From NCBI GenBank assembly GCA_051313645.2, contig JBNRSN020000029.1, positions 10,478,001-10,542,000 on the forward strand: DNA of 64,000 nucleotides, in the 5' to 3' direction. This stretch comes from Centroscyllium fabricii (Eukaryota). The notes under the pieces were generated by a model, which saw only the letters and a program-made list of their open reading frames with translations, did not search any database and was not told where the DNA came from. A program made the position numbers and the translations under genes. Numbering within the stretch: the stretch's first letter is position 1; every line of letters starts with the position of its first letter. Below are positions 1 through 64,000 of the stretch, piece by piece.

Positions 1-601
1 GCCGAGAGGGGGAAGACGTCGGCCTTGAGGAGAGATCTGGCCTTATCCGCGTACTGGGGGACCCATTGCGCGTAATAAGAAAAGAACCCCAGGCATCTCC
101 TCAGGTCTTTGGGGTTGTGAGGTAAGGGCAGCTCTTGTAAGGGGCGCATATGCTGTGGATCGGGGCTGAGGACCCCGTTTTCCACCACGTATCTGAGGAT
201 AGCGAGCCGGTCCGTACTAAAGACACACTTGTCTTTATTGTATGTTGGGTCCAGCCGTTTCGCCATGTGCAGGAATTTGGCGAGGTTGGCATCGTGGTCC
301 TGCTGGTCATGGCCGCAGATGGTCACGTTGTCCAGGTAGGGGAAAGTGGCCTGCAACCCGTTCTGGTCAACCATGCGGTCCATCTCCTTCTGGAACACTG
401 ATCAGACCAAAGGGGACCTGGAGGAAGTGGTGGAGCCTGCTGTTCGCCTCGAAGGCGGTGTATTGGCGGTCGAATTTCCGGATGGGGAGTTGGTGATACG
501 CCGACTTGAGGTCGATTGTGGAAAAGACGTTGTACTGGGCGATCTGGTTCACCTTGTCCGAGATGCGGGGGAGGGGGGAGGCGTCGAGCCCGGTGTAGTG
601 G
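1..601 (-). pseudogene. Degenerate RT region of Gypsy element B (continues left of the window)
   Basis: Minus-strand peptides [31 protein letters not shown] and [13 protein letters not shown], with frameshifts and deletions. Joins 7788-9830 at INR|YTGLD across the element A insertion. Confidence 0.9.
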
Positions 602-892
602 TGACATATCGTCAATACCTTAGATTAAAAGAGTCGACGAGTAGTTACCGAAACTAAAGGCTTTTAATCGCTAAAGAACGGAGCTACCCTCCGGAACGAA
701 CTTCTGTACAGGAATCAGGAGCCTCGGTCAGTTTCCACCTATAAAGGGGCCTCACCTGGGGGAGGAGTTAGAGGTGTGGCTGACCTGGCTCCCAACAGTA
801 TTACACAGTATACAGGGCTGTGCCTTACATCCGCACAGCCCATTATTGGTACAATAATAACAGTGGTAAACAACTATACAAGGGTTACCACA
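602..892 (-). repeat. 3' LTR of element A
   Basis: Near-identical to 7509-7787 (about 4 substitutions and a 12-nt indel). TG...CA ends. Preceded on the - strand by the PPT TTCAAGAAGGGGTGAA. Confidence 0.95.
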
Positions 893-893
893 T

Positions 894-3751
894 TCACCCC
901 TTCTTGAAAATTTTAAGTCGGGGTGGGGGGGGGGGTAAATGTGCCGAACAGTTCATGATCAGTCTGTCCGGCGGTCGTGTCTGCCTGGAGGACCGCCGGC
1001 GTTCCGGTGTTGGTGGTGGTGCCTCCTGGTTCGCACCACTTGCATCTGCCGGTGGTGACTGCTGATCGGGTGCCGTGGCTTCTGGTGGCGATGGATCCGG
1101 CTGGTCCCCGTCGTCCGGGTCGTAGTTCTGTACTGGGAAGCTCAGGAGCCATCGTGTGTCTGGTGTGTTCACTGGATACTGCAGCTGAGTGGCCTGCTGG
1201 CCGGCCAGGGCCTCTGCGGTGGTGCTTCCTGCGGTAGCCAGGTCCCTGATGGACACGGTGTCCTCACGCCCGTCCGGGAACTGCACGAATGCGTAGTGGG
1301 GGTTCGCGTGTAGGAGCTGTACCTTGTCCACCAGGGGGTCCGTCTTGTGGCTCCGGACATGTTTTCTAAGCCAAACCGGCCCCGGAGTCGTCAGCCATGG
1401 AGGAAGGGCTATCCCCGAAGTCGATTTCCTAGGGAAGGAGAAAATCAGATCGTGCGGGGTGGCGTTAGTATCAGTACACATTAGAGAGCATATAGAGTGC
1501 AGTGCGTCTGGGAGGACTGCCTGCCAATGGGACACTGGAAGGCCTCTGGACTTGAGAGCCAGGGTGACCGCCTTCCAAATGATCCCATTCTCCCTTTCTA
1601 CCTGGCCGTTCTCCCGGGGGTTATAACTGGTCATTCTGCTCGTGGCAACCCCTTTCTGGAGCAGAAACTGGTGCAGTTCATCGCTCATGAACGATGACCC
1701 CCGGTCGCTATGGATGTAGCTGGGAAGACCGAAAATGGCGAACAGCGTGGTGAAGTGTTTTATCACCGTTGTGCTCGTCATATCTGCGCAGGGGAAGGCG
1801 AAGGGGAAGCGGGAGAACTCATCCACTACCGTGAGGAAGTATGAGTTGCGGTCGGTGGAAGGGAGGGGGCCTTTGAAGTCCACGCTGAGACGTTCAAAGG
1901 GGCGGGTGGCCTTAATGAGGTGCGCCGTGTCTGGCCGGAAAAAGTGGGGTTTGCACTCGGCGCAGACAGGGCACTCTCGGGTCATAGCCTTGATCTCCGT
2001 GATGGAGTAGGGGAGGCTACGGGACTTAACGAAGTGGGCGAGTCTGGTGACACCCGGGTGGCAAAGGCGGTCATGGAGGTCCTTCAGCCGGTCGAGCTGG
2101 GCACTGGCGCACGTTCCCCTGGACAGTGCGTCCGGGGGTTCATTAAGTTTACCTGGTCGGTAAAGAATGTCATACTCGTCAGTCGAGAGTTCGATCCGCC
2201 ACCGCAGGATCTTATCATTCTTGATTTTACCCCGTTGTTTATTATTAAACATAAACGCCACCGACCGTTGGTCGGTGAGCAGGGTAAAACGCTTACCGGC
2301 CAGGTAATGATGCCAGTAGCGCACGGCCTCCACGATGGCCTGGGCCTCCTTTTCCACTGCGGAGTGGCGAGTTTCGGGTCCCTGTAAGGTGCGGGAGAAA
2401 AACGCTACGGGCCTGCCTGCCTGATTCAGGGTGGCAGCAAGGGCGAAGTCTGAAGCGTCACTCTCCACCTGGAAAGGGATGGATTCATCAACAGCGAGCA
2501 TGGTCGCCTTGATAATATCTTCCTTTATCCTTGCGAATGCCGTTTGGGCTTCTACAGAAAGGGGGAAGACGGCAGCCTTGAGGAGTGGTCTAGCCTTATC
2601 TGCGAACTGTGGGACCCATTGTGCATAATAGGAGAAAAATCCTAGGCATCTCCTCAAGGCTTTGGGGTTGTGAGGTAGGGGCAGTTCTTGCAGGGGTCGC
2701 ATATGCTGTGGGTCGGGGCCGAGGACCCCGTTCTCCACCACGTATCCGAGGATGGCGAGCCGGTCTGTATTAAAGACACATTTGTCCTTGTTGTACGTAA
2801 GGTCCAGCTTGTCCGCCGTGGCGAGGAATTTGGCCAGATTGGCATCGTGGTCCTGCTGGTCGTGGCCGCAGATGGTCACGTTGTCCAGGTAAGGGAAAGT
2901 GGCCTGCAAGTCATTTTGGTCAACCATACGGTCCATCTCCTGTTGGAACACTGACACTCCGTTGGTCACGCCAAAGGGGACCTGGAGGAAGTGGTAGAGC
3001 CGACCGTTCGCCTCGAAGGCGGTGTAGGGGCGGTCGGCTTTCCGAATCGGGAGCTGATGATACGCCGATTTAAGGTCGATCGTGGAGAACACCTTGTACT
3101 GGGCGATCTGATTGACCATTTCCGAGATGCGGGGAAGGGGGTAGGCGTCGAGCCCGGTGTAGCGGTTGATAGTCTGGCTGTAATCAATAACCAGCCGCTG
3201 TTTTTCACCAGACTTCACCACTACAACTTGGGCGCACCAGGGGCTGGTGCTGGCATCAATTATCCCGTCCTTCAGCATCTGCCCGACCTCCGACCTGATA
3301 AACGTGCGATCCCCCTCACTGTACCGCCGACTCTTAGTAGCAATGGGTTTGCACTTCGGATCGAGGTTGGCGAACAGTGAGGGGGGGTCGATTTTCAGGG
3401 TAGAGAGGCCGCAGGCCGGGCTCCGCTTTGGGAAGGGATTGTCCCGGCTACTGACGGTGAAGGGGGGCAAGGTCCCGCCGAACTCCATTGTCACGCTCTT
3501 GAGGTGGCACTGGAAATCCAAACCTAGTAAGGCTGGGGCACACAACTGCTGGAGGGTATACAATTTAAAATTACGGTACACGCGCCCCTTGACGGTGAGC
3601 GTGACGGAGCAGTAGCCGGTGACGTCCGCGGTGTGGGACTGTGAAGCTAGGGAGACTTGGTAGTTAGTGGGCAGGACCTGCAGTCCGCAGCGCTGCACTG
3701 TATCGGGGTGCACAAAACTCTCAGTGCTCCCTGTGTCAAAAAGGCAGTTAA
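894..3751 (-). CDS. Pol of element A: aspartic protease, RT, RNase H, integrase
   Basis: LFDTG protease motif, DLKSAYHQ and PFG RT motifs, YLDN, RNase H ESDASD/EKEA/TDQ/DALSR, HHCC zinc finger, DFKGP-SDRG-VEREN DDE core. Open for about 940 codons. No env or chromodomain seen. Confidence 0.92.
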
Positions 3752-6153
3752 TCTAGGAAGGTCAAAGAGTGCAGATGGAGAGATTTTCTTACAATGCGTG
3801 CAGGAAGGTTTCCTGACACAATACGTGGAGGAACCAACAAGGGGGGGGGCAATGTTGGACCTGGTTCTGGGAAATGAACCAGGCCAAGTGGTAGAACTGG
3901 GGGTAAGGGAGCACTTTGGGGACAGTGACCACAACTCGGTGACGTTCACAATAGTAATGGAGAAGGATAGGAGCATGAGGCAGGGTAAGGTATACAGCTG
4001 GGGGAGGGGAAATTTCGACAGGGTTAGGCACGATTTAGCTAACACCAATTGGGAACGGGAACTTGCTGGGAGAGGAACGGAAGAAAAATGGAGAGTGTTC
4101 AGGGAGCAAATTATGAAAGCCCTGGATAAGCATGTCCCGAGTAGGATGGGAAACAAGGGAAAGATGAGAGAACCGTGGATCACGAAAGAGGTAGAACAAT
4201 TAGTAAAGAAGAAGAAGGAGGCATATGATAGAATGAGAAAGCAGAGTACAGCAGGGGCGGGAAGGGAGTACAAAGAAGCAAGGAAAAAACTGAAGAATGG
4301 GCTAAGGAAGGCAAAGGGAGGGCATGAGAAGGCATTAGCGGGAAGGAGAAAGGAGAACCCTAAGGCTTTCTATGCTTACGTAAGAAATAAAAGGATGACT
4401 AGGATAAGAGTAGGACCGATCAAAGACGGCAAGGGAGAAATGTGCATGGAGTCAGAGGAAATTGGGGAAGCACTAAATGAATATTTTGCGTCCGTGTTCA
4501 CAAGGGAGAGGGAACTAAAAGTAGAGGAGGAGTTCAAGATACAAGGGGAAAGGATGGGGGAAGTAAATATTCAGAGGGGGGAGGTATTAGATATTTTGGA
4601 GAAACTGAAGGTAGACAAATCTCCTGGGCCGGACGGGATATATCCAAGGATTCTCTGGGAAGCGAGGAACGAAATCGCAGAGCCACTGACCTCTATCGTT
4701 AATTCCTCGCTATCCTCGGGGATAGTCCCTGAGGACTGGAGAGAGGCGAATGTGGTTCCCATATTTAAAAAGGGGAGCAGGGACGTGCCAGGGAACTACA
4801 GACCAGTCAGCCTTACCTCGGTGGTCGGAAAGGTGATGGAAAGGGTCCTGAGGGACAGGATCTACGACCATCTGGAATGGGGCAAATTAATCAGGAGCAG
4901 TCAGCACGGATTCGTTAAGGGCAAATCGTGCCTGACCAACCTGATAGAATTCTTTGAAGAGGTGACCAAGTGTGTGGACGAGGGAAAGGCGGTTGATGTC
5001 ATATATATGGACTTCAGCAAGGCGTTCGACAAGGTCCCGCACGGTCGACTCATGAAGAAAGTAAGGAGTTGCGGGGTAAACAACGAAGTGGTGGGATGGA
5101 TTGAGGACTGGCTGGCTCAGAGGAAGCAGAGGGTAGTGGTAGAGGGCCAATACTCGGGTTGGAGACCGGTCACCAGTGGGGTACCACAGGGGTCGGTGTT
5201 GGGGCCACTACTATTTGTAATCTTTATCAATGACTTGGAGGAGGGGACTGAGGGGTGGGTCAGCAAATTTGCGGATGACACAAAGATTGGGGGAGTAGTG
5301 GATGAGGAGGAAGGAAGTAGAAAGATTCAGAGGGATATAGATAGGATGCAGAGCTGAGCTGGAGTTCAACACGGGGAAATGCGAGGTGATGCACTTCGGT
5401 AGGGCAAATAGGAAGAGGGAATATAGGGTCAACGGCAGGGTCCTGAGTGAAGCAGAGGAGCAAAGGGATCTGGGAGTGTATGTACACAGATCATTGAAGG
5501 CTGCCACCCAGGTGGACAAGGCAGTAAAAAAGGCCTATGGTGTATTGGCCTTCATCAACAGGGGAATAGAGTTTAAGAACCGAGAGGTCATGCTGCAGCT
5601 GTACAGGTCACTGGTGAGACCACACTTGGAGTACTGTGTACAGTTCTGGGCACCGTACTACAGGAGGGATGTGGAGGCGTTGGAGAGGGTGCAGAGGAGA
5701 TTCACCAGGATGCTGCCGGGAATGGGGGGAAAGTCGTACGAGGAGAGGTTGAGGGAGCTGGGAGTCTTCTCCCTGGAACGGAGAAGGAAGAGGGGGGACT
5801 TAATAGAGATGTTTAAAATGATGAAGGGGATCGATAGAGTAAACGTGCAGAGACTGTTTCCCCGGGTGGGAAGAACGACAACAAGAGGGCACGAGCACAA
5901 GATTCAAGGAGGAAGATTCAGAAGGGATGGCAGGGGCAAGTTCTTTACGCAGAGAGTGGTCGGGGAATGGAATAGGCTACCATCTGAAATAGTGGATGTG
6001 GACAGTCTGGGTGCTTTTAAAAGGATGATAGACAGGTACATGGAGGGGAAGGAAGAGTAGGGGGGACAGAAAAAATCAGAGACGGACTAAGCGCGGCACT
6101 ACATTGAGGGCCCAAGGGCCTGTACAGTGCTGTATGTTCTATGTTCTATGTTC
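3752..6153 (+). mobile_element. 5'-truncated CR1 LINE (ORF2 with one frameshift near 5357)
   Basis: Endonuclease C-terminus (LDLVL, SDHN), RT motifs [25 protein letters not shown], and CR1 C-terminal RGH...FFTQRVV..WN. (ATGTTCT)3 tail. TTAA duplicated at 3748-3751 and 6154-6157. Confidence 0.93.
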
Positions 6154-7484
6154 TTAACAGTGTAGTCATTAATCAAAATAGGCATTATAGAGTTAGACAG
6201 GGTATGTGGCCTGTCCTGGTTCACTCTGATTCTGGCTGCCGCAGCCGTGCGTTTCTGTGTGCGTGGGGCCCTTGCTGGTCGGGGCTGTACACAAGATGGC
6301 GGCGCCCCTGGCTCGCACATGGTGGGGCCCTGAATATAAGATGGCGGCGCCCCTGGCCCGCACATGGAGGGGCCCTGGATACAAAATGGCGTCGCCGAGA
6401 GGTCGCACATGGTGGGCCGCTGTGAGCGCGCTGGCGGCGCCCGTGATTCGCACGCAGCGGACCGCGGTGATCGGGTTGGCGGTGCCCGTGATTCGCACGC
6501 AGCGGGCCGCGGTGGTCGGGTTGGCGGTGCCCGTGATTCGCACGCAGCCGGCCGTGTTGGGGGGTCGCGCTTGGCCGGCCTTTGCCGCATCGGGGTGGGA
6601 GATGGGGGCGCTTGTTGTCTACCCCCGGAGCGTCGCTGTATCGCGCTGCTATTGCAGCTTACCTGGTGTCTGTCGGTGCGCTCAGAGGCTGCACTGTTGT
6701 ACCTTTGGTTAGACGCTGCTGGAGCTGATCTGCAGGCTTTAGCTTAATGGCCTTTCTTAGCGCATCTCTCACAAGTCGCTGTCCTGGCTGGGCATTTCGC
6801 TCGTGGGTGCAGTCCCTGGTTGCAGAAGTAGCAGCGCTTATCTTTTGTGACTGTCGCAGCCATCGTGGGGGTCTCGGCCCGTTGTGGTGCTGCCCAGGCC
6901 TGGGCCTGTTGTGGTGCGGCCCATATGTTGTAGGCTTGCGGGTTAGTGCCGCTGTACGCCTGTAACTTGCTTCGGGCCCCCTCTACTGATTTGGCTATCT
7001 TAGTCGCCTCCTCAAGGGCTAGATTGTCTTTCTCAAGTAGCCGCTGGCGGGCTTCCACACACCTTAGTCCCGTAACGTGAGCGTCCCGAACGAGGAGTTC
7101 TGCCTCCTCTTCAGCTGTTATGGCTTTGCAGCCACAGACCCGTACCAGGGCCAGGAGCGCTTGCTCGAACTGCTCATTCGACTCACCCGGTAGCTGAGAT
7201 CTGGTCGCAAGCACATGTCGGGCATAGACCGAATGGACCGGGCGCTCGTCGCATTTTCGTAGTTGTAGTACGGCCGCTGCGTAGGTTGAGGCGTTCCTGA
7301 TGAGGGAGAATACCCTGCTTGAGATCCTCGACCGGAGGACCTGCAATTTGTTCCTGTCCGATGTAGCCTTGGCGGCGTCCATGTAGGCCTCCAGGAGGCC
7401 GAACCAGTGTTCGAACGTGGTAGCAGCGGCAGGGTCCTGGGGACTGATGTCCAGCTTCTCAGGTTTAACTGCGCTGCTCTCCAT
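6154..7484 (-). pseudogene. Gag (two zinc knuckles) and Pro-rich spacer of element A, same frame as pol
   Basis: MESSAVKPEKLD... with CYFCNQGLHPRAKC and CERCAKKGH*AKAC (premature TAA at 6744-6746). The frame continues to INDYTVN, which joins CLFDTG across the CR1. Confidence 0.9.
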
Positions 7485-7508
7485 TTTAAAATATTTAGCG
7501 ATTAAAAT

Positions 7509-7787
7509 TGACGTATAGATTAAAAGAGTCGACGAGTAGTTACCGAAACTAAAGGCTTTTAATCGCTAAAGAACGGAGCTACCCTCCGGAACGAACTTCT
7601 GTACAGGAATGAGGAGCCTCGGTCAGTTTCCACCTATAAAGGGGCCTCACCTGGGGGAGGAGTTAGAGGTGTGGCTGACCTGGCTCCCAACAGTATTACA
7701 CAGTATACAGGGCTGTGCCTTACATCAGCACAGCCCATTATTGGTACAATAATAACAGTGGTAAACAACTATTCAAGGGTTACCACA
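7509..7787 (-). repeat. 5' LTR of element A
   Basis: Copy of 602-892, lying 24 nt upstream of the gag ATG at 7484. Confidence 0.95.
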
Positions 7788-8519
7788 AGCGGTTAATCGT
7801 CTGGCTATAGTCAATGACCATGCGCAGTTTCTCGCCCATCTTAACCACTACGACCTGGGCCCGCCAGGGGCTGGTGCTGGCCTCAATGATCCCTTCTTTC
7901 AGCATACGCTCGACCTCCGACCTGATGAACGCCCGGTCCCCTGCACTGTAACGGCGACTTTTGGTAGCAATGGGCTTGCATTTGGGGTCGAGATTGGCGA
8001 ACAGCGAGGGGGGGTCGACCTTTAATGTGGACAGGCCGCAAGTCGAGCTCTGCGTTAATTTGGGATTGTCCCGGCTACTTACGGTGAGTGGGGCCAGGGT
8101 TCCACCAAAATCGATCGTCACGCTCTTCAGGTGACACTGGAAATCCAGTCCCAATAATACTGGGGCGCACAGCTTTTGGAGTACGTACAACTTAAAGTTG
8201 CGGTAAATGTGATCCCTGATCATGAGCGTGACGCTGCAGTAGCCGGTGACGTCCGCCGTGTGGGACTTTGAGGCAAGGGAGATTTGGTAGTGCGTGGACT
8301 GGGTCTGCAGTGCGTAGCGCCGCACTGTGTCGGGGTGCATAAAGCTCTCTGTGCTACCGGTGTCGAACAGGCAGTTAGTGACATGCCCATCCACCTTTAT
8401 CCCCATCATGGAGTTGGGCAAGGTGTGCGGCCTAGCCTGATTGATGGTGGCTGAGGCCGAAGTGTATGTGTGTGTGTGGGGGCCCTCCGCTAGCTGGGGC
8501 CCCGGCCGGGGCGGTTGGT

Positions 8520-8880
8520 AAGATGGCCGTTCGGAAGATGGCGGCGCTGGCGATTCGCACGTGTCCGGCTGCTGTGGACACGATGGCGGCGCCCGTGGTT
8601 CGCACGCGGCCGACCGCTGTGGACAAGATGGCGGTGCCCGTGGTTCGCACGCGGCCGACCGCTGTGGACAAGATGGCGGCGCCCGTGGTTCACACATGGC
8701 CGACCGCTATGGGCAAGATGGCAGCGCCCGTGGTTCGCACGCAGCCGACCGCTGTGGATAAGATGGCAGCGCCCTTGGTTCGCACGCGGCCGACCGCTGT
8801 GGACAAGATGGCCGCGCCCGTGGTTTACATGCGGCCGACCGCTGTGGGCAAGATGGCGGCGCCGGGGTTCGCACATGTCC
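8520..8880 (-). repeat. 45-bp coding tandem repeat (about 8 copies, CEPRAPPSCPQRSAA) between gag and protease of B
   Basis: (A)AGATGGC recurs at 45-bp spacing (about 8537, 8582, 8627, 8671, 8716, 8761, 8806, 8851). Confidence 0.9.
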
Positions 8881-9853
8881 GGTCACGGTCGCATTTGGGA
8901 TGGCGGCGCCTGTGCCGCGCATGCGGCCGGCCTCCGCCGTACCGTTAAAGGGGATGGAGGCGCCCGCGATTTACCCCCGGCTGACAGCTGCTGGGTCGCG
9001 CTGCAACACCGTACCTGTAGCCACGGAGTGGCATCACTGTTCTCACAGACCGCGCTGTTGGGTCTGGAGGGGGAGGCCGGGCTAGATTTGCACGCCTTAG
9101 CATAGTGCCCCTTCTTCGCGCACCGCGCGCAGGTCGCATTCTCCGCGGGGCACTGCACCCGCGGGTGCTTTCTTTGGCCGCAGAAGTAGCATCTGTGCCC
9201 CACCAGTGCCATCGCAGTCGCCGCTGCCGTCGTGGGGGCCTCCTCCTGTCTCTGTGTCACCCAGGGGTCAGGGGTACTCGCGTGGGAGTCGTGATCCCTG
9301 TACGCGTCCATCTTCCGAAACACTCCGTCCACCACATTAGAAAGTGTTACCGCGGACTCGAGCGACAGTGTCTCCTGCTCCAGCAGCCGCTGGCGGGCCT
9401 AGCTGGATCTGTGTCCTGCAACAGAGGCATCGCGGATTAGAAGGTTCACCTCTTCCTCCGCTGTCCTTGCCTTGCAGTCGCAGGCCCGTGCGAGGGCTTG
9501 GAGCACCAGCAGGAATTGTTCATTGGACTCACTGGTTCATTGTCATCTGGTGGACAGAACATGCCTGGTGTAGACCGAGTGGGCCGGGCGCATGTAGCTG
9601 TCCTTCAGTTTCTTGACCGCTTCCTCGTAAGTCTTGAGGCCGCGGATAAAGTAGTACACCCGGCCGCTGATCCGTGACGAGAGTACCTGGAGTTTGTCCT
9701 CATCACTCGTCGCCTTTACGGCCTTCATGTAGGCCTCGACCAGGCCAAACCAGTGTTCAATATCGTTAGCAGCATTGGGAGCCTGAGGATTTATATCAAG
9801 GCGATCCGGTCTCATTGCATTGCTCTCCATGTTTAAAATTTAGTTAATAAAAT

Positions 9854-10090
9854 TGACGTATCGTCAATTAATCACACAAAGACGAGTAGTTACCTAAACT
9901 ATAGGGTTTTATTAACTAAGAATGGAGCTGGTCTCCTGATGAGGTCAAGGTGAAGAATGAGTGGGGGCAGGTCAGCAACCACCTATGTACTCCGACCTGA
10001 GGGGAGGAGTTAGGGGTGTGGCTGACCTGGCCTACAATACTGCACAGGTAAACTGGCATCTATGTACAGTGGTTATACACGATTACCACA
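9854..10090 (-). repeat. 5' LTR of element B
   Basis: TGTGGTAATC...TACGTCA ends. Shares the GGAGGAGTTAG.GGTGTGGCTGACCTG block and the U5 block with LTR A. 23 nt upstream of the gag ATG at 9830. Confidence 0.88.
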
Positions 10091-10197
10091 TTAGATATAG
10101 CACGGGTTAGAAACAGAGTAAAGCTCCCTCTACACTGTCCCATCAAACACTCCCAGGGCAGGTACAGCACGGGTTAGATACAGAGTAAAGCTCCCTC
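10091..10197. repeat. ~68-bp tandem repeat remnant (CACGGGTTAGATACAGAGTAAAGCTCCCTC...), ~1.5 copies
   Basis: Direct repeat of AGCACGGGTTAGA(A/T)ACAGAGTAAAGCTCCCTC at about 10099 and 10166. I recall it as a common shark repeat (unverified). Confidence 0.6.
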
Positions 10198-10488
10198 ATG
10201 TCCCGACATGACCCCTTGATCCTTATATGAGCAGAGTGTGGCACTCCTTGCTGACTATTCTGATGCATTTATTAACAATGAAAGCTATCTTGTTGGAAGT
10301 TTTGTGGTGTGGCTATTGCACATATCAGCAATCGGGCTCAAGCCGATCAACATCCAGGTTCCTCCTGGTAGCCGAGCGAGGGAGATAGTGAAAGAGAATT
10401 GGAAAGATCATCGACCTCGTAGTTCAAATGTCGTAAGTTAAGAGCATCAATGTTCTGCCCATCACCCTCTCATTCCCTCTCTCCTCAG

Positions 10489-10674
10489 CCAATCAGGCCA
10501 CTGAAGGCCGTGGTCTACACTTCCCAGCCGGTCCTGACCAGTCAGGAGATTCAGACCATCTTCTTCAAGCTGCCCGAGCTCTACGACATTCACAAGGACT
10601 TCTGCTCCAAGCTGAAGGAGAGAATTGAGGGTGGAGACCCCCTCCAGCCCGTAGGAGACCTCTTTCAGCAACTG
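10489..10674 (+). CDS. Internal coding exon of a BCR/ABR-family RhoGEF/GAP gene (DH domain)
   Basis: Polypyrimidine tract plus CAG acceptor, GTAAGG donor, 186 bp, phase 0. [38 protein letters not shown]...VGDLFQQL resembles BCR [38 protein letters not shown]...VGDLFQKL. Confidence 0.9.
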
Positions 10675-10847
10675 GTAAGGAGCATACATCGCAGAAAGCT
10701 GTTTCAGCTACTGGGGCTTTCCTGCTCTGTGTTTCTGTGTGTGTATCACACCGGGTGAGATCAGGCTAACTCAGCACTAGGCCAGGGATGAAGCCTGGAC
10801 CTTTCCTGCTCTGTGTGTGCGATGACATATATGTCTTTCATCAGCCC

Positions 10848-11987
10848 TGTGGTTTTACCTGTGTTGTATTGTGTGTACCGCACCCTTTTCCCATTCTGTG
10901 TATTGGCTCCGCCCCTGTCTGTAGTGGCTCCACCCCTGTCTGTAGTGGCTCCGCCCCTGTCTGTATTGGCTCCGCCCCTGTCTGTATTGGCTCCGCCCCT
11001 GTCTGTATTGGCTCCACCCCTGTCTGTATTGGCTCCGCCCCTGTCTGTATTGGTTCCACCCCTGTCTGTATTGGCTTGGCCCCTGTCTGTATTGGTTCCA
11101 CCCCTGTCTGTATTGGTTCCACCCCTGTCTGTATTGGCTTGGCCCCTGTCTGTATTGGCTCCGCCCCTGTCTGTATTGGTTCCACCCCTGTCTGTATTGG
11201 CTCCGCCCCTGTCTGTATTGGTTCCACCCCTGTCTGTATTGGTTCCACCCATGTCTGTATTGGTTCCACCCCTGTCTGTATTGGTTCCACCCCTGTCTGT
11301 ATTGGCTTGGCCCCTGTCTGTATTGGCTTGGCCCCTGTCTGTATTGGTTCCACCCCTGTCTGTATTGGTTCCACCCCTGTCTGTATTGGCTTGGCCCCTG
11401 TCTGTATTGGTTCCACCCCTGTCTGTATTGGTTCCACCCCTGTCTGTATTGGCTTGGCCCCTGTCTGTATTGGTTCCACCCCTGTCTGTATTGGTTCCAC
11501 CCCTGTCTGTATTGGCTTGGCCCCTGTCTGTATTGGTTCCACCCCTGTCTGTATTGGTTCCACCCCTGTCTGTATTGGCTTGGCCCCTGTCTGTATTGGT
11601 TCCACCCCTGTCTGTATTGGTTCCACCCCTGTCTGTATTGGCTCGGCCCCTGTCTGTATTGGCTCCGCCCCTGTCTGTATTGGTTCCACCCCTGTCTGTA
11701 TTGGCTTGGCCCCTGTCTGTATTGGTTCCACCCCTGTCTGTATTGGCTCGGCCCCTGTCTGTATTGGCTTGGCCCCTGTCTGTATTGGTTCCACCCCTGT
11801 CTGTATTGGCTCCGCCCCTGTCTGTATTGGCTCCGCCCCTGTCGTTTGTCACATAAAGGTCTCAGGAGCTGCATGAGACATTCTGCCAGAGAAACCCGAT
11901 GGGGAATGATGTGCAATGTTCTTAGCGATTAAAAGCCTACAGTTAAATCCTTTAACTTGTCATCTTTGAGTTGTTGATGGCACATCA
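10848..11987 (+). mobile_element. Solo LTR of the same Gypsy lineage with a minisatellite-expanded U3
   Basis: Starts TGTGGTT. Has CATAAAGGT (compare TATAAAGGT in LTR C) and CTTAGCGATTAAAAGCCTACAGTT, and ends TTGATGGCACATCA like the other LTRs. No clean TSD. Confidence 0.72.
10899..11843. repeat. 21-bp minisatellite, 45 copies (TGTATTGGYTCCRCCCCTGTC and variants)
   Basis: 945 bp of strict 21-bp periodicity. Main variants are CTCCGCCCC, TTCCACCCC and CTTGGCCCC. Confidence 0.97.
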
Positions 11988-12237
11988 ATGTGTGTGTGTG
12001 GGGCTCAATCTCACACTGGGTGTGATCAGGCTAACTCAGCACTAGGCCGGGGATGAAGCCTGGGCCTTTCCTGCCCTGTGTGTGAGGCTCAGTCCCACAC
12101 TGGGTGAGATCAGCTCATGCAGCAATAGTCCGGGACCGGAGCCTGGGCCTTTCCCACCCTGCAACAAGAAGCCAGCCTGAAATCACTAGCTTCCTGATTC
12201 CAGTTTACTTATTTTTGAAGGCACAAACCATTGCTTG

Positions 12238-12537
12238 TGTGGTAACCGTTGTATATACTGTAATTCCCACCATAATATTGTAACCAATATTATATGTATG
12301 TATAGCGGTCGGGTGCATGATGCAACTGTCCTGTGTTGCGACACTGTCGCGGGGTCAGGTCAGCCACACCTCTAACTCCTCCCCTCAGGTGAGTGCCTTA
12401 TAGGTGGGGACTGACCTGCCCCCATTCATTCTGTACCTGATGTTCGATCGGAGCGTAGCTCCATTGTAAGCTAATAAAAGCCTATAGTTAAGGTAACTAC
12501 TCGCCTTTAGTTTTATTAGATTATTGACGATACGTCA
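12238..12537 (+). mobile_element. Solo LTR (300 bp) related to LTRs A and B
   Basis: TGTGGTAACC...GATACGTCA, AATAAAAGCC signal, perfect 5-bp TSD GCTTG (12233-12237 and 12538-12542). Confidence 0.93.
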
Positions 12538-12832
12538 GCTTGGTTCATTCCGTGGCTGTGATTTGTTGATGTTTGATTAATATAATAGTTGAGACAATTG
12601 GGTGAAAGTGTGACACACACCTTACACATGCCATACTTTCAGGTGTGACACTTTAAGCTGTGACATGTTTAGCTGTTACTTATTACTTGTGACACTTTCA
12701 AGTGTGTTCAGGCATGACCAATTCGATTGTCTTGCTGTGACATTTTAAAGTGTGACAAATTAAGCGTGACAGTCTCATGTGTGACTCATTACACTCTGAC
12801 ATTGTCAGGGGGGCGATATTTTTTTTTAAATG

Positions 12833-13299
12833 AGAAAAGCTTGCATTTTTATAGCGCCTTTCCTGACCTCAAGATATCCTAAAGTTCCTCACAGCCAATG
12901 AAATACATTTTGAAGTGTAGTCACTGTTATAATGGAGGAAATGCGGTAACCAATTTGCGCACAGTAAGCTCCCATGAACAGCAAGATGATAATGACCAGA
13001 AAATTTGCTTTTTATGATGTTGATGGAGGGACAAATGTTGGCCCAGGACACCTGGGAGAATGCCGCTGCTCCTCTTCGAAATAGTGGCCATGGGATCTCT
13101 TCGTCCACCTCAGAGGACAGACAGGGCCTTGGTTTAACATCTCTTCCGAGAGACGGCACCTCTGACAGTGCAGCACTCCCTCAGCACTGCACTGGGCATG
13201 TCAGCTTGGATTTTTGTGTTCAAGTCTTTGGAGTGGGACTTGAACCCACAACCTTCTAACTCAGAGGCGAGGGTGCTACCCACTGAGCCACAGCGGACA
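12833..13299 (-). mobile_element. tRNA-derived SINE with a Deu-type central domain (SacSINE1/DeuSINE-like)
   Basis: Minus strand has A box TGGCTCAGTGG and B box GGTTCAAGTCC, followed by GAGATGTTAAACC...GATCCCATGGC..CTATTTCGAAGAGGAGCAG. Family assignment is from recall. Confidence 0.8.
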
Positions 13300-13623
13300 C
13301 TGCATGTGTGACACTGTCAGATGTGACATATTAAGGTGTGACTGTTATATCTGTACACTGGGTTACAGAGTTGCATTCGAGTACACAAAGTTATTGTTAG
13401 GTTATGTCTGAAATCTGTGATATGTACTCGATTGCTTTTGCCTGATTGTGATAGGTATTCAATTGCTTTGGTCTGTGAGTTAAGTCGGACACCATTAAAA
13501 TCTACTCGAGTTCAGTTTGAGAGTCTGCCATTGTCTTCACCGGGCAAACGCAACCGTGACACTTCTGTCTGACTATGTGCATATTTCTCGTAAATAGTGA
13601 CGGGCTGTGTGATTGTATTACAG

Positions 13624-13731
13624 GTGAACCAGTTTGGGGTTTATCGAGCGTTTATTAACAATTACCCGCTGGCAGTGGAGACGGCAGAAAAATGTGCTCA
13701 AAGCAAAGATCAGTTTAAACAAATAGCTCAG
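13624..13731 (+). CDS. Next coding exon of the BCR/ABR-family gene
   Basis: TTACAG acceptor, CAG|GTACAA donor, 108 bp, phase 0. VNQFGVYRAFINNYPLAVETAEKCAQSKDQFKQIAQ resembles BCR/ABR ASQLGVYRAFVDNY..A.E.AEKC.Q...QF..ISE and directly continues the previous exon. Confidence 0.9.
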
Positions 13732-13812
13732 GTACAATCTAAGACACTGATGGTGTGTCCTCTGCCTGCGATCTCTCTGTATCCTCTATCTGTGTACTCT
13801 GTCTGTATCCTC

Positions 13813-14110
13813 TGTGGTAAACCACTGTATATATGTATATAATCACCTGCATTGTGTATAACCTCTGCTGTACTGTACATAGCCCTTTCCACTGTGTATA
13901 GTTCACCTGTGTGTAGCTTGTCCGGGCATGCCCATGCTGACCCCGCCTGCGGCTCCTCCTCCTCGGACCCAGGTATAAAGGTAACTGCTTTCCCTCCCCC
14001 ATTCATTCTGGGATCGGTCGACTAGCATGGGTATGCTCATGTCTTAGTTAATAAAAGCCTACAGTTCACTACTCAACTTCTAGTCTTTTGAAGTTATTGA
14101 TTAGGCATCA
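13813..14110 (+). repeat. 5' LTR of element C (TATAAA about 13973, AATAAA 14050)
   Basis: TGTGGTAAACC...GCATCA. Differs from the 3' LTR by about 2 substitutions and a 9-nt indel. Confidence 0.95.
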
Positions 14111-14133
14111 ATTTTATTAACTAAGTTTTCATC

Positions 14134-17100
14134 ATGGAGCAAATGCTGAAACCCGCGACGTTGTAACTAGATCCCCAAGCGCCAGGTGCCTCTAACGTTT
14201 TTACGCACTGGTTCTCTTGCCTTGAGGCGTACCTTGAAGCCTCCGCTGCGATCATCCAGACAGACAGGGACAAACTGCGCCTCCTCAACGCCCAAGTGGG
14301 CCCTCAGGTGTACTCAATCATCGCGGACGCTACGTCCTACAACGAGGCGGTCAGAACTCTGAAGAGCCAGTATACCCGGACACCTAACGCGGTCTACGCC
14401 AGACACCTCCTGGCCACCCGAAAGCAGCAACCCGGGGAATCGAACGAGGAGTTCCTGCGAGCACTGAGGGTCCTCTGCTGGGCCTGCAATTGTGAAGCGC
14501 AATCAGCGGCCGTGCACGCCGAGACCCTCATCAGAGACGCCTACGTCGCCGGCCTCAGGTCAGACTACATCAGGCAGAGACTGTTAGAGAAGGATGGCCT
14601 GGACCTGCAGGTGCCGGTACAGCTTTCGAGCTCGCTGGACCTGGCTTCCCATAATATGGCCGCCTATAACCCTGACCACGTGGGCACATCGCTGCTGCCG
14701 CCATCTTGGACACAGCCGGCCGCACCGCGACTTACGGATGAGCTGACCGCGGCAACAATCTCGAAGGGCCCGAAATGCTACTTCTGCGGCCAGGCCCAGC
14801 ACCCCAGACGGAATTGCCCGGCAAGGGACGCGACCTGCTCCAAGTGCGGGAAGAAGGGCCAATACGCCAAGGTATGCAGAGCAGCAGCGCGATTGACCCC
14901 CAAACCCGGCAGCGCCGCGTGCGGCCCGTGGGGGCCGCCATCTTGGACACAGCCGGTCACGCCATCTTCAGCACAGCCCGCCGCGTGGGAGCCCGTGCCA
15001 TCTTGGACACAGCCAGCCGTGCCATCTTCAACACAGCCCGCCGCGTGGGGGCAGTGGGGGCCGCCATCTTGGGACCAGGCCCCAGACCCCTCCACCAACC
15101 CGACGGACCCGACTCTGGCCTCAATCACCCTCGACCAAGACAAGAGGCAACCGCTCCACAAATCGATGATGTCGGTGCAGGTGAATGGCCGCACTACAGA
15201 CTGCCTTTTCGACAGCGGGAGTACGGCGAGCTTTATACATCCAGACACGGTAAAGCGCTTCTGCCTAACAGCAACACCGGAAAGCCAAAAAATTTCAATG
15301 GCTTCGAGGTCCGAATCAGCGGACGTCTGCGGTCGCTGCGTAGTGACCCTGACAGTGCGGTGTGTAAACTTTGAACATTTTAAACTATTCGTGCTGCCGC
15401 AGCTCTGCGCTCCCCTGCTGCTGGGCCTCGATTTCCAGTGTCACCTCCAGAGCGTGACAATGGTGTACGGTGGGCCCCTTCCCCCGCTCACGATGAGCAA
15501 TCAGCGCTCCCCACAGTGCCCTCAGCGCACTATCTGTGGCCTCTCGACCCTTAAGATCGCCCCTCCCTTACTCTTCGCCAACCTCACCCGTATCTGGATA
15601 ATGTCACCAAGAGTAGGCGCTACAGTACCGGGGACAGAGACTTTATCAAGTCGGAGGTAAAACGGCTTCTGAGGGAAGGGGTCATCGAGGCTAGTAATAG
15701 CCCCTAGAGAGCCCAGGTAGTGGTTGTAAAGACCAGAGCCAAGCGCCGAATGGTCATTGACTGCAGTCAGATCATTAATCGGTTTACGCAACTGGACGCG
15801 TATCCCCTCCCCCGCATAGCGGACATGGTGAACCAGATCGCGCAGTGCCGGGTCTTTTCGACCATCGATTTAAAATCTGCGTATCACCAGCTCCCCATCC
15901 GCCCAGAAGACCGCCACTATACTGCCTTCGAGGTAGACGGCCGCCTCTAACACTTCCTTCGGGTTCCCTTTGGTGTCACCAACGGGGTCTCGGTCTTCCA
16001 ACGGGAGATGGACCGAATGGTGGATCAGTACGGACTGCGGGCCACTTTCCCGTATCTGGATAATGTCACCATCTGCGGCCACGATCAGCAAGACCATGAC
16101 ACCAACCTCCAGAAATTTCTCCACACCGCCAAAACCCTGAACCTGACCTATAACACAGACAAATGTGTATTCAGGACAACCTGCCTCGCCATCCTCGGCT
16201 GTGTTGTGTAGAATGGGGTCATCGGTCCCGACCCGGACTGCATACGCCCCCTCCTGGAGCTTCCCCTCCCCCACTGCCTCAAGGCCCTGAAAAGGTGCCT
16301 GGGCTTCTTTTCTTATTATGCCCAGTGGGTCCCCAACTACGCGGACAAGGCCCGCCCACTCATTAAATCGACCTCTTTTCCCCTGTCGGCAGAGGCCCGC
16401 ATGGACTTCAACAGCATCAAACAGGACATCGCAAAGGCCACGATGCACGCGGTGGACGAATCCATCCTGTTCCAGGTGGAGAGCGATGCGTCCGACTTCG
16501 CCCTGGCCGCCACCCCTAACCAGGCGGGCAGACCCGTGGCCTTCTTCTCACGCACCCTCCAGGGCCCCGAAGCCCAACACTCTTCCGTTGAGAAGGAGGC
16601 CTAGGCCATTGTGGAAGCAGTGCGACACTGGAGGCACTACCTGGCCGGTAAACAATTTACCCTGCTGACTGACCAACGCTCAGTCGTGTTTATGTTCAAC
16701 AACAAACAGCGGGGCAAAATCAAGAACGACAAGATATTGAGGTGGAGAATCGAACTCTCTGCCTTCAATTATGATATCTTGTACCGGCCCGGGAAACTCA
16801 ATGAGCCCTCAGATGCCCTGTCCCGCGGTACATGTGCCAGTGCACAAGTAGACCGTCTCCAGACCCTGCACAACGACCTCTATCACCCGGGGGTCACCAG
16901 TTACTTTCATTTCATCAAGTCCCGCAACCTCCCTTACTCCATCGAGGAGGTCAGGACCATGACCAAGAACTGCCGGGTCTGTGCAGAGTGCAAGCCGCAC
17001 TTCTTTCGGCCGGACCGGGCACACCTTATAAAGGCCACCCGCCCTTTTGAGCGACTCAGCGTCGACTTCAAAGGGCCCCTCCCCTCCTCTAACCGCAACG

Positions 17101-17615
17101 TGTACTTCCTCAATGTTATTGACGAGTACTCGCATTTCCCCTTCGCTATCCCCTGCCCGGACATGACCTCCTCCACGGTCATTAGGGCACTGCACAGCAT
17201 CTTCTCTCTGTTTGGGTACCCCAGCTACATCCATAGCAACCGGGGCACCTCTTTAATGAGCGATGAGCTGCGTCAGTTTCTGCTCGCCAAGGGCATCGCC
17301 ACGAGCAGGACTACCAGCTATAACCCCCGGGGGAACGGACAGGTGGAGAGGGAGAATGCCACCGTCTGGAAGGCCACCCTATTAGCCCTGCGGTCTAAGG
17401 GCCTCCCAGTCTCCCGCTGGCAGGACGTCCTCCCCGAGGCGCTCCACTCCATTCGGTCACTTCCTTGTACGGCCACTAACGCCACCCCTCACGAACGACT
17501 CTTTGCCTTCCCCAGGAAGTCGGCTTCAGGGACCTCGCTGTCGTCATGGCTATCGTCCCCAGGACCCGTCCTGCTCCGGAAGCACGTGAATATCCATAAG
17601 TCGGATCCCCTGGTC
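14134..17615 (+). pseudogene. Gag-pol of element C with several stops and frameshifts
   Basis: ATG at 14134, CYFCGQAQHPRRNC knuckle, LFDSGS protease, [22 protein letters not shown] and DDE integrase motifs. Confidence 0.92.
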
Positions 17616-18030
17616 ATAGAGTCATAGAGTCATAGAAAATAGGTGCAGGAGAAGACCATTGGGTCCGTCGAGCCCGCACCGCCATTCAATACGTTCATGG
17701 CTGAACACAAGGACACAAGAACAGAAGACACAAGAACACAGGAACACAAGAACACAAGAACCCCATAAATAGGAGCAGGAGTAGGCCAATCGGCCCCCCA
17801 AGCCCGCCCCCTCACCCATCAAGATCATTGCTGATCCTACCCTAACCTTCGTACCACTAACACCCTTCTCCCACCCAAAGAACCGTGTGATCTCCTGGGA
17901 GAGGCGAAAAACCGGATAAAAACCCAGGTCCAATTTGGGAAAAAAATCCGGGAAATTCCTCTCCGACCCCAATCCAGGCGATCGAAACTTGTCCAGGAGA
18001 TCACTCAGGTCTTACTATACTAACCATAAC

Positions 18031-20981
18031 TCAGGTCCACTTCCCTGCCCGCTCCCCGTAACCCCTAATTCCCTTGTCAGCTAAAAAACAGTCGATTTCG
18101 GTTTTAAATTTATTTAATGTTCCCGCTTCCACAGCTCCCTGAGGCAGTGAATTCCACAGATTAACCACCCTCTGGGTGAAGAAGTTTCTCCTCATCTCAG
18201 TTTTAAAAGAACCCCCCCTTATTCTAAGACTATGCCCCCTAGTTCTAGTCTCCCCGATCATTGGAAACATCCTTGGCGCATCCACCCGATCAAGGCCCCT
18301 CACGATCTTATACGTTTCAATAAGATCGCCTCTCATTCTTCTGAACTCTAAAGAGTAGAGTCCCAACCTACTTAACCTTTCCTCATATGTCAACCCCCTC
18401 ATCGCTGGAATTAACCGTGTAAACCTTCTCTGCACTGCCTCCAGGGCAAGTACATCCTTTCTTAAGTATGGACACCAAAACTGCACACAATATTCCAAAT
18501 GCGGTCTCACCAATACTGTGTACAGCTGCAGCAAGACCTCCCTGCTTTTATACTCTATCCCCCTAGCAATAAAGGCTAAGACTCCATTGGCCTTCCTAAT
18601 CACTTGCTGCACCTGCATACTAACTTTTTGTGATTCATGCACTAATACCCCCAGGTCTCTTTGCGTTGTATTACAATGCAGCTCCTCCCCATTTAGAAAA
18701 TAACTTGCCCTATGATTTTTTTTTCCAAAGTGTATAACTTCACATTTATCAGTATTAAATTTCATCTGCCAAATTGCTGCCCAATCACCTAGCTTATCTA
18801 TATCCTTTTGCAGGCTTTTTCTGTCCTCCTCACTCCCTGCTTTTCCTCCCATTTTTGTGTCATCTGCAAACTTTGATATATTACACTTGGTCCCCTCCTC
18901 CAAATCATTTATATAGATTGTAAACAGCTGGGGTCCCAGCACCGACCCCTGCGGAACACCGCTAGTCACCGATTGCCATCCCGAGTATGAACCATTTATC
19001 CCAACTCTCTGCTTCCTGCTTGAAAGCCAATCCTCTACCCATGCTAATATATTTCCCCCAATCCCATAATTTTTTATTTTATGCAATAGTCTCTTATGTG
19101 GCACCTTGTCAAAAGCCTTTTGGAAGTCCAAGTATACCACATCCACCGGTTCCCCTTTATCCACCCGAGATGTTACTTCCTCAAAGAATTCGAGCAAATT
19201 AGTTAAACATGACTTCCCCTTCGTAAAACCATGCTGACTCTGTCCGATTAAGTCATGTTTATCCAAGTGCCCCGTCAGTGTTTCTTTAATAATGGTCTCT
19301 AACATTTTACCCACCACAGATGTTAGACTAACCGGTCTATAGTTACCAGCCTTCTGTCTACTTCCCTTTTTAAATATAGGTGTTACATTAGCCATTTTCC
19401 AATCCACCGGGACCCTTCCTGACTCCAGGGAGTTTTGGAAAATTATCACCAATGCATCCACAATCCCCACCGCTATTTCTCTCAAGACCCTAGGATGTAA
19501 TCCATCAGGCCCAGGGGATTTATCCGCCTTAAGTCCCATTAATTTACCTAATACCATCTCCTTAGTGATCTTAATAGTGTTTAGCTCCTCCATTCCTATA
19601 GCCCCCTGTTTATCCAGCGTTGGAATATTTTTAATGTCTTCTACGGTAAAGACTGATACAAAATATTCATTTAATGCTTTTGCCATCTCCATGTTCCCCA
19701 CCAACAACTTCCCAGTCTCACCCTCCAATGGACCAACATTCACCTTAGCCACCCTTTTTCTTTTAATATAACTATAAAAACTCTTGCTATTAGTTTTTAT
19801 GTTTTTCGCTAAGTTACTTTCATAATCTATTTTCCCCTTCTTAATTAATCTCTTTGTTATTTTTTGCTGACTTTTAAATGCTTCCCAGTCTTCTGTCTTC
19901 CCACTGTATCTGGCTACCTTATATGCCCTCGCCTTTAGCCGAATACTATCCTTTATTACTTTACTTAGCCATGGTTGGCTGCTCTTTCCATTACCCCTTT
20001 TTTTCTTCAGTGGAATGTATTTTTCTTGAAGGTTGTACACTAACTCCTTAAAAGTACGCCACTGCTCATGTACCGTCTTATTCTTTAGTCCGTTATCCAA
20101 TCTACTTTAATCAGTTCTGTTCTCATACCTTCATAGTCTCCCTTGTTTAGACTAAGTACCCTGGTTTGAGTTTCAAATTGCTCCCCCTCTAGTTGAATAT
20201 GGAATTCAACCATATTGTGGTCACTCGTTCCAAGAGGGTCCCTAACTATGACATTTTTAATTAATCCTGCTTCATTACACAGGACCAGATCCAAGATTGC
20301 CTCCCCCCTTGTCGGTTCAGTGACATACTGTTCTAAGAACCCATCCCTAATACACTCTATAAACTGTTCCTCTAGTCTACCCTGCCCAGTCTGATTTGTC
20401 CAGTTGATATGAAAGTTAAAGTCCCCCATGATTACAGCAGTTCCCTTATTACATGCTTCAACTATTTGCTGATTTATGTTCTGACCAACAGAGTCACAAC
20501 TATTGGGAGGTCTATAGATTACACCCACTAGTGTTTTTTTCCCCTTATTATTCTCTATCTGTACCCAAGCTGTTTCACTATCCTGATCATTTGACCCAAT
20601 ATCCTTCCTTTCTATTGCAGTTATTCCATCCTTTATTAAAAAGGCCACCCCACCTCCTTTTCTTTCCTGTCTGTCTTTTCTGATTGTCAAGTAACCCTCT
20701 ATGTTTAACTCCCAGTCCTGATCACCTTGCAGCCATGTTTCTGTAATGGCCACAATATCATACCTATACGTGCTTAATTGTACCGTCAATTCATCTATCT
20801 TATTGCGAATACCACGTGCATTCAGATAAAGCACTTTCACATGTGTTTTACTACCCTTTATTTCTGTTTTTACTCCTTTTACGACTCTACCTTTATCTTC
20901 ATACATTCTGTATCCTCCTAGCACACTTTGATTTTCAGATTCCCCACTGAAACCCTGCTCTATTTCCTTTACCCCTGTCAT
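18031..20981 (-). CDS. CR1 ORF2 (APE endonuclease and RT), one frameshift near 20100
   Basis: YLNARG, ITETW, YRPP, MGDFN, SDHN endonuclease motifs. [27 protein letters not shown] motifs. Confidence 0.92.
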
Positions 20982-21013
20982 TATTATCTCTCTTGAATCC
21001 TCCCCCCCGCTAC

Positions 21014-21967
21014 TTAGTTTAAAGACCTCTCTATTGCCCTAGTTATATGATTTGCCAGGACCCTAGTCCCAGCACGGTTCAGGTGAAGTCCGTCCCAACG
21101 GAACAGCTCCCCCCTGTCCCAGTACTGATGCCAGTGTCCCAAGAAACCAAACCCATTTTTCCCACACCAGTCTTTGAGCCACGCATTTAGCTCTCTAATT
21201 TTATTTACTCTCGCCAATTTAGCCCGTGGCTCAGGTAGTAATCCAGAGATTATTACCCTGGAGGTTCTGTTTTTTAATTTGTTCCCTAACAGCTCAAACT
21301 CCCTTAACAGAACCTCTTTCCTCGTCCTTTCTATGTCGTTGGTACCAACATGGACCACGACCACTGGATCCGCCCCCTCCCTCTGCAAATTTCTCTCCAG
21401 CCCAGCGGAGATGTCCTGAACCCTAGCACCGGGCAGGCAACACAGCCTTCGGGACTCCTTCTGTCGGCTACAGAGAACCCTATCTATCCCCCTAATAATA
21501 CTATCCCCTACCACTACAACATTTCCTCTAACTCCTCCCTCTTGAATGGCCCCCTGATCCACGGTGCTGTGGCCAGGTTGCTCATCCGTCCCACAGCCCC
21601 CGTTCCTGTCCTCACAGCGAGTAAGAGCCTCGATCTCGTTCGGCAAGTACAAGGGCTGTGGCTCCTGCCGCACCTCCTCCTGGATCCCCATACCTGCCTC
21701 GCTCATGGACACACCTTCCTGTCCTTGCTCACTAACTTCAGAATTATTTAAACTTGTTGGTGTGTCCATCTCCCGGACCAAAATATCCAGGTAATTCTCC
21801 CCCTCCCTGATGTCCCGCAGCGTATGAAGCTGGGTCTCCAGCTCATCAATACGGAGCTGGAGTTCCTCTAGCCTCAAACACTTACCGCAGGTGTAGGGAT
21901 CGACGACATCAACGGTGTGTACGTATTCCCACATCTGGCAGTATTGGCACATCACCTGCTTGCCCAT
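21014..21967 (-). CDS. CR1 ORF1: zinc finger/leucine zipper plus SGNH esterase domain
   Basis: CQYC...CGKC followed by a heptad Leu repeat. GDSIIRG, PGA, HVGTND and DGLHLN SGNH blocks. Intact 317 aa. Confidence 0.92.
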   Translation of the reverse strand: MGKQVMCQYCQMWEYVHTVDVVDPYTCGKCLRLEELQLRIDELETQLHTLRDIREGENYLDILVREMDTPTSLNNSEVSEQGQEGVSMSEAGMGIQEEVRQEPQPLYLPNEIEALTRCEDRNGGCGTDEQPGHSTVDQGAIQEGGVRGNVVVVGDSIIRGIDRVLCSRQKESRRLCCLPGARVQDISAGLERNLQREGADPVVVVHVGTNDIERTRKEVLLREFELLGNKLKNRTSRVIISGLLPEPRAKLARVNKIRELNAWLKDWCGKNGFGFLGHWHQYWDRGELFRWDGLHLNRAGTRVLANHITRAIERSLN

Positions 21968-22319
21968 CTTATATAATTAATTATTAGTTCCTAGTTAAGA
22001 ATCCTCTACCCGGATTAACTATATTGAAAACACACCCCTATTTATTTAAGCTTACCACTTATAAAACGGGGAAGTACTCACCCCAGCAGTGAATCACCTA
22101 CTAGCTTGGCTGGCTGGTGGTAAATAAGTCTGCTCAGCCTGTCCGGTCCACTGCTCCTCCGCGATGCGTGGCAAACCTGTGAACTTGTGAACAAGGGAAG
22201 GAAAGGAAGGAAAGGAAGAACAGACAGAAACACAGCAGACACCAGAAGACTCCCACTTGCCCTAACTCCCAGTGTCCAAACTCCCGTCTGCACTCTACGC
22301 CGCCGCACTCCGCGCAGAT

Positions 22320-22887
22320 GCACTAAGTCCTGCCCCTTTTATATCGGATTTTAAAATCTTATTTAGCTTTTTATTTTTAATTTCTTTTTCCCCCAAACTC
22401 TCTTATATACAGAAATGAATGCACTTCAATGCCTTTCCCAAAAAGTTCACTTTATTTCAGGAAGTACTCACTCTCACTCAGCCACCGGAGTGAATCTTTC
22501 CACGTGCAGGCGCACTAAGTCCCGCCCCTTTTATATCGGATTTTAAAATCTTATTTAGCTTTTTATTTTTAATTTCTTTTTCCCCCAAACTCTCTTATAT
22601 ACAGAAATAAATGCACTTCAATGCCTTTCCCAAAAAGTTCACTTTATTTCAGGAGGTACTCACTCTCACTCAGCCACCGGAGTGAATCTTTCCACGCGCA
22701 GGCGCACTAAGTCCCGCCCCTTTTATATCGGATTTTAAAATCTTATTTAGCTTTTTATTTTTAATTTCTTTTTCCCCCAAACTCTCTTATATACAGAAAT
22801 AAATGCACTTCAATGCCTTTCCCAAAAAGTTCACTTTATTTCAGGAAGTACTCACTCTCACTCAGCCACCGGAGTGAATCTTTCCAC
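22320..22887 (-). promoter_or_regulatory. 192-bp tandem monomers (x3) at the CR1 5' end, putative promoter
   Basis: GCACTAAGTCC recurs at 22320, 22512 and 22704. On the - strand each unit has TATAAAA-GGGGCGGGAC and an NRF1-like GCGCCTGCGC. Confidence 0.75.
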
Positions 22888-22888
22888 T

Positions 22889-23302
22889 GTCGAATGGGTC
22901 CGTCTCCTCCACGCCAACCCTCAGTACGCCTACGTGGCGTACCCTGATGGGTGGGAGGACACAGTGTCCATCAAGGATCTGGCACCCTCGGGTGCCCCCG
23001 AGACCACCATTACCCACCAGCCCGCATCCCTCCCCCCCACCGCTACCCTTGGGGCACCAGCACCACGGTGCGTCATACCCCTCGAGGCACCAGCACCACG
23101 GTACGTCCACCCGGCACCTGCAGGCAGCACGGTATGGCCCCCAAATATGTCGCTACGCACCCGCTGGCCGGACGACAAAGGGGAGAGCGCGCCAGTGACC
23201 GTACGGGACTCTGCGTCGGAACAAGCACCGCCGCCGACTCCCCCGCCAACTCTACGTCGGTCTTCAAGGCAGACCAAACCGCCCGAGAGACTGAACCTCT
23301 GA
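22889..23302 (+). pseudogene. Integrase C-terminal part of element C
   Basis: VRLLHANPQYAYVAYPDGWEDTVSIKDLAP...LRRSSRQTKPPERLNL* matches the C-terminus of element A pol. Confidence 0.9.
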
Positions 23303-23348
23303 TGGTTGCCCTAATTTACCCCGCAAGGGGTTTTAAGCAAGGGGTGAA

Positions 23349-23637
23349 TGTGGTAAACCACTGTATATATGTATATAATCACCTGCATTGTGTATAACCC
23401 CTGCTGTGCTGTACATAGCCCTTTCCACTGTGTATAGTTCACCTGTGTGTAGCTTGTCCGGGCATGCCCATGCTGACCCCGCCTGCGGCTCCTCCTCCTC
23501 GGACCCAGGTATAAAGGTAACTGCTTTCCCTCCCCCATTCATTCTGGGATCGGTCGACTAGCATGGGTATGCTCATGTCTTAGTTAATAAAAGCCTACAG
23601 TTCACTACTCAACTTCTAGTCTTTTGAAGTTGCATCA
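23349..23637 (+). repeat. 3' LTR of element C
   Basis: Copy of 13813-14110 lacking ATTGATTAG in U5. Confidence 0.95.
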
Positions 23638-26600
23638 TCCTCTACCAGTGTTCTCTCTCTGTATCCTCTATCTGTGCTCTCTCTGTATCTTCTATCTGTG
23701 TTCTCTCTGTACCTTCTATCTGTGTACTCTCTCTGTATCCTCTATCTGTGCTCTCTCTCTGTATCCTCTACCTGTGTTCTCTCTCTGTCTCCTCTATCTG
23801 TGCTCTCTCTGTATCCTCTATCTGTGTACTCTCTTTGAATCCTCTATCGGTATTCTCTCTATGTATCCTCTGCCTGCGATCTCTCTGTATCATCTATCTG
23901 TGTACTCTCTCTGTATCATCTTTCTGTGCTCTCTCTGTATCCTCCACCTGTGTTCTCTCTCTGTATCCTCAATCTGTGTTCTCCCTGTATCCTCTATCTG
24001 TGTTCTCTCTCTGTATTCTCTATCTGTGTTCTCTCTCTGTATCCTCTATCTGTATTCTCTCTTTGTATCCTCTATCTGTTCTCTATCTGTGTTCTCTCTC
24101 TCTATCCTCTATCTGTGTTCACTCACTGTATCCTCTAACTGTTCTCTCTGTATCTTCTATCTGTGTTCTCTCTCTGTATCGTCTATCTGTTCTCTCTCTC
24201 TGTATTCTCTATCTGTGTTCTCTCTCTGTATCCTCTACCTGTGTTCTCTCTCTGTACCCTCTCTCTGTGTTCTCTCTCTGTATCCTCTATCTGTGTTCTC
24301 TCTCTGTATCCTCTATCTGTGTTCTCTCTCTGTATCCTCTATCTGTGTTCTCTCTCTGTCTCCTCTATCTGTGTTCTCTCTCTCTCTATCCTCTATCTGT
24401 GTTCTCTCACTGCATCCTCTATCTGTTCTCTCATTGTATCCTCAATCTCTGTTCTCTCTCTGTATCTGCTATCTGTTCTCTTGCTCTATCCTCTATATAA
24501 TTGCTCTCTCTGTATCCTCTACCTGTGTTCTCTCTCTGTATCCTCTACCTGTATCCTCACTTTGTATCCCCTGTCTGTGTTCTCTCTGTATCCTCTATCT
24601 GTGTTCTCTCTCTGTATCCTCTATCTGTGTTCTCTCTGTATCCTCTATCTGTGTTCTCTCTCTGTATACTCTATCTGTGTTCTCTCTGTATACTCTATCT
24701 GTTCTCTCTCTGTATCCTTTAGCTGTGTTCTCTCCGTATCCTCTATCTGTGTTCTCTCTCTGTATCCTCTATATGTTTTCTCTCTCTGTATCCTCTATCT
24801 GTCTTCTCTCTGTATCCTCTATATGTGTTCTCTATTTGTATCCTCTATCTGTACTCTCTGTATCCTCTATCTGTATTCTCTCTGTATCCTCTATCTGTTC
24901 TCCCTCTGTATCCTCTATCAGTGTTCTCTCTCTGTATCCTTTATCTGTGTTCTTACTGTATCTTCTATCTGTGTTCTCTCTGTATCCTCTTTCTGTGTTC
25001 TCTCTGTATCCTCTACCTGTGTTCATGCTCTGTATCCTCTATCTGTTTTCGCTCTGTATCCTCTATCTGTGTTCTCTCTCTGTATCCTCTATCTGTGTTC
25101 TCTCTGTATCCTCTATCTGTGTTCTCTCTCTGTATCCTCTATCTGTGTTCTCTCTGTATCCTCTATCTGTGTTCTCTCTCTGTATCCTCTATCTGTTCTC
25201 TCTCTTTAACCTCTATCTTTGTTCACTCTCTGTATCCTCTATCTGTGTTCTCTCTCTGTATCCTATATGTGTGTTCTCTCTCTATCCTCTATCACTTTTC
25301 TCTCTCTGTATCCTCTATCTGTGTTCTCTCTCTGTATCCTCTATCTGTGTTCTCCCTCTGTATCCTCTATCTGTGTTCTCTCTCTGCATCCTCTATCTGT
25401 TTTCACTCTCATTGTATACCCTATCCGTGTTCTCTCTGCATCCTCTAGCTGTGTTCTCTCTCTGTATCCTCTACCTGTATCCTCTCTTTGTATCCACTGT
25501 CTGTGTTCTCTCTGTATCCTCTATATGTGTTCTCTCTCTGTATCCTCTACCTGTAACCTCTCTTTGTATCCCCTGTCTGTGTTCTCTCTGTATCCTCTAT
25601 CTGTGTTCTCTCTCTGTATCCTCTATCTGTGTTATCTCTGTATCCTCTATCTGTTCTCTCTCTGTGTCCTCTATCTGTGTTCTCTCTCTGTATCCTCTAT
25701 CTGTGTTCTCTCTCTGTATCCTCTATCTGTGTTCTCTCTCTGTATCCTCTATCTGTCTTCTCTCTGTATCCTCTATATGTGTTCTCTCTTTGTATCCTCT
25801 ATCTGTACTCTCTGTATCCTCTATCTGTGTTCTCTCTGTATCCTCTATCTGTTCTCCCTCTGTATCCTCTATCAGTGTTCTCTCTCTGTATCCTTTATCT
25901 GTGTTCTTACTGTATCTTCTATCTGTGTTCTCTCTGTATCCTCTTTCTGTGTTCTCTCTGTATCCTCTACCTGTGTTCACGCTCTGTATCCTCTATCTGT
26001 TTTCGCTCTGTATCCTCTATCTGTGTTCTCTCTCTGTATCCTCTATCTGTGTTCTCTCTGTATCCTCTATCTGTGTTCTCTCTCTGTATCCTCTATCTGT
26101 GTTCTCTCTGTATCCTCTATCTGTGTTCTCTCTCTGTATCCTCTATCTGTTCTCTCTCTTTAACCTCTATCTTTGTTCACTCTCTGTATCCTCTATCTGT
26201 GTTCTCTCTCTGTATCCTATATGTGTGTTCTCTCTCTATCCTCTATCACTGTTCTCTCTCTGTATCCTCTCTCTGTGTTCTTTCTCTGTATCCTCTATCT
26301 GTGTTCTCTCTCTGTATCCTCTATCTGTGTTCTCTCTCTGCATCCTCTATCTGTTTTCACTCTCATTGTATACCCTATCCGTGTTCTCTCTGTATCCTCT
26401 AGCTGTGTTCTCTCTCTGTATCCTCTACCTGTATCCTCTCTTTCTATCCACTGTCTGTGTTCTCTCTCTGTATCCTCTATCTGTGTTATCTCTGTATCCT
26501 CTATCTGTTCTCTCTCTGTGTCCTCTATCTGTGTTCTCTCTCTATATCCTCTATCTGTGTTCTCTCTCTGTATCCTCTATCTGTGTTCTCTCTCTGCATC

Positions 26601-29600
26601 ATCTATCTGTGTTCTCTCTCTGTATCCTCTATCTGTGTTCTCTCTCTCTATCCTCTATCTGTGTTCTCTCACTGTATCCTCTATCTGTTCTCTCATTGTA
26701 TCCTCAATCTCTGTACTCTCTCTGTATCCGCTATCTGTTCTCTCGCTGTATCCTCTATATGTGTGCTCTCTCTGTATCCTCTACCTGTGTTCTCACTCTG
26801 TATCCTCTACCTGTATGCTCTCTTTGTATCCCCTGTCTGTGTTCTCTCTGTATCCTCTATCTGTGTTCTCTCTCTGTATCCTCTATCTGTGTTCTCTCTG
26901 TATCCTCTATCTGTTCTCTCTCTGTATCTTCTATCTGTGTTCTCTCTCTGTATCCTCTATCTGTGTTCTCTCTCTGTATCCTCTATCTGTGTTCTCTCTC
27001 TGTATCCTCTATCTGTGTTCTCTCTCTGTATCCTCTATATGTGTTCTCTCTCTGTATCCTCTATCTGTGTTCTCTCTCTGTATCATCTATCTGTTCTCTC
27101 TCTGTATCCTCGATCTGTTCTCTCTCTGTATCCTCTATCGGTGTTCTCTCTCTGTATCCTCTATCTGTGTTCTCTCTGTATCGTCTATCTGTGCTCTCTG
27201 TATCATCTATCTTGGTTCTCTCTTTATCCTCTATCTGTGTTATCTCTCTGTATCCTATATGTGTGTTCTCTCTCTATCCTCTATCACTTTTCTCTCTCTG
27301 TATCCTCTATCTGTGTTCTCTCTCTTTATCCTCCATCTGTGTTCACTCTCTGTATCCTCTATCTGTATTCACTCTCTGTATCTTCTATCTGTGTTTTCTC
27401 TCTGTATCATCTATCTGTGTTCTCTCTCTGTATCGTCTATCTGTGTTCTCTCTGTATCCTCTATCTGTGTTCTGTCTCTGTATCCTCTATCTGTGTTCTC
27501 TCTCTGTATCCTCTATCTGTGTTCTCTCTCTGTATCCTCTCTCTGTGTGGCGTCTCTGTGCCCTCTATTGTGTTCTCTCTCTGTATCCTCTATCTGTGTT
27601 CTTACTGTATACACTATCTGTGTTCTCCCTCTGTATCCTCTATCTGTGTTCGCTTTGTATCCTCTATCTGTGTTCTCACTGTATCCTCTGTCTGTGGTCT
27701 CTCTCTCTCTCATCTATCTGTGTTCTCTCTTTGTATCCACTATCTTTGTTCTCTCTCTGTATCCTCTATCTGTGTTCTCTCTCTGTGTCCTCTATCTGTG
27801 TTCTCTCTGTATCCACTATCTGTTCTCTCTCTGTATCCTCTATCTGTCTTCTCTCTATGTATCCTCTATCTGTGTTCGCTCTGTATCCTCTATCTGTGTT
27901 CTTACTGTATCCTTTACCTGTGTTCTCTCTCTGTATCCGCTAACTGTGTTCTCTCTTTGTATCCTCTAACTGTGTTCTCTCTTTGTATCCTCTAACTGTG
28001 TTCTCTCTCTGTATCTTCTATCTGTCTTGTCTCTGTATCCTCTATCTGTTACTCTATGTATCCTCTACCTGTGTTCTCTCTGTATACTCTTTCTGAGTTC
28101 TCTTTGTATTCTCTACCTGTCTTCTCTCTGTATCCTCTATCTGTGTTCTCTCTCTGTATCCTCTATCTGTGTTCTCTCTCTGTATCCTCTATCTGTGTTC
28201 TCTCTGTATCCTCTATCTCTGTTTCTCTCTCTGTATCCTCTATCTGTGTTCTCTCTTTATCCTCTATCTGTGTTCTCTCTCTGTATCCTCTATATGTGTT
28301 TTCTCTCTGTATCATCTATCTGTTCTCTCTGTATCCTCTATCTGTGTTCTTTCTGCATCCTCTATCTGTTCTCCCTCTGTATCCACTATCTGTGTTCTCT
28401 CTCTGTATCTTTTATCTGTGTTCTCCCTGTATCATCTAACTGTGTTCTCTCTGTATCCTCTATCTGTGTTCTCTCTGTATCCTCTTTCTGTGTTCTCTCT
28501 GTATCCTCTATCTGTGTTCACGCTCTGTATCCTCTATCTGTGTTCGCTCTGTATCCTCTATCTGTGTTCTCTCTCTGTATCCTCTATCTGTGTTCTCTCT
28601 GTATCCTCTATCTGTGTTCTCTCTCTGTATCCTCTATCTGTGTTCTCTCTGTATCCTCTATCTGTGTTCTCTCTCTGTATCCTCTATCTGTTCTCTCTCT
28701 TTAACCTCTATCTTTGTTCACTCTCTGTATCCTCTATCGGTGTTCTCTCTCTGTATCTTCTATCTGCGTTCTGTCTCTGTATCCTCTATCTGTGTTATCT
28801 CTCTGTATCCTATATGTGTGTTCTCTCTCTATCCTCTATCACTGTTCTCTCTCTGTATCCTCTATCGGTGTTCTCTCTCTGTATCCTCTATCTGTGTTCT
28901 CCCTCTGTATCCTCTATCTGTGTTCTCTCTCTGCATCCTCTATCTGTTTTCACTCTCATTGTATACCCTATCTGTCTTCTCTCTGTATCCTCTATCTGTT
29001 TTCTCTCTCTGTATCCTCTATCTGTTCTTTCTCTTTAACCTCTATCTTTGTTCACTCTCTGTATCCTCTATCTGTGTTCTGTCTCTGTATCCTCTTTCTG
29101 TGTTCTCTCTCTGTATCCTATATGTGTGTTCTCTCTCTATCCTATATCATTATTCTCTCTCTGTATCCTCTATCGGTGTTCGCTCTCTGTATCCTCTATC
29201 TGTTTTCTCTCTGTATCCTCTATCTGTGTACTCTCTCTGTATCCTCTATCTGTTCTCTCTCTTTAACCTCTATCTGTGTTCGCACTCTGTACCCTCTATC
29301 TGTTTTCACTCTCTGTATCCTCTATCTGTGTTCTCTCTTTGTATCCTCTATCTGTGTTCTCTGTCTGTATCCTCTATCTGTGTTCTCTCTCTGTATCCTC
29401 TATCTGTGTTCTCTCTGTATCCTCTATCTGTGTTCTCTCTCATTGTATCCTCTATCTGTGTTCTCTCTATATCCTCTATCTGTGTCCTCTCTCTGTATCC
29501 TCTGTCTGTGTTCTTTCTCTGCTCCCTCTCTCTGTGTTCTTTCTCTGTTTCCTCTATCTGTGTAGTTTCTCTGCACCCTCTATCTCTGTTCTCTCTGTAT

Positions 29601-32600
29601 CCTCTATCTGTGTTCTCTCTCTGCATCCTCTATCTCTGTTATCTCTGTATCCTCTATCTGTGTCCTCTCTCTGTATCCTCTGTATTTTATCTGTCTGTAT
29701 CCTCTATCTGTTCTCTCTCTGTATCCTCTATCTATGGTCTCTCTGTATCCTCTATCTGTGTTCTCTCTCTGCATCCTCTATCTCTGTTCTCTCTGTATCC
29801 TCTGTCTGTGTCCTCTCTCTGTATCCTCTATCTGTGATCTTTCTGTATCCTCAATCTGTGTTCTCTCTCTGTATCCTCTCTCTGTTTTCTCTCTCTGTAT
29901 CCTCTATCTGTGTTCTCTCTGTATCCTCTATCTGTGTTCTCTGTCTGTATCCTCTATCTGTGTTCTCTCTCTGAATCCTCTATCTGTTTTCTCACTCTGT
30001 ATCCTCTATCTGTGTTCCCTCTCTGTATCCTCTGCCTGTGTTCTCTCTCTGTATCCTCTATCTGTGTTCTCTCTCTGTATCCTCTATCTGTGTTCTCTCT
30101 CTGTATCCTCTATCTGTGTTCTCTCTCTGTATCCTCTATCTGTGTTCGCTCTCGTTATCCTCTATCTGTGTTCTCTCTCGTTATCCTCTATCTGTGTTCT
30201 CTCTCTGTATCCTCTATCTGTGTTCTCTCTCTGTATCCTCTATCTGTTTTCTCTCTCTGTATCCTCTATCTGTTCTCTCTCTGTATCCTCTATCTTTGTT
30301 CCCTCTGTATCCTCTATCTCTGTTCTCTCTGTATCCTCTATCTGTGTTCTCTCTCTGTATCCTCTGTCTGTGTTCTCTCTCTGTATCCTTTATCTTTTCT
30401 CTCTCTGTCCTCTATCTGTGTTCTCTCTCTGTATCCTCTATCTGTGTTCTCTCTCTGTATCCTCTATCTGTGTTCTCTCTCTGTATCCTCTATCTGTGAT
30501 CTCTCTCTGTATCCTCTATCTGTGTACTCTCTCTGTATCCTCTATCTGTGTTCTCTCTCTGTATCATCTATCTGTTCTCTCTGTATCCTCTATCTGTTCT
30601 CTCTCTGTATCCTCTATCAGTGTTCTCTCTCTGTATCCTCTATCTGTGTTCTCTCTCTGTCTCCTCTATCTTTGTTCTCTCTGTATCCTCTATCTGTGTT
30701 CTCTCTCTGTATCCTCTATCTGTGTTCTCTCTCTGTATCCTCTATCTGTTCTCTCTCTGTATCTTCTATCTGTGTTCCCTCTGTATCCTCTATCTCTGTT
30801 CTCTCTGTATCCTCTATCTGTGTCCTCTCTCTGTATCCTCTATCTGTGTTCTTTCTGTATCCTCAATCTGTGTTCTCTCTCTGTATCCTCTACCTATGTT
30901 CTCTCTCTGTATCCTCAATTTGTGTTCTCCCTGTATCCTTTATTGGGTTCTCTCTCTGTATTCTCTATCTGTGTTCTATCTCTGTATCCTCTATCTGTAT
31001 TCCCTCTCTGTATCCTCTATCTGTGTGCTGTCTGTATTCTCTATCTGTATTCTCTCTTTGTATCCTCTATATATGTTCTCTCTGCATCCTCTATCTGTTT
31101 TCTCTCTCTGTATCCTCTATCTGTGTTCTCTCTGTATCCTCTATCTGTTCTCTCTCTGTATCCTCTAGCTGTGTTCTCTCCGTATCCTCTATCTGTGTTC
31201 TCTCTCTGTATCCTCTATATGTGTTCTCTCTCTGTATCCTCTATCTGTGTTCTCTCTGTATCCTCTATCTGTGTTCTCTCTCTGTATCCTCTATCTGTGT
31301 TCTCTCTCTGTATACTCTATCGGTGTTCTCTCTCTGTATCATCTACCTGTTGTGTCCCTGTATCCTCTATCTGTGTTATCTCTGTATCCTCTATCTGTGA
31401 TCTGTCTGTATCCTCTATCTGTATTCTCTCTGTATCCTCTATCTGTGTTCCCTCTGTATCCTCTATCTGTGTTCTCTCTGTATCCTCTATCTGTGTTCCC
31501 TCTCTGTATACTCTATCTGTGTTCCCTCTGTATCCTCTATCTGTATTCTCACTGAATCCTCTATCTGAGCTTCTCTCTCTGTATCCACTATCTGTGTTCT
31601 CTCTATATCCTCTATCTGTGTTCTCTCTGTATCCTCTATCTGTCTTCTCTCTCTGCATCCTCTGTAAGTGTTCCCTCTCTGTATCCTCTATCTGTGTTCT
31701 CTCTCTGTATCCTCTATCTGTGTTCTCTCTCTGTATCCTCTATCTGTGTTCTCTCTCTGTATCCTGTATCTGCGTTCTCTCTCTGTATCCTCTATCTGTG
31801 TTCTCTCTCTGTATCCTGTATCTATGTTCTCTCTCTGTATTCTCTATCTCTGTTCTCTCAGTACCCTCTACCTGTTTTCTCTCTCTGTATCCTCTATCTG
31901 TGTTCTTTCTCTGTATCCTCTATCTGTGTTCTCTCTCGCTGTATCCTCTATCTGTTTTCTCTCTGTATCCTCTATCTGTGTTCTCTCTGTATCCTCTATC
32001 TGTGTTCTTTCTCTGCACTCTCTATCTGTGTTCTCTCTCTGTATCCTCTATCTGTGTTCTCTCTGTATCCGCTTGCTGTGTTCTCTCTCTGTATCCTTTA
32101 TCTGTGTTCTCTCTCTGTGTCCTCTATCTGTGCTCTCTCTGTATCCTCTATCTGTGTTCTCTCTCTGTATCCTCTATCTGTGTTCTCTCTGAATCCTCTA
32201 GCTCTGTTCTCTCTCTGTATCCTATATCTGTGTTCTCTCCCTGTAACCTCTATCTGTGTTCTCTCTCTGTATCCTCTATCTGTGTTCTCTCTCTGTATCC
32301 TCTATCTCTGTTCTCTATGTATTCTCTATCTGTGTTCTCTTTGTATCCTCTATCTGTGTTCTCTCTGTATCCTCCATCTGTGTTCTTTCTCTGCTCCCTC
32401 TGTCTGTGTTCTCTCTCTGTTTCCTCTATCTGTGTTATTTCTCTGCACCCTCTGTCTGTGTTCTCTCTCTGTATCCTCTACCTGTGTTCTCTCTGTATCC
32501 TCCATCTGTGTTCTTTCTCTGCTCCCTCTGTCTGTGTTCTCTCTCTGTTTCCTCCATCTGTGTACTTTCTCTGCACCCTCTATCTCTGTTCTCTCTGTAT

Positions 32601-35600
32601 CCTCTATCTTTGTACTCTCTCTGCATCCTCTATCTCTGTTATCTCTGTATCCTCTATCTGTGTCCTCTCTCTGTATCCTCTGTCTGTTCTCTCTCTGTAT
32701 ACTCTATCTGTTCTCTCTCTTTATCCTCTATCTGTGGTCTCTCTGTATCCTCTATCTGTGTTCTCTCTCTGCATCCTCTATCTCTGTTCTCTCTGTATCC
32801 TCTATCTGTGTCCTCTCTCTGTATCCTCCAGCTGTGTTCTTTCTGTATCCTCAATCTGTGTTCTCTCTCTGTATCCTCTATCTGTTTTCTCTCTCTGTAT
32901 CCTCTACCTGTGTTCTCTCTGTATCCTCTATCTGTGTTCTCTGTCTGTATCCTCTATCTGTGTTCTCTCTCTGAATCCTCTATCTGTGTTCTCTCTCTGT
33001 ATCCTCTATCTGTGTTCTCTCTCTGTATCCTCTATCTGTTTTCTCTCTCGTTATCCTCTATCTGTATTCTCTCTCGTTATCCTCTTTCTGTGTTCTCTCT
33101 CTGTATCCTCTATCTGTGTTCTCTCTCTGTATCCTCTATCTGTGTTCTCTCTCTGTATCCTCTATCTGTTCTCTCTCTGTATCCTCTATCTTTGTTCCCT
33201 CTGTATCCTCTATCTCTGTTCTCTCTGTATCCTCTATCTGTGTTCTCTCTCTGTATCCTCTGTCTGTGTTCTCCCTCTGTATCATCTATCTGTTCTCTCT
33301 GTATCCTCTATCTGTTCTCTCTCTGTATCCTCTATCAGTGTTCTCTCTCTGTATCCTCTATCTGTGTTCTCTCTCTGTCTCCTCTATCTGTGTTCTCTCT
33401 GTATCCTCTATCTGTGTTCTCTCTCTGTGTCCTCTATCTGTGTTCTCTCTCTGTATCCTCTATCTGTTCTCTCTCTGTATCCTCTAACTATGTTCTCTCT
33501 CTGTATCCTCAATTTGTGTTCTCCCTGTATCCTTTATCTGTGTTCTCTCTCTGTATTCTCTATCTGTGTTCTGTCTCTGTATCCTCTTTCTGTGTTCTCT
33601 CTCTGTATCCTATATGTGTGTTCTCTCTCTATCCTATATCATTATTCTCTCTCTGTATCCTCTATCGGTGTTCGCTCTCTGTATCCTCTATCTGTTTTCT
33701 CTCTGTATCCTCTATCTGTGTACTCTCTCTGTATCCTCTATCTGTTCTCTCTCTTTAACCTCTATCTGTGTTCGCACTCTGTACCCTCTATCTGTTTTCA
33801 CTCTCTGTATCCTCTATCTGTGTTCTCTCTTTGTATCCTCTATCTGTGTTCTCTGTCTGTATCCTCTATCTGTGTTCTCTCTCTGTATCCTCTATCTGTG
33901 TTCTCTCTGTATCCTCTATCTGTGTTCTCTCTCATTGTATCCTCTATCTGTGTTCTCTCTATATCCTCTATCTGTGTCCTCTCTCTGTATCCTCTGTCTG
34001 TGTTCTTTCTCTGCTCCCTCTCTCTGTGTTCTTTCTCTGTTTCCTCTATCTGTGTAGTTTCTCTGCACCCTCTATCTCTGTTCTCTCTGTATCCTCTATC
34101 TGTGTACTCTCTCTGCATCCTCTATCTCTGTTATCTCTGTATCCTCTATCTGTGTCCTCTCTCTGTATCCTCTGTATTTTATCTGTCTGTATCCTCTATC
34201 TGTTCTCTCTCTGTATCCTCTATCTATGGTCTCTCTGTATCCTCTATCTGTGTTCTCTCTCTGCATCCTCTATCTCTGTTCTCTCTGTATCCTCTGTCTG
34301 TGTCCTCTCTCTGTATCCTCTATCTGTGATCTTTCTGTATCCTCAATCTGTGTTCTCTCTCTGTATCCTCTCTCTGTTTTCTCTCTCTGTATCCTCTATC
34401 TGTGTTCTCTCTGTATCCTCTATCTGTGTTCTCTGTCTGTATCCTCTATCTGTGTTCTCTCTCTGAATCCTCTATCTGTGTTCTCACTCTGTATCCTCTA
34501 TCTGTGTTCCCTCTCTGTATCCTCTGCCTGTGTTCTCTCTCTGTATCCTCTATCTGTGTTCTCTCTCTGTATCCTCTATCTGTGTTCTCTCTCTGTATCC
34601 TCTATCTGTGTTCTCTCTCTGTATCCTCTATCTGTGTTCTCTCTCGTTATCCTCTATCTGTGTTCTCTCTCGTTATCCTCTATCTGTGTTCTCTCTCTGT
34701 ATCCTCTATCTGTGTTCTCTCTCTGTATCCTCTATCTGTTTTCTCTCTCTGTATCCTCTATCTGTTCTCTCTCTGTATCCTCTATCATTGTTCCCTCTGT
34801 ATCCTCTATCTCTGTTCTCTCTGTATCCTCTATCTGTGTTCTCTCTCTGTATCCTCTGTCTGTGTTGTCTCTCTGTATCCTTTATCTTTTCTCTCTCTGT
34901 GTCCTCTATCTGTGTTCTCTCTCTGTATCCTCTATCTGTGTTCTCTCTCTGTATCCTCTATCTTTGTTCTCTCTCTGTATCCTCTATCTGTGATCTCTCT
35001 CTGTATCCTCTATCTGTGTACTCTCTCTGTATCCTCTATCTGTGTTCTCTCTCTGTATCATCTATCTGTTCTCTCTGTATCCTCTATCTGTTCTCTCTCT
35101 GTATCCTCTATCAGTGTTCTCTCTCTGTATCCTCTATCTGTGTTCTCTCTCTGTCTCCTCTATCTTTGTTCTCTCTGTATCCTCTATCTGTGTTCTCTCT
35201 CTGTATCCTCTATCTGTGTTCTCTCTCTGTATCCTCTATCTGTTCTCTCTCTGTATCTTCTATCTGTGTTCCCTCTGTATCCTCTATCTCTGTTCTCTCT
35301 GTATCCTCTATCTGTGTCCTCTCTCTGTATCCTCTATCTGTGTTCTTTCTGTATCCTCAATCTGTGTTCTCTCTCTGTATCCTCTACCTATGTTCTCTCT
35401 CTGTATCCTCAATTTGTGTTCTCCCTGTATCCTTTATTGGGTTCTCTCTCTGTATTCTCTATCTGTGTTCTATCTCTGTATCCTCTATCTGTATTCCCTC
35501 TCTGTATCCTCTATCTGTGTGCTGTCTGTATTCTCTATCTGTATTCTCTCTTTGTATCCTCTATATATGTTCTCTCTGCATCCTCTATCTGTTTTCTCTC

Positions 35601-37285
35601 TCTGTATCCTCTATCTGTGTTCTCTCTGTATCCTCTATCTGTTCTCTCTCTGTATCCTCTAGCTGTGTTCTCTCCGTATCCTCTATCTGTGTTCTCTCTC
35701 TGTATCCTCTATATGTGTTCTCTCTCTGTATCCTCTATCTGTGTTCTCTCTGTATCCTCTATCTGTGTTCTCTCTCTGTATCCTCTATCTGTGTTCTCTC
35801 TCTGTATCCTCTGTCGGTGTTCTCTCTCTGTATCATCTACCTGTTGTGTCCCTGTATCCTCTATCTGTGTTATCTCTGTATCCTCTATCTGTGATCTGTC
35901 TGTATCCTCTATCTGTATTCTCTCTGTATCCTCTATCTGTGTTCCCTCTGTATCCTCTATCTGTGTTCTCTCTGTATCCTCTATCTGTGTTCCCTCTCTG
36001 TATACTCTATCTGTGTTCCCTCTGTATCCTCTATCTGTATTCTCACTGAATCCTCTATCTGAGCTTCTCTCTCTGTATCCACTATCTGTGTTCTCTCTAT
36101 ATCCTCTATCTGTGTTCTCTCTGTATCCTCTATCTGTCTTCTCTCTCTGCATCCTCTGTCAGTGTTCCCTCTCTGTATCCTCTATCTGTGTTCTCTCTCT
36201 GTATCCTCTATCTGTGTTCTCTCTCTGTATCCTCTATCTGTGTTCTCTCTCTGTATCCTGTATCTGCGTTCTCTCTCTGTATCCTCTATCTGTGTTCTCT
36301 CTCTGTATCCTGTATCTATGTTCTCTCTCTGTATTCTCTATCTCTGTTCTCTCAGTACCCTCTACCTGTTTTCTCTCTCTGTATCCTCTATCTGTGTTCT
36401 TTCTCTGTATCCTCTATCTGTGTTCTCTCTCGCTGTATCCTCTATCTGTTTTCTCTCTGTATCCTCTATCTGTGTTCTCTCTGTATCCTCTATCTGTGTT
36501 CTTTCTCTGCACTCTCTATCTGTGTTCTCTCTCTGTATCCTCTATCTGTGTTCTCTCTGTATCCGCTTGCTGTGTTCTCTCTCTGTATCCTTTATCTGTG
36601 TTCTCTCTCTGTGTCCTCTATCTGTGCTCTCTCTGTATCCTCTATCTGTGTTCTCTCTCTGTATCCTCTATCTGTGTTCTCTCTGTATCCTCTAGCTCTG
36701 TTCTCTCTCTGTATCCTATATCTGTGTTCTCTCCCTGTAACCTCTATCTGTGTTCTCTCTCTGTATCCTCTATCTGTGTTCTCTCTCTGTATCCTCTATC
36801 TCTGTTCTCTATGTATCCTCTATCTGTGTTCTCTTTGTATCCTCTATCTGTGTTCTCTCTGTATCCTCCATCTGTGTTCTTTCTCTGCTCCCTCTGTCTG
36901 TGTTCTCTCTCTGTTTCCTCTATCTGTGTTATTTCTCTGCACCCTCTGTCTGTGTTCTCTCTCTGTATCCTCTACCTGTGTTCTCTCTGTATCCTCCATC
37001 TGTGTTCTTTCTCTGCTCCCTCTGTCTGTGTTCTCTCTCTGTTTCCTCCATCTGTGTACTTTCTCTGCACCCTCTATCTCTGTTCTCTCTGTATCCTCTA
37101 TCTGTGTACTCTCTCTGCATCCTCTATCTCTGTTATCTCTGTATCCTCTATCTGTGTCCTCTCTCTGTATCCTCTGTCTGTTCTCTCTCTGTATACTCTA
37201 TCTGTTCTCTCTCTTTATCCTCTATCTGTGGTCTCTCTGTATCCTCTATCTGTGTTCTCTCTCTGCATCCTCTATCTCTGTTCTC

Positions 37286-38551
37286 AAATTCAAATTCAAA
37301 TTCAAATTGCTTTATTGGCATGAATGGTATCAACCTTTGTTGCCAAAGCATTGTGGCATACATATAATACATTAGTTCGAAACATTGTAACATACATATA
37401 CATAATACATTTTTTTTTAAAGATTTAATAACAACAGTACTAACAGAGTATATATAACCGCATCCGTAGTGATATCAGTGGATATATAGCTTAAATGCAG
37501 TTTCAAACAATCACAGTCAATGTTGGTCATTTTCTGCCTGTGTGTGCGTGCATGTGGGTCAGTCATTGTCCCTCAGGTTGTGGCATGCTGTTACGTATTG
37601 TGCACCAAGCTGTGCCCTGTCTCCTTCGCCAAGGATTATTTTTAGTTTGAAGGTATCATCTAATTTTTTGAAATCTGGGATTTCTAGGCCCAGTTTGTCA
37701 AAGTATGATTTCCTTGTTTTTTCGAATTTTTTGCAATTTAGGAGGAAGTGCATCTCTGTTTCAACCTCATCTGTCAAGCAGTGACCGCATATTCTATCTT
37801 CTCTTGGCTGCCAGGATTTCTTCTGTCTTCCTTTTTCGACTGCCAACTGGTGGCCACTTAATCTGTACCTGGTGAGGGTCTGTCTCTGCTTTATATCTCT
37901 GACAGTTGAAAGATAGTCTGCCAATTTATATTCTCTTTCTAGGGAGCGGTAGCATTCTAGTCTGCTTTGGTTTTTTGTTGATTTTTCCCAATGTTCCAAA
38001 TATTTTTCTTTGCATTTTTTGATAATTTGGTTCACTCTAATTGGTGTTTGGAAAACAGTGTTGTTCTGAGACTGGTCAAGGTTTGACTGGGTAGGGGTAG
38101 TTAATCTCAGTACCACCTGGCACAGGGGACTCTTTTCTGGGTTCCGCTCTTGGGTTTGGAGTGCTTTAAACTGGAGGGAGTCTGGGTGGCTAGATTTAAG
38201 GTGATTCCAAAAGTTTAATATTCTTTTTTGGATATTTATGATCAGTGGGTATCTGCCTAGTTCCGCTCTACATGCGTTTGTTGGTGTTTTCCTTTGGGTG
38301 CGGAGAATGCTCCGGCAGAATTCCGCATGTAGGGCCTCCATTGTGTGCTTTTCCCATTTGTCATAGCTATGATGGCTGAGCGAACCCCACACTTCACTGC
38401 CATAAAGCGCAATGGGTTGGATTACGCTATCAAATATTTTAAGCCAGATTTTAATTGGGATTTGGATGTTGTAGAATTTTCTTTTGATTGCATACATAGC
38501 CCTTCGAGCTTTCTCTTTTAGTGCATTCACTGCCATGCTGAAGCTCCCTGA
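37286..38551 (-). mobile_element. 5'-truncated non-LTR retrotransposon (RTEX-like) with a (TTTGAA)n tail
   Basis: ORF 37559-38536 has LYGSEVWG, RAELGRYPL and RLS.H.L.VEKGR...CGHC..EVETEMHFLLNC. AATAAA followed by TTTGAA repeats at the 3' end. Clade call is from motif recall. Confidence 0.82.
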
Positions 38552-41500
38552 TCTCTCTGTATCCTCTATCTGTGTCCTCTCTCTGTATCCTCCAGCTGTG
38601 TTCTTTCTGTATCCTCAATCTGTGTTCTCTCTCTGTATCCTCTATCTGTTTTCTCTCTCTGTATCCTCTACCTGTGTTCTCTCTGTATCCTCTATCTGTG
38701 TTCTCTGTCTGTATCCTCTATCTGTGTTCTCTCTCTGAATCCTCTATCTGTGTTCTCTCTCTGTATCCTCTATCTGTGTTCTCTCTCTGTATCCTCTATC
38801 TGTTTTCTCTCTCGTTATCCTCTATCTGTGTTCTCTCTCGTTATCCTCTTTCTGTGTTCTCTCTCTGTATCCTCTATCTGTGTTCTCTCTCTGTATCCTC
38901 TATCTGTGTTCTCTCTCTGTATCCTCTATCTGTTCTCTCTCTGTATCCTCTATCTTTGTTCCCTCTGTATCCTCTATCTCTGTTCTCTCTGTATCCTCTA
39001 TCTGTGTTCTCTCTCTGTATCCTCTGTCTGTGTTCTCCCTCTGTATCCTTTATCTTTTCTCTCTCTGTATCCTCTATATGTGTTCTCTCTCTGTATCCTC
39101 TATCTGTGTTCTCTCTCTGTATCCTCTATCTGTGTTCTCTCTCTGTATCCTCTATCTGTGATCTCTCTCTGTATCCTCTATCTGTGTACTCTCTCTGTAT
39201 CCTCTATCTGTGTTCTCTCTCTGTATCATCTATCTGTTCTCTCTGTATCCTCTATCTGTTCTCTCTCTGTATCCTCTATCTGTGTTCTCTCTCTGTCTCC
39301 TCTATCTGTGTTCTCTCTGTATCCTCTATCTGTGTTCTCTCTCTGTGTCCTCTATCTGTGTTCTCTCTCTGTATCCTCTATCTGTTCTCTCTCTGTATCC
39401 TCTAACTATGTTCTCTCTCTGTATCCTCAATTTGTGTTCTCCCTGTATCCTTTATCTGTGTTCTCTCTCTGTATTCTCTATCTGTGTTCTATCTCTGTAT
39501 CCTCTATCTGTATTCCCTCTCTGTATCTTCTATCTGTGTGCTGTCTGTATTCTCTATCTGTATTCTCTCTTTGTATCCTCTATATGTTCTCTCTGCATCA
39601 TCTATCTGTTTTCTCTCTCTGTATCCTGTATCTGTGTTCTCTCTGTATCCTCTATCTGTTCTCTCTCTGTGTCCTCTAGCTGTGTTCTCTCCGTATCCTC
39701 TATCTGTGTTCTCTCTGTATCCTCTATCTGTGTTCTCTCTCTGTATCCGCTATCTGTGTTCTCTCTCTGTATCCTCTATCGGTGTTCTCTCTCTGTATCC
39801 TCTACCTGTTGTGTCCCTGTATCCTCTATCTGTGTTATCTCTGTATCCTCTATCTGTGATCTGTCTGTATCCTCTATCTGTATTCTCTCTGTATCCTCTA
39901 TCTGTGTTTCATCTGTATCCTCTATCTGTGTTCTCTCTGTATCCTCTATCTGTGTTCCCTCTCTGTATACTCTATCTGTGTTCCCTCTGTATCCTCTATC
40001 TGTATTCTCACTGAAACCTCTATCTGTGTTCTCTCTCTGTATCCACTATCTGTGTTCTCTCTATATCATCTATCTGTGTTCTCTCTGTATCCTCTATCTG
40101 TCTTCTCTCTCTGCATCCTCTGTCAGTGTTCCATCTCTGTATCCTCTATCTGTGTTCTCTCTCTGTATCCTCTATCTGTGTTCTCTCTCTGTATCCTCTA
40201 TCTGTGTTCTCTCTCTGTATCCTGTATCTGCGTTCTCTCTCTTTATCCTCTATCTGTGTTCTCTCTCTGTATCCTCTATCTATGTTCTCTCTCTGTATTC
40301 TCTATCTCTGTTCTCTCATTACCCTCTACCTGTTTTCTCTCTCTGTATCCTCTATCTGTGTTCTTTCTCTGTATCCTCTATCTGTGTTCTCTCTCGCTGT
40401 ATCCTCTATCTGTTTTCTGTCTGTATCTTCTATCTGTGTTCTCTCTGTATCCTCTATCTGTGTACTTTCTCTGCACCCTCTATCTGTGTTCTCTCTCTGT
40501 ATCCTCTATCTGTGTTCTCTCTGTATCCACTTGCTGTGTTCTCTCTCTGTATCCTTTATCTGTGTTCTCTCTCTGTGTCCTCTATCTGTGTTCTCTCTGT
40601 ATCCTCTATCTGTGTTCTCTCTCTGTATCCTCTATCTGTGTTCTCTCTGTATCCTCTAGCTCTGTTCTCTATCTGTATCCTATATCTGTGTTCTCTCCCT
40701 GTAACCTCTATCTGTGTTCTCTCTCTGTATCCTCTATCTGTGTTCTCTCTCTGTATCCTCTATCTCTGTTCTCTCTGTATCCTCTATCTGTGTTCTCTCT
40801 GTATCCTCTATCTGTGTTCTCTCTGTATCCTCCATCTGTGTTCTTTCTCTGCTCCCTCAGTCTGTGTTCTCTCTCTGTTTCCACTATCTGTGTTATTTCT
40901 CTGCACCCTCTGTCTGTGTTCTCTCTCTGTATCCTCTATCTGTGTTCTCTCTGTATCCTCCATCTGTGTTCTTTCTCTGCTCCCTCTGTCTGTGTTCTCT
41001 CTCTGTTTCCTCTATCTGTGTACTTTCTCTGCACCCTCTATCTCTGTTCTCTCTGTATCCTCTATCTGTGTTCTCTCTCTGCATCCTCTATCTCTGTTCT
41101 CTCTGTATCCTCTATCTGTGTTCTCTCACTGTATCCTCTGTCTCTGTTCTCTCTCTGTATCCTTTATCCTTTCTCTCTCTGTATCCTCTATCTGTGTTCT
41201 CTCTCTGTATCCTCTATCTGTGTTCTCTCTCTGTATCCTCTATCTGTGTTCTCTCTCTGTATCCTCTATCTGTGATCTCTCTCTGTATCCTCTATCTGTG
41301 TACTCTCTCTGTATCCTCTATCTGTGTTTTCTCTCTGTATCATCTATCTGTTCTCTCTGTATCCTCTATCTGTTCTCTCTCTGTATCCTCTATCAGTGAT
41401 CTCTCTCTGTATCCTCTATCTGTGTTCTCTCTCTGTCTCCTCTGTCTGTGTTCTCTCTGTATCCTCTATCTGTGTTCTCTCTCTGTATCCTCTATCTGTG

Positions 41501-44500
41501 TTCTCTCTCTGTATCCTCTATCTGTTCTCTCTCTGTATCTTCTATCTGTGTTCCCTCTGTATCCTCTATCTCTGTTCTCTCTGTATCTATCTGTGTCCTC
41601 TCTCTGTATCCTCTATCTGTGTTCTTTCTGTATCCTCAATCTGTGTTCTCTCTCTGTATCCTCTACCTATGTTCTCTCTCTGTATCCTCAATTTGTGTTC
41701 TCCCTGTATCCTTTATCTGTGTTCTCTCTCTGTATTCTCTATCTGTGTTCTATCTCTGTATCCTCTATCTGTATTCCCTCTCTGTATCCTCTATCTGTGT
41801 GGTGTCTGTATTCTCTATCTGTATTCTCTCTTTGTATCCTCTATATATGTTCTCTCTGCATCCTCTATCTGTTTTCTCTCTCTGTATCCTCTATCTGTGT
41901 TCTCTCTGTATCCTCTATCTGTTCTCTCTCTGTATCCTCTAGCTGTGTTCTCTCTGTATCCTCTATCTGTGTTCTCTCTCTGTATCCTCTATATGTGTTC
42001 TCTCTCTGTATCCTCTATCTGTGTTCTCTCTGTATCCTCTATCTGTGTTCTCTCTCTGTATCCTCTATCTGTGTTCTCTCTCTGTATCCTCTATCTTTGT
42101 TCTCTCTCTGTATCCTCTACCTGTTGTGTCCCTGTATCCTCTATCTGTGTTATCTCTGTATCCTCTATCTGTGATCTGTCTGTATCCTCTATCTGTATTC
42201 TCTCTGTATCCTCTATCTGTTTTCCATCTGTATCCTCTAACTGTGTTCTCTCTGTATACTCTATCTGTGTTCCCTCTCTGTATACTCTATCTGTGTTCCC
42301 TCTGTATCCTCTATCTCTATTCTCACTGAATCCTCTATCTGTGTTATCTCTCTGTATCCACTATCTGTGTTCTCTCTATATCATCTATCTGTGTTCTCTC
42401 TGTATCCTCTATCTGTCTTCTCTCTCTGCATCCTCTGTCAGTGTTCCCTCCCTGTATCCTCTATCTGTGTTCTCTCTCTCTGTATCCTCCATCTGTATTC
42501 TCTCTCTGTATCCTCTATCTGTGTTCTCTCTCTGTATCCTGTATCTGCATTCTCTCTCTGTATCCTCTATCTGTGTTCTCTCTCTGTATCCTCAATCTAT
42601 GTTCTCTCTCTGTATTCTCTATCTCTGTTCTCTCAGTACCCTCTACCTGTTTTCTGTCTCTGTATCCTCTATCTGTGTTCTTTCTCTGCACCCTCTATCT
42701 GTGTTCTCTCTCTGTAACCTCTATCTGTGTTCTCTCTCTATCCGCTTGCTTTGTTCTCTCTCTGTATCCTTTATCTGTGTTCTCTCTCTGTGTCCTCTAT
42801 CTGTGTTCTCTCTGTATCCTCTATCTGTGTTCTCTCTCTGTATCTTCTATCTGTGTTCTCTCTGTATCCTCTAGCTCTGTTCTCTCTCTGTATCCTATAT
42901 CTGTGATCTCTCCCTGTAACCTCTATCTGAGTTCTCTCTCTGTATCCTCTATCTGTGTTCTCTCTCTGTATCCTCTACCTCTGATCTCTCTCTGTATCCT
43001 CTATCTGTGTTCTCTCTGTATCCTCTATCTGTGTTCTCTCTGTATCCTCCATCTGTGTTCTTTCTCTGCTCCCTCTGTCTGTGTTCTCTTTCTTTTTCCT
43101 CTATCTGTGTTATTTCTCTGCACCCCAAGTCTGTGTTCTCTCTCTGTATCCTCTATCTGTGTTCTCTCTGTATCCTCCATCTGTGTTCTTTCTCTGCTCC
43201 CTCTGTCTGTGTTCTCTCACTGTTTCCTCTATCTGTGTACTTTCTCTGCACCCTCTATCTCTGTTCTCTCTGTATCCTCTATCTGTGTTCTCTCTCTGCA
43301 TCCTCTATCTCTGTTATCTCTGTATCCTCTATCTGTGTCCTCTCTCTGTATCCTCTGTCTGTTCTCTCTCTGTATCCTCTACCGGTTCTCTCTCTGTATC
43401 CTCTACCTGTGGTCTCTCTGTATCCTCTATCTGTGTTCTCTCTCTGCATCCTCTAACTCTGTTCTCTCTGTATCCTCTATCTGTGTCCTCTCTCTGTATC
43501 CTCTATCTGTGTTCTTTCTGTATCCTCAATCTGTGTTCTCTCTCTGTATCCTCTATCTGTTTTCTCTCTCTGTATCCTCTATCTGTGTTCTCTCTGTATC
43601 CTCTATCTGTGTTCTCTGTCTGTATCCTCTATCTGTGTTCTCTCTCTGAATCCTCTATCTGTGTTCTCTCTCTGTATCCTCTATCTTTGTTCCCTCTCTG
43701 TATCCTCTGTCTGTGTTCTCTCTCTGTATCCTCTATCTGTGTTCTCTCTCTGTATCCTCTATCTGTTTTCTCTCTCTGTATCCTCTATCTGTGTTCTCTC
43801 TCTGTATCCTCTATCTGTGTTCTCTCTCTGTATCCTCTATCTGTGTTCTCTCTCATTATTCTCTATCTGTGTTCTCTCTCGTTATCCTCTATCTGTGTTC
43901 TCTCTCTGTATCTTCTATCTGTGTTCTCTCTCTGTATCCTCTATCTGTGTTCTCTCTCTGTATCCTCTATCTGTTCTCTCTCTGTATCCTCTATCTTTGT
44001 TCCCTCTGTATCCTCTATCTCTGTTCTCTCTGTATCCTCTATCTGTGTTCTCTCTATGTATCCTCTGTCTGTGTTCTCTCTCTGTATCCTTTATCTGTTC
44101 TCTCTCTGTATCCTCTATCTGTGTTCTCTCTCTGTACCCTCTATCTGTGTTCTCTCTCTGTATCCTCTATCTGTGTTCTCTCTCTGTATCCTCTATCTGT
44201 GTTCTCTCTCTGTATCCTCTATCTGTGTACTCTCTCTGTATCCTCTATCTGTGTTCTCTCTCTGTATCATCTATCTGTTCTCTCTGTATCCTCTATCTGT
44301 TCTCTCTCTGTATCCTCTATCAGTGTTCTCTCTCTGTATCCTCCATCTGTGTTCTCTCTCTGTATCCTCTATCAGTGTTCTCTCTGTATCATCTATCTGT
44401 TTTCTCTCTCTGTATCCTCTATCTGTGTTCTATCTCTGTATCTTCTATCTGTTCTCTCTCTGTATCTTCTATCTGTGTTCCTTCTGTATCCTCTATCTCT

Positions 44501-47500
44501 GTTCTCTCTGTATCTTCTATCTGTGTTCTCTCTCTGTATCCTCTATCTGTGTTCTCTCTCTGTATCCTCTATCTGTGTTCTCTCTCTGTATCCTCTATCT
44601 GTGTTCTCTCATTGTATCCTCTATCTGTGTTCTCTCTCTGTATCCTCTATCTGTTCCCTCTGTATCCTCTATCTGTTCTCTCTCTGTATCCTTTATCCGT
44701 GTTCTCTCTCTGTATCCTCTATCTGTGTTCTCTCTCTCTATCCTCTACCTGTGTTCTCTCTCTGTATCCGCTATTTGTTCTCTCTCTGTATCCTCTAGGT
44801 GTGTTCTCTCTGTATCCTCTATCTGTGTTCTCTCTCTGTATCCGCTATTTGTTCTCTCTCTGTATCCTCTATCTCTGTTCTCTCTGTATCCTCTATCTGT
44901 GTTCTCTCTATGTATCCTCTGTCTGTGTTCTCTCTCTGTATCCTTTATCTGTTCTCTCTCTGTATCCTCTATCTGTGTTCTCTCTCTGTACCCTCTATCT
45001 GTGTTCTCTCTCTGTATCCTCCATCTGTGTTCTCTCTCTGTATCCTCTATCTGTGTTCTCTCTCTGTATCCTCTATCTGTGTACTCTCTCTGTATCCTCT
45101 ATCTGTGTTCTCTCTCTGTATCATCTATCTGTTCTCTCTGTATCCTCTATCTGTTCTCTCTCTGTATCCTCTATCAGTGTTCTCTCTCTGTATCCTCCAT
45201 CTGTGTTCTCTCTCTGTATCCTCTATCAGTGTTCTCTCTGTATCCTCTATCTGTGTTCTCTCTCTGTATCCTCTATCTGTGTTCTATCTCTGTATCCTCT
45301 ATCTGTTCTCTCTCTGTATCTTCTATCTGTTTTCACTCTGTATCCTCTATCTGTTCACTCTCTGTATCCTCTATCCGTGTTCTCTCTCTGTATCCTCTAT
45401 CTGTGTTCTCTCTCTCTATCCTCTACCTGTGTTCTCTCTCTGTATCCGCTATTTGTTCTCTCTCTGTACCCTCTAGCTGTGTTCTCTCTGTATCCTCTAT
45501 CTGTGTTCTCTCTCTGTATCCTCTATCTGTTTTCTCTCTGTATCCTCTATCTGTTCTCTCTCTGTATCCTCTATCTGTGTTGTCTGTGTATATTCTATCT
45601 GTGTTCTCTCTCTGTATCCTCTGTCTGTTCTCTCTCTGTATGCTCTATCTGTTCTCTCTCTGTATCCTCTATCGGTGTTCTCCCTCTGTATCCTCTATCT
45701 GTGTTCTCTCTCTGTATCCTCTGTCTGTGTTCTCTCTGTATCCTCTATCTGTGTTCTCTCTGTATCCTCTATCTGTTCTCTCTCTGTATCCTCTATCTGT
45801 GTTCTCTCTGTATCCTCTATCTGTGTTCTCTCTCTGTATCCTCTATCTGTTCTCTCTCTGTATCCTCTATCTGTGTTCTCTCTCTGTATCCTCTATCGGT
45901 GTTCTCTCTCTGTATCCTCTACCTGTTGTGTCCCTGTATCCTCTATCTGTGTTATCTCTGTATCCTCTATCTGTGATCTGTCTGTATCTATCTGTGTTCT
46001 CTCTGTATCCTCTATCTGTGTTCCATCTGTATCCTCTATATGTGTTCTCTCTGTATCCTCTATCTGTGTTCCCTCTCTGTATACTCTGTCTGTGTTCTCT
46101 CTGTATCCTCTATCTGTATTCTCACAGAATCCTCTGTCTGTCTGCTCCCTCTGTATCCACTATCTGTGTTCTCTCTATATCCTCTATCTGTGTTCTCTCT
46201 GTATCCTCTATCTGTCTTCACTCTCTGCATCCTCTGTCAGTGTTCCCTCTCTGTATCCTCTATCTGTGTTCTCTCGCTGTATCCTCTATCTGTGTTCTCT
46301 CTCTGTATCCTGTATCTGCGTTCTCTCTCTGTATCCTCTATCTGTGTTCTCTCTCTTTATCCTCTATCTATGTTCTCTCTCTGTATTCTCTATCTCTGTT
46401 CTCTCAGTACCCTCTACCTGTTTTCGCTCTCTGTATCCTCTATCTGTGTTCTTTCTCTGTATCCTCTATCTGTGTTCTCTCTCACTGTATCCTCTATCTG
46501 TTTTCTCTCTGTATCCTCTATCTGTGTTCTCTCTGTATCTTCTATCTATGTTCTTTCTCTGCACCCTCTATCTGTGTTCTCTCTCTGTATCCTCTATCTG
46601 TGTTCTCTCTGTATCCGTTTGCTGTGTTCTCTCTCTGTATCCTTTATCGGTGTTCTCTCTCTGTATCCTCTATCTGTGTTCTCTCTGTATCCTCTATCTG
46701 TGTTCTCTCTCTGTATCCTCTATCTGTGTTCTCTCTGTATCCTCTATCTGTGTTCTCTCTGTATCCTCTAGCTGTGTTCTCTCTCTGTACCCTATATCTG
46801 TGTTCTCTCCCTGTAACCTCTATCTGTGTTCTCTCTCTGTATCCTCTATCTGTGTTCTCTCTCTGTATCCTCTATCTCTGTTCTCTCTGTATCCTCTATC
46901 TGTGTTCTCTCTGTATCCTCTATCTGTGTTCTCTCTGTATCCTCCATCTGTGTTCTTTCTCTGCTCCCTCTGTCTGTGTTCTCTCTCTGTTTCCTCTATC
47001 TGTGTTCTTTCTCTGCACCCTCTGTCTGTGTTCTCTCTCTGTACCCTCTATCTGTGTTCTCTCTCTGTATCCTCTATCTGTGTTCTCTCTCTGTATCCTC
47101 TATCTGTGTTCTCTCTCTGTATCCTCTATCTGTGTACTCTCTCTGTATCCTCTATCTGTGTTCTCTCTCTGTATCATCTATCTGTTCTCTCTGTATCCTC
47201 TATCTGTTCTCTCTCTGTATCCTCTATCAGTGTTCTCTCTCTGTATCCTCCATCTGTGTTCACTCTCTGTATCCTCTATCAGTGTTCTCTCTGTATCCTC
47301 TATCTGTGTTCTCTCTCTGTATCCTCTATCTGTGTTCTATCTCTGTATCCTCTATCTGTTCTCTCTCTGTATCTTCTATCTGTGTTCCTTCTGTATCCTC
47401 TATCTCTGTTCTCTCTGTATCTTCTATCTGTGTTCTCTCTCTGTATCCTCTATCTGTGTTCTCTCTCTGTATCCTCTATCTGTGTTCTCTCTCTGTATCC

Positions 47501-50500
47501 TCTATCTGTGTTCTCTCTCTGTATCCTCTATCTGTGTTCTCTCTCTGTATCCTCTATCTGTTCCCTCTGTATCCTCTATCTGTTCTCTCTCTGTATCCTC
47601 TATCCGTGTTCTCTCTCTGTATCCTCTATCTGTGTTCTCTCTCTCTATCCTCTACCTGTGTTCTCTCTCTGTATCCGCTATTTGTTCTATCTCTGTATCC
47701 TCTAGCTGTGTTCTCTCTGTATCCTCTATCTGTGTTCTCTCTCTGTATCCTCTATCTGTTTTCTCTCTGTATCCTCTATCTGTTCTCTCTCTGTATCCTC
47801 TATCTGTGTTGTCTCTGTATCTTCTATCTGTGTTCTCTCTCTGTATCCTCTGTCTGTTCTCTCTCTGTATGCTCTATCTGTTCTCTCTCTGTATCCTCTA
47901 TCGGTGTTCTCCCTCTGTATCCTCTATCTGTGTTCTCTCTCTGTATCCTCTGTCTGTGTTCTCTCTGTATCCTCTATCTGTGTTCTCTCTGTATCCTCTA
48001 TCTGTTCTCTCTCTGTATCCTCTATCTGTGTTCTCTCTGTATCCTCTATCTGTGTTCTCTCTCTGTATCCTCTATCTGTTCTCTCTCTGTATCCTCTATC
48101 TGTGTTCTCTCTGTATCCTCTATCTGTGTTCTCTCTCTGTATCCTCTATCTGTGTTCTCTCTCAGTATCCTCTATCGGTGTTCTCTCTCTGTATCCTCTA
48201 CCTGTTGTGTCCCTGTATCCTCTATCTGTGTTATCTCTGTATCCTCTATCTGTGATCTGTCTGTATCTATCTGTATTCTCTCTGTATCCTCTATCTGTGT
48301 TCCATCTGTATCCTCTATATGTGTTCTCTCTGTATCCTCTATCTGTGTTCCCTCTCTGTACACTCTGTCTGTGTTCTCTCTGTATCCTCTATCTGTATTC
48401 TCACTGAATCCTCTATCTGTCTGCTCTCTCTGTATCCACTATCTGTGTTCTCTCTATATCCTCTATCTGTGTTCTCTCTGTATCCTCTATCTGTCTTCAC
48501 TCTCTGTATCCTGTATCTGCGTTCTCTCTCTGTATCCTCTATCTGTGTTCTCTCTGTTTATCCTCTATCTAAGTTCTCTCTCTGTATTCTCTATCTCTGT
48601 TCTCTCAGTACCCTCTACCTGTTTTCGCTCTCTGTATCCTCTATCTGTGTTCTTTCTCTGTATCCTCTATCTGTGTTCTCTCTCACTGTATCCTCTATCT
48701 GTTTTCTCTCTGTATCCTCTATCTGTGTTCTCTCTGTATCTTCTATCTGTGTTCTTTCTCTGCACCCTCTATCTGTGTTCTCTCGCTGTATCCTCTATCT
48801 GTGTTCTCTCTGTATCCGCTTGCTGTGTTCTCTCTCTGTATCCTTTATCGGTGTTCTCTCTCTGTATCCTCTATCTGTGTTCTCTCTGTATCCTCTATCT
48901 GTGTTCTCTCTCTGTATCCTCTATCTGTGTTCTCTCTGTATCCTCTATCTGTGTTCTCTCTGTATCCTCTAGCTGTGTTCTCTCTCTGTATCCTATATCT
49001 GTGTTCTCTCCCTGTAACCTCTATCTGTGTTCTCTCTCTGTATCCTCTATCTGTGTTCTCTCTCTGTATCCTCTATCTCTGTTCTCTCTGTATCCTCTAT
49101 CTGTGTTCTCTCTGTATCCTCTATCTGTGTTCTCTCTGTATCCTCCATCTGTGATCTTTCTCTGCTCCCTCTGTCTGTGTTCTCTCTCTGTTTCCTCTAT
49201 CTGTGTTCTTACTCTGCACCCTCTGTCTGTGTTCTCTCTCTGTATCCTCTATCTGTGTTCTCTCTGTATACTCCATCTGTGTTCTCTCTCTGCATCCTCT
49301 ATCTCTGTTATCTCTGTATCCTCTATCTGTGTCCTCTCTCAGTATCCTCTGTCTGTTCTCTCTCTGTATCCTCTATCTGTTCTCTCTCTGTATCCTCTAT
49401 CTGTGTCCTCTCTCTGTATCCTCTATCCGTGTTCTTTCTGTATCCTCAATCTGTGTTCTCTCTCTGTATCCTCTATCTGTTTTCTCTCTCTGTATCCTCT
49501 ATCTGTGTTCTCTCTGTATCCTCTATCTGTGTTCTCTGTCTGTATCCTCTATCTGTGTTCTCTCTCTGAATCTTCTATCTGTGTTCTCTCTCTGTATCCT
49601 CTATCTGTGTTCTCTCTCTGTATCCTCTATCTGTGTTCTCTCTCGTTATCCTCTATCTGTTTTCTCTCTCGTTATCCTCTATCTGTGTTCTCTCTCTGTA
49701 TCCTCTATCTGTGTTCTCTCTCTGTATCCTCTATCTGTGTTCTCTTTCTGTATCCTCTATCTGTTCTCTCTCTGTATCCTCTATCTTTGTTCCCTCTGTA
49801 TCCTCTATCTCTGTTCTCTCTGTATCCTCTATCTGTGTTCTCTCTCTGAATCCTCTGTCTGTGTTCTCTCTCTGTATCCTTTATCTTTTCTCTCTCTGTA
49901 TCCTCTATCCGTGTTCTCTCTCTGTATCCTCTATCTGTGTTCTCTCTCTGTATCCTCTACCTGTGTTCTCTCTCTGTATCTGCTATTTGTTCTCTCTCTG
50001 TATCCTCTAGCTGTGTTCTCTCTGTTTCCTCTATCTGTGTTCACTCTCTGTATCCTCTATCTGTTTTCTCTCTGTATCCTCTATCTGTTCTCTCTCTGTA
50101 TCCTCTATCTGTGTTGTCTCTGTATCTTCTATCTGTGTTCTCTCTCTGTATCCTCTGTCTGTTTTCTCTCTGTATGCTCTATCTGTTCTCACTCTGTATC
50201 CTCTATCGGTGTTTTCCCTCTGTATCCTCTGTCTGTGTTCTCTCTCTGTATCGTCTGTCTGTGTTCTCTCTGTATCCTCTATCTGTGTTCTCTCTGTATC
50301 CTCTATCTGTTCTATCTCTGTATCCTCTATCTGTGTTCTCTCTGTATCCTCTATCTGTGTTCTCTCTCTGTATACTCTATCTGTTCTCTCTCTGTATCCA
50401 CTATCTGTGTTCTCTCTGTATCCTCTATCTGTGTTCTCTCTCTCTATCCTCTATCTGTGTTCTCTCTCTGTATCCTCTATCGGTGTTCTCTCTCTGTATC

Positions 50501-53500
50501 CTCTACCTGTTGTGTCCCTGTATCCTCTATCTGTGTTATCTCTGTATCCTCTATCTGTGATCTGTCTGTATTTATCTGTATTCTCTCTGTATCCTCTATC
50601 TGTGTTCCATCTGTATCCTCTATATGTGTTCTCTCTGTATCCTCTATCTGTGTTCCCTCTCTGTATACTCTGTCTGTGTTCTCTCTGTATCCTCTATCTG
50701 TATTCTCACTGAATCCTCTATCTGTCTTCTCTCTCTGTATCCACTATCTGTGTTCACTCTATATCCTCTATCTGTGTTCTCTCTGTATCCTCTATCTGTC
50801 TTCACTCTCTGCATCCTCTGTCAGTGTTCCCTCTCTGTATCCTCTATCTGTGTTCTCTCGCTGTATCCTCTATCTGTGTTCTCTCTGTATCCTCTATCTG
50901 TGTTCTCTCTCTGTATCCTCTATCTGTGTTCTCTCTCTGTATCCTCTATCTGTTCTCTCTGTATCCTCTATCTGTTCTCTCTCTGTATCCTCTATCTGTG
51001 TTCTCTCTCTGTCTCCTCTATCTGTGTTCTCTCTGTATCCTCTATCTGTGTTCTCTCTCTGTATCCTCTATCTGTGTTCTCTCTCTGTATCCTCTATCTG
51101 TTCTCTCTCTGTATCTTCTATCTGTGTTCCCTCTGTATCCTCTATCTCTGTTCTCTCTGTATCCTCTATCTGTGTCCTCTCTCTGTATCCTCTATCTGTG
51201 TTCTTTTTGTATCCTCAATCTGTGTTCTCTCTCTGTATCCTCTACCTATGTTCTCTCTCTGTATCCTCAATTTGTGTTCTCCCTGTATCCTTTATCTGTA
51301 TTCCCTCTCTGTATCCTCTATCTGTGTGCTGTCTGTATTCTCTATCTGTATTCTCTCTTTGTATCCTCTATATATGTTCTCTCTGCATCCTCTATCTGTT
51401 TTCTCTCTCTGTATCCTCTATCTGTGTTATCTCTGTATCCGCTTGCTGTGTTCTCTCTCTGTATCCTCTATCTGTGTTCTCTCTGTATCCTCTATCTGTG
51501 TTCTCTCTCTGTATCCTCTATCTGTGTTCTCTCTGTATCCTCTATCTGTGTTCTCTCTGTATCCTCTATCTGTGTTCTCTCTCTGTATCCTCTATCTCTG
51601 TTCTCTCTGTATCCTCTATCTGTGTTCACTCTGTATCCTCTATCTGTGTTCTCTCTGTATCCTCCATCTGTGTTCTTTCTCTGCTCCCTCTGTCCGTGTT
51701 CTCTCTCTGTTTCCTCTATCTGTGTTTTTTCTCTGCACCCTCTGTCTGTGTTCTCTCTCTGTATCCTCTATCTGTGTTCTCTCTGTATACTCCATCTGTA
51801 TTCTCTCTCTGCATCCTCTATCTCTGTTATCTCTGTATCCTCTATCTGTGTCCTCTCTCAGTATCCTCTGTCTGTTCTCTCTCTGTATCCTCTATCTGTG
51901 GTCTCTCTGTATCCTCTATCTGTGTTCTCTCTCTGCATCCTCTCTCTCTGTTCTCTCTGTATCCTCTATCTGTGTCCTCTCTCTGTATCCTCTATCTGTG
52001 TTCTTTCTGTATCCTAAATCTGTGTTCTCTCTCTGTATCCTCTATCTGTGTTCTCTCTGTATCCTCTATCTGTGTTCTCTGTCTGTATCCTCTATCTGTG
52101 TTCTCTCTCTGAATCATCTATCTGTGTTCTCTCTCTGTATCCTCTATCTGTGTTCTCTCTCTGTATCCTCTATCTGTGTTCTCTCTCGTTATCCTCTATC
52201 TGTGTTCTCTCTCGTTATCCTCTATCTGTGTTCTCTCTCTGTATCCTCTATCTGTGTTCTCTCTCTGTATCCTCTATCTGTGTTCTCTCTCTGTATCCTC
52301 TATCTGATCTCTCTCTGTATCCTCTATGTTTGTTCCCTCTGTATCCTCTATCTCTGTTCTCTCTGTATCCTCTATCTGTGTTATCTCTCTGTATCCTCTG
52401 TCTGTGTTCTCTCTCTGTATCCTTTATCTTTTCTCTCTCTGTATCCTCTATCTGTGTTCTCTCTCTGTATCCTCTATCTGTGTTCTCTCTCTGTATCGTC
52501 TATCTGTGTTCTCTCTCTGTATCCTCTATCTGTGATCTCTCTCTGTATCCTCTATCTGTGTACTCTCTCTGTATCCTCTATCTGTGTTCTCTCTCTGTAT
52601 CATCTATCAGTTCTCTCTGCATCCTCTATCTGTTCTCTCTCTGTATCCTCTATCGGTGTTCTCTCTCTGTATCCTCTATCTGTGTTCTCTCTCTGTCTCC
52701 TCTATCTGTGTTCTCTCTGTATCCTCTATCTGTGTTCTCTCTCTGTATCCTCTATCTGTGTTCTCTCTCTGTATCCTCCATCTGTTCTCCCTCTGTATCT
52801 TCTATCTTTGTTCCCTCTGTATCCTCTATCTCTGTTCTCTCTGTATCCTCTATCTGTGTCCTCTCTCTGTATCCTCTATCTGTGTTCTTTCTGTATCCTC
52901 AATCTGTGTTCTCTCTCTGTATCCTCTACCTATGTTCTCTCTCTGTATCCTCAATTTGTGTTCTCCCTGTATCCTTTATCTGTGTTCTCTCTCTGTATTC
53001 TCTATTTGTGTTCTATCTCTGTATCCTCTATCTGTATTCCCTCTCTGTATCCTCTATCTGTGTGCTGTCTGTATTCTCTATCTGTATTCTCTCTTTGTAT
53101 CCTCTATATATGTTCTCTCTGCATCCTCTATCTGTTTTCTCTCTCTGTATCCTCTACCTGTGTTATCTCTGTATCCGCTTGCTGTGTTCTCTCTCTGTAT
53201 CCTTTATCTGTGTTCTCTCTCTGTATCCTCTATCTGTGTTCTCTCTGTATCCTCTATCTGTGTTCTCTCTCTGTATCCTCTATCTGTGTTCTCTCTGTAT
53301 CCTCTATCTGTGTTCTCTCTGTATCCTCTATCTGTGTTCTCTCTCTGTATCCTCTTTCTCTGTTCTCTCTGTATCCTCTATCTGTGTTCTCTCTGTATCC
53401 TCTATCTGTGTTCTCTCTGTATCCTCCATCTGTGTTCTTTCTCTGCTCCCTCTGTCTGTGTTCTCTCTCTGTTTCCTATATCTGTGTTCTTTCTCTGCAC

Positions 53501-56434
53501 CCTCTGTCTGTGTTCTCTCTCTGTATCCTTTATCTGTGTTCTCTCTGTATACTCCATCTGTGTTCTCTCTCTGCATCCTCTATCTCTGTTATCTCTGTAT
53601 CCTCTATCTGTGTCCTCTCTCAGTATCCTCTGTCTGTTCTCTCTCTGTATCCTCTATCTGTTCTCTCTCTGTATCCTCTATCTGTGGTCTCTCTGTATCC
53701 TCTATCTGTGTTCTCTCTCTGCATCCTCTATCTCTGTTCTCTCTGTATCCTGTACCTGTGTCCTCTCTCTGTATCCTCTATCTGTGTTCTTTCTGTATCC
53801 TCAATCTGTGTTCTCTCTCTGTATCCTCTATCTGTTTTCTCTCTCTGTATCCTCTATCTGTGTTCTCTCTGTCCTCAATCTGTTCTCTCTGTATCCTCTA
53901 TCTGTTCTCTCTGTATCCTCTATCTGTTCTCTCTCTGTATCCTCTATCTGTGTTCTCTCTCTGTATCCTCTATCTGTGTTCTCTCTCTGTATCCTCTATC
54001 TGTTCTCTCCCTGTATCCTCTATCTGTGTTCCCTCTGTATCCTCTATCTCTGTTCTCTCTGTATCCTCTATCTGTGTTCTCTCTCTGTATCCTCTGTCTG
54101 TGTTCTCTCTCTGTATCCTCTATCTGTTCTCTCTCTGTATCCTCTATCTGTGTCCTCTCTCTGTATCCTCTATCTGTGTTCTTTCTGTATCCTCAATCTG
54201 TGTTCTCTCTCTGTATCCTCTACCTATGTTCTCTCTCTGTATCCTCAATTTGTGTTCTCCCTGTATCCTTTATCTGTGTTCTCTCTCTGTATTCTCTATT
54301 TGTGTTCTATCTCTGTATCCTCTATCTGTATTCCCTCTCTGTATCCTCTATCTGTGTGCTGTCTGTATTCTCTATCTGTATTCTCTCTTTGTATCCACTA
54401 TATATGTTCTCTCTGCATCCTCTATCTGTTTTCTCTCTCTGTATCCTCTACCTGTGTTATCTCTGTATCCGCTTGCTGTGTTCTCTCTCTGTATCCTTTA
54501 TCTGTGTTCTCTCTCTGTATCCTCTATCTGTGTTCTCTCTGTATCCTCTATCTGTGTTCTCTCTCTGTATCCTCTATCTGTGTTCTCTCTGTATCCTCTA
54601 TCTGTGTTCTCTCTGTATCCTCTATCTGTGTTCTCTCTCTGTATCCTCTTTCTCTGTTCTCTCTGTATCCTCTATCTGTGTTCTCTCTGTATCCTCTATC
54701 TGTGTTCTCTCTGTATCCTCCATCTGTGTTCTTTCTCTGCTCCCTCTCTCTGTGTTCTCTCTCTGTTTCCTATATCTGTGTTCTTTCTCTGCACCCTCTG
54801 TCTGTGTTCTCTCTCTGTATCCTTTATCTGTGTTCTCTCTGTATACTCCATCTGTGTTCTCTCTCTGCATCCTCTATCTCTGTTATCTCTGTATCCTCTA
54901 TCTGTGTCCTCTCTCAGTATCCTCTGTCTGTTCTCTCTCTGTATCCTCTATCTGTTCTCTCTCTGTATCCTTTATCTGTGGTCTCTCTGTATCCTCTATC
55001 TGTGTTCTCTCTCTGCATCCTCTATCTCTGTTCTCTCTGTATCCTGTATCTGTGTCCTCTCTCTGTATCCTCTATCTGTGTTCTTTCTGTATCCTCAATC
55101 TGTGTTCTCTCTCTGTATCCTCTATCTGTTTTCTCTCTCTGTATCCTCTATCTGTGTTCTCTCTCTTTATCCTCTATCTATGTTCTCTCTCTGTATTCTC
55201 TATCTCTGTTCTCTCAGTACCCTCTACCTGTTTTCGCTCTCTGTATCCTCTATCTGTGTTCTTTCTCTGTATCCTCTATCTGTGTTCTCTCTCACTGTAT
55301 CCTCTATCTGTTTTCTCTCTGTATCCTCTATCTGTGTTCTCTCTGTATCTTCTATCTGTGTTCTTTCTCTGCACCCTCTATCTGTGTTCTCTCTCTGTAT
55401 CCTCTATCTGTGTTCTCTCTGTATCCGTTTGCTGTGTTCTCTCTCTGTATCCTTTATCGGTGTTCTCTCTCTGTATCCTCTGTCTGTGTTCTCTCTGTAT
55501 CCTCTATCTGTGTTCTCTCTCTGTATCCTCTATCTGTGTTCTCTCTGTATCCTCTATCTGTGTTCTCTCTGTATCCTCTAGCTGTGTTCTCTCTCTGTAC
55601 CCTATATCTGTGTTCTCTCCCTGTAACCTCTATCTGTGTTCTCTCTCTGTATCCTCTATCTGTGTTCTCTCTCTGTATCCTCTATCTCTGTTCTCTCTGT
55701 ATCCTCTATCTGTGTTCTCTCTGTATCCTCTATCTGTGTTCTCTCTGTATCCTCCATCTGTGTTCTTTCTCTGCTCCCTCTGTCTGTGTTCTCTCTCTGT
55801 TTCCTCTATCTGTGTTCTTTCTCTGCACCCTCTGTCTGTGTTCTCTCTCTGTACCCTCTATCTGTGTTCTCTCTCTGTATCCTCTATCTGTGTTCTCTCT
55901 CTGTATCCTCTATCTGTGTTCTCTCTCTGTATCCTCTATCTGTGTACTCTCTCTGTATCCTCTGTCTGTGTTCTCTCTCTGTATCATCTATCTGTTCTCT
56001 CTGTATCCTCTATCTGTTCTCTCTCTGTATCCTCTATCAGTGTTCTCTCTCTGTATCCTCCATCTGTGTTCACTCTCTGTATCCTCTATCAGTGTTCTCT
56101 CTGTATCCTCTATCTGTGTTCTCTCTCTGTATCCTCTATCTGTGTTCTATCTCTGTATCCTCTATCTGTTCTCTCTCTGTATCTTCTATCTGTGTTCCTT
56201 CTGTATCCTCTATCTCTGTTCTCTCTGTATCTTCTATCTGTGTTCTCTCTCTGTATCCTCTATCTGTGTTCTCTCTCTGTATCCTCTATCTGTGTTCTCT
56301 CTCTGTATCCTCTATCTGTGTTCTCTCTCTGTATCCTCTATCTGTGTTCTCTCTCTGTATCCTCTATCTGTTCCCTCTGTATCCTCTATCTGTTCTCTCT
56401 CTGTATCCTCTATCCGTGTTCTCTCTCTGTATCC

Positions 56435-56940
56435 AAATTCAAATTCAAATTCAATTAGCTTTATTGGCATGAAAGGTATCAACCGTTGTTGCCAAAGCAT
56501 TACAAAAATGGTACATCAATAACAACAATACAAACAAAACAAGTATAACATTTAACTGGATTTAGGAAAGCCCTTCTTGGTGATTCGCATGTTGGGCATC
56601 CGGATACATTTTTTTTTTTTTTTTAATAATTTGCCGGTCTTTCTTATATTCAGTACATTCTGTTCTTATGTTCAGATTGCCGGTCTTTCTTTTATTCAGT
56701 ATATTGTATTGCCGGTCTTATATTTCGTACATTGTATTGCCGGTATTTCTTATATTTCGTAATTGTATTGCCGGTCTTTCTTATATTCCGTACATTCTAT
56801 TCACGGTATTTCTTATATTTCGTACATTGTATTCCCTGTATGACTTATATTTCGTACATTGTATTCCCTGCATGACTTATATTTCGTACATTGTATTCCC
56901 TGCATGACTTATATTTCGTACCCTGTATTCCCTGTATGAC
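56435..56940 (-). mobile_element. Non-coding insertion sharing the 3' end of the RTEX-like LINE, with an internal 32-bp tandem repeat
   Basis: The terminal ~65 nt are close to those of 37286-37352. About 9-10 copies of TTATATTTCGTACATTGTATT(GCCGGTCTTTC/CCCTGCATGAC) lie at about 56630-56940. Confidence 0.75.
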
Positions 56941-59900
56941 TCTATCTGTGTTCTCTCTCTCTATCCTCTACCTGTGTTCTCTCTCTGTATCCGCTATTTG
57001 TTCTATCTCTGTATCCTCTAGCTGTGTTCTCTCTGTATCCTCTATCTGTGTTCTCTCTCTGTATCCTCTATCTGTTTTCTCTCTGTATCCTCTATCTGTT
57101 CTCTCTCTGTATCCTCTATCTGTGTTGTCTCTGTATCTTCTATCTGTGTTCTCTCTCTGTATCCTCTGTCTGTTCTCTCTCTGTATGCTCTATCTGTTCT
57201 CTCTCTGTATCCTCTATCGGTGTTCTCCCTCTGTATCCTCTATCTGTGTTCTCTCTCTGTATCCTCTGTCTGTGTTCTCTCTGTATCCTCTATCTGTGTT
57301 CTCTCTGTATCCTCTATCTGTTCTCTCTCTGTATCCTCTATCTGTGTTCTCTCTGTATCCTCTATCTGTGTTCTCTCTCTGTATCCTCTATCTGTTCTCT
57401 CTCTGTATCCTCTATCTGTGTTCTCTCTGTATCCTCTATCTGTGTTCTCTCTCTGTATCCTCTATCTGTGTTCTCTCTCAGTATCCTCTATCGGTGTTCT
57501 CTCTCTGTATCCTCTACCTGTTGTGTCCCTGTATCCTCTATCTGTGTTATCTCTGTATCCTCTATCTGTGATCTGTCTGTATCTATCTGTATTCTCTCTG
57601 TATCCTCTATCTGTGTTCCATCTGTATCCTCTATATGTGTTCTCTCTGTATCCTCTATCTGTGTTCCCTCTCTGTACACTCTGTCTGTGTTCTCTCTGTA
57701 TCCTCTATCTGTATTCTCACTGAATCCTCTATCTGTCTGCTCTCTCTGTATCCACTATCTGTGTTCTCTCTATATCCTCTATCTGTGTTCTCTCTGTATC
57801 CTCTATCTGTCTTCACTCTCTGTATCCTGTATCTGCGTTCTCTCTCTGTATCCTCTATCTGTGTTCTCTCTGTTTATCCTCTATCTAAGTTCTCTCTCTG
57901 TATTCTCTATCTCTGTTCTCTCAGTACCCTCTACCTGTTTTCGCTCTCTGTATCCTCTATCTGTGTTCTTTCTCTGTATCCTCTATCTGTGTTCTCTCTC
58001 ACTGTATCCTCTATCTGTTTTCTCTCTGTATCCTCTATCTGTGTTCTCTCTGTATCTTCTATCTGTGTTCTTTCTCTGCACCCTCTATCTGTGTTCTCTC
58101 GCTGTATCCTCTATCTGTGTTCTCTCTGTATCCGCTTGCTGTGTTCTCTCTCTGTATCCTTTATCGGTGTTCTCTCTCTGTATCCTCTATCTGTGTTCTC
58201 TCTGTATCCTCTATCTGTGTTCTCTCTCTGTATCCTCTATCTGTGTTCTCTCTGTATCCTCTATCTGTGTTCTCTCTGTATCCTCTAGCTGTGTTCTCTC
58301 TCTGTATCCTATATCTGTGTTCTCTCCCTGTAACCTCTATCTGTGTTCTCTCTCTGTATCCTCTATCTGTGTTCTCTCTCTGTATCCTCTATCTCTGTTC
58401 TCTCTGTATCCTCTATCTGTGTTCTCTCTGTATCCTCTATCTGTGTTCTCTCTGTATCCTCCATCTGTGATCTTTCTCTGCTCCCTCTGTCTGTGTTCTC
58501 TCTCTGTTTCCTCTATCTGTGTTCTTTCTCTGCACCCTCTGTCTGTGTTCTCTCTCTGTATCCTCTATCTGTGTTCTCTCTGTATACTCCATCTGTGTTC
58601 TCTCTCTGCATCCTCTATCTCTGTTATCTCTGTATCCTCTATCTGTGTCCTCTCTCAGTATCCTCTGCCTGTTCTCTCTCTGTATCCTCTATCTGTTCTC
58701 TCTCTGTATCCTCTATCTGTGTCCTCTCTCTGTATCCTCTATCCGTGTTCTTTCTGTATCCTCAATCTGTGTTCTCTCTCTGTATCCTCTATCTGTTTTC
58801 TCTCTCTGTATCCTCTATCTGTGTTCTCTCTGTGTCCTCTATCTGTGTTCTCTGTCTGTATCCTCTATCTGTGTTCTCTCTCTGAATCTTCTATCTGTGT
58901 TCTCTCTCTGTATCCTCTATCTGTGTTCTCTCTCTGTATCCTCTATCTGTGTTCTCTCTCGTTATCCTCTATCTGTTTTCTCTCTCGTTATCCTCTATCT
59001 GTGTTCTCTCTCTGTATCCTCTATCTGTGTTCTCTCTCTGTATCCTCTATCTGTGTTCTCTTTCTGTATCCTCTATCTGTTCTCTCTCTGTATCCTCTAT
59101 CTTTGTTCCCTCTGTATCCTCTATCTCTGTTCTCTCTGTATCCTCTATCTGTGTTCTCTCTCTGAATCGTCTGTCTGTGTTCTCTCTCTGTATCCTTTAT
59201 CGTTTCTCTCTCTGTATCCTCTATCCGTGTTCTCTCTCTGTATCCTCTATCTGTGTTCTCTCTCTGTATCCTCTACCTGTGTTCTCTCTCTGTATCTGCT
59301 ATTTGTTCTCTCTCTGTATCCTCTAGCTGTGTTCTCTCTGTTTCCTCTATCTGTGTTCACTCTCTGTATCCTCTATCTGTTTTCTCTCTGTATCCTCTAT
59401 CTGTTCTCTCTCTGTATCCTCTATCTGTGTTGTCTCTGTATCTTCTATCTGTGTTCTCTCTCTGTATCCTCTGTCTGTTTTCTCTCTGTATGCTCTATCT
59501 GTTCTCACTCTGTATCCTCTATCGGTGTTTTCCCTCTGTATCCTCTGTCTGTGTTCTCTCTCTGTATCGTCTGTCTGTGTTCTCTCTGTATCCTCTATCT
59601 GTGTTCTCTCTGTATCCTCTATCTGTTCTATCTCTGTATCCTCTATCTGTGTTCTCTCTGTATCCTCTATCTGTGTTCTCTCTCTGTATACTCTATCTGT
59701 TCTCTCTCTGTATCCACTATCTGTGTTCTCTCTGTATCCTCTATCTGTGTTCTCTCTCTCTATCCTCTATCTGTGTTCTCTCTCTGTATCCTCTATCTGT
59801 GTTCTCTCTCTGTATCCTCTATCTGTTCCCTCTGTATCCTCTATCTGTTCTCTCTCTGTATCCTCTATCCGTGTTCTCTCTCTGTATCCTCTATCTGTGT

Positions 59901-62900
59901 TCTCTCTCTCTATCCTCTACCTGTGTTCTCTCTCTGTATCCGCTATTTGTTCTATCTCTGTATCCTCTAGCTGTGTTCTCTCTGTATCCTCTATCTGTGT
60001 TCTCTCTCTGTATCCTCTATCTGTTTTCTCTCTGTATCCTCTATCTGTTCTCTCTCTGTATCCTCTATCTGTGTTGTTTCTGTATCTTCTATCTGTGTTC
60101 TCTCTCTGTATCCTCTGTCTGTTCTCTCTCTGTATGCTCTATCTGTTCTCTCTCTGTATCCTCTATCGGTGTTCTCCCTCTGTATCCTCTATCTGTGTTC
60201 TCTCTCTGTATCCTCTGTCTGTGTTCTCTCTGTATCCTCTATCTGTGTTCTCTCTGTATCCTCTATCTGTTCTCTCTCTGTATCCTCTATCTGTGTTCTC
60301 TCTGTATCCTCTATCTGTGTTCTCTCTCTGTATCCTCTATCTGTTCTCTCTCTGTATCCTCTATCTGTGTTCTCTCTGTATCCTCTATCTGTGTTCTCTC
60401 TCTGTATCCTCTATCTGTGTTCTCTCTCAGTATCCTCTATCGGTGTTCTCTCTCTGTATCCTCTACCTGTTGTGTCCCTGTATCCTCTATCTGTGTTATC
60501 TCTGTATCCTCTATCTGTGATCTGTCTGTATCTATCTGTATTCTCTCTGTATCCTCTATCTGTGTTCCATCTGTATCCTCTATATGTGTTCTCTCTGTAT
60601 CCTCTATCTGTGTTCCCTCTGTACACTCTGTCTGTGTTCTCTCTGTATCCTCTATCTGTATTCTCACTGAATCCTCTATCTGTCTGCTCTCTCTGTATCC
60701 ACTATCTGTGTTCTCTCTATATCCTCTATCTGTGTTCTCTCTGTATCCTCTATCTGTCTTCACTCTCTGTATCCTGTATCTGCGTTCTCTCTCTGTATCC
60801 TCTATCTGTGTTCTCTCTGTTTATCCTCTATCTAAGTTCTCTCTCTGTATTCTCTATCTCTGTTCTCTCAGTACCCTCTACCTGTTTTCGCTCTCTGTAT
60901 CCTCTATCTGTGTTCTTTCTCTGTATCGTCTATCTGTGTTCTCTCTCACTGTATCCTCTATCTGTTTTCTCTCTGTATCCTCTATCTGTGTTCTCTCTGT
61001 ATCTTCTATCTGTGTTCTTTCTCTGCACCCTCTATCTGTGTTCTCTCGCTGTATCCTCTATCTGTGTTCTCTCTGTATCCGCTTGCTGTGTTCTCTCTCT
61101 GTATCCTTTATCGGTGTTCTCTCTCTGTATCCTCTATCTGTGTTCTCTCTGTATCCTCTATCTGTGTTCTCTCTCTGTATCCTCTATCTGTGTTCTCTCT
61201 GTATCCTCTATCTGTGTTCTCTCTGTATCCTCTAGCTGTGTTCTCTCTCTGTATCCTATATCTGTGTTCTCTCCCTGTAACCTCTATCTGTGTTCTCTCT
61301 CTGTATCCTCTATCTGTGTTCTCTCTCTGTATCCTCTATCTCTGTTCTCTCTGTATCCTCTATCTGTGTTCTCTCTGTATCCTCTATCTGTGTTCTCTCT
61401 GTATCCTCCATCTGTGATCTTTCTCTGCTCCCTCTGTCTGTGTTCTCTCTCTGTTTCCTCTATCTGTGTTCTTTCTCTGCACCCTCTGTCTGTGTTCTCT
61501 CTCTGTATCCTCTATCTGTGTTCTCTCTGTATACTCCATCTGTGTTCTCTCTCTGCATCCTCTATCTCTGTTATCTCTGTATCCTCTATCTGTGTCCTCT
61601 CTCAGTATCCTCTGCCTGTTCTCTCTCTGTATCCTCTATCTGTTCTCTCTCTGTATCCTCTATCTGTGTCCTCTCTCTGTATCCTCTATCCGTGTTCTTT
61701 CTGTATCCTCAATCTGTGTTCTCTCTCTGTATCCTCTATCTGTTTTCTCTCTCTGTATCCTCTATCTGTGTTCTCTCTGTATCCTCTATCTGTGTTCTCT
61801 GTCTGTATCCTCTATCTGTGTTCTCTCTCTGAATCTTCTATCTGTGTTCTCTCTCTGTATCCTCTATCTGTGTTCTCTCTCTGTATCCTCTATCTGTGTT
61901 CTCTCTCGTTATCCTCTATCTGTTTTCTCTCTCGTTATCCTCTATCTGTGTTCTCTCTCTGTATCCTCTATCTGTGTTCTCTCTCTGTATCCTCTATCTG
62001 TGTTCTCTTTCTGTATCCTCTATCTGTTCTCTCTCTGTATCCTCTATCTTTGTTCCCTCTGTATCCTCTATCTCTGTTCTCTCTGTATCCTCTATCTGTG
62101 TTCTCTCTCTGAATCCTCTGTCTGTGTTCTCTCTCTGTATCCTTTATCTTTTCTCTCTCTGTATCCTCTATCCGTGTTCTCTCTCTGTATCCTCTATCTG
62201 TGTTCTCTCTCTGTATCCTCTACCTGTGTTCTCTCTCTGTATCTGCTATTTGTTCTCTCTCTGTATCCTCTAGCTGTGTTCTCTCTGTTTCCTCTATCTG
62301 TGTTCACTCTCTGTATCCTCTATCTGTTTTCTCTCTGTATCCTCTATCTGTTCTCTCTCTGTATCCTCTATCTGTGTTGTCTCTGTATCTTCTATCTGTG
62401 TTCTCTCTCTGTATCCTCTGTCTGTTTTCTCTCTGTATGCTCTATCTGTTCTCACTCTGTATCCTCTATCGGTGTTTTCCCTCTGTATCCTCTGTCTGTG
62501 TTCTCTCTCTGTATCGTCTGTCTGTGTTCTCTCTGTATCCTCTATCTGTGTTCTCTCTGTATCCTCTATCTGTTCTATCTCTGTATCCTCTATCTGTGTT
62601 CTCTCTGTATCCTCTATCTGTGTTCTCTCTCTGTATACTCTATCTGTTCTCTCTCTGTATCCACTATCTGTGTTCTCTCTGTATCCTCTATCTGTGTTCT
62701 CTCTCTCTATCCTCTATCTGTGTTCTCTCTCTGTATCCTCTATCGGTGTTCTCTCTCTGTATCCTCTACCTGTTGTGTCCCTGTATCCTCTATCTGTGTT
62801 ATCTCTGTATCCTCTATCTGTGATCTGTCTGTATTTATCTGTATTCTCTCTGTATCCTCTATCTGTGTTCCATCTGTATCCTCTATATGTGTTCTCTCTG

Positions 62901-64000
62901 TATCCTCTATCTGTGTTCCCTCTCTGTATACTCTGTCTGTGTTCTCTCTGTATCCTCTATCTGTATTCTCACTGAATCCTCTATCTGTCTTCTCTCTCTG
63001 TATCCACTATCTGTGTTCACTCTATATCCTCTATCTGTGTTCTCTCTGTATCCTCTATCTGTCTTCACTCTCTGCATCCTCTGTCAGTGTTCCCTCTCTG
63101 TATCCTCTATCTGTGTTCTCTCGCTGTATCCTCTATCTGTGTTCTCTCTGTATCCTCTATCTGTGTTCTCTCTCTGTATCCTCTATCTGTGTTCTCTCTC
63201 TGTATCCTCTATCTGTTCTCTCTGTATCCTCTATCTGTTCTCTCTCTGTATCCTCTATCTGTGTTCTCTCTCTGTCTCCTCTATCTGTGTTCTCTCTGTA
63301 TCCTCTATCTGTGTTCTCTCTCTGTATCCTCTATCTGTGTTCTCTCTCTGTATCCTCTATCTGTTCTCTCTCTGTATCTTCTATCTGTGTTCCCTCTGTA
63401 TCCTCTATCTCTGTTCTCTCTGTATCCTCTATCTGTGTCCTCTCTCTGTATCCTCTATCTGTGTTCTTTCTGTATCCTCAATCTGTGTTCTCTCTCTGTA
63501 TCCTCTACCTATGTTCTCTCTCTGTATCCTCAATTTGTGTTCTCCCTGTATCCTTTATCTGTATTCCCTCTCTGTATCCTCTATCTGTGTGCTGTCTGTA
63601 TTCTCTATCTGTATTCTCTCTTTGTATCCTCTATATATGTTCTCTCTGCATCCTCTATCTGTTTTCTCTCTCTGTATCCTCTATCTGTGTTATCTCTGTA
63701 TCCGCTTGCTGTGTTCTCTCTCTGTATCCTCTATCTGTGTTCTCTCTGTATCCTCTATCTGTGTTCTCTCTCTGTATCCTCTAACTGTGTTCTCTCTGTA
63801 TCCTCTATCTGTGTTCTCTCTGTATCCTCTATCTGTGTTCTCTCTCTGTATCCTCTATCTCTGTTCTCTCTGTATCCTCTATCTGTGTTCACTCTGTATC
63901 CTCTATCTGTGTTCTCTCTGTATCCTCCATCTGTGTTCTTTCTCTGCTCCCTCTGTCTGTGTTCTCGCTCTGTTTCCTCTATCTGTGTTTTTTCTCTGCA

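Follow-up and report, generated by a model that had tools for sequence, protein, structure and literature searches.

A natural YLDN motif in the probably functional reverse transcriptase of an abundant Ty3/Gypsy family in Centroscyllium fabricii

Retrotransposons in the window

The window, a 64,000-nucleotide stretch of the Centroscyllium fabricii genome, contains three long terminal repeat (LTR) retrotransposons, here called A, B and C (Table 1). Element A sits inside the reverse transcriptase (RT) of the outer element B, the RT of which resumes at 601, and four of the five bases of the target duplication of A are alike. Element C is flanked by a 5-bp target duplication (TCCTC), and its leader at 14112-14125 is complementary to 14043-14056. 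The RNase H of element A retains four acidic residues. The initial annotation of the window described near-identical LTR pairs; this description is accurate for A (267 of 270 aligned positions identical) and C (99.3% identical over 283 nt), but not for the outer element B, the LTRs of which are 94.5% identical and lack a matching target duplication. All three copies are broken: in A, gag is interrupted by a stop and the protease by a CR1 piece; B carries a frameshift and is divided by the insertion of A; and the gag–pol region of C has both stops and a CR1 insertion, about 5 kb long. Evidence of activity therefore comes from the family and not from these copies. In all three elements, the stretch from the Gag zinc knuckles to the protease contains in-frame tandem repeats of 45 and 60 bp (6291-6554, 8535-8874 and 14937-15049).

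Table 1 Features of elements A, B and C, in positions of the window
Feature	Positions	Strand	Remarks
3′ LTR of element A	602-892	-	
Polypurine tract preceding 3′ LTR of A	893-905	-	Same tract in family copies
Stop-free frame of element A	897-3752	-	952 codons; protease end, RT, RNase H, integrase; Ty3/Gypsy order
YLDN of element A	2880-2891	-	Codons TAC CTG GAC AAC
Motif A aspartate of element A RT (STIDLKSAY)	3075-3077	-	Retained; D in 98% of N-type relatives
CR1-type LINE piece in A protease	3755-6150 (ends approximate)	+	Canonical FADD RT
gag of element A	6102-7484	-	CCHC knuckle; one in-frame stop near 6745
14-nt leader of A, primer-binding-site position	7494-7507	-	One base past LTR; no TGG
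LTR partner of A leader	7557-7570	-	Complementary to 7494-7507; ends in ATTAAA signal plus one A
5′ LTR of element A	7509-7787	-	TG...CA
Element B, 5′ half	7788-10090	-	5′ LTR 9854-10090, same-type leader, gag, protease, RT start
YLDN of element B	327-338	-	Codons TAC CTG GAC AAC
Element C	13813-23637	+	5′ LTR 13813-14110; 3′ LTR 23349-23637
YLDN of element C	16053-16064	+	Codons TAT CTG GAT AAT

The YLDN motif and its abundance

In all three elements, RT motif C reads YLDN and not YxDD, as the initial annotation had reported. A six-frame scan recovers the motif at the positions given in Table 1, its 13-residue context is the same in all three RT frames, and a degenerate 32-nt pattern of the motif has three matches in the window and none in each of 100 shuffles. 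Over 361 nt around the motif, DNA identity is 86% between A and B, 73% between A and C, and 74% between B and C. The asparagine aligns with the second aspartate of the YLDD of Ty3 (4OL8, E 4e-43), numbered D214 in PMC5371799; the motif A aspartate and the first aspartate of motif C are intact in the same RT. The predicted model has an ordinary Ty3-like RT–RNase H fold (pLDDT 89.7; best match, 4OL8), and the other catalytic residues, including the acidic residues of RNase H, are 98–100% conserved.

Across the C. fabricii genome, the pattern FPYLDN[VI]TICG has 209,678 matches and FPYLDD[VI]TICG has 283; N thus makes up 99.87% of YLDN and YLDD matches combined, and YLDN is the consensus of the family. 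Together with the selection on RT described below, these counts bear out the earlier proposal that YLDN is a lineage trait and not decay. As controls, we counted two variants that arise by the same kind of single A-to-G change as YLDD, namely YLDS (438 matches) and YLGN (788 matches), both of which are commoner than YLDD; YLGN lacks an essential aspartate and is catalytically dead. Mutation rates vary by context, so the counts do not prove selection against D. YLDD copies are clearly not amplified, and there is no amplified YLDD subfamily. In a tree of 99 loci (1 of 100 was dropped because it lacks the motif), the first 30 of the 283 YLDD loci are spread among 69 YLDN loci, with 20 changes of state. 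Because YLDD is rarer than YLDS and YLGN and scattered on the tree, the YLDD copies appear to be point mutants and not helpers, although a sub-lineage of a few dozen copies could be present among the other 253 YLDD matches. A stop-free core is kept in 20 of the 30 YLDD loci and in 27 of 40 YLDN loci (broken in 10 and 13, respectively). A looser, sister-motif pattern has 385 genome matches, with N in all 100 of the matches listed. At about 4.8 kb each, the roughly 210,000 motif matches would amount to up to about 1 Gb of the 7.2-Gb assembly, if most are full length.

Selection and recent activity

In 28 YLDN copies whose core is free of stops, dN/dS is 0.07 for the 103 pairs at dS ≥ 0.8 (saturated pairs dropped) and 0.45 for the 10 pairs at dS < 0.1, and the asparagine codon is AAC in 19 copies and AAT in 9. 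The RT frame of the family is under purifying selection between subfamilies. The 150 best genome matches to the RT core are 98–100% identical. We also inspected 40 YLDN loci, chosen by position among the first 100 matches listed: an LTR pair is present in 29 (median identity, 97.2%; 17 at ≥97%), an exact 5-bp target duplication flanks 18 of these 29, and a stop-free frame of over 1,400 codons is kept in 2 of the 40. This profile is what autonomous, recently active elements look like. Given purifying selection on RT and young LTR pairs, the YLDN enzyme very likely works, and the sequence comparisons make it highly probable that the RT of this Ty3/Gypsy family is functional with two aspartates kept. 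The naturally working two-aspartate RT put forward in the initial annotation is thus supported as likely by the fixation of YLDN, the low dN/dS and the young LTRs.

Alternatively, the YLDN RTs might be dead or weak and the copies mobilised in trans by the rare YLDD members or by the RT of another element. Possible helpers exist, in that the genome holds the 283 YLDD matches, a different Gypsy element, with a TGG primer site, is present at one locus (L113) and CR1 RTs with FADD lie in the window; in addition, yeast D-to-N mutants do not transpose. However, the YLDD copies are too rare relative to the controls, and too scattered over subfamilies, to suggest such a role, and a passenger RT would not keep a dN/dS of 0.07 and all of its other catalytic residues across a dS of about 2. 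Mobilisation only in trans, which the initial annotation had named as a possible objection, is not borne out, and we consider it highly improbable.

It might also be supposed that the aspartate is restored after transcription or translation, by A-to-I editing of AAC or by deamidation of asparagine, and that the working enzyme is YLDD. One A-to-I edit does make AAC an aspartate codon under the genetic code, yet reverse transcription of an edited RNA would yield YLDD DNA, and 99.87% of the matches are N. In contigs of four runs from other organisms (two of them guessed to be RNA; contigs drop rare variants), no variant of at least 1% is listed at the first two bases of the asparagine codon, and wobble sites vary. 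Asparagine before valine or isoleucine deamidates slowly. Restoration of the aspartate seems to us scarcely credible.

Aspartate and asparagine among relatives

Of 947 homologues, the best 120 divide into 99 with YxDN and 21 with xxDD. Among homologues with a named source, the top ones come from sharks and rays, at 74–78% identity. Within these 120, N occurs in all 12 source-named shark and ray proteins and also in named coral, anemone and mussel proteins, and D occurs in named damselfly, psyllid and whipworm proteins. A set of 80 metagenome loci, many of them from a few assemblies, comprises 50 with xxDN, 25 with xxDD and 5 with other motifs. When 149 of 150 representatives at 50% clustering are ordered by identity to the query, N is found in 19 of 35 at ≥50% and 13 of 49 at 37–50%, and in none of the 65 below 37%, all of which are xxDD. 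A scan of viral contigs returned no relatives, and the ESM Atlas matched only generic RT clusters.

The initial annotation had proposed that the motif be mapped onto an RT phylogeny. In the resulting tree, which has 206 rows and a root placed on 25 of the 61 distant rows, D is basal across animal relatives, and at least 19 changes of state are needed for the 204 rows that were scored. A single N clade is rejected (p-AU 1.6e-6) for 62 rows that were hand-picked after the first tree, which makes this not a blind test. Multi-member D groups are nested among N rows with good support (P0031 with P0075; P0083, P0105, P0107 and P0120) and so have the appearance of whole lineages that returned to D, as opposed to isolated mutants. 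Every one of the 13 rows in the shark/ray-type clade has N.

The search for compensating residues, also proposed at the outset, yielded no strict partner: among the 15 most N-enriched columns (178 rows), none of those listed tracks N and D across 10 independent pairs on well-supported branches. The best of the listed columns (for example, 105, 158 and 165 of the 429-amino-acid query) typically go with N in 2–4 of the 10 pairs and are mostly uninformative. Many positions are common to N and D members and unlike the distant rows, including R54, Q56, S73, an insertion at T75, and V147, which replaces the motif B proline (numbering of the same query). From the alignment, these are candidates for a permissive background.

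A self-complementary leader at the primer-site position

No TGG follows the 5′ LTR; an AT-rich, self-complementary leader is found there instead. In 41 of 43 own-genome YLDN elements, a leader of 10–15 nt pairs with an LTR segment that ends 44–61 nt upstream, usually at a poly(A) hexamer, and in 39 of these 41 the leader starts exactly one base after CA; the same leader is present in 12 of 15 metagenome elements, 11 of them N-type (LTR ends were refined by searching for CA ahead of an A/T run, a step biased towards this leader, and 5 of 58 elements without such an end were dropped). The pairing score is reached by at most 8 of 100 shuffles, and both sides of the pairing change together between subfamilies. 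As read from the sequence, the paired segment lies about 40 nt after a TATA/Inr-like site. A leader match was found at 4 of 16 loci in the D group and at 11 of 25 in the N group, against 1 of 28 in the control, many of the loci being fragments.

When the leader RNA of element A is folded, a 14-bp helix forms, but over the full 135 nt the structure does not outperform shuffles (z -0.44); the case for the helix is therefore one of register and covariation. A register this constant suggests a primer site and hence priming independent of tRNA. Judged from its position and pairing, the leader probably serves such priming and/or hides the 5′ poly(A) signal. The window contains no tRNA gene. Ty3 primes on tRNA; by contrast, the clade studied here is without a TGG primer site. 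Self-priming chromoviruses of the Tf1/sushi type use no tRNA: their primer site pairs with RNA derived from the element's own LTR, and the Tf1-type primer consists of the initial bases of the transcript, which RNase H releases. The primer site here is likewise complementary to the element's own RNA. Unlike in Tf1/sushi, however, the paired segment in the present clade ends at an A-run, usually the poly(A) hexamer, and does not lie at the very 5′ end; a domain search found no chromodomain in the YLDN family. The pairing may represent a mode of self-priming that has not been described, and in our view it deserves no less attention than the motif; a search of the self-priming literature found no title naming this clade.

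The clade-wide leader is found in the window at 7494-7570, 9840-9919 and 14043-14125, and also in loci L061-L120 and L126-L188. In leader-bearing elements, the gag ATG is mostly 16–35 nt after the LTR. A YLDN RT region at L113 is flanked by another Gypsy element, whose LTRs are 98% identical and whose primer site is a canonical TGG; the two are probably nested.

The initial annotation suggested that the asparagine may be co-adapted with this unusual priming structure. The prevalence of the leader in own-genome YLDN elements and in N-type metagenome elements fits that idea, and every N-type RT that we saw lies inside the leader-bearing clade, the 65 representatives below 37% identity all being xxDD; the leader could thus be a permissive precondition. 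Nevertheless, when the leader is mapped together with the D/N state, it is found with YLDD as well as with YLDN: three YLDD elements (L142, L159 and L163) have the same leader in the same register, as does L185, which reads YLDS but has the motif context of YLDD relatives. The leader thus has no need of asparagine. At least 19 switches between D and N are counted on the tree, and nematode BEL/Pao elements reached YVDN separately. Co-adaptation in the sense first suggested is not supported by these observations, and we regard it as unlikely.

Comparison with known elements

The order protease–RT–RNase H–integrase in Pol, an RT closest to Ty3 among solved structures, TG...CA LTRs, a polypurine tract and a short target duplication all agree with Ty3/Gypsy. 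The family departs from that group in lacking the YxDD motif, which basal clade members have, and the TGG tRNA primer site, which is usual but not universal. By size alone, there is some likeness to Cigr-1, which reportedly has a 245-bp LTR and a 3,630-bp open reading frame: the invertebrate relatives are 3.9–4.4 kb in length, with one frame of about 1,200 codons and short LTRs. The Cigr-1 clade of Ty3/Gypsy is described from Ciona, molluscs and annelids (PMC6238403, PMC8556966), and the available portions of these two papers give no motif or primer site for it. The CsRn1 clade, including PwRn1, has a tRNA-Trp primer site, a CHCC Gag motif and a 4-bp target duplication (PMC2582038); on each of these three features, identity with PwRn1/CsRn1 is ruled out. 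The available portions of PMC13524379, PMC2774666 and PMC3601003 contain nothing on the present clade.

Membership of BEL/Pao was also considered and rejected, as Gag has one or two CCHC knuckles and not the triple Cys-His arrangement (PMC554778), and Pfam gives RVT_1, RT_RNaseH, rve and gag-asp_proteas, with no Pao-named family. BEL/Pao does, however, provide a precedent that the initial annotation overlooked: a natural YxDN RT is already in print, YVDN being a known family trait of nematode BEL/Pao elements (Belpaoviridae), including Cer7-Cer12 and Atlas virus (PMC554778, PMC9094657), the activity of which was still to be tested as of 2005 (PMC554778). In both groups, a natural change from aspartate to asparagine occurs at the same position of motif C in intact elements. 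The YLDN family differs in belonging to Ty3/Gypsy, in having no env that we could see and in occurring in a vertebrate genome, where it numbers about 210,000 copies, and its clade has both D and N among close relatives. Our literature search, which left most subscription papers outside its reach, found no report of a natural YxDN motif for Ty3/Gypsy.

The mutants of Ty1 and Ty3 cited in the initial annotation are described there correctly. Ty1 D211N polymerises with a 223-fold lower kpol and does not transpose, and it is rescued to 5–10% by RNase H suppressors (PMC2148107); Ty3 D214N is active with low processivity, and the change is lethal for transposition (PMC5371799). The YLDN RT shares the fold and the aligned residue with these enzymes, and polymerase activity survives asparagine in the yeast mutants. 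Yet those mutants fail to transpose, whereas the YLDN family has amplified massively with asparagine, so the tolerance of asparagine here needs an explanation.

A model for an RT with two aspartates

We propose that the family represents an autonomous Ty3/Gypsy lineage with an RT that would work with asparagine at the position of the third catalytic aspartate. The two retained aspartates are predicted to hold the metal ions, and the third residue may only tune rate, processivity and pyrophosphate release, as for Ty1 D211N and Ty3 D214N. A clade-wide protein background would make D and N interchangeable among invertebrate relatives, perhaps helped by the very short genome (4–4.8 kb), and the shark/ray branch would have kept N throughout. 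The role of the clade-wide leader would not depend on asparagine.

A bolder version can be entertained only tentatively, and we think it somewhat more apt to be wrong than right. In this version, the third carboxylate would be fully dispensable in the RT of an old animal Ty3/Gypsy clade, with the asparagine form made as efficient as canonical RTs by clade-wide changes at the dNTP site (for example, W-R-A-Q, a YSQT insertion and valine for the motif B proline); priming would proceed without tRNA, from the element's own RNA cut at the poly(A) signal; and the asparagine form would then have been fixed in sharks and rays, reaching, in a single genome, more than 200,000 copies and as much as about 1 Gb.

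Teaching presents YxDD as invariant, and pipelines rely on it to separate intact from dead RTs; the YLDN family would therefore be scored as defective despite its great abundance. The counts and their controls provide strong population-genetic evidence, drawn from sequence, that a natural YxDN RT can be active. Sister lineages with D and N constitute natural, unaltered enzyme pairs that bear on the role of the third aspartate and on why Ty1 and Ty3 cannot spare it. The surprise is limited by precedent, in nematode BEL/Pao elements and in the yeast mutants. Some viral RNA polymerases also carry a natural asparagine at this position (GDN and ADN).

Surroundings of the elements

An exon of a host gene like BCR lies at 10498-10614 (E 2e-13 to 5N6R), and by eye the region at about 13625-13730 looks like the next BCR-like exon; the elements seem to be in or near the introns of this gene. 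A 21-bp minisatellite of 45 copies occupies 10899-11843, and about 12250-12540 looks, by eye, like a solo LTR of the YLDN family. Inside element C, at about 17620-22890 on the minus strand, is a near-full-length CR1-type LINE with a GDSL-esterase ORF1; the 5′ end of this LINE bears three tandem repeats of 192 bp. From about 23.5 kb, a satellite of 11–13-bp units is present in about 2,500 registered copies, with repeat-like frames to the end of the window (about 23520-64000). Element C is at the edge of this satellite, and similar units are found 5′ of it as well (13772-13815).
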